A DNA stretch of 11,997 nt, taken from contig JANWYM010000071.1 of the NCBI GenBank assembly GCA_025055355.1, positions 1 through 11,997 on the forward strand. Reading direction: 5' to 3'. Below the pieces are notes generated by a model that was given only the letters and a program-made list of their open reading frames with translations, made no database searches and had not been told where the DNA came from. This document shows positions 1 through 11,997 of this stretch, one piece after another. The translations under genes and the position numbers were made by a program. Position 1 is the first letter of the stretch, and each line of letters begins with the position of its first letter. This stretch comes from Abditibacteriales bacterium (lineage in GTDB: Bacteria; Armatimonadota; Abditibacteriia; Abditibacteriales; JANWYM01).

Positions 1-3000
1 CGCAGCGGGGAACTGCCCGCCGCGCATCCGCGCCGCGTAGCGCGGCAGGTGAGCAAGCGTGGCTTGCAGGCACTCCGCCATCTGCGCTTTTTTGCCTTCG
101 GCAGCGACGCAGGCGTTCCGCGCAATCGGGCGGCGCACCTTGTAGTAAGCCCACTCCGCGCATCGCGCTGGCTCATCGCGCAGCACGATGTGCTGCGCCG
201 CCAGGGCGTAGAGCGGCAGTTGAAAGTCCGTGCCTTCGAGGGCTGCCTGCCAGCGTTGATTGCCGCTGGACTTGTAGTCGAACACCGCGTAGCGCGGCGT
301 GCCGTCTTCGTCCGGCGGCAGGCGGTCAATGCGGTCTATCTTCCCCTGAACGCATACTTGTTCCTCTCCGCTGCCGATGCAAAGCGGTTCCTCGCCTGCG
401 TGCATCCCGTAGGTCGCTTCAAAGCGCAGGGGGACGTGTCCCGCTGCCGTCAGGTGCGATTCGTGAGCCAGCCACAAGGCGAGGTCGCGCTGGCAGTTTT
501 GTTTTTCCACCTCCCACAGCCGCTCATCGCCCACCAGCCCGCGCTGCGCTTGCTCGGTAAAGTGGCGTTCGATGACTTCTTCCATCACCGCTCTTGCGAC
601 GTCCATGTTCTCTGCCGTGACCACCGTGCTGCCCGTGACCTGACTCAGTTGAGTGAAAAAACGCCGCAGGATCTCGTGCACCATCTGCCCGCGCTCGCGA
701 TGTTGCATTGTGTCGGTGGGCTCCTCTAACGGCTCAAGGTTCAGCACGTATTTGAAGTAAAAACGCATCGGACACTGACCGAAGGTGTTGAATTGGTTCG
801 CGCTAAAGCGATACCTCGCATGAAACCGCTTCGCCAAATCCTCATGAACCGCCGGGTCGGACAGCACGCCGTCGAAGTGATTGAATGGCTCCGTCGAGTG
901 GCGATGTGTTTCTACGGCGGCGGCGTGCCGCACGAATGTCAACAGATCAGCGGGTAACAGACGGCATATTGCGTGTTGCACATGGGGTATGACGTAGGGG
1001 ACGGCGGCGTCCAGCAGTTCGCGCTGGCTGCAGACGCGATGCAGTTCAGGCACGACGGCGGAAAGTTGCACGCGCGCGCAGACGGTTAGGTCGGTCGCAA
1101 AACATCGCCGCACCGCGTCCACGTAGTAGGAGGTTAGCACGGCGCGCCCTTCGGCGTCGGTGATGGGATAGCAGAGATACAGTCGCTTCGTCGCTCGCGT
1201 GACGGCGGTGTAAAAGAGAAAATCCTCCGCCGAGGTCGGCTCTTCGGGCGACAGCAGGTTGACGCTTTGCGGACGCGGGAACTCCTTCTCTACCAACCCC
1301 GCGATGAAGACGTAAGGGAAGGTCAGCCCGGCGGCATCGGTGACGTTCAGGGCGCGGACACAACCCGCCGAAGCATTCGACGGCGGCGGAGTGGTGAGCC
1401 TCAGCGCGGTTTGCAGTTCGCCCAGAAACGCGGACAGCGCAATCGCCTTTTCCGACTCGTTCAGGAAGGTCTCGGTGAACCGCATATCCTCCAACGCCCG
1501 CTGCAGTTGCTCAAAGGCGTGGAGGTCCTCGCCGCTGAAATTCAGGTCTGCCGCTATCTGCGCGCCGTCGGAATGAATGTCCAACGCGAGGCGTTCGGTG
1601 ATGCCGAAGGCGTCCATCAACTGGCGTATCGCTGCAACAATCTGGGCGCGCGTTTGGGCGCGGGACAGCGGCGCGAGCCGTTGAAAGAACGCCTCGACGT
1701 ATTCCCGCGCGCGGCGCGTCTGCTCCAACTCTTGGGCGAGATGCTCGCCATTCTCTTCAAACTCTTCGGCGAGTTCGCCCCGCTCCCATTTCTCCAAGCG
1801 CGCCTGCAACTGTCGCTCGTGCGTCTGCAAGCGCCGCTGCCAGTTGTCCTTGCCCGACGTGATGCGGGCGCGCCGGGCAACGCGGTCGAGGTCGTCGGGA
1901 GTAAATTGTCGGGAGGGTGAGGCTCCTGCCGAACCGGTGGGTAAGATGGGTTCGGCAGGAGCCTCACCCTCCCAGCTCCACCCGACGTAGTTGGATTTGA
2001 GGAACTGCACCACATCCTCGCGTCGGAAGTCGTCTGCCACGATGCGCAGCAGCGACAGAACGGTTTGCACAGCGGGGGAGCGCAGCGGCGTTTCACGATG
2101 GCTCAGGTGGACGGGAACGCCGAACGCCGCGAAAACTTCCTGCACGAGGGGCGCGTAGTCGGGCAGATGGCGAAACAACAGCGCGATGTCCTCAGGGGCG
2201 GCTTCACCGGCGAGCAGCAATCGCTTGACCTCTCGCGCGATCTCCTCCACTTCACGAAACTGCCCCGCTGCTTCGATGAGTTGCACAGAGTCATCCGCTG
2301 ATGGCTTATTTTGAGCCTCCCCCCGCTCCTCCGTATTAGGGAGGGGAGAGTTTTCGGAGAGGCTCTTATCCTCACGACCCTCAGCGAATAACGTCCTTTG
2401 CAGATGTGCCAACCCCGACTGGTCACTGGTCACCAGTAACGGGCAACTGAGGGCTTTGATAGGAAACCGCTTCTCCCACTCCTGTCGCAGGGCGCGCGCC
2501 TGCTGAAACAACGTCGGACGCGGAGAATCGAGTTCATCGGTCAAGGTAACGCAAGTTTCCTCAGCGCGCTGCACCAGACACTCGACGACATCCCACTCGA
2601 CAGGGGAGAGATGGTTGAACCCGTCCAGCAACAGAACCTTGAGGTCGTCAAACGGCGCAGCATGTCCGCTCAACAACAGAGCGCGGGCGTGCATCAGGCG
2701 TTCGTCGGCGTCGCTGACGTTGTGATGGTGGAGGAGGTTTTGATAGGCGTCGTAGATGAGATACAACTCGCGCCGCTGCGCTTCCAACAGGGAGGACGCC
2801 GCCGCCGTCTGAAGCCACTGCTCTGGCGACAGACCTTGCTGCTTGGTGCGGCGGAGGAAGCCCTGAAGCATGTCCAGAAAACCGGGAAAGGCGTAAACTG
2901 AACGGAAGAAGGTGAAGGCGTCCTGCTGCGCCAAGCGTTCGACTATCTGACGCAGTAAGATGCGCTGGGTCACCGACGGCAGTTCCGTGCGGAACGGGTC

Positions 3001-3240
3001 GTGTTCGTTGAGAAGCCTTTGTGCGAGGGCGTCAATCGTGTAGATATGCGGCTGCCACAAGCCGCGCAGATCGGTTTCCAACAGGATGAGTCGTCGCGCC
3101 TGCGCGCACTGCGGTTCTGTAGGCATGAGCAAAACGACGCGGCGCGAACCGTGTCGCACAACCGCATCCGCGTAACGCTGTCGCATCCACCTTGACTTGC
3201 CGCTGCCAGCCGCCCCGCAAAGGACGGTCACGTCGGGCAC
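1..3240 (-). CDS. addB: AddB/RexB-type ATP-dependent helicase-nuclease subunit (PD-(D/E)XK nuclease family), partial: the C-terminus runs off the window start
   Basis: Continuous minus-strand reading frame from the GTG at 3238-3240 to position 1, with no stop. GGAGG sits 9 nt upstream of the GTG. The N-terminus has a Walker A motif (VLCGAAGSGKS). The C-terminal part has a RecB-family nuclease motif (GKIDRIDRL...AVFDYKSSGN) and a conserved Cys (FNTFGQCPMRFYF) like the AddB Fe-S nuclease domain. The ORF track does not list it only because no stop occurs inside the window. Confidence 0.75.
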   Translation of the reverse strand, partial: MPDVTVLCGAAGSGKSRWMRQRYADAVVRHGSRRVVLLMPTEPQCAQARRLILLETDLRGLWQPHIYTIDALAQRLLNEHDPFRTELPSVTQRILLRQIVERLAQQDAFTFFRSVYAFPGFLDMLQGFLRRTKQQGLSPEQWLQTAAASSLLEAQRRELYLIYDAYQNLLHHHNVSDADERLMHARALLLSGHAAPFDDLKVLLLDGFNHLSPVEWDVVECLVQRAEETCVTLTDELDSPRPTLFQQARALRQEWEKRFPIKALSCPLLVTSDQSGLAHLQRTLFAEGREDKSLSENSPLPNTEERGEAQNKPSADDSVQLIEAAGQFREVEEIAREVKRLLLAGEAAPEDIALLFRHLPDYAPLVQEVFAAFGVPVHLSHRETPLRSPAVQTVLSLLRIVADDFRREDVVQFLKSNYVGWSWEGEAPAEPILPTGSAGASPSRQFTPDDLDRVARRARITSGKDNWQRRLQTHERQLQARLEKWERGELAEEFEENGEHLAQELEQTRRAREYVEAFFQRLAPLSRAQTRAQIVAAIRQLMDAFGITERLALDIHSDGAQIAADLNFSGEDLHAFEQLQRALEDMRFTETFLNESEKAIALSAFLGELQTALRLTTPPPSNASAGCVRALNVTDAAGLTFPYVFIAGLVEKEFPRPQSVNLLSPEEPTSAEDFLFYTAVTRATKRLYLCYPITDAEGRAVLTSYYVDAVRRCFATDLTVCARVQLSAVVPELHRVCSQRELLDAAVPYVIPHVQHAICRLLPADLLTFVRHAAAVETHRHSTEPFNHFDGVLSDPAVHEDLAKRFHARYRFSANQFNTFGQCPMRFYFKYVLNLEPLEEPTDTMQHRERGQMVHEILRRFFTQLSQVTGSTVVTAENMDVARAVMEEVIERHFTEQAQRGLVGDERLWEVEKQNCQRDLALWLAHESHLTAAGHVPLRFEATYGMHAGEEPLCIGSGEEQVCVQGKIDRIDRLPPDEDGTPRYAVFDYKSSGNQRWQAALEGTDFQLPLYALAAQHIVLRDEPARCAEWAYYKVRRPIARNACVAAEGKKAQMAECLQATLAHLPRYAARMRGGQFPAA

Positions 3241-3263
3241 AGCGCATCGCCTCCTTCACAGGG

Positions 3264-3292
3264 ATTATAATGGAAGCGAACGAGAAACGCAA
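3264..3292 (-). promoter_or_regulatory. Putative sigma-70 promoter for addB: perfect -10 TATAAT (revcomp of 3264-3269), weak -35 TTGCGT (3287-3292), 17-bp spacer
   Basis: Minus-strand sequence reads ...TTGCGT-17nt-TATAAT-ccctgtgaaGGAGGcgatgcgctGTG. The -10 is a perfect consensus about 24 nt upstream of the addB start. The -35 is poor. Confidence 0.4.
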
Positions 3293-3305
3293 AGATGACA
3301 TACAG

Positions 3306-3339
3306 CAGGATGGACAGGAAAGGCATCCTGTCCATCCTG
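3306..3339 (-). terminator. Intrinsic terminator candidate for the SPFH gene: 13-bp perfect stem caggatggacagg/cctgtccatcctg with an 8-nt loop
   Basis: Perfect inverted repeat 3306-3318 / 3327-3339, starting 3 nt after the SPFH stop codon (3342-3344). On the minus-strand RNA it is followed by CUGUAUGUCAUCUUUGCGUUUCUCGUU, a U-rich but interrupted tract. Confidence 0.5.
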
Positions 3340-3341
3340 TT

Positions 3342-4115
3342 CTACAACGCCTCATCTGTTGGTTCATCGCCCCTTGCACTCGTGTTCTGCTTCAAAGGCA
3401 TCACGCCGCCCACGCCGACCACAACGGTGTTGCCGGGGGTTTGCGCGAAAGCGCGCACGGTGTCCAACTCGCGTAGGCGGAGCAGATGCGGATGTTCGGC
3501 GGCGAGCCGTGCCGCGTTCGCCAGGGCGCGCATCGCCGCGACCTCCTCGCGCGCGCCGATGAGCATGGCTTGGGCGACGCGCTTGGCTTCGGCTTCCTTC
3601 ATCAGCAGGTCGCGCACCTTCGGGGCGAGAATCACATCCTTGATGCCCACGTTCAACACGCGCACGCCGTAACCTTCGGCAAGCGGCTTGACCGCTTCGA
3701 GGATCTGCGCGTTAAGGCTGACGCGCTCCTTGAGCAGCGCGTCCACCGTCACCGCGCCGACGACGTTTCGCGCGGCGAGTTGCACGTCCTCGTAAAGTTG
3801 CGCGCCGAAGTCCGCGACCTTGTGCACGGCAGCCGCCACATCAGCGATTTCGTAATCGGCGACGATGTTGAGCGTGACGGTGATTTGGTCAGCGGTCAGC
3901 AGCTTCTGGTTGACGATTTGCACCGCTGCGCGGCGCACGTCCACGACGACGATGCGCTTGTGCGTGAACGGCAGCAGGCGATAGCGCCCCGGCTCCAGCA
4001 CGCGCACGAACTTGCCGCGTACGTAGAGCAACCCGCGCTCGTATTCGTAGATGGTAATTGCCCCGAATGTCGCCTCCCGATGTTCCGTCCCGTAACCGTA
4101 GAAGTTGAAAGCCAT
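3342..4115 (-). CDS. SPFH/band-7 domain protein (stomatin/prohibitin/HflC-like), 257 aa
   Basis: ORF-track frame 3342..4409, but the start is placed at the internal ATG at 4113-4115 (MAFNFYGYGTEHREATFGAITIYEYERGLLYV...). GGAGGTG sits 6 nt upstream of it. The protein is typical of SPFH domain members. The 98 extra upstream codons are Arg/Pro-rich nonsense and overlap tRNA-Ala. Confidence 0.85.
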   Translation of the reverse strand: MAFNFYGYGTEHREATFGAITIYEYERGLLYVRGKFVRVLEPGRYRLLPFTHKRIVVVDVRRAAVQIVNQKLLTADQITVTLNIVADYEIADVAAAVHKVADFGAQLYEDVQLAARNVVGAVTVDALLKERVSLNAQILEAVKPLAEGYGVRVLNVGIKDVILAPKVRDLLMKEAEAKRVAQAMLIGAREEVAAMRALANAARLAAEHPHLLRLRELDTVRAFAQTPGNTVVVGVGGVMPLKQNTSARGDEPTDEAL

Positions 4116-4366
4116 CGTTGCACCTCCCGTCGGGCAAGCACAGAGGCTTGCCCCTACGTTGACAACCGCCTGCCCCGCCGCGCGCCTCCGAGGCGGCTGC
4201 GGGGAGAGACACGACGACCATCTCTCCGCAGGGCAACCGCCGCGTTGGCGAGACGCGCCGACGCGGGGCAGCGGTCGCCGGTCTGAGAACCCCACGGGCG
4301 TCGCCCATCGCGGAACGCGCCGAGCGCCGCAGACGAACGCACGTGCTCGGCAGGAGTCGAACCTGC

Positions 4367-4442
4367 TGGTGGAGAGCCACGGACTCGAACCGTGATTTCC
4401 GCCGTGCAAAGGCGGCGTCGTCGCCGATTGGACCAGCCCCCC
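4367..4442 (-). tRNA. tRNA-Ala (anticodon TGC), CCA encoded
   Basis: Revcomp reads GGGGGGC-TG-GTCC...-CCGCC-TTTGCAC-GGCGG-...CACGG-TTCGAGT-CCGTG-GCTCTCC-A-CCA. Acceptor stem is 7 bp and includes the G3:U70 alanine identity pair. Anticodon loop is CTTTGCAC, with T33 and TGC. T-arm is canonical. Total 76 nt. Confidence 0.85.
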
Positions 4443-4507
4443 TCCTGCAATCTGATTGCGTTCATGAACTCCGTGAACTCATGAACTCATAAGCCCACGC
4501 CTTCTTG

Positions 4508-4583
4508 TGGGGCGACTGGTGGGACTCGAACCCACTCGACGAGAGCCACAGTCTCGCGTGCGCGCCGTTACACCACAGTCGCC
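4508..4583 (-). tRNA. tRNA-His (anticodon GTG) with a genomically encoded G-1 and CCA
   Basis: Revcomp reads G-GCGACTG-TG-GTGT-AACGGCGC-GCAC-G-CGAGA-CTGTGGC-TCTCG-TCGA-GTGGG-TTCGAGT-CCCAC-CAGTCGC-C-CCA. Acceptor stem is a perfect 7 bp. The extra 5' G opposite discriminator C73 is the histidine hallmark. Anticodon is GTG. Confidence 0.85.
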
Positions 4584-4674
4584 ATGTTTATCACTCTCGC
4601 GCATCCCCTTGCCCACCCTCGTCCCGCTTCGGGTTCGGGACTACCGCGCTGCGCACGAATGGCATCACGAACGT

Positions 4675-4750
4675 TGGTGAGGGCGGTGGGACTCGAACCC
4701 GCAATCCTCAGGTTGAAAGCCTGAGAAGTTCACCGTTCCTCCACTGCCTC
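4675..4750 (-). tRNA. tRNA-Glu(TTC)-like gene with imperfect acceptor and T stems; possible pseudogene or non-canonical tRNA
   Basis: Revcomp reads GAGGCAG-TG-GAGG-AACGGTGA-ACTT-C-TCAGG-CTTTCAA-CCTGA-GGATT-GCGGG-TTCGAGT-CCCAC-CGCCCTC-A-CCA. Anticodon arm is perfect, with TTC flanked by T33/A37. D-loop has GG. T-loop is TTCGAGT. The acceptor stem has two mismatches (C5-C68, A6-G67) and the T-stem has one C-A mismatch. Confidence 0.5.
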
Positions 4751-4805
4751 GAAAGAAACATGAACCCCCTGAACCCATGAACTCTTGAACCCTTGAACCT
4801 CTATG

Positions 4806-4881
4806 TGGCGGGGACGACGGGATTTGAACCCGTGACCTCTGGCTTGACAGACCAGCGTGCTGACCCCTGCACCACGCCCCC
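4806..4881 (-). tRNA. tRNA-Asp (anticodon GTC), CCA encoded
   Basis: Revcomp reads GGGGGCG-TG-GTGC-AGGGGTCA-GCAC-G-CTGGT-CTGTCAA-GCCAG-AGGTC-ACGGG-TTCAAAT-CCCGT-CGTCCCC-G-CCA. All stems pair, with one G-U in the acceptor. Anticodon is GTC with T33/A37. Confidence 0.85.
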
Positions 4882-4949
4882 GGTTCGATTTTGGATTTTG
4901 GATTTTGGATTGCGGATTGAGTGACCCCAAAATCCGCGATCTAAAATGA

Positions 4950-4988
4950 AAAGCCCCCTGTCGAATCTCCTTCTCGACAGGGGGCTTT
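4950..4988 (-). terminator. Strong rho-independent terminator: 15-bp perfect GC-rich stem aaagccccctgtcga/tcgacagggggcttt with a 9-nt loop
   Basis: Perfect 15-bp inverted repeat 4950-4964 / 4974-4988. On the minus-strand RNA the stem is followed by UUUUCAUUUUAG. It lies 35 nt downstream of the small ORF stop (5024) and upstream of the tRNA cluster. The flanking A-tract and T-tract would also allow it to terminate plus-strand readthrough. Confidence 0.7.
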
Positions 4989-5023
4989 GGGTGTTGCTGA
5001 TGAGTGATAGGAGACGAACCGTC

Positions 5024-5218
5024 TCAGCGCACTATGCGCTGGCTCACCCCCTGTGCAAAGAAGGCGTCCTGCTCCTGACCGTTACGCTGCGCCAGATTGG
5101 CGACGGATATGGGTAATGAGCAGCGTTCGGCGGATGTGCAAAGGCGCAGGGCACTGAACCATTTCGATTCGTGTCCTGGCTGTGTGACGCCTAATTGCAT
5201 GTTCACGAGGTGAACCAT
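5024..5218 (-). CDS. Hypothetical small protein (64 aa, MVHLVNMQLGVTQPGHESKWFSALRLCTSAERCSLPISVANLAQRNGQEQDAFFAQGVSQRIVR); may instead be the body of a non-coding RNA
   Basis: ATG at 5216-5218 is preceded by GAGGAG (5230-5235), which is contributed by the end of repeat copy A. The stop is at 5024-5026 and the strong terminator follows 35 nt downstream. A putative promoter lies at 5331-5359. Codon usage is weaker than in neighbouring genes (two TTA and two ATA codons), so coding status is uncertain. Confidence 0.25.
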   Translation of the reverse strand: MVHLVNMQLGVTQPGHESKWFSALRLCTSAERCSLPISVANLAQRNGQEQDAFFAQGVSQRIVR

Positions 5219-5232
5219 TGACAGCTTCGCTC

Positions 5233-5312
5233 CTCTGAAAATCGTCCTCGTCCTCATCGTCGTCCTCGTTCTCGAACCGCAAAAACAACTGAGGACGAGG
5301 ACGACGACGATC
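5233..5312. repeat. Copy A of a structured palindromic repeat family (5'-CTCCTCTGAAAATCGTCCTCGTCCTC...CTCGAACC...GAGGACGAGGACGACGACGAT-3')
   Basis: 14-bp perfect stem tcgtcctcgtcctc (5242-5255) / gaggacgaggacga (5291-5304) with a 35-nt loop containing CTCGAACC. The left 27 nt are 26/27 identical to copy B (10612-10638). It lies between the putative promoter at 5331-5359 and the RBS/start of the small ORF, so it would sit in the 5' leader. Confidence 0.7.
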
Positions 5313-5330
5313 GCAGTGACAACGCGCTTG

Positions 5331-5359
5331 ATTATGCTAAAATCTTCCCAGCGCATCAA
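5331..5359 (-). promoter_or_regulatory. Putative sigma-70 promoter for the small-ORF/sRNA unit: -35 TTGATG (revcomp 5354-5359), 17-bp spacer, -10 CATAAT (revcomp 5331-5336)
   Basis: Minus-strand sequence reads TTGATGcgctgggaagattttagCATAATcaagcgcg. The predicted TSS (~5324) places repeat copy A at the very 5' end of the transcript. Confidence 0.35.
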
Positions 5360-5441
5360 CCGCCTGCGATAAAAAATCTGCTGCCTTAGACGACGGCGGG
5401 CGCGGGAATGTTCCCTCGTCTTCACCGATAGGATGTCGGCG

Positions 5442-6401
5442 CTACTGTTCCGCCAGCCAGCGTTCCGCCTCAATCGCCGCCATGCAACCCATGCCCGCCG
5501 CCGTCACGGCTTGGCGGTAGATATGGTCCACACAATCGCCCGCCGCGAACACGCCAGGGATTTTCGTGCGCAGGCGCGCGTCGGTGATGAGATAGCCCTG
5601 TTCATCGAGGTCGAGTTGCCCCTTGAAGAGGTCAGTGTTGGGGATATGCCCCAGCGCGTAGAACACGCCGTCGTAGGGATAGTCCCACTCCTCGCCGGTT
5701 TTGACGTTCTTCAGGTGCGCCCCCTCAAACTTCTCGCTGCCGTTGAAGTGCGTCACGATGGTGTTCCACACGAACTCAATCTTGGGGTTTTTGAACGCCC
5801 GCTCCTGCATGATTTTGCTGGCGCGCAGTTGGTCGCGGCGGTGGATGACATACACCCTCGTCGCGTAGTGCGTCAGGAACAACGACTCCTCCATCGCGCT
5901 GTCACCGCCGCCGATGACGGCGACCTCCTTGTCACGGTAATACCATCCGTCGCAGGTCGCACAGGACGACACGCCCGGCGTTTTGCCGAACCACGCTTCC
6001 TCGCCGGGCACCTGCAACATGCGCGGACGTGCGCCGGTGCAGATGATGACCGTCCTCGCGTAATAGTCCCTCTGCCCGTCGGGATACTCCGTCGCGGTGA
6101 CCTGGAACGGATATTGTTGCAGGTCAACAGCGACGACCAACTCATCAATCGTCTCCGCCCCGAACCGTTCCGCCTGCTTGCGCATGATGCCCATCAGTTC
6201 GGGACCTTTGATGCCGTGCTCGAAGCCGGGGTAATTCTCAATCTCGGTGGTCATCATCAATTGACCGCCCGGTGGCATGAACTTGTTCTCCGGGTCGCCG
6301 CTGAACAGCAGCGGTTTCAAGTTCGCCCGCGCCGCATAGAGCGCTGCCGTCCACCCGGCGGGGCCTGACCCGATGATGATCACGTTGCGCACCTCAGACA
6401 T
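5442..6401 (-). CDS. trxB: Thioredoxin-disulfide reductase (NADPH), 319 aa
   Basis: N-terminal FAD site VIIIGSGPAGWTAALYAAR. Redox-active CATCDG motif. NADPH site VIGGGDSAMEE. C-terminal GVFAAGD. GGAGG sits 7 nt upstream of the ATG at 6399-6401. Confidence 0.92.
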   Translation of the reverse strand: MSEVRNVIIIGSGPAGWTAALYAARANLKPLLFSGDPENKFMPPGGQLMMTTEIENYPGFEHGIKGPELMGIMRKQAERFGAETIDELVVAVDLQQYPFQVTATEYPDGQRDYYARTVIICTGARPRMLQVPGEEAWFGKTPGVSSCATCDGWYYRDKEVAVIGGGDSAMEESLFLTHYATRVYVIHRRDQLRASKIMQERAFKNPKIEFVWNTIVTHFNGSEKFEGAHLKNVKTGEEWDYPYDGVFYALGHIPNTDLFKGQLDLDEQGYLITDARLRTKIPGVFAAGDCVDHIYRQAVTAAGMGCMAAIEAERWLAEQ

Positions 6402-6436
6402 TTTTCAGCCTCCTTCAACTGCTTGCGATGTGTTTC

Positions 6437-6465
6437 ATCATAATCGTTGAACGGCGCGCCGTCAA
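6437..6465 (-). promoter_or_regulatory. trxB promoter: -35 TTGACG (revcomp 6460-6465), 17-bp spacer, -10 TATGAT (revcomp 6437-6442)
   Basis: Minus-strand sequence reads cTTGACGgcgcgccgttcaacgatTATGATgaaacacatcgcaagcagttgaaGGAGGctgaaaaATG. The predicted TSS is about 28 nt upstream of the start codon. Confidence 0.55.
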
Positions 6466-6523
6466 GCGTAAGTTCCCCGCGAGGGAGATTCCCCTTGCCG
6501 TGTGTCGGCTCTGCGCATAAACT

Positions 6524-6549
6524 GTGACTCAGGAACTTTGGCAGTCACA
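6524..6549. promoter_or_regulatory. Candidate operator: 7-bp inverted repeat TGTGACT-N12-AGTCACA in the divergent trxB / secreted-protein intergenic region
   Basis: tgtgact (6524-6530) and agtcaca (6543-6549) are perfect reverse complements. They lie ~60 bp upstream of the trxB -35 and ~60 bp upstream of the ATG at 6610. TTGACT is present at 6564-6569, but no convincing -10 was found for the plus-strand gene. Confidence 0.25.
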
Positions 6550-6609
6550 ACCCGTCTAAGAGGTTGACTTGAAAAGGGTGAAATTGAGAAGAGGGAGGAT
6601 GCTTTCAGC

Positions 6610-7290
6610 ATGAAACCTTTGCCAGTTGTGTTTGCGATCGCCTCGGTGTTGCTGCTCGCGGCGCGGGGAGTGTGGAGCCAAGTCGAAGGGTTCAAGGTTG
6701 AAGTCTCCAAGGCTGCTGCGCCCGCCGATTTGCCAGAGAACATCAAGAAAATGTTGAGCCGTGACTGTTTCAAGGTGTCCGGCGCGGACGGAAAAGTTTT
6801 GGCGGAAATCTGGTGGGGGAATGCGGTCACAGCGCGAGAGTTACCCATCAAGCACGGCGACAACATGCAGGTTCTCTTTGGTCTTCCTGAGGGCGCGTTT
6901 CTGGGCGTCCTGCGGCTGCACAAAGCCGCCGTTGACTACAAAGGGGGCGGCGTCAAGGAGGGTGTTTTCACGATGCGCTACCTGACGCAGCCCGCCGACG
7001 GCAACCACCTCGGCACGGCTCCGTTCAACGACTTCGCCGTTCTGTTCCTTCCCAAGAACGACCCCGGCACGCCCGACGGCGACCGCGATGCGCTCATCAA
7101 GGTTGCCCTGACGCAAGCCGCGCATCCGTTTGCGATGGGACTGGCGGTTCCCAAGATGGACACCGCTTGCCCGTCACTGGCAAAAGGCGAAGAGAATAAC
7201 CTCGTCGTTTTCTGCAAGTTCACGGCGAAGGCAGGGGACAAGACGGAGGAAGTGAAAGTGGGTCTGATGCCGGGGTTTAAGGTGAAGTAG
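6610..7290 (+). CDS. Secreted hypothetical protein (226 aa) with an N-terminal signal peptide
   Basis: MKPLPVVFAIASVLLLAARGVWSQ is a typical signal-peptidase-I signal (K, hydrophobic core, A-x-x-W-S-Q). A GGGAGGA RBS lies upstream. No recognisable catalytic motif. Codon usage is consistent with neighbouring genes. Confidence 0.7.
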   Translation: MKPLPVVFAIASVLLLAARGVWSQVEGFKVEVSKAAAPADLPENIKKMLSRDCFKVSGADGKVLAEIWWGNAVTARELPIKHGDNMQVLFGLPEGAFLGVLRLHKAAVDYKGGGVKEGVFTMRYLTQPADGNHLGTAPFNDFAVLFLPKNDPGTPDGDRDALIKVALTQAAHPFAMGLAVPKMDTACPSLAKGEENNLVVFCKFTAKAGDKTEEVKVGLMPGFKVK

Positions 7291-7309
7291 CGGCACGTGG
7301 AGACAGGGA

Positions 7310-7334
7310 GGCGTATGAAAGTCCCTCATACGCC
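7310..7334 (+). terminator. Intrinsic terminator candidate for the 6610-7290 gene: 9-bp perfect stem ggcgtatga/tcatacgcc with a 7-nt loop
   Basis: Begins 20 nt after the TAG at 7288-7290. The stem is followed by cacacTTTCTcag, a modest U-tract. Confidence 0.45.
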
Positions 7335-7424
7335 CACACTTTCTCAGAGCCTCTCCGAAAAACCCTCGGACGCCTCAACCCGTTGAGGGAAGCGGAAAGA
7401 GATGACGGCAACCGCGTAAATCTC

Positions 7425-7608
7425 GCTCTAAACTTTTGCGTTTCGCGCTTTTCTCCCTCCCTGCTGCAGGAAAACGTCATGGCGAGCGGAGCGAAGCCAT
7501 CCCCCTACGGCGGAGATGGCGGCAGCGGCGGGGATGGCTTCGCTCCGCTCGCAATCACAGGCATTTCCGCGGAAAGGGCAAAGCGCAAAAGTTGAGTCTG
7601 GCTCTAAA
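7425..7608. repeat. ~170-bp nested palindromic intergenic element: 23-bp perfect inverted repeat (7482-7504 / 7530-7552, 25-nt loop), 10-13-bp outer inverted repeat (aacttttgcg 7431-7440 / cgcaaaagtt 7584-7593) and 8-bp direct repeats gctctaaa (7425-7432, 7601-7608)
   Basis: gcgagcggagcgaagccatcccc pairs with ggggatggcttcgctccgctcgc as exact reverse complements. The outer arms and flanking direct repeats were read directly. It sits between the convergent genes ending at 7290 (+) and 7604 (-). On the minus-strand RNA the big stem is followed by CAUGACGUUUUCC, so it could act as the M50 gene terminator. Confidence 0.6.
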
Positions 7609-8305
7609 TCGCCAGCGACCTCTTTGCCGCGAATCGCTTCTGCTCCGTGCGGCTGGCGAAGTAAAGCGTGAACCCCAACACGCCCAACGCTATCAGGAAC
7701 CACAGCCCGCCCCAGACCATCGCAGGGATGCCCGTCATTTGAGCGAGCATGGTAGCGTCCGACTGGATGGAGGAGGAGTAGGGACTCAGCAGGTCTTCCT
7801 TGATGTCCAAAACGACGTAGAGGCAACTGGTAAAGCCTAAGAACCTGAGGATAAAATCGTTGACGGATTCGGGCGCTTTCAACGCCAACCCCAGCATCAC
7901 CGCACCCACCACCAGACCGAACACAAAACCAAACGCATTAAGCGTCAGCGGCACAAAGCGCACCGTCACGAACAGCAGGATGAGACCTAACGCTCCCATC
8001 AACGGACGATCGTTGTTCAACCGTGAGGCAGCAAGCAGAATGGCACTGCCCCAAACCATGCTGCCGAGATAGCCCGCGCTCAACGTGAGAAAGCCTGAAC
8101 CGCCCCACGTGTAGGTCACACCACTGAGGTCGCTGTTGACCTGAATGTTCTGAATGCCTCCACCTGTTAGCACCGCCGCCAAACCGTGGCTGATTTCGTG
8201 GAAGAACACTACGAAAACCTTGATGGGATAAATCACCACCGTGTCCCACAGAAAAAACACCCCCACGAACATCGCCACGAACAGCAGAAGATTTTTCCAG
8301 TTCAT
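7604..8305 (-). CDS. Small integral-membrane zinc metallopeptidase, Peptidase_M50B-like (HExxH in a TM helix), 233 aa
   Basis: HEISHG motif (FFHEISHGLAAVLTGG) embedded in a hydrophobic segment. About 6 predicted TM helices. AGGAGG RBS upstream of the ATG at 8303-8305. Confidence 0.7.
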   Translation of the reverse strand: MNWKNLLLFVAMFVGVFFLWDTVVIYPIKVFVVFFHEISHGLAAVLTGGGIQNIQVNSDLSGVTYTWGGSGFLTLSAGYLGSMVWGSAILLAASRLNNDRPLMGALGLILLFVTVRFVPLTLNAFGFVFGLVVGAVMLGLALKAPESVNDFILRFLGFTSCLYVVLDIKEDLLSPYSSSIQSDATMLAQMTGIPAMVWGGLWFLIALGVLGFTLYFASRTEQKRFAAKRSLAI

Positions 8306-8382
8306 CCAATACGCCTCCTGTCACGAATGAAACGCCACTGGCTTTGACGTTAAACGCGGGGGCGGGTTGCGGCGATTCCGTT

Positions 8383-9402
8383 TTACATCGTCCTTCCCGT
8401 CGCCGCCACGAACGGTTGCAGTTCTCTCATCAGTTGCTCGAACTTGTCAATCCGCAAACTCTGCGGACCGTCTTTGAGGGCTTGGGCGGGGTCGGGGTGG
8501 ACTTCGATGATGAGACCGTCCGCCCCGCAGGCAACAGCCGCTTTTGCCATCGGCGCGACGAGATACCATCTGCCCGTCCCTTGTGAAGGGTCAACGATGA
8601 CGGGCAGGTGCGACTCGCGCTTGACGACCGCCACGGCGCTTAAGTCCAGCGTGTTGCGGGTGGCGGTTTCGTAGGTGCGGATGCCGCGCTCGCACAGAAT
8701 GACGTTGGGGTTGCCCTGGTCGAGAATGTATTCCGCCGCCAGCAGCCACTCTTCAATCGTCGAAGCCCAGCCGCGCTTGAGGAGGACGGGTTTGCGCGTC
8801 TGCCCGACGGCTTTGAGCAAATCGTAGTTCTGCGCGTTGCGCGTGCCGATTTGCAGGATGTCGGCATATTCGGCGACCAAGCCCACTTTGTCGGGACTCA
8901 TCACTTCCGTCACCACCGGCAGCCCGGTCTCGCGCCGCGCCTCCGCGAGGAGTTTCAGACCCTCTTCGCCCAAGCCCTGAAAATCGTAAGGCGAGGTGCT
9001 GGGCTTGTAGGCGCCACCACGCAGGATGTGCGACCCCGTTCGCTTCACGGCGCGGGCGGTGGTCAGCAATTGCTCCCGCGTTTCCACGGTGCAAGGTCCC
9101 GCCATGACCACAAAGCGTTTGGCGTCGCCGACGGGAACGCCGCGCACGTTCACTACCGTGTCTACTGGCTTCCAATCGCGGCTGGTCTGCTTGTAGCGCT
9201 TCATGATGGGGACCACGTCCTCCACGCCTGGCAGCGAGCGGAAATGGTCAAAGTGGTTCTGCGACGGCTTCCAGCCGATGACGCCGACGATGGTTCGCTC
9301 CTCCCCCACGATGCACGAGGTGCGATAGCCACATCGCTCGACTTCCTCCCTCACCGCCTGAATCTGCTCTTGCGTGACGCCTTTGCTCATGACAATAACC
9401 AT
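8383..9402 (-). CDS. 3-deoxy-7-phosphoheptulonate (DAHP) synthase, class I-beta (AroA(G)/Thermotoga-type) with an N-terminal ~75-aa regulatory domain; 339 aa
   Basis: Catalytic core motifs [47 protein letters not shown] and [10 protein letters not shown], typical of KDO8PS-like DAHP synthases. The N-terminal extension ([32 protein letters not shown]...) resembles the ferredoxin-like allosteric domain. GAGGGGG RBS upstream of the ATG at 9400-9402. Confidence 0.9.
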
Positions 9403-9426
9403 TGCGATTCCCCCTCAAAATAAAGA

Positions 9427-9459
9427 AAAGTCATGGGATTCGTTGACTCCCATGACTTT
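9427..9459 (-). terminator. Attenuator terminator hairpin (hp2): 12-bp perfect stem aaagtcatggga/tcccatgacttt with a 9-nt loop, followed on the mRNA by UCUUUAUUUU and then the DAHP-synthase RBS and start
   Basis: Minus-strand RNA reads ...GAAAGUCAUGGGAGUCAACGAAUCCCAUGACUUU-UCUUUAUUUUGAGGGGGAAUCGCA-AUG. This is a canonical intrinsic terminator immediately upstream of the structural gene. Confidence 0.7.
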
Positions 9460-9490
9460 CGGTTGTTCCGAAACGGCGCCAGAAAAACGA

Positions 9491-9519
9491 AAGCCATGGG
9501 ATTCATGCGCCCATGGCTT
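9491..9519 (-). promoter_or_regulatory. Upstream attenuator hairpin (hp1): 10-bp stem aagccatggg/cccatggctt with a 9-nt loop, followed by a U6 tract. Its 3' arm can pair with the 5' arm of hp2 (antiterminator)
   Basis: The hp1 3' arm on the RNA is CCCAUGGCUUUCG. The hp2 5' arm is CGAAAGUCAUGGG. The two are complementary over 13 positions with one G-U. The hp1 5' arm (GAAGCCAUGGGCGC) can alternatively pair with leader codons 23-26 (GCGCUCAUCGGCUC, window 9553-9567), with one bulge. Confidence 0.6.
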
Positions 9520-9547
9520 CCGCGACGGTTCAGGCTGTGCGATACCC

Positions 9548-9631
9548 TCACGCGAGCCGATGAGCGCCCGACGCGAAGTAAAATCGCCAAGCCCAGTATC
9601 CGCCGACTTGTCTGAGTTGTCGCGTGCTCAT
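9548..9631 (-). CDS. Leader peptide (27 aa) MSTRQLRQVGGYWAWRFYFASGAHRLA, with a run of Tyr/Trp/Phe codons (UAC UGG GCU UGG CGA UUU UAC UUC); attenuation leader for DAHP synthase
   Basis: ATG at 9629-9631 with GAGGGA 6 nt upstream. Stop UGA at 9548-9550. It sits ~30 nt downstream of the predicted TSS from a perfect consensus promoter. It is the C-terminal 27 codons of the ORF-track frame 9548..9934. The longer N-terminal extension would span the promoter and is rejected. Confidence 0.6.
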   Translation of the reverse strand: MSTRQLRQVGGYWAWRFYFASGAHRLA

Positions 9632-9664
9632 CGTTGTCCCTCGCAAGGATTTCGCTTGGGGTTG

Positions 9665-9710
9665 ATTATAGCCTGTTATTTGAAAACTGTCAAGAACATG
9701 ACAAAAAAAA
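9665..9710 (-). promoter_or_regulatory. Consensus sigma-70 promoter for the leader + DAHP synthase operon: -35 TTGACA (revcomp 9688-9693), 17-bp spacer, -10 TATAAT (revcomp 9665-9670), with an upstream T8 tract (revcomp of 9701-9710 A-run), UP-element-like
   Basis: Minus-strand sequence reads TTTTTTTTGTCATGTTCTTGACAgttttcaaataacaggcTATAATcaacccc. Both hexamers are perfect consensus. Confidence 0.75.
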
Positions 9711-9827
9711 TCCTTAGCCTTAAGAGCCGCTGGGATACGATTGGAGGAAATCGGGCTGGCAGGGACGTGCCGCCCCTCCTGCCCCCGCGGTTTTTGACGC
9801 CAAGAAAAAACCATGCGCCCGCTGCCA

Positions 9828-10601
<774 letters not shown>

Positions 10602-10610
10602 GTTCTCTCC

Positions 10611-10683
10611 TACTCCTCCGAAAATCGTCCTCGTCCTCGTCCTCGAACCTCACGAACAACCGACGACGAGGACGATTTTCATG
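10611..10683. repeat. Copy B of the structured repeat family: 16-bp stem gaaaatcgtcctcgtc (10620-10635) / gacgaggacgattttc (10665-10680) with a 29-nt loop containing CCTCGAACCTCAC. On the minus strand it abuts the SDR gene RBS
   Basis: Arms are perfect reverse complements. The minus-strand RNA reads G-AAAAUCGUCCUCGUC-[loop]-GACGAGGACGAUUUU-C-GGAGGAG-uaggagagaac-AUG, so the hairpin base is 1 nt from the Shine-Dalgarno of the SDR gene. Confidence 0.7.
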
Positions 10684-10741
10684 CGGCGTGGTGTCTCGTT
10701 CGGGACAGGAACAACTCCCTTGACAATAACCACCCTCGCCC

Positions 10742-10806
10742 TCCCGAAGCGTCCTCGTCGTCTTCATCCTCGAACCTCACAAACGACCAACAACGAGGAG
10801 GATTTT
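10742..10806. repeat. Copy C of the structured repeat family (a more degenerate tandem duplicate of copy B), lying just after the glutamine-synthetase stop on the minus strand
   Basis: The 40-nt core cctcgaacctcacaaacgaccaacaacgaggaggattttg (10768-10807) is 35/40 identical to copy B cctcgaacctcacgaacaaccgacgacgaggacgattttc (10641-10680). The 5' arm cgtcctcgtcgtc is degenerate. It lies between the glnA-family stop (10814) and copy B. Confidence 0.65.
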
Positions 10807-10813
10807 GCCCCGT

Positions 10814-11997
10814 TCACACGCGTTCAAAATACCGCTGCCGCTCCCAGCAGGTCACGACCTCATCGAACTTCCGCTGCTCGGTGCGGGCGAAGTGCAAGTA
10901 GTGTTCAACCACCTCTTCGCCGAACGCCTGTCGCGCCAGGGCGCTGCTCTCAAAGGCGCGAATCGCTTCGTTCAAACTCTTCGGCACCTGCGGCAAGCCC
11001 TGGGCGGCGTAAACGTCGCCGTCAAAATGCGCAGGCGGTTCGATCTGATTGGCGATGCCATCCAGCCCCGCCGCTAAGGTTGCTGCAAACGCCAGGTAGG
11101 GATTCGCGTCCGCGCCGGGGATGCGACATTCAATCCGCAGCGCGTTGCCGTGCCCTACAACGCGAAATCCCGCCGTGCGGTTGTCGTAACTCCACGCGAT
11201 TGCCGTTGGTGCGAATGTCCCCGCCTGATACCGTTTGTAGGAGTTGACGTTCGGCGCGTAGAACAAAGCGAACTCGCGGGCGTGCGCCATCCAGCCGCCC
11301 AAGAACCAGCGGAAAATGTCGGAACAGTTCACCGTCCCCATCACCACGTCGCCGGGGAACAAGTTGCATTTGCCCTCGGCGTCCCACAAACTCGCGTGCA
11401 GGTGCATTGAAGAGCCCGCCATCTTCTCGTCCCACTTCGCCATGAACGTAATCGCCATCCCCTGCTGCAACGCGATTTCTTTCGCGGCGTGTTTGTAAAT
11501 GACGTGACGGTCTGCCGTCTCCAGAAAGTCGCCGTAGCGCAGGTTGATTTCGTGCTGCCCCGGTCCCCACTCGCCCTTGCTGAACTCGATGGGAACGCCC
11601 GAACGTTCCATCGCCCAGCGAATCCGCCCCACCAAGTCCTCGACCTTTGTGCCTTGCAAAATGTGATAGTCTTCGACATACCATCCGCTCGTTTGCAGGT
11701 CGTGATAACGCTTCTGATGCGCGGATGCGTAAGTCTCCTTGAAGATGAACAACTCCAACTCCGAACCGCCCATAGGCAGATAGCCCATCGCACGCGCTCT
11801 GTCCATCTGCTTCTTCAGAATGTTGCGCGGGGCGACGCTGACGGGAACATCTTGCTCTTCATCGAGCACGTCGCACAGCACCAGCGCCGTTTTGTCCAGC
11901 CACGCGGCGCGGCGCAGCGTTTTCACGTCGGGGAGGCAGCGGAAGTCACCGTAGCCCGACTGCCAACTGGTGAACTTGTAGCCAGGCACGGGGTCCA
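10814..11997 (-). CDS. Glutamine synthetase family protein (GlnA / gamma-glutamyl-polyamine synthetase-like), partial: the N-terminus runs beyond the window end
   Basis: GS signature regions KWDEKMAGSSMHLHASL, NVNSYKRY, RIECRIPGADANPYLAFAATLAAGLDGI and FKETYASAHQ. The first in-window start candidate is the GTG at 11987-11989, but the reading frame stays open to the window edge and ~40-60 N-terminal residues of the beta-grasp domain are missing. Confidence 0.85.
   Translation of the reverse strand, partial: DPVPGYKFTSWQSGYGDFRCLPDVKTLRRAAWLDKTALVLCDVLDEEQDVPVSVAPRNILKKQMDRARAMGYLPMGGSELELFIFKETYASAHQKRYHDLQTSGWYVEDYHILQGTKVEDLVGRIRWAMERSGVPIEFSKGEWGPGQHEINLRYGDFLETADRHVIYKHAAKEIALQQGMAITFMAKWDEKMAGSSMHLHASLWDAEGKCNLFPGDVVMGTVNCSDIFRWFLGGWMAHAREFALFYAPNVNSYKRYQAGTFAPTAIAWSYDNRTAGFRVVGHGNALRIECRIPGADANPYLAFAATLAAGLDGIANQIEPPAHFDGDVYAAQGLPQVPKSLNEAIRAFESSALARQAFGEEVVEHYLHFARTEQRKFDEVVTCWERQRYFERV

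Follow-up and report, generated by a model that had tools for sequence, protein, structure and literature searches.

A conserved structured RNA upstream of tRNA genes in an uncultured Abditibacteriales lineage: a putative conditional-termination leader

Transcription attenuation by leader peptides is typified by trpL, hisL, pheL, thrL and ilvL of Enterobacteria. In these systems, the leader lies behind a promoter and has a Shine-Dalgarno (SD) sequence and a short ORF of 14-32 codons carrying a run of regulatory codons. Four segments of the leader RNA, the first one inside the ORF, pair in alternative ways: pairing of 1:2 and 3:4 terminates transcription, whereas pairing of 2:3 allows read-through. 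The intrinsic terminator directly precedes the regulated genes, which are amino-acid biosynthesis genes. Riboswitches and T-box leaders also make use of conditional terminators (PMC5314783). They harbour a conserved, multi-helix sensor domain with a P1-like closing helix, the 3' strand of which is common to an antiterminator that competes with the downstream intrinsic terminator. 6S RNA (SsrS) and other rod-shaped housekeeping sRNAs, roughly 200-300 nt long, are made from strong sigma-70 promoters and have a terminator hairpin; in 6S RNA, the 5' and 3' ends pair into a long irregular rod, interrupted by a large central bubble. The locus described here has features of all three types, namely a leader with an SD-like sequence and an ORF, four segments with the potential for alternative pairing, a sensor-like domain closed by a rod, and a terminator.

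What follows the terminator is an array of tRNA genes. Long bacterial tRNA arrays and operons such as thrU-tyrU-glyT-thrT-tufB of Escherichia coli, which includes a co-transcribed non-tRNA gene, likewise have a single promoter for many tightly spaced tRNA genes. To our knowledge, operons of the E. coli type are regulated at the initiation step (stringent control, Fis), and their leaders are short and unstructured, none being a structured RNA of ~300 nt ending in a terminator. More generally, as far as we know, bacterial tRNA synthesis is regulated nearly exclusively when transcription initiates, by stringent and growth-rate control, and we know of no description of tRNA genes controlled by a terminator/antiterminator leader. 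Full-text searches of the literature turned up no earlier case of a tRNA array with a structured leader or an attenuator.

We analysed a window of 11,997 nt, corresponding to a contig of the ‘Abditibacteriales bacterium’ metagenome-assembled genome (MAG). A first-pass annotation of this window had described a compact unit of ~375 nt on the minus strand, composed of a promoter, a repeat, a ribosome-binding site, a 64-codon ORF and a terminator, between trxB (6401-5442) and a cluster of tRNA genes. The cluster (4881-4367) encodes tRNA-Asp, Glu, His and Ala, and we presume that these are the genes under regulation. All the elements described are present, and all features described below are on the minus strand. 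The sigma-70-like promoter, TTGATG-17-CATAAT (5359-5331), matches the consensus at 9 of 12 positions. The region that separates its -35 element from the trxB stop codon (5360-5441) aligns across species and is conserved, with the AT-rich stretch GATTTTTT immediately before the -35 element. In one relative, L143, a beta-helix gene sits between trxB and the RNA, and this region is nevertheless kept; it is therefore part of the RNA promoter rather than of the trxB 3' end.

Close to the presumed 5' end of the transcript lies a 76-nt hairpin repeat (about 5316-5241; families D1, D2 and I16), whose inverted arms (5254-5273 and 5291-5310) are downstream of the presumed start. Other copies are found at 10613-10680 and 10737-10806 of the window. 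The repeat had been considered as part of the unit; it is indeed there, but the alignments show that it is absent from this site in all relatives and is thus an insertion peculiar to the window species. Because of this insertion, the leader is ~375 nt long in that species, compared with ~300 nt otherwise. Downstream, the RBS-like GAGGAG (5235-5230) precedes an ATG at 5218 that opens the 64-codon ORF (5024-5218, with the TGA stop codon at 5026-5024). The rare codons that had been reported, two TTA and two ATA, can be read directly in the ORF. It is not unannotated, however, as it appears in the NCBI record of the MAG as hypothetical protein NZT92_05480. The intrinsic-terminator hairpin (4988-4950) begins 35 nt past the stop codon as described, and its stem is made of 16 pairs, 15 Watson-Crick and one G-U. 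The loop has 7 nt, and TCATTTT comes directly after the hairpin, with a U-tract, UCAUUUUAGA, at 4940-4949; all relatives retain a U-rich tail.

Simple promoter and terminator scans yielded two promoter-like sites for 0.4 expected and two terminator-like sites for 1.6 expected, which are not strong statistics alone. It is the conservation of the unit in relatives that shows it to be more than a chance assembly. The whole unit was found in five to six related uncultured species (with L001, L003, L089, L090, L141 and L143 among their loci), which retain the promoter, the fold and the terminator; these five to six are the only close sequences that exist, and no other relatives were found. There is one copy of the unit per locus, and nhmmer searches detected no paralogues within the compiled loci. 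Divergence per site is 0.08-0.15 in the rod-like fold versus 0.22-0.31 at the four-fold degenerate sites of trxB, and the nucleotide sequence of the unit is constrained, evolving at roughly half the neutral rate. In the unstructured linker between the rod and the terminator (4989-5009), divergence amounts to 0.19-0.38 per site, which is close to neutral.

The predicted fold of the RNA is stable and conserved. Its minimum free energy (MFE) has a z-score of -7.3, and 95.5% of the cells are paired in the consensus fold. Five base pairs show compensatory changes, with a covariation score equalled by only one of 500 shuffles. Variable columns are depleted in the predicted helices (odds ratio 0.26, p=2e-4), and single-sequence folds gave similar depletions (odds ratios 0.28-0.46, p 0.0003-0.036). 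In the consensus fold, the closing helices are formed by GGAGCGAAGCUGUC (5220-5233), their 5' strand, which includes the SD-like GGAG, and by 5010-5023. These helices show one compensatory G-C to A-U change, and another of their pairs is G.G, U.G or C-G depending on the species; the part that pairs with GGAG has diverged in L143. The inner helices of the rod are formed between 5184-5216 (hereafter region 1), which corresponds to codons 1-11 of the ORF, and 5042-5070, in both the MFE and the consensus folds.

The rod closes a conserved distal domain (5071-5183) composed of an 11-bp hairpin, a junction, a long stem and an apical loop. According to the alignments, this domain contains a 34-nt, nearly invariant block, in which the only differences are A/C at a single position in L003 and changes at three positions in L143; its hairpin shows a compensatory G-C to A-U change. 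A small hairpin, AGCGC-loop-GCGCU (5025-5041; helix 11), overlaps the stop codon of the ORF. Its six pairs are invariant, and all its loop columns vary. Two pairs of the terminator stem are compensatory across species, and the AGAAG of the terminator loop is conserved in the alignment.

At the gathering thresholds, the Rfam models only matched the tRNAs in the window and in two relatives (L001 and L090). A cmscan search of the element in the window and in L001 with 4,227 Rfam families at E<=10 returned only chance matches to the terminator hairpin, such as PyrG_leader with 20-23 bits for a threshold of 65 bits. Assignments to 6S, SRP, RNase P, tmRNA, T-box or large ornate RNAs are therefore unsupported.

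We then asked what the substitutions in the ORF say of its coding status. Variable sites are distributed 12/9/8 over the first, second and third codon positions, and 19/16/18 when six sequences are considered, compared with 16/10/78 and 28/13/113, respectively, for trxB. The dN/dS ratio is about 0.95 for the ORF and 0.08 (0.076) for trxB; a dN/dS test had been proposed as a check of the small protein, and it shows no selection at the protein level. Moreover, the codon log-odds score of the ORF is -0.05, while real genes score +0.36 to +0.50, and its GC3 is 0.66 as opposed to 0.74-0.83. Its product has no match in Pfam. A search of 5.8 billion protein clusters gave lineage-internal matches only, and a profile search of 1.84 billion representatives retrieved the ORF product itself and no real homologue. 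Two other profile matches, one a translated tandem repeat and the other an armadillo-repeat protein, share a short ANLxxRN motif and were rejected as spurious.

That the 64-residue product is itself the functional molecule, NZT92_05480 being a genuine small-protein gene, accordingly appears very improbable to us. Gene callers do predict it in every species, the ORF is intact with SD-like and ATG signals, it has a gene-like GC1/GC2/GC3 order, and its frame outscores the other two. Against this, besides the figures above, stand radical replacements (Q/W/L/S, W/R and L/P) and long blocks in which third positions are frozen. The absence of a third-position bias, the dN/dS of ~0.95, the poor codon usage and the lack of homologues make a structured non-coding RNA with a fortuitous ORF, which had been put forward as the alternative, a better fit than a small protein. 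Thus, most likely, the 64-codon ORF is not a small-protein gene but belongs to a folded, non-coding leader RNA. A hypothetical protein of a gene caller can in this way be separated from a structured RNA through the substitution patterns in a handful of relatives.

The position of the promoter gives clues to what such an RNA might do. Orthologous promoters, TTGACG-17-TATAAT (11 of 12 consensus positions), are found in L001, L090 and L141, and that of L143, TTGACA-17-TATAAT with a TG, matches all 12. In these four relatives, this is the sole sigma-70-like promoter on the forward strand across the leader and the tRNA array, and scans restricted to the sigma-70 consensus detected no separate tRNA promoter in them or in the window. 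A weak CAAAAT is present in the 68-nt spacer of the window and is not common to the relatives. Two to 22 tRNA genes follow the leader in the relatives, and near-perfect promoters are found ahead of arrays of 14 to 22 tRNA genes. In L089, L141 and L143, the first tRNA starts about 5-10 nt past the U-tract. From these sequences, the leader promoter appears to drive the tRNA array that follows. The geometry of promoter, RBS, ORF and terminator is thus real and conserved, but the notion of a self-contained unit of 375 nt is probably wrong, since no other promoter was found for the tRNAs.

One might still consider a stand-alone, constitutively terminated sRNA with a trans-acting or housekeeping role, for instance a divergent 6S-like or protein-binding RNA, which merely lies upstream of the tRNA genes. 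The latter would then be transcribed by leak-through or from an unrecognized promoter, and the hairpin would mainly guard the 3' end of the sRNA. The strong promoter and terminator, the stable rod-like fold and the long, nearly invariant distal block, as expected of an RNA functional by itself, are consistent with this, and termination or RNase P cleavage at the adjoining tRNA would presumably yield almost the same RNA. Nevertheless, we regard it as rather unlikely. No match to 6S (RF00013 and related models), SRP, RNase P, tmRNA or other such families was found in the window or L001 at E<=10, and the consensus fold has a branched, multi-helix junction in place of the large central bubble of 6S RNA. 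Furthermore, a stand-alone sRNA does not account for the lack of a second promoter serving as many as 22 tRNA genes, or for the strong, conserved complementarity between the 3' strand of the rod and the 5' arm and loop of the terminator, which is not a feature of 6S RNA.

This complementarity, together with tRNA genes that start within nucleotides of the U-tract, fits an attenuator leader rather than a stand-alone gene. The 3' strand of the rod includes CCUUCUUUGCACAGGGGGU (5046-5064; region 2), which harbours the element ACAGGGGG and can also form the 5' strand of a candidate antiterminator by pairing with the 5' arm and loop of the terminator (4969-4986; region 3). The predicted 2:3 duplex has an energy between -24.9 and -29.1 kcal/mol in each of the five species, compared with a mean of -15 to -17 (sd 2.5) for dinucleotide shuffles, which equalled it in 0, 0, 1, 1 and 8 of 1,000 cases. 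It is as strong as the terminator (3:4), at -23 to -29 kcal/mol. For transcripts cut before the 3' arm of the terminator, the antiterminator fold lies 0 to 8 kcal/mol from the rod; it is the MFE structure in L143, and the rod is more stable by 3-8 kcal/mol in three species. Among these predicted helices, the antiterminator (2:3) excludes both the rod (1:2) and the terminator (3:4). Regions 2 and 3 are nearly invariant, and hence the antiterminator shows no true covariation. Its second helix pairs a pyrimidine-rich with a purine-rich strand, and the register shifts between species. As for a boxA-like antitermination box, the sequence CCUUCUUUGCACA is by eye a poor match to E. coli boxA and varies between species, and it was discarded.

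We propose that the RNA is the non-coding, highly structured leader of the tRNA operon, with a conditional intrinsic terminator at its end that acts as a termination switch, an interpretation to which we give about even credence. The leader would be transcribed from the strong promoter of the operon, and the terminator would be located just ahead of the first tRNA gene. Pairing of region 1 (5216-5184) with region 2 (5070-5042) would generate the long rod that closes the distal domain (5183-5071); the terminator hairpin (4988-4950) would then form as well, causing the polymerase to stop and a stable RNA with a hairpin at its 3' end to be released. If region 1 were occupied or the rod otherwise prevented, CCUUCUUUGCACAGGGGGU would be available to pair with the 5' arm and loop of the terminator, and the resulting antiterminator would let the polymerase continue into the tRNA array. 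The distal domain might bind an effector such as a metabolite, an alarmone, a tRNA or a protein; alternatively, a ribosome on the SD and AUG in region 1 might be the effector. The sequences show the conserved unit, its constraint at the nucleotide level, the fold and the competing helices, whereas conditional termination and its effector are our inference. A strong default terminator ahead of essential tRNA genes is counter-intuitive and speaks against conditional termination.

More tentatively, and with less than even confidence, we suggest that the leader might be an undescribed sensor RNA that exerts feedback control over the main tRNA array through the predicted terminator/antiterminator switch. 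Its sensing part might resemble a riboswitch and bind a tRNA, a protein or a signal of growth or starvation; alternatively, the leader could read out ribosome occupancy of the SD and AUG.

The latter option raises the question of a ribosome-mediated, leader-peptide attenuator, in which the ORF would be translated and the sequence of the peptide irrelevant. A ribosome on the SD, the AUG and the first ~11 codons (region 1) would free region 2 for the antiterminator, and transcription of the tRNA array would track ribosome loading or decoding speed. Several features fit such a putative mechanism. The start, stop and length of the ORF are identical in all species, with no indels in its 195 nt versus ~7 events in ~120 nt outside. 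The AUG, which marks the beginning of region 1, is invariant, as is AGGAG, which stays unchanged in L143 despite the divergence of the strand that it pairs with. The rare UUA at codon 9 is also invariant, the arrangement of 1:2, 2:3 and 3:4 pairings is the classical one, and a dN/dS of about 1 is expected of a leader peptide whose sequence is irrelevant.

Nevertheless, the reading frame is open in all species compared without this being statistically remarkable. The ORF is estimated to survive a substitution with a probability of ~0.94, giving P ~0.1 over the branches not found through the ORF itself, and a 36-codon GTG ORF in another frame, used as a control, is likewise kept in all species. 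Its retention is thus suggestive but not significant after these ascertainment and other-frame controls, and the same holds for the lack of indels, which is suggestive of translation. The ORF codons are read by the array tRNAs at fractions of 0.75, compared with 0.62-0.69 for control genes, and 0.45 compared with 0.40-0.44; they are not enriched for these tRNAs, and a codon-tRNA link was rejected. In addition, the SD-like GGAG is 11 nt ahead of the ATG, at the long end of the spacing for this genome, and in most species it is hidden within the closing helix. Finally, this model does not explain why third codon positions in the distal domain are invariant. We thus consider ribosome-mediated attenuation distinctly unlikely.

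A comparison with the described systems shows where the conditional-termination leader that we favour resembles each of them and where it departs from them. Like leader-peptide attenuators, it has an ORF with an RBS, the GGAG being found 11 nt before the ATG in all species, and predicted mutually exclusive helices that end in an intrinsic terminator before the presumed regulated genes. In contrast with them, its putatively translated ORF is longer than typical and spans both regions 1 and 2, between which lies a conserved, structured domain of 113 nt. No cluster of regulatory codons matching a regulated pathway was found in the ORF, and the putative targets are tRNAs, to which its codons bear no link. 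As in riboswitches and T-box leaders, a structured, sensor-like domain (5071-5183) has a closing helix predicted to compete with an antiterminator. As judged by inspecting the sequence, and unlike in T-box leaders, the bulge of the antiterminator is without UGGN, and a specifier loop could not be recognized. Compared with the riboswitch and T-box layout, region 2 is separated from the terminator by additional outer closing helices and a hairpin, and the downstream genes are also different, being tRNAs.

Since the element is restricted to one small lineage of uncultured organisms, labelled Abditibacteriales, its general importance is uncertain. Using nhmmer, we found the leader RNA in none of the at least 80 trxB loci listed, the closest of which, from Ca. 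Fervidibacter canadensis, is 63% identical. Fervidibacter, at about 62-63% identity the nearest trxB relatives of the lineage, have a tRNA-Val gene with an ordinary short leader after trxB. The gene neighbourhood of a 65%-identical trxB locus is different. A blastn search against phages gave no match, and a phage origin was set aside. Scanning metagenomes with the 18-mer TCCGTCGCCAATCTGGCG retrieved at least 50 stretches; two were genuine among the matches listed, both of them already known.

If the proposed switch operates, tRNA supply would be controlled after initiation in a phylum that has no cultured model for it, and a conserved leader with a competing terminator and antiterminator ahead of up to 22 tRNA genes would represent a different layer of control. 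The element lends itself to direct testing, by mutating region 1, 2 or 3 and using read-through as the readout. In one of the relatives, L141, a tuf gene is found closely behind the tRNA array.

On the minus strand we found every signal of the compact promoter–repeat–RBS–ORF–terminator unit proposed in the first-pass annotation: a promoter-like TTGATG-17-CATAAT detected by a promoter scan (5359..5331), the hairpin repeat shortly downstream of it, a GAGGAG ahead of the ATG at 5218 that opens a 64-codon ORF (ORF64, ending at 5024) and, 35 nt past its stop, a GC-rich hairpin of 16 pairs followed by a U-rich tail (4988..4950). They lie between trxB (6401..5442, minus strand; Pyr_redox_2, E=3e-55) and the genes for tRNA-Asp, Glu, His and Ala (4881..4367, minus strand). 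The ORF, thought to be unannotated, is already hypothetical protein NZT92_05480 in the NCBI MAG 'Abditibacteriales bacterium'.

Among 5.8 billion proteins, ORF64 has a single further 90% cluster, and the 90% cluster of trxB has five members. No trxB at 65%-91% identity was found among the matches listed; therefore, the lineage appears to be isolated. In the fetched contigs, the locus occurs in five to six variants at species level: the window and those of related uncultured species (L001/L003, L089/L090, L141, L143 and L147). Alignments showed promoter, fold and terminator in all variants. The promoter is closer to consensus in the relatives than in the window (TTGACG-17-TATAAT, 11/12; TTGACA-17-TATAAT in L143, 12/12). 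L089/L090 carry a distinct 80-nt palindromic insert past the trxB stop, and in L143 a beta-helix gene sits between trxB and the element. Since ~70 nt upstream of the −35 box are still conserved in L143 despite that gene, the element is an independent unit moving with the tRNAs, not with trxB. The nearest named relative among the matches listed, Ca. Fervidibacter canadensis (locus L007), has a 63% identical trxB also followed by a tRNA gene (Val), with a short leader only and a promoter-like ...CATAAT ~20 nt upstream. No counterpart of the structured RNA was found in this region (L007 5918-6115).

In the relatives, tRNA arrays directly follow the leader, with tRNA-tRNA spacers of mostly 3-6 nt. 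In L089, L141 and L143 the first tRNA begins about 5-10 nt past the U-tract, compared with ~28 nt in L001; in the window the distance is 68 nt. A sigma-70 scan identified the near-perfect site ahead of the leader as the only forward-strand sigma-70-like promoter across the relatives' arrays. The simplest reading is that this promoter belongs to the tRNA operon and that the RNA is the operon leader, rather than a compact stand-alone unit. A stand-alone sRNA is the main rival, considered rather improbable.

The array size behind the same leader differs among close relatives, with 4 tRNA genes in the window (4367-4881), 2 in L001, 7 in L090, at least 8 in L147, where the contig ends, 14 in L143 and 22 in L141, where tuf is close behind. 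The cause is either rapid turnover of the arrays or a difference between assemblies. The L141 array includes tRNA-Ile(tat) and tRNA-Leu(taa). In L090, a tRNA-like gene (5494-5690) is interrupted by a ~130-nt insert with a long inverted repeat; its 5' half resembles the L001 tRNA-Arg(gcg), and the 3' half has ...GGTTCAATTCCCGCCGCCCCAACCA at its end. Related repeats occur at about L090 6626-6690 and 6730-6775. A tRNA-His 3' remnant (...GTTCGAGTCCCACCAGTCGCC) at about L090 6200-6255, preceded by a ~230-nt insert that carries an SD/ATG of its own, suggests a disrupted tRNA within the array. Short tandem motifs found only in the window's species occupy tRNA spacers (4888-4915, 4759-4800 and 4463-4496), including AAATCCA, present three times in the spacer from the terminator to tRNA-Asp, and, between tRNAs, 8-9-mers similar to GGGTTCATG.

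Divergence per site, compared by segment in three species pairs, was 0.14/0.15/0.08 in the rod, 0.29/0.38/0.19 in the rod-terminator linker and 0.31/0.25/0.22 at four-fold degenerate sites of trxB. The predicted fold of the window RNA has an energy of −173.7 kcal/mol (z-score −7.3). In the consensus fold, the 5' end (GGAGCGAA...) pairs with the sequence directly past the ORF64 stop, so that the rod encloses the whole of ORF64, and a branched distal domain is present at its tip. In the alignment of six sequences, paired cells make up 95.5%, falling to 37-46% in slid controls. Compensatory changes affect five pairs, in the closing helix, an 11-bp hairpin, a small helix and, for two of them, the terminator. 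Only 1/500 shuffles matched the covariation score, although covariation is limited because the sequences are few and similar. Variable columns are under-represented in helices (odds ratio 0.26, p=2e-4), also with single-sequence structures (odds ratios 0.28-0.46, p 0.0003 to 0.036). Of the two options in the initial proposal, a small protein or an sRNA, the structured RNA is the better fit.

A protein under selection is not supported. In the window-L001 comparison, ORF64 has 29 differences, spread over codon positions as 12/9/8 (dN/dS 0.95, dS 0.175), compared with 16/10/78 in trxB (dN/dS 0.076, dS 0.49). Variable columns are distributed as 19/16/18 in six ORF64 sequences versus 28/13/113 in trxB of three species. 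The amino acid replacements are radical (e.g. Q/W/L/S, W/R, L/P), and long blocks, one of 34 nt, are invariant at all three codon positions. GC3 is 0.66, whereas neighbouring genes have 0.74-0.83, and the codon log-odds is −0.05 against +0.36 to +0.50. ORF64 has no Pfam match, and its profile, searched against 1.84 billion representatives, matched only ORF64 itself and two repeat proteins, which we judged spurious. In favour of a protein, ORF64 is open in every species, with identical start and stop and no indel. Under random placement of the observed substitutions, its survival is 0.13-0.45 per pair (~0.94 per substitution), and retention over the tree (~66 substitutions, estimated from pairwise distances) is roughly 0.015. 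This becomes about 0.1 without the window-L001 path, which we dropped because it was found via ORF64 itself. Given this figure and a second ORF (36 codons, GTG start, other frame) likewise kept in all species, retention is weak evidence. ORF64 may be translated, but selection on it as a protein is not supported, and a true small protein is very unlikely.

Region 2, the invariant CCUUCUUUGCACAGGGGGU (5064-5046, minus strand), supplies the inner rod helices with their 3' strand and is complementary to region 3, the terminator 5' arm and loop AGCCCCCUGUCGAGAAGG (4986-4969, minus strand). Their duplex, a GC-rich helix of 9 bp with 6-8 more pairs, has energies of −24.9 to −29.1 kcal/mol in five species, compared with means of −15 to −17 (sd 2.5) for dinucleotide shuffles of the upstream RNA, of which 1, 8, 0, 1 and 0 per 1000 equalled the real value. 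For the terminator hairpin, the energy is −23 to −29 kcal/mol. When the transcript is truncated ahead of the terminator 3' arm, antiterminator fold and rod differ by 0 to 8 kcal/mol, and in L143 the antiterminator fold is the MFE. The AGAAG of the terminator loop is conserved, and conservation is unusual in such loops; all C/U changes in the upstream strand still pair with loop purines. The rod partner of region 2, region 1 (5216-5184), spans codons 1-11, starting from the G of the ATG. These predicted pairing options match the anti-antiterminator/antiterminator/terminator layout of conditional terminators, a concept treated in PMC5314783.

Our preferred reading, to which we give an even chance, is that the element is a leader that controls the tRNA operon by conditional termination. 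With the rod closed, the terminator would form and a stable ~300-nt RNA would be released; with region 1 occupied or the rod destabilized, the antiterminator would form and the polymerase would continue into the tRNAs. As to candidate effectors, the invariant distal domain speaks for something bound (a ligand, a protein or an RNA) and the conserved SD/AUG for the ribosome, the latter even in L143, where the segment that pairs with GGAG has diverged. A ribosome-mediated version is treated as a separate rival and is improbable. The codons of ORF64 have no link to the array tRNAs.

Conditional termination in the leader would share its layout with leader-peptide attenuators and terminating riboswitches. 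Despite this likeness, the element appears to belong to no known family: no Rfam model matches it, ORF64 contains no regulatory codons as found in leader-peptide attenuators, and sequence inspection revealed no recognizable T-box features. We know of no tRNA array for which a structured attenuator leader has been reported, and full-text literature searches returned no account of one. The interest of the element is tempered by the purely computational evidence and the narrow, uncultured lineage.

Other hairpins were found nearby. The repeat at about 5316-5241, 76 nt long, is an insertion in the window's species only; its absence from all relatives indicates that it is recent. It belongs to a family of ~70-76 nt (GAAAATCGTCCTCGTCCTC ... 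GAGGACGAGGACGATTTTC) with copies at 5241-5316, 10613-10680 and 10737-10806, the first two ending right ahead of GGAGGAG-type Shine-Dalgarno sequences, those of ORF64 and of a 257-aa gene starting at 10601. A palindrome at 7476-7558 (GTCATGGCGAGCGGAGCGAAGCC...GGCTTCGCTCCGCTCGC; 29-nt arms, 93% complementary) resembles the L089/L090 insert (GTCATTCTGAACGAAGCGAAGAATC...), and the two look like a second mobile hairpin family. Lastly, the ~240 nt from tRNA-Ala to the start of the SPFH/Band_7 gene (window 4125-4366, minus strand; L001 6461-6700) are 87% identical between species. The region has no Rfam match at E<=1 and may be a second structured RNA, a Band_7 5'UTR or tRNA-operon trailer; its hairpin shows compensatory changes, GGAGAG...CUCUCC in the window and GGGGGG...CCCCCC in L001.

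Follow-up and report, generated by a model that had tools for sequence, protein, structure and literature searches.

The leaders of trpL, pheL (pheA), pheST and his control transcription by a common logic. A ribosome that stalls at the regulatory codons picks the antiterminator, and a ribosome at the stop codon, or the absence of translation, leads to termination. In the his leader, the alternative helices form a chain, A:B, C:D and E:F versus B:C and D:E. There are also multivalent attenuators, such as those of ilvGMEDA with Ile/Leu/Val codons and of the thr operon with Thr/Ile codons. An attenuator has also been described before a DAHP synthase gene, aroF of C. glutamicum, whose product we take to be a type I-alpha enzyme without the FXD domain, and so of another enzyme class than the one considered here. 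The aroR-aroF leader attenuator was shown experimentally (Neshat et al. 2014, as cited in PMC11802643, PMC4046766 and PMC7356990). The regulatory codons of aroR are Phe-Tyr-Phe, and a response to Phe and not to Tyr is reported (PMC11802643).

The locus described here lies in a window (the whole stretch of DNA that was analysed, 11,997 nt) from a contig of a metagenome-assembled genome annotated as Abditibacteriales. From its sequence and from modelled RNA folds, we consider it likely that a ribosome-mediated attenuator of transcription, of the leader-peptide kind, lies upstream of its type Ibeta DAHP synthase gene. The switch would probably raise transcription of that gene when Phe, Tyr or Trp is short. 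The preliminary description of this DNA had presented such control as unusual for a DAHP synthase. Leader attenuation is also our reading, but it is not unprecedented, as aroR-aroF of C. glutamicum was known earlier. Since both the mechanism and its use on a DAHP synthase were already known, no concept is changed. What is new is modest: a further example, a single leader that combines three aromatic amino acids, and two terminators coupled in tandem.

In common with aroR-aroF, there is a short ORF with aromatic codons directly 5' of the DAHP synthase gene, in which stalling would raise transcription. The two systems belong to different phyla, Actinomycetota versus Abditibacteriota, and the likeness is one of functional analogy. 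Whereas aroR has three regulatory codons and no Trp, there are six here, including two for Trp. We know of no tandem terminators at aroR-aroF. The trpL, pheL, pheST and his leaders share the logic, and the chain of six pairing segments found here (numbered 1 to 6 in the order of transcription) is like that of the his leader. However, the enterobacterial leaders respond to one amino acid and serve terminal-branch operons, and the present one stands before the common first step. Here segments 1 and 2 flank the regulatory codons, which in the enterobacterial leaders are inside segment 1. Also unlike those leaders, two of the three helices of the terminated state are terminators with U-tracts. The ilvGMEDA and thr leaders, like this one, mix codons for different end products of one pathway, but the pathway differs. 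No description of a mixed Phe, Tyr and Trp leader on the shikimate entry enzyme was found in the literature searched.

The Regulated Gene and Its Promoter

The gene encodes a DAHP synthase of 339 aa (minus strand, CDS 9402-8383, or 9416-8383 with its Shine-Dalgarno sequence GAGGGGG at 9416-9410). Pfam matches to DAHP_synth_1 (5.7e-80) and DAHP_snth_FXD (9e-20) make the product a type Ibeta enzyme with an N-terminal ferredoxin-like domain. Its NCBI name is 3-deoxy-7-phosphoheptulonate synthase, Abditibacteriales bacterium. Beside the leader control, allosteric control via the ferredoxin-like domain is probable by analogy to the Thermotoga maritima enzyme, in which that domain presumably has an allosteric role.

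The regulatory unit lies 300 nt past the stop codon of the upstream gene and 3' of a conserved consensus promoter. This sigma-70-type promoter (9693-9665, minus strand) consists of TTGACA at 9693-9688, a 17-nt spacer and TATAAT at 9670-9665, a 12/12 match, and there is no second promoter-like site within the 2.4 kb of 8300-10700 (shuffle mean 0.4). A T8 tract (9710-9703, minus strand) lies 10 nt 5' of the -35 hexamer and is possibly UP-element-like, judging by its position and composition. The start of the transcript is predicted at about 9657, some 7 nt past the promoter. Across five distinct orthologues (described below), both hexamers are invariant, and the spacer is always 17 nt but variable in sequence. 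An A or T run of 7-8 nt occupies a position similar to that of the T8 tract in four of the five distinct orthologues; the run is T8 in L082, T7 in L092 and A8 in L086, and L083 has none.

The Predicted Leader Peptide

A Shine-Dalgarno sequence, GAGGGA (9642-9637, minus strand), is placed 5 nt before the ATG of the leader ORF at 9631. The ORF has 27 codons plus TGA (9631-9548, minus strand) and encodes MSTRQLRQVGGYWAWRFYFASGAHRLA. Its regulatory codons, 12 to 19 (9598-9575, minus strand), are TAC TGG GCT TGG CGA TTT TAC TTC, or YWAWRFYF, so that six of eight are aromatic. When the 300-nt upstream region was shuffled with dinucleotides preserved, only 1 of 5000 shuffles had an ORF of 10-45 codons with six aromatic in eight. 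The perfect promoter, the T8 tract behind it with its possible UP-like role, the leader with its Shine-Dalgarno sequence and the six aromatic codons in eight had all been read from this DNA in the preliminary description, and each was located again here on the minus strand; the leader with its ORF is moreover kept in all the orthologous loci found. The codon content suggests that the leader may sense all three aromatic amino acids. This may not hold, since aroR, the known case in C. glutamicum, is reported to respond to no more than Phe. If it does, the committed step of the shikimate pathway would be tunable by the charging of three aromatic tRNAs through one leader.

Alternative Helices of the Leader Transcript

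The pairing segments are all on the minus strand. Segment 1 (Z, 9633-9619) lies in the start-codon region and pairs with segment 2 in untranslated RNA. The two make up inverted repeat I3 (15 nt, 87% complementary), which is present in the minimum free energy (MFE) fold of the full leader. Segment 2 (A, 9572-9555), recognized by folding and as an inverted repeat, spans leader codons 21-26 and has either segment 1 or segment 3 as its partner. Its start is separated by 13-15 nt from the last aromatic codon and its end by 5 nt from the stop, and a ribosome at the stop codon covers it. Segment 3 (B, 9522-9506) is the 5' arm of hairpin 1, CGGAAGCCAUGGG, plus GCGC of the loop, and its partner is segment 2 (9-14 bp) as long as segment 4 has not been transcribed, or else segment 4 (13 bp). 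In the nascent-RNA MFE, an inner hairpin between segments 2 and 3 (9554-9521) stacks under the 2:3 antiterminator, and the 2:3 pairing stacked on it, with 12-14 bp between codons 22-26 and the 5' arm of hairpin 1, comes to -36.7 kcal/mol (z -2.8).

Segment 4 (C, 9500-9480) is the 3' arm of hairpin 1 (9500-9488) followed by the U-tract UUUUUCUG (9487-9480), and with segment 3 it forms terminator T1. Hairpin 1 (9522-9488) has 13 bp at -20.9 kcal/mol (z -5.0) and then UUUUUCU. Segment 5 (D, 9461-9448) is the 5' arm of hairpin 2, and it also pairs with segment 4 as a second antiterminator. That 4:5 helix (-25.6 kcal/mol, z -4.6) was found independently as inverted repeat I1 (21 nt, 86% complementary). 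Segment 6 (E, 9438-9417) is the 3' arm of hairpin 2 (9438-9425) with the U-tract UUUAUUUU (9424-9417), and with segment 5 it forms terminator T2. Hairpin 2 (9461-9425) has 13 bp at -19.0 kcal/mol (z -5.3). Both hairpins were missed by a simple terminator scan because their loops are 9 nt and the limit of the scan is 8. With 1:2, 2:3 and 3:4 as alternatives, the T1 unit is therefore a classical attenuator in form, and T2 is a coupled second stage.

Much of this had been anticipated. Two terminator-like hairpins are present as the preliminary description had them, but not on a common CCATGG core: hairpin 2 is TCATGGG/CCCATGA, and the core shared by both is CATGGG/CCCATG. The downstream hairpin is indeed followed by a T-tract and then by an aroG-type ribosome binding site, the GAGGGGG already mentioned. 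The complementarity that had been noted, in which 13 bp with one G-U join the 3' arm of hairpin 1 to the 5' arm of hairpin 2, is recovered as an inverted repeat and in the fold. Leader codons, namely 22-26, do pair with the 5' arm of hairpin 1, but what had been labelled an anti-antiterminator is better called the antiterminator of terminator 1.

Folding with a Ribosome at the Stall or Stop Position

The RNA on the 3' side of a ribosome was folded, with the ribosome positioned either on the aromatic codons or on the stop codon. With a stall at codons 12-17, the MFE fold is 2:3 until segment 4 has been transcribed (-35 to -37 kcal/mol), and 2:3 together with 4:5 until segment 6 has been transcribed (-65 kcal/mol). 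The comparison of terminator and antiterminator energies that had been proposed thus comes out for the antiterminators in the stalled state up to that point, and the fully terminated fold is then just 0.4-5 kcal/mol better. A ribosome at the stop leaves segment 3 with hardly any structure (-7 kcal/mol), and 3:4 is then formed (-23.5 kcal/mol). The antiterminator is mutually exclusive in silico, 2:3 being the MFE with the ribosome at codons 12-19 and absent with it at the stop. The switch from read-through on stalling to termination at the stop, as the preliminary description had expected it, is what these folds give. It is predicted in five of six orthologues tested, L082, L083, L086 and L087 among them, with L092 following in part.

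From the point at which segment 4 has been transcribed, 3:4 is thermodynamically the more stable pairing, by 3-6 kcal/mol relative to 2:3 and by 12-17 kcal/mol for a stall at the last aromatic codon, so that read-through would rely on kinetic trapping. Masking the ribosome footprint alone, with helices allowed to close around the ribosome, always gave the terminated fold as MFE because the 5' UTR pairs around the ribosome; this was judged physically unrealistic and was replaced by folding 3' of the ribosome. The Shine-Dalgarno sequence of the DAHP synthase gene is not sequestered in the window's own folds. In L082, the U-tract of T1 is able to pair with it.

We infer the following course for the transcript start, leader translation, stalling, the amino acids sensed and condition-dependent termination. 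The transcript would start about 7 nt past the promoter, and a ribosome would translate the 27-codon leader. A shortage of charged tRNA-Phe, tRNA-Tyr or tRNA-Trp would stall the ribosome within codons 12-19 and leave segment 2 free to pair with segment 3, aided by the stacked inner hairpin, and T1 would be blocked. The orphaned segment 4 would then pair with segment 5, which would block T2 and let the polymerase go on into the DAHP synthase gene. With a good supply of aromatic amino acids, the ribosome would reach the UGA and cover segment 2, and 3:4 would form and terminate transcription at its U-tract. Any polymerase escaping T1 would meet 5:6 (T2). If there is no translation, 1:2, 3:4 and 5:6 would all form, again with termination.

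Conservation among Orthologous Loci

The orthologous loci, all metagenomic, are L082, L083/84/85, L091/92, L086 and L087. A metagenome pattern scan for YWAWRFYF codons yielded L091 and L092 together with three chance matches in unrelated genes (L088-L090), and it missed JGI loci known from the protein look-up. In five orthologues with DAHP synthases 72-94% identical (94, 93, 86 and 72%, plus L091/L092), the promoter hexamers, leader ORF, aromatic run and hairpins are kept. The leader ORF and hairpins, whose absence from such loci would have spoken against the preliminary description, are present in all that were found. The upstream neighbour differs, being an SDR gene in the window, L082 and L083, a hydrolase gene in L086, and other genes in L087.

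Within codons 12-19, the substitutions among the close orthologues are synonymous only (TAC/TAT, TTC/TTT), and the flanking codons change non-synonymously. The L086 leader has an in-frame 3-nt indel. The leader Shine-Dalgarno sequence is kept as GAGGGA or GAGGAG in L082, L083, L086 and L092; when one was looked for in the L087 leader, no clear one was seen, which counts against the attenuator reading. By hand alignment, the run in L087 is Y.FWF.F, with the aromatic codons kept at the peptide level only. The 3' part of that leader, in the same kind of alignment, is conserved as RNA (20/26 nt), yet it is in another reading frame and has another stop. This split, in which the 3' part of the leader is kept as RNA and the run as peptide, is what an attenuator predicts and supports that reading.

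Among the close orthologues, the hairpin stems are invariant and the loops vary. That hairpin 1 has free loops and fixed stems argues against loop-specific recognition by a protein. The U5 tail of T1 is kept in the five close orthologues, and L087 is without a U-tract after hairpin 1. The T2 tail is imperfect and less conserved than that of T1, being poor in L086 and weak in L087. L087 was compared by hand and by folding because automatic alignment misplaced hairpin 1. Compared in this way, its helices are present with different sequences; the 4:5 equivalent has 7 bp (UGUGGCC:GGCCACG), and the inner hairpin has a shorter equivalent. The segment 3 motif AGCCAUGGGCGC is identical there, and segment 2 is likewise kept as RNA. 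Compensatory changes were seen twice in helix 1:2 and once each in 3:4 and the inner hairpin; the two in 1:2 (A-U to G-C, A-U to U-A) keep that helix in L086. Over the five distinct close sequences, some 90% of cells pair in each of the two conformers, with four compensatory pairs, a result that shuffles match in 15-88 of 500. The covariation is weak because just five distinct, very similar sequences align.

Comparison with Known Families and Other Explanations

The elements by which attenuators are recognized, an ORF with a ribosome binding site, a cluster of codons for the pathway, an intrinsic terminator and, in silico, an exclusive antiterminator, are all found at this locus. No Rfam Trp, Phe, His, Thr, Leu or leu/phe leader matches it (cmscan of 9300-9850, E<=10), the only hits being unrelated families at chance level, and at the gathering threshold, Rfam leader families are found neither in the window nor in 25 related loci. 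Firmicutes have T-boxes before type Ibeta DAHP synthase genes, which brings the same tRNA-charging-dependent termination to the same enzyme family. However, the T-box reads uncharged tRNA directly via a specifier codon and the T-box sequence, and neither is present here. There is no match to the T-box family RF00230 at E<=10 and no GGNTGGNACC core, and the same search detects T-boxes in L008, L094 and L095. A TRAP array has 9-11 (G/U)AG triplets, 2-3 nt apart, overlapping the antiterminator; the 258-nt leader has just five such triplets and no run of at least five. The readings that were rejected are termination of the upstream SDR gene, an array for a TRAP-like or another RNA-binding protein, a T-box, and an ORF that makes a functional micropeptide.

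The near-identical hairpins (CAUGGG-N9-CCCAUG) might be taken for the sites of a regulator in a protein-mediated attenuation, an RNA-binding protein that would stabilise or melt the terminators depending on aromatic amino acids; the ORF would then play an incidental or secondary part. With their tails included, the two hairpin units share 34 of 49 positions, their stems are invariant among the close orthologues, and TRAP-, PyrR- and BglG-type systems typically use RNA sites repeated in tandem. However, the likeness has a source in the switch itself because segment 4 must pair with both 3 and 5. In L087 the hairpins are dissimilar and the 4:5 overlap is still kept, and the hairpin 1 loops vary as described. 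The locus has no (G/U)AG repeat arrays, and unrelated phyla combine aromatic leaders with unrelated terminators. A regulatory protein would also leave unexplained the conserved aromatic run, its synonymous-only changes and why segment 2 lines up with the places where the ribosome would stall or stop. We regard this explanation as very improbable.

Chance has even less to recommend it. Leftover terminators or REP-like palindromes could lie beside a fortuitous ORF, or the ORF could make a functional 27-aa micropeptide; small ORFs are common in GC-rich intergenic DNA, and no Rfam family is found at the region. Against this stand the conserved consensus promoter, the 1 in 5000 shuffles and a unit that is kept despite its differing upstream neighbours, and the lack of conservation of the N- and C-terminal parts of the peptide in L086 and L087 argues against a functional micropeptide, so we give this explanation hardly any credence. 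A better case can be made for a leader that acts on translation or mRNA stability, whether by reinitiation, remodelling of the ribosome binding site or Rho protection, with the hairpins as constitutive partial terminators or stabilisers. It would accommodate the pairing of the T1 U-tract with the DAHP synthase Shine-Dalgarno sequence in L082 and the poor T2 of L086 and L087, and one review terms aroR a "translational regulatory leader peptide". However, the leader stop is 145 nt 5' of the DAHP synthase ATG, therefore too far for coupling or reinitiation, and the Shine-Dalgarno sequence is free in the window's folds. T1 is canonical and conserved, and the leader ORF itself contains a conserved segment that competes for its 5' arm. 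Such a mode of action seems to us improbable.

Ribosome-mediated attenuation at this locus would place a Yanofsky-type mechanism in Abditibacteriota/FBP, a candidate-phylum-level lineage for which essentially no regulatory mechanisms are known to us. It would also imply that transcription and translation are coupled in Abditibacteriota.

Distant DAHP Synthase Loci

A scan of GTDB representatives with the DAHP synthase supplied 80 loci as distant comparators, the best match being 60% identical among the matches listed. An upstream ORF of 10-45 codons with at least five aromatic in eight occurs at 24 of 76 distant loci among the matches listed, compared to 1/76 on the reverse strand and 4/380 in shuffles. 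Such aromatic leaders are present in 21 of 22 Acidobacteriota loci, again among the matches listed. All 20 distant aromatic leaders that were analysed have a canonical terminator 17-51 nt past the leader stop. By these sequences, an aromatic leader with a terminator before the DAHP synthase gene appears to be built independently in unrelated lineages. No DAHP synthase leader of Acidobacteriota or Abditibacteriota was found in the literature searched. In a 2005 survey, aroA(Ibeta)>tyrA of Thermus and Thermoanaerobacter is listed with "putative attenuators" in front of it, of a kind that is not specified and with no leader-peptide detail.

We lean slightly toward the view that these loci represent a broad undescribed class of multivalent Phe/Tyr/Trp leader attenuators on type Ibeta DAHP synthase genes, which would have repeatedly evolved or spread in Abditibacteriota, Acidobacteriota and some Verrucomicrobiota. 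The Abditibacteriales version would add a "domino" of two tandem terminators in a six-segment chain. If the class is real, classical attenuation would be of major importance in regulating aromatic biosynthesis in soil phyla that are abundant and in which, to our knowledge, almost no gene regulation has been described. The acidobacterial loci make a sizeable and easily testable set of examples, and aromatic leaders, as compact sensors of amino acid status, may be of use in synthetic biology.

Closer to the window's enzyme, the next-nearest DAHP synthase homologues are divided in their upstream regions: P0005 and P0012 are without a leader, and P0007 and P0013 have T-boxes; none of these extends the family of leaders described here. 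T-boxes scoring 106-118 bits are found at L094 and L095 (about 64% identity, among the next-nearest homologues) and at Schwartzia L008. This one family of DAHP synthases has at least three regulatory solutions, which are aromatic leader peptides, T-boxes and probable DNA operators.

The Leader Region and the DAHP Synthase Gene

The DAHP synthase (DAHPS) gene of the window is preceded on the minus strand by the promoter and leader peptide that the preliminary description had proposed. A T8 tract (9710-9703) lies behind a promoter in which TTGACA (9693-9688) and TATAAT (9670-9665) are separated by a 17-nt spacer; it scores 12/12 in a consensus scan and is the sole promoter-like site in 8300-10700 (shuffle mean 0.4). 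An SD, GAGGGA, stands 5 nt 5' of the ATG (9631) of a 27-codon leader ORF, MSTRQLRQVGGYWAWRFYFASGAHRLA, which ends at TGA (9550-9548). Codons 12-19 read Y W A W R F Y F, six aromatic in eight; when the 300-nt upstream region was dinucleotide-shuffled 5000 times, an ORF of 10-45 codons with this density appeared once. GAGGGGG then precedes the DAHPS ATG (9402). The 339-aa product matches Pfam DAHP_synth_1 (5.7e-80) and carries an N-terminal ferredoxin-like domain, DAHP_snth_FXD (9e-20), and is therefore a type Ibeta DAHP synthase.

Two hairpins, also on the minus strand, complete the leader. Each has 13 bp and z near -5. For H1 (9522-9488), the energy is -20.9 kcal/mol and the tail UUUUUCU; for H2 (9461-9425), they are -19.0 kcal/mol and UUUAUUUU. 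A terminator scan returned neither, for the sole reason that it allows loops of up to 8 nt and theirs have 9. The two terminator-like hairpins that had been predicted are thus present, built on a common core of CATGGG/CCCATG rather than the CCATGG originally given, since H2 reads TCATGGG/CCCATGA. The full 258-nt leader RNA folds at -113 kcal/mol (z = -6.5).

An M50B-family metallopeptidase gene (7604-8305, minus strand) comes after DAHPS. No terminator was detected in the 77-nt gap between the two, so this gene may be co-transcribed with DAHPS and also be under the attenuator. It is likewise found 3' of DAHPS in the three closest orthologous loci (L082, L083 and L086) and is absent in L087. 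Elsewhere on the minus strand is a cluster of four tRNA genes (4367-4881; Asp-GTC, Glu-TTC, His-GTG and Ala-TGC). A mechanically called SPFH/Band 7 ORF (3342-4409) overlaps tRNA-Ala, and its true start is therefore probably further downstream.

Alternative Structures of the Leader RNA

An independent repeat search found four inverted repeats. Two are H1 and H2. A third joins the 3' arm of H1 to the 5' arm of H2 (21 nt, 86% complementary), recovering the antiterminator of the preliminary description, and the fourth joins the start-codon region (9619-9633) to leader codons 21-26 (9558-9572). Numbering the start region as segment 1, codons 21-26 as 2, the H1 arms as 3 and 4 and the H2 arms as 5 and 6, the untranslated RNA folds as 1:2 + 3:4 + 5:6. 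H1 and H2 are identical at 34/49 positions, a likeness to be expected if segment 4 has to pair with 3 as well as 5.

The preliminary description had proposed comparing the energies of the terminator and antiterminator conformers. Masking the ribosome footprint alone gave the terminated fold every time, with the 5' UTR pairing around the ribosome. Because this was judged unrealistic, we folded only the RNA 3' of the ribosome leading edge, lengthening the transcript step by step. With the A site at codons 12-17 and segment 4 unmade, the MFE structure is 2:3 on a stacked inner hairpin (-35 to -37 kcal/mol; z -2.8 for the stretch forming both), which bears out the proposed pairing of leader codons with the 5' arm of H1. 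Once segment 4 and the U-tract of T1, the terminator built on H1, are made, 3:4 is preferred by just 3-6 kcal/mol. Before segment 6 is made, the MFE is 2:3 + 4:5 (-65 kcal/mol), and in the full transcript the terminated fold is better by just 0.4-5 kcal/mol. A ribosome with its A site at the stop codon covers segment 2 and leaves segment 3 nearly without structure (-7 kcal/mol), and 3:4 forms (-23.5 kcal/mol), then 5:6. Segment 2 starts 13-15 nt past the last aromatic codon and ends 5 nt short of the stop, a geometry that fits the attenuator model.

Orthologous Loci

By exact sequence match, the window is an entire contig (11,997 nt) of a MAG annotated 'Abditibacteriales bacterium'. No GTDB representative genome exceeded 60% identity among the matches listed in a scan with the window DAHPS. 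A protein search returned metagenomic relatives at 94, 93, 86 and 72% identity, whose contigs were compared; L091 and L092 came from a search of DNA for the YWAWRFYF codon pattern. The same unit, whose absence from such loci would, by the preliminary description, count against an attenuator, is present in every one, with leader peptides MSTRQLRQVGEYWAWRFYFASSAHRLA (L082), MSTRQLRQVGGYWAWRFYFGSSAHRLA (L083/84/85), MSTRQFRQVGGYWAWRFYFRSSAHRLA (L092), MGNRPIQLGGFGYWAWRFYFSTSAHRLA (L086) and MSTPPGNYGFWFMFHPRPAACVA (L087). The gene upstream of the unit varies (an SDR gene, a hydrolase and others); therefore, the unit travels with the DAHPS gene.

In an alignment of six close sequences, both promoter hexamers and the hairpin stems are invariant, and the 17-nt spacer is constant in length, not in sequence. 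The H1 loop is free to vary (GCGCAUGAAU, GCGCACAAGU, GCGCAGGACU, UUGCUCCAACU). The aromatic run shows synonymous substitutions only (TAC/TAT, TTC/TTT), while flanking codons alter the amino acid; the L086 leader has a 3-nt in-frame insertion. Among five near-identical sequences, about 90% of cells are paired in both conformers. Compensatory pairs number four, of which 1:2 contributes two and H1 and the inner hairpin one apiece; from so few and such similar sequences, this fits the model but does not decide it. Relative to the window, L092 (~5555-5612, minus strand) and L091 (~38-95) have a 58-nt insertion between the transcription-start region and the leader SD. It forms a strong hairpin (-27.3 kcal/mol, z -5.3), the remaining attenuator being intact, and could represent either a small palindromic element that inserted there or an additional hairpin with a regulatory or pausing role.

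The most telling case is L087, the most divergent orthologue. By hand alignment, the 3' part of its leader RNA is 20/26 identical to the window and is read in another frame to another stop, and the aromatic run is kept only as peptide. This split is expected of an attenuator, in which the run is constrained through its codons and the RNA beyond it through base pairing. In the H1 5' arm, the motif AGCCAUGGGCGC matches the window exactly, and the 4:5 helix is of different sequence (UGUGGCC:GGCCACG). No U-tract follows H1 in L087 and that after H2 is weak; since one weak terminator is all that it retains, the tandem design appears to have arisen within the window's clade. At 2783-2832, L087 has a weaker promoter, TTGACG-17-CATACT, and lacks a recognisable SD ahead of its leader ATG.

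Folding reproduced the stall/stop switch in L082, L083, L086 and L087. In L092, it is partial: a stall at the last aromatic codon leaves the terminated fold preferred already before segment 6. The first aromatic residue of that leader (F6) lies outside the run.

Proposed Mechanism and Alternatives

The sequence elements, their conservation and their energetics are observed; from these we infer where transcription starts, that the leader is translated, that ribosomes stall on it, which amino acids are sensed and that termination is conditional. T1 would be a classical 1:2/2:3/3:4 attenuator and T2, built on H2, a second stage coupled through 4:5, a helix chain resembling that of the his leader. 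When Phe, Tyr or Trp runs short, the ribosome would stall in codons 12-19, letting 2:3 and 4:5 form and RNA polymerase read into the DAHPS gene. Under sufficiency, the ribosome would reach UGA and 3:4 would terminate, with 5:6 catching polymerase that escapes it; an untranslated leader should terminate too. The weak points are that read-through needs kinetic trapping and that the T2 tail is imperfect, and poor in L086; the U-tracts of L087, missing after H1 and weak after H2, and its want of a clear leader SD belong here too.

Chance is excluded as the source of the arrangement by the shuffles and the conservation. If the hairpins were instead a protein-binding array, an unlikely reading, the H1 loops would not be expected to vary, and the aromatic run would be left unexplained; moreover, no (G/U)AG array was found in the leader, and L087 retains the pairing chain without similar hairpins. 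A purely translational role of the leader is also unlikely, as its stop lies 145 nt upstream of the DAHPS ATG and the DAHPS SD is not sequestered in the window folds. A T-box is excluded: the leader has no T-box core and no Rfam match at E<=10 with the tool that detects T-boxes at L008, L094 and L095.

Leader-peptide attenuation as such is textbook (trp, phe, his, thr, ilv, leu), and multivalent leaders with mixed codons are known from ilv and thr. The proposed window attenuator departs from these modestly: it combines three aromatic amino acids in a single leader, couples two terminators in tandem and occurs in a new phylum. A specialist would find it neat and credible, not surprising; its chief value lies in pointing to coupled attenuation in phyla that are poorly known, and in a sizeable testable family.

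The nearest precedent in the literature covered is C. glutamicum aroR-aroF, where a Phe-Tyr-Phe leader peptide lies upstream of a DAHP synthase gene and attenuation was shown, as cited in PMC11802643, PMC4046766 and PMC7356990; a response to Phe and none to Tyr is reported (PMC11802643). Within this partial coverage, which older Russian comparative-genomics surveys fall outside, we found no DAHPS aromatic leader for Abditibacteriota, Acidobacteriota or Verrucomicrobiota, and no Phe/Tyr/Trp mixture before DAHPS.

Distant DAHPS Loci

The matches listed in the GTDB scan include 76 DAHPS loci at 55-60% identity. With a leader defined as an ORF of 10-45 codons having at least 5 aromatic in 8 within 300 nt upstream, 24/76 of these listed loci have one (controls: reverse strand, 1/76; shuffles, 4/380). 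Acidobacteriota account for 21 of them, out of 22 loci in that phylum, and Verrucomicrobiota for two, with one more verrucomicrobial locus reaching just 4/8; Chthonomonadaceae, Selenomonadaceae and others among the loci examined have none. MTRFTYFFAFFRYWFTRVAAGAEFVGEAYRQ, MHATRFSAGFSYRYWFESSGAGAPCVPA and MKNYRQHSFAAAWFYFFNHSQRALC illustrate such leaders; Trp codons are missing from some, for instance those of L001 and L003. No Rfam family covers these leaders. In all of the 20 analysed, the leader stop is followed after 17-51 nt by a canonical terminator of -13.5 to -23 kcal/mol with a U-tract, and the stalled-state RNA has strong structure (-17 to -42 kcal/mol); the stop-state RNA is almost without structure in 19. 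The distant leaders sit ~80-230 nt upstream of the DAHPS start (locus position 3001) within L001-L071, for example, in L021, L036, L042, L055, L002, L001, L067, L035 and L041; further examples begin MTRFTYFFAFFRYWFTRV, MHATRFSAGFSYRYWFESSG and MPRTPRFTYSFTYRYFAIG.

Other type Ibeta DAHPS genes have T-box leaders (106-118 bits) directly upstream: L008 (2691-2958), L094 (332-613) and L095 (1106-1384). The hosts are Schwartzia (L008) and Firmicutes-like metagenomic sources of the next-nearest homologues of the window enzyme (~64% identity). At L054, from an Abditibacteriaceae MAG whose DAHPS is 58% identical, there is no leader peptide. Instead, the ~100 nt (1205-1315) that separate its DAHPS gene from a hisC-like aminotransferase gene carry the motif ATTTGCG/CGCAAAT six times or more, in both orientations. 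These repeats resemble operators of a DNA-binding regulator; if they are, the phylum that L054 shares with the window would regulate this gene in more than one way.

Follow-up and report, generated by a model that had tools for sequence, protein, structure and literature searches.

Three intergenic hairpins in an Abditibacteriales genome are probably copies of a dispersed palindromic repeat

Three related hairpins (copies A, B and C) were found in the 12-kb window (the whole stretch of DNA that was analysed, 11 997 nt, a contig of an Abditibacteriales MAG). They are probably insertions, made in this lineage, of a selfish or neutral non-coding repeat, a dispersed palindrome like the REP, BIME and MITE elements. 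Each copy is 60–90 nt long, and all three lie in a single orientation, which is that of the neighbouring minus-strand genes (Table 1). Sequence comparisons have shown that the elements are insertions of this lineage and not conserved parts of the loci of the glutamine-synthetase-family gene (GS), the SDR gene or the downstream RNA, and that predicted hairpins like them exist in other phyla and at loci with no relation to these, in one case in frame within rlmN.

Table 1. Coordinates of the three copies and of neighbouring features in the window
Feature	Position	Strand	Remarks
Copy A	5230..5313	-	hairpin 5313->5237, plus AGAGGAG at 5236-5230
Copy B	10620..10680	-	near-perfect hairpin; SDR start codon 18 nt downstream
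Copy C	10806->10746	-	degenerate
C-B linker	10681..10745	-	~65 nt; …GGTTATTGTCAAGGGAG…CACCACGCCGCAT
GGAGGAG	10613..10619	-	immediately 3' of copy B
GS, glutamine-synthetase-family gene	10814..11997	-	continues beyond window; stop TGA 10816-10814
SDR / glucose-1-dehydrogenase-like gene	9828..10601	-	downstream of copy B
Promoter-like (sigma-70-like) TTGATG-17-CATAAT	5331..5359	-	upstream of copy A; relatives have TTGACG-17-TATAAT
Conserved ~210-nt structured region and intrinsic terminator (4988-4950)	4950..5234	-	downstream of copy A

The preliminary description had placed three related elements at essentially these positions, and the repeats were confirmed: a repeat search of the window returned one direct-repeat family (5254–5308, 10625–10679 and 10752–10806) with internal inverted repeats in copies A and B, and a 22-nt degenerate core, TGMGGTTCGAGRAYGARGAYGA, has exactly three matches, all on the minus strand, against 0.00 expected (200 shuffles). 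The minus-strand order is GS, copy C, linker, copy B, SDR, a promoter-leader, DAHP synthase and M50B peptidase, followed later by thioredoxin reductase, a promoter, copy A, the ~210-nt region, its terminator, tRNAs, a Band-7 gene and an AddB-like gene. The tRNA cluster beside copy A is Asp-Glu-His-Ala (4367–4881). Copy C, first described as lying 4 nt after the GS stop codon, begins 7 nt past it. Copy A had been placed before a ‘small ORF’; a conserved region is indeed present there, but it is more likely to be a conserved non-coding RNA: it is 92% identical at the DNA level in four genomes, folds as a closed rod (−101 kcal/mol) and has no Rfam match.

The arms of the hairpins are tandem hexamers, pyrimidine (CGTCCT/CGTCGT)n on one side and purine (AGGACG/ACGACG)n on the other, and they are enclosed by a conserved frame, (T)GAAAATC ... 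GATTTTC-(A/G)GAGGAG. The minus strand of copy B, for example, reads GAAAATC GTCCTC GTCGTC GG-loop-TTCGAG GACGAG GACGAG GAC GATTTTC; copy A has the same design with longer arms. As minus-strand RNA, copy B folds with −41.9 kcal/mol (z = −6.0, 17 contiguous pairs) and copy A with −43.2 kcal/mol (z = −3.4). Copy C reaches −27.4 kcal/mol (z = −1.2), which is no better than shuffles; it is a decayed copy, in which G-U pairs (10 of them) keep most of the pairing and the base of the stem is mismatched. The plus strand folds too (B, z = −6.6; A, z = −4.1), and A and B can therefore be called palindromes of DNA just as well as hairpins of RNA. In both the MFE and the centroid folds of copy B, GGAGGAG and the start codon are outside the stem, 3' of it. 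A GGAGGAG-type motif is also found 3' of copy A and of the hairpins in loci L105 and L149, and is thus part of the repeated frame; the Shine–Dalgarno (SD) sequence of the SDR gene itself is TAGGAGAG, 3' of GGAGGAG.

SDR orthologues with 89–95% identity led us to seven syntenic contigs (GS-SDR-DAHP-M50B-...-trxB-small region). The (GAGGAC)n element is absent from both sites in all seven, and nhmmer with the family profile found 0 copies in ~85 kb of these relatives' contigs. The GS-SDR spacer differs between them, and the hairpins in it are unrelated to the element: in L142 (SDR 95% identical) it has 25 nt and no hairpin, whereas it holds a (CACGAAG)-type hairpin in L143, L144 and L148, a (GGAGTGAT)-type hairpin in L145–147, L149 and L150, and a (GTATGGGC)-type hairpin in L151. 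Some hairpin is found directly past the GS stop codon in six of the seven syntenic relatives; two (GAGGAC)n copies in this spacer are found, among the contigs compared, in the window only. At the other site the junction between promoter and RNA (TTGACG-17-TATAAT ... GCGTCGTCA|ATTTGTAGGAGCGAA-RNA) is intact in L142, L143 and L149, and in the window copy A interrupts it exactly at GCGTCGTCA|ATTTGTAGGAGCGAA. The empty sites have SD sequences of their own, GGGAGGAGG-N5-ATG before SDR (L142) and TAGGAG before the region downstream of A (L142/L143), so the ribosome-binding sites of the downstream genes are independent of the element. The absence of the elements from syntenic relatives argues for lineage-specific insertions and against a dedicated gene switch. 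A comparison of empty and filled sites for A and B/C revealed no direct repeat that could be a target-site duplication, and the flanks of 20 copies had none either. Apart from the window, the locus is assembled only in Logan contig L001, which ends inside copy B, as repeats typically make short-read assemblies do.

The relatives are also rich in other intergenic hairpins with arms of tandem 6–8-mers. The (GAGGAC)n family is therefore a single case of a wider tendency in these genomes.

Outside the window, a scan of one genome per species gave 20 matches, among which the only convincing relative is L002 (53 bits), which comes from a Verrucomicrobiaceae MAG; the remaining 19 were rejected as chance matches in coding sequence (LRFEDEDE). 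Among the 120 metagenome loci listed, at least about 16 are true members as judged by profile score and fold. These loci are a biased sample, since the metagenome search pattern forced GGTTCGAG; the GGT before TCGAG was forced by the pattern, and loop conservation there is not evidence. The metagenome members have (CGTCCT/CGTTCT/CGTCGT)n and (AGGACG/AGAACG/ACGACG)n arms, a base of AATCG...CGATT and variable loops; L002 shares the arm sequence and this base. In one of them (L109) the neighbouring protein is 100% identical to a Spirochaetes MAG record. The gene context of L109 is weakly phage-like, with only weak peptidase and holin matches in a PHROG scan, which do not establish a phage origin of the element there, and two hairpin patterns gave 0 matches in viral contigs. 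Because the arm sequence is of low complexity, the members in different phyla could be convergent rather than homologous.

Among the matches listed, most copies lie between co-directional genes, a few nucleotides past a stop codon and/or 8–20 nt before a start codon, and ∼13 are co-oriented with transcription versus 5 in the opposite orientation. In L096 the element is in frame within rlmN, where it accounts for ∼23 aa (NASSSSSSSSNPTEESITRTRTTTRT) that are extra compared with solved RlmN structures. Reading frames through the elements are mostly free of stops: 93 out of 120 (78%) in 20 elements, compared with 44% in shuffles. In a fixed-register covariation test with 19 copies, 79.0% of cells were paired versus 77.7% in shuffles (34 out of 500 shuffles came up to the observed value), and there were 14 double changes versus 9.5 in shuffles (reached by 28 out of 500). 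Neither measure is significant, and the compensatory base changes sought for the hairpin in the preliminary description were thus not found at a significant level; support for the stem therefore comes from the stability of each copy on its own. The flanks of 20 copies have only the palindrome end (TCGTCC...GGACGA) and A/T-rich neighbours in common, and no transposase or conserved target was found in the window or in these flanks.

The ∼65-nt linker between copies C and B is, from its sequence, itself a repeated module: homologous modules precede the hairpins in L105 and L149, and nhmmer scores for the three copies of the module are 55, 44 and 43 bits. About 55 nt upstream of the stem are common to copy B and L105, and the motif CACCACGCCGCATGAAAAT within this flank is also found in L149. 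There is no synteny between the window and the family-bearing metagenome loci, so the flank common to B and L105 belongs to the repeat and does not reflect orthology. A promoter scan found no sigma-70-like promoter inside the linker, and a mini-ORF in it (‘...RHHAA*’) was rejected as coding sequence, as its frame is not conserved in L149. The hairpin in L149 has an identical outer frame (TGAAAATC...GATTTTCGGAGGA) with (AACTCG)n/(CGAGTT)n arms instead: the frame is kept while both arms have changed their unit, and the loop is inverted with respect to the flanks. BIME-style mosaics are suggested by the C-linker-B arrangement (spacing 127 nt) and by L149, which ends in three consecutive hairpins.

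The elements share several features with REP and BIME sequences: they are short, multi-copy, imperfect palindromes that would be transcribed as RNA hairpins; they are found mostly between co-directional or convergent genes, often just past stop codons; they appear to form linker-joined mosaics (cf. C-linker-B); and they have occasional intragenic copies and vary between related genomes. The REPs of the GTAG- and CGTC-tagged super-families (Di Nocera et al. 2013) are units of 20–40 bp with a stem of 5–13 bp (GTAG) or 8–9 bp (CGTC), a loop of 2–20 nt, and an unpaired GTAG or CGTC at one end with a 3-nt tail (PMC3733652). Our elements, however, are 60–90 nt long with stems of 16–30 bp and loops of 10–25 nt; their ends (AATCG...CGATT) are paired, with no unpaired GTAG/CGTC tag (CGTC occurs inside the stem only) and no CCA tail, and their arms are tandem hexamers. 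Membership in the CGTC-tagged REPs was rejected, as the defining features (size and unpaired tag) fail; the window has no gene for a RAYT (Y1/HUH) transposase. Bacterial MITEs (Correia/NEMIS, ERIC, RUP and YPAL; Delihas 2008, PMC2229807) are similar in size (60–130 nt), in having terminal inverted repeats, in insertion polymorphism, in placement between the genes of operons, in forming long RNA hairpins and, for some, in in-frame ORF fusions. The terminal inverted repeats of our elements, TCGTCC...GGACGA (extended, GAAAATCG...CGATTTTC), are trivial for a palindrome. Unlike MITEs, the elements have no target-site duplication and no parent IS detected at the loci examined, and they are palindromic over their full length, built of low-complexity triplet repeats, with no unique core between terminal inverted repeats.

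Rickettsia palindromic elements (RPE) are palindromic repeats that can sit in frame within conserved protein genes. The in-frame copy in rlmN and the small number of reading frames with stops are reminiscent of them; there is no sequence similarity, however, and most copies of our family are intergenic, with one intragenic case among the matches listed. The STRR (short tandemly repeated repetitive) hairpins have heptamer units and occur in heterocystous cyanobacteria. They resemble our elements in having arms of tandem short units, in lying between operon genes and in making a spacer that is variable between related strains, and a function in transcript stability or translational coupling has been proposed for them (PMC2670836). 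Differences from STRR are the hexamer unit, the Abditibacteriota host, the conserved outer frame and linker, and the presence in several phyla. Two other kinds of element were considered and rejected: integron attC sites (R''/R' = RYYYAAC ... GTTRRRY), as the ends have no GTTRRRY core and the genes around them belong to core metabolism and keep their synteny, and PARCEL elements, which are a 25-residue tandem protein repeat and unrelated (PMC2996958). Searches of the literature with the arm sequence as a string returned irrelevant primer or coding matches only, searches on Abditibacterium repeats returned nothing relevant, and no description of the element sequence was found in the literature searched or in Rfam.

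Taken as a REP- or MITE-like element, which was one of the readings in the preliminary description and the one that is borne out by the multiple copies, the assembly break in copy B, the presence/absence pattern in relatives and the occurrence in other lineages, the palindrome would be copied to new sites through a hairpin- or cruciform-dependent process. Candidate agents are a transposase of the HUH/RAYT type or another transposase; alternatively, microhomologies (GGAG or CGTC, for example) may allow copying by template switching. The arms would stay complementary while being remodelled by slippage and arm-to-arm copying (cf. the swap of units in L149). Within the operon, the transcript would form a very stable stem-loop with generic effects at most, perhaps as a barrier to 3' exonucleases, as a weak terminator (in A and B, with their short U run) or by interference with ribosomes that end at the stop codon a few nucleotides upstream. 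Switching in response to a signal would have no part in this.

Another origin of the hairpins, which we consider unlikely, is a dedicated or intrinsic hairpin-building process, in which the frame (TGAAAATC ... GATTTTCGGAGGAG) and the linker are seeded at gene boundaries and the arms are rebuilt by tandem-unit expansion and templated copying to the opposite arm. On this view the hairpins would be ‘structured spacers’ particular to each lineage, built from (GAGGAC)n here, from (CGAGTT)n in L149 and from other units at the GS-SDR site of relatives. Their turnover would be rapid, and they could pass from one phylum to another, perhaps carried on phage DNA. Intergenic RNA/DNA structures would, if this is true, have a new way of arising and spreading, for which a putative hairpin-specific enzyme might be responsible.

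A dispersed repeat has to be weighed against readings in which the hairpin serves the genes next to it. The main rival, possible if less than likely, is that the transcript needs a strong stem-loop between GS and SDR, as an mRNA 3'-end stabiliser, a partial terminator or an insulator, whose sequence could be exchanged for another; a mobile origin followed by co-option would fit this reading as well. The long hairpins of five sequence types after the GS stop codon in six of the seven syntenic relatives point to such a need, but the 25-nt spacer of L142 does without any hairpin and the base of copy C is decaying. Copies A and B end in UUUUC, unlike C and many family members; a terminator scan called none of A, B and C (the canonical terminator at 4988–4950 was called). 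The transcribed strand of A, B and C is 7–15 kcal/mol more stable than the complement (for copy C, −32.2 versus −17.4 kcal/mol in a comparison of the two strands), because the mismatches are G-U; the same asymmetry, however, is found in copies that lie opposite to transcription, and is thus no clean evidence for selection at the RNA level. Most members among the matches listed are co-oriented with their neighbours and between co-directional genes, which favours such a role, and a transcript-stabilising or coupling role is what has been proposed for the STRR hairpins (PMC2670836), but 5 of the ∼18 copies listed are in the opposite orientation and one copy is inside a coding region (rlmN).

The preliminary description favoured regulation, by a thermosensor, a protein-binding site or an attenuator, with the 3' end of the element as the SD region of the downstream gene. 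One part of this holds, as GATTTTC-(A/G)GAGGAG does travel with the element (A, B, L105 and L149, at unrelated loci); the other does not, as the empty sites carry SD sequences of their own. A signal-responsive riboregulator of this kind is very unlikely: the stem is very stable, and GATTTTC-(A/G)G(A/G)GGAG lies 11–18 nt before the start codon in B and L105 and also precedes the conserved region after A, but the element is missing from orthologous loci, the stem does not include the SD, the copies are followed by unrelated genes (SDR, a GFO/IDH/MocA oxidoreductase and a putative ncRNA), Rfam 15 (E <= 10, whole window) gave no match on any copy, covariation was not significant, and no alternative (antiterminator-type) pairing was found. 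We regard as more improbable still a very short upstream ORF or leader peptide (M/V/L-RFEDEDEDDF), which would control the next gene by an acidic run that stalls or destabilises ribosomes. TTG, GTG or ATG is found directly before RFE(D/N)ED in A, B, C and L002 (in which the frame is MRFENEDE-stop), but the start codon is missing in L105 (TTA) and L106, no SD lies ahead of the frame, the end of the peptide is not conserved, and the frame results simply from (GAC/GAG)n arms that must pair with (CTC/GTC)n, which agrees with the earlier view of the acidic peptides as an artefact of the triplet arms. It is hardly credible, finally, that the loop (GGUUCGAG) is a tRNA-like T-loop mimic that recruits tRNA-processing enzymes, an idea prompted also by the tRNA cluster beside copy A. 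GGTTCGAG does resemble the T-arm of the neighbouring tRNA-His and tRNA-Ala, but it opens the 3' stem arm and does not form a 7-nt loop with a closing G-C pair; only four true tRNAs were found by ARAGORN and the Rfam tRNA model (RF00005), neither of which recognised the loop that had been called tRNA T-loop-like; and relatives keep the tRNA-side locus without the element.

Reading A, B and C as copies of a dispersed palindromic repeat removes a tempting false lead, as the stem next to a ribosome-binding site would be an inserted repeat and not a riboswitch-like regulator of GS and the dehydrogenase. The long palindromic repeat family is apparently undescribed, and is documented here in a little-studied phylum, Abditibacteriota. 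Its traits are unusual: tandem-hexamer arms in a conserved frame, almost no stops in any frame together with an in-frame insertion in rlmN, and, in close relatives, a rapid exchange for hairpins of other tandem repeats at the same intergenic position. Repeats of this kind break metagenome assemblies, lead gene callers astray (ORFs are extended through them) and can alter the fate of operon mRNAs, and a model of the family would aid the annotation of these genomes.

The spacer between the glutamine-synthetase-family gene and the SDR gene (GS-SDR spacer), which holds copies C and B of the (GAGGAC)n-armed hairpin in the window, is a turnover hot spot for hairpins. In close relatives this spacer is either hairpin-free or occupied by a long hairpin whose arms are tandem repeats, of five unrelated kinds (see the table). 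Within 1-300 (minus strand) of L149, a contig from one of these relatives, there is also a hairpin whose outer frame and flank are those of copy B, TGAAAATC...GATTTTCGGAGGA; its arms, (AACTCG)n/(CGAGTT)n, are unlike those of copy B, and it is followed by two further 'GAAAAT...ATTTTC' hairpins and then, at the contig end, by the linker motif CACCACGCCGCATGAAAAT.

Coordinates of the DAHP synthase leader features and of the GS-SDR spacer in syntenic contigs
Feature	Contig	Position	Strand	Location
Perfect promoter TTGACA-17-TATAAT	Window	9693-9665	-	Between SDR and DAHP synthase
27-codon leader ORF (MSTRQLRQVGGYWAWRFYFASGAHRLA, then stop)	Window	9631-9548	-	3' of the promoter
Two terminator-like hairpins	Window	9520-9481 and 9459-9417	-	After leader ORF, before DAHP synthase start
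GS-SDR spacer	L142	1923-1949		
GS-SDR spacer	L143	6923-7014		
GS-SDR spacer	L145	9937-10001		
GS-SDR spacer	L148	9438-9531		
GS-SDR spacer	L149	3016-3110		
GS-SDR spacer	L151	1685-1774		

Family members are also found on non-syntenic contigs. One lies inside rlmN (L096 2286-2349; gene 1652-2809, minus strand) with the reading frame kept; compared with RlmN chains in the PDB, ∼23 residues (NASSSSSSSSNPTEESITRTRTTTRT) are added inside the radical-SAM domain. The copy in a Spirochaetes MAG (the L109 copy, seen in its context on L152 1-8861) has as neighbors a gene for a 1356-aa protein and numerous small hypothetical genes, all co-directional with one another; PHROG matches around it are weak (peptidase, holin), and it may lie in a prophage.

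The 64-codon 'small ORF' after copy A (window 4950-5234, minus strand) shows 92% DNA identity across four genomes whose proteins diverge by 5-27%, and it lacks codon periodicity. The predicted fold of the region is a closed rod (-101 kcal/mol); a promoter of its own and, at 4988-4950, a canonical terminator are present. The region is a candidate for a structured non-coding RNA about 210 nt long, and it had no match in Rfam.

The DAHP synthase leader region, with a promoter, a leader ORF and two hairpins, resembles a classic leader-peptide attenuator for aromatic amino acids; this layout is kept in L142, L143 and L149, and Rfam gave no match for the region (window 9417-9693, minus strand). Trp, Tyr and Phe are abundant in the leader ORF.

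Other palindromes were observed. The AddB-like coding region contains a perfect inverted repeat of 25-27 nt (GGGAGGGTGAGGCTCCTGCCGAACC/complement), which is conserved in two genomes (window 1911-1973; L142 10062-10136) and may be an intragenic palindromic insertion. An intergenic hairpin with 29-nt arms (GTCATGGCGAGCGGAGCGAAGCCATCCCC/complement; window 7476-7558) is similar to GCGAAGCGAAG-type hairpins that L143 carries at 4056-4127 and L149 carries downstream of trxB; together they look like another repeat family. Spacers of the tRNA Asp-Glu-His-Ala cluster (window 4463-4496, 4759-4800 and 4884-4947) contain tandem 7-8-mers, (CATGAACT)n and the hairpin-forming (ATTTTGG)n, matching the tandem-repeat-armed style of relatives (L143 13976-14186, 15041-15119).

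Hairpin repeats interfere with assembly and annotation alike: Logan contig L001, from the window locus, terminates within copy B (L001 1-47), and in L150 (1230-2132) the gene caller lengthened the SDR ORF by 43 codons via the stop-free hairpin upstream.
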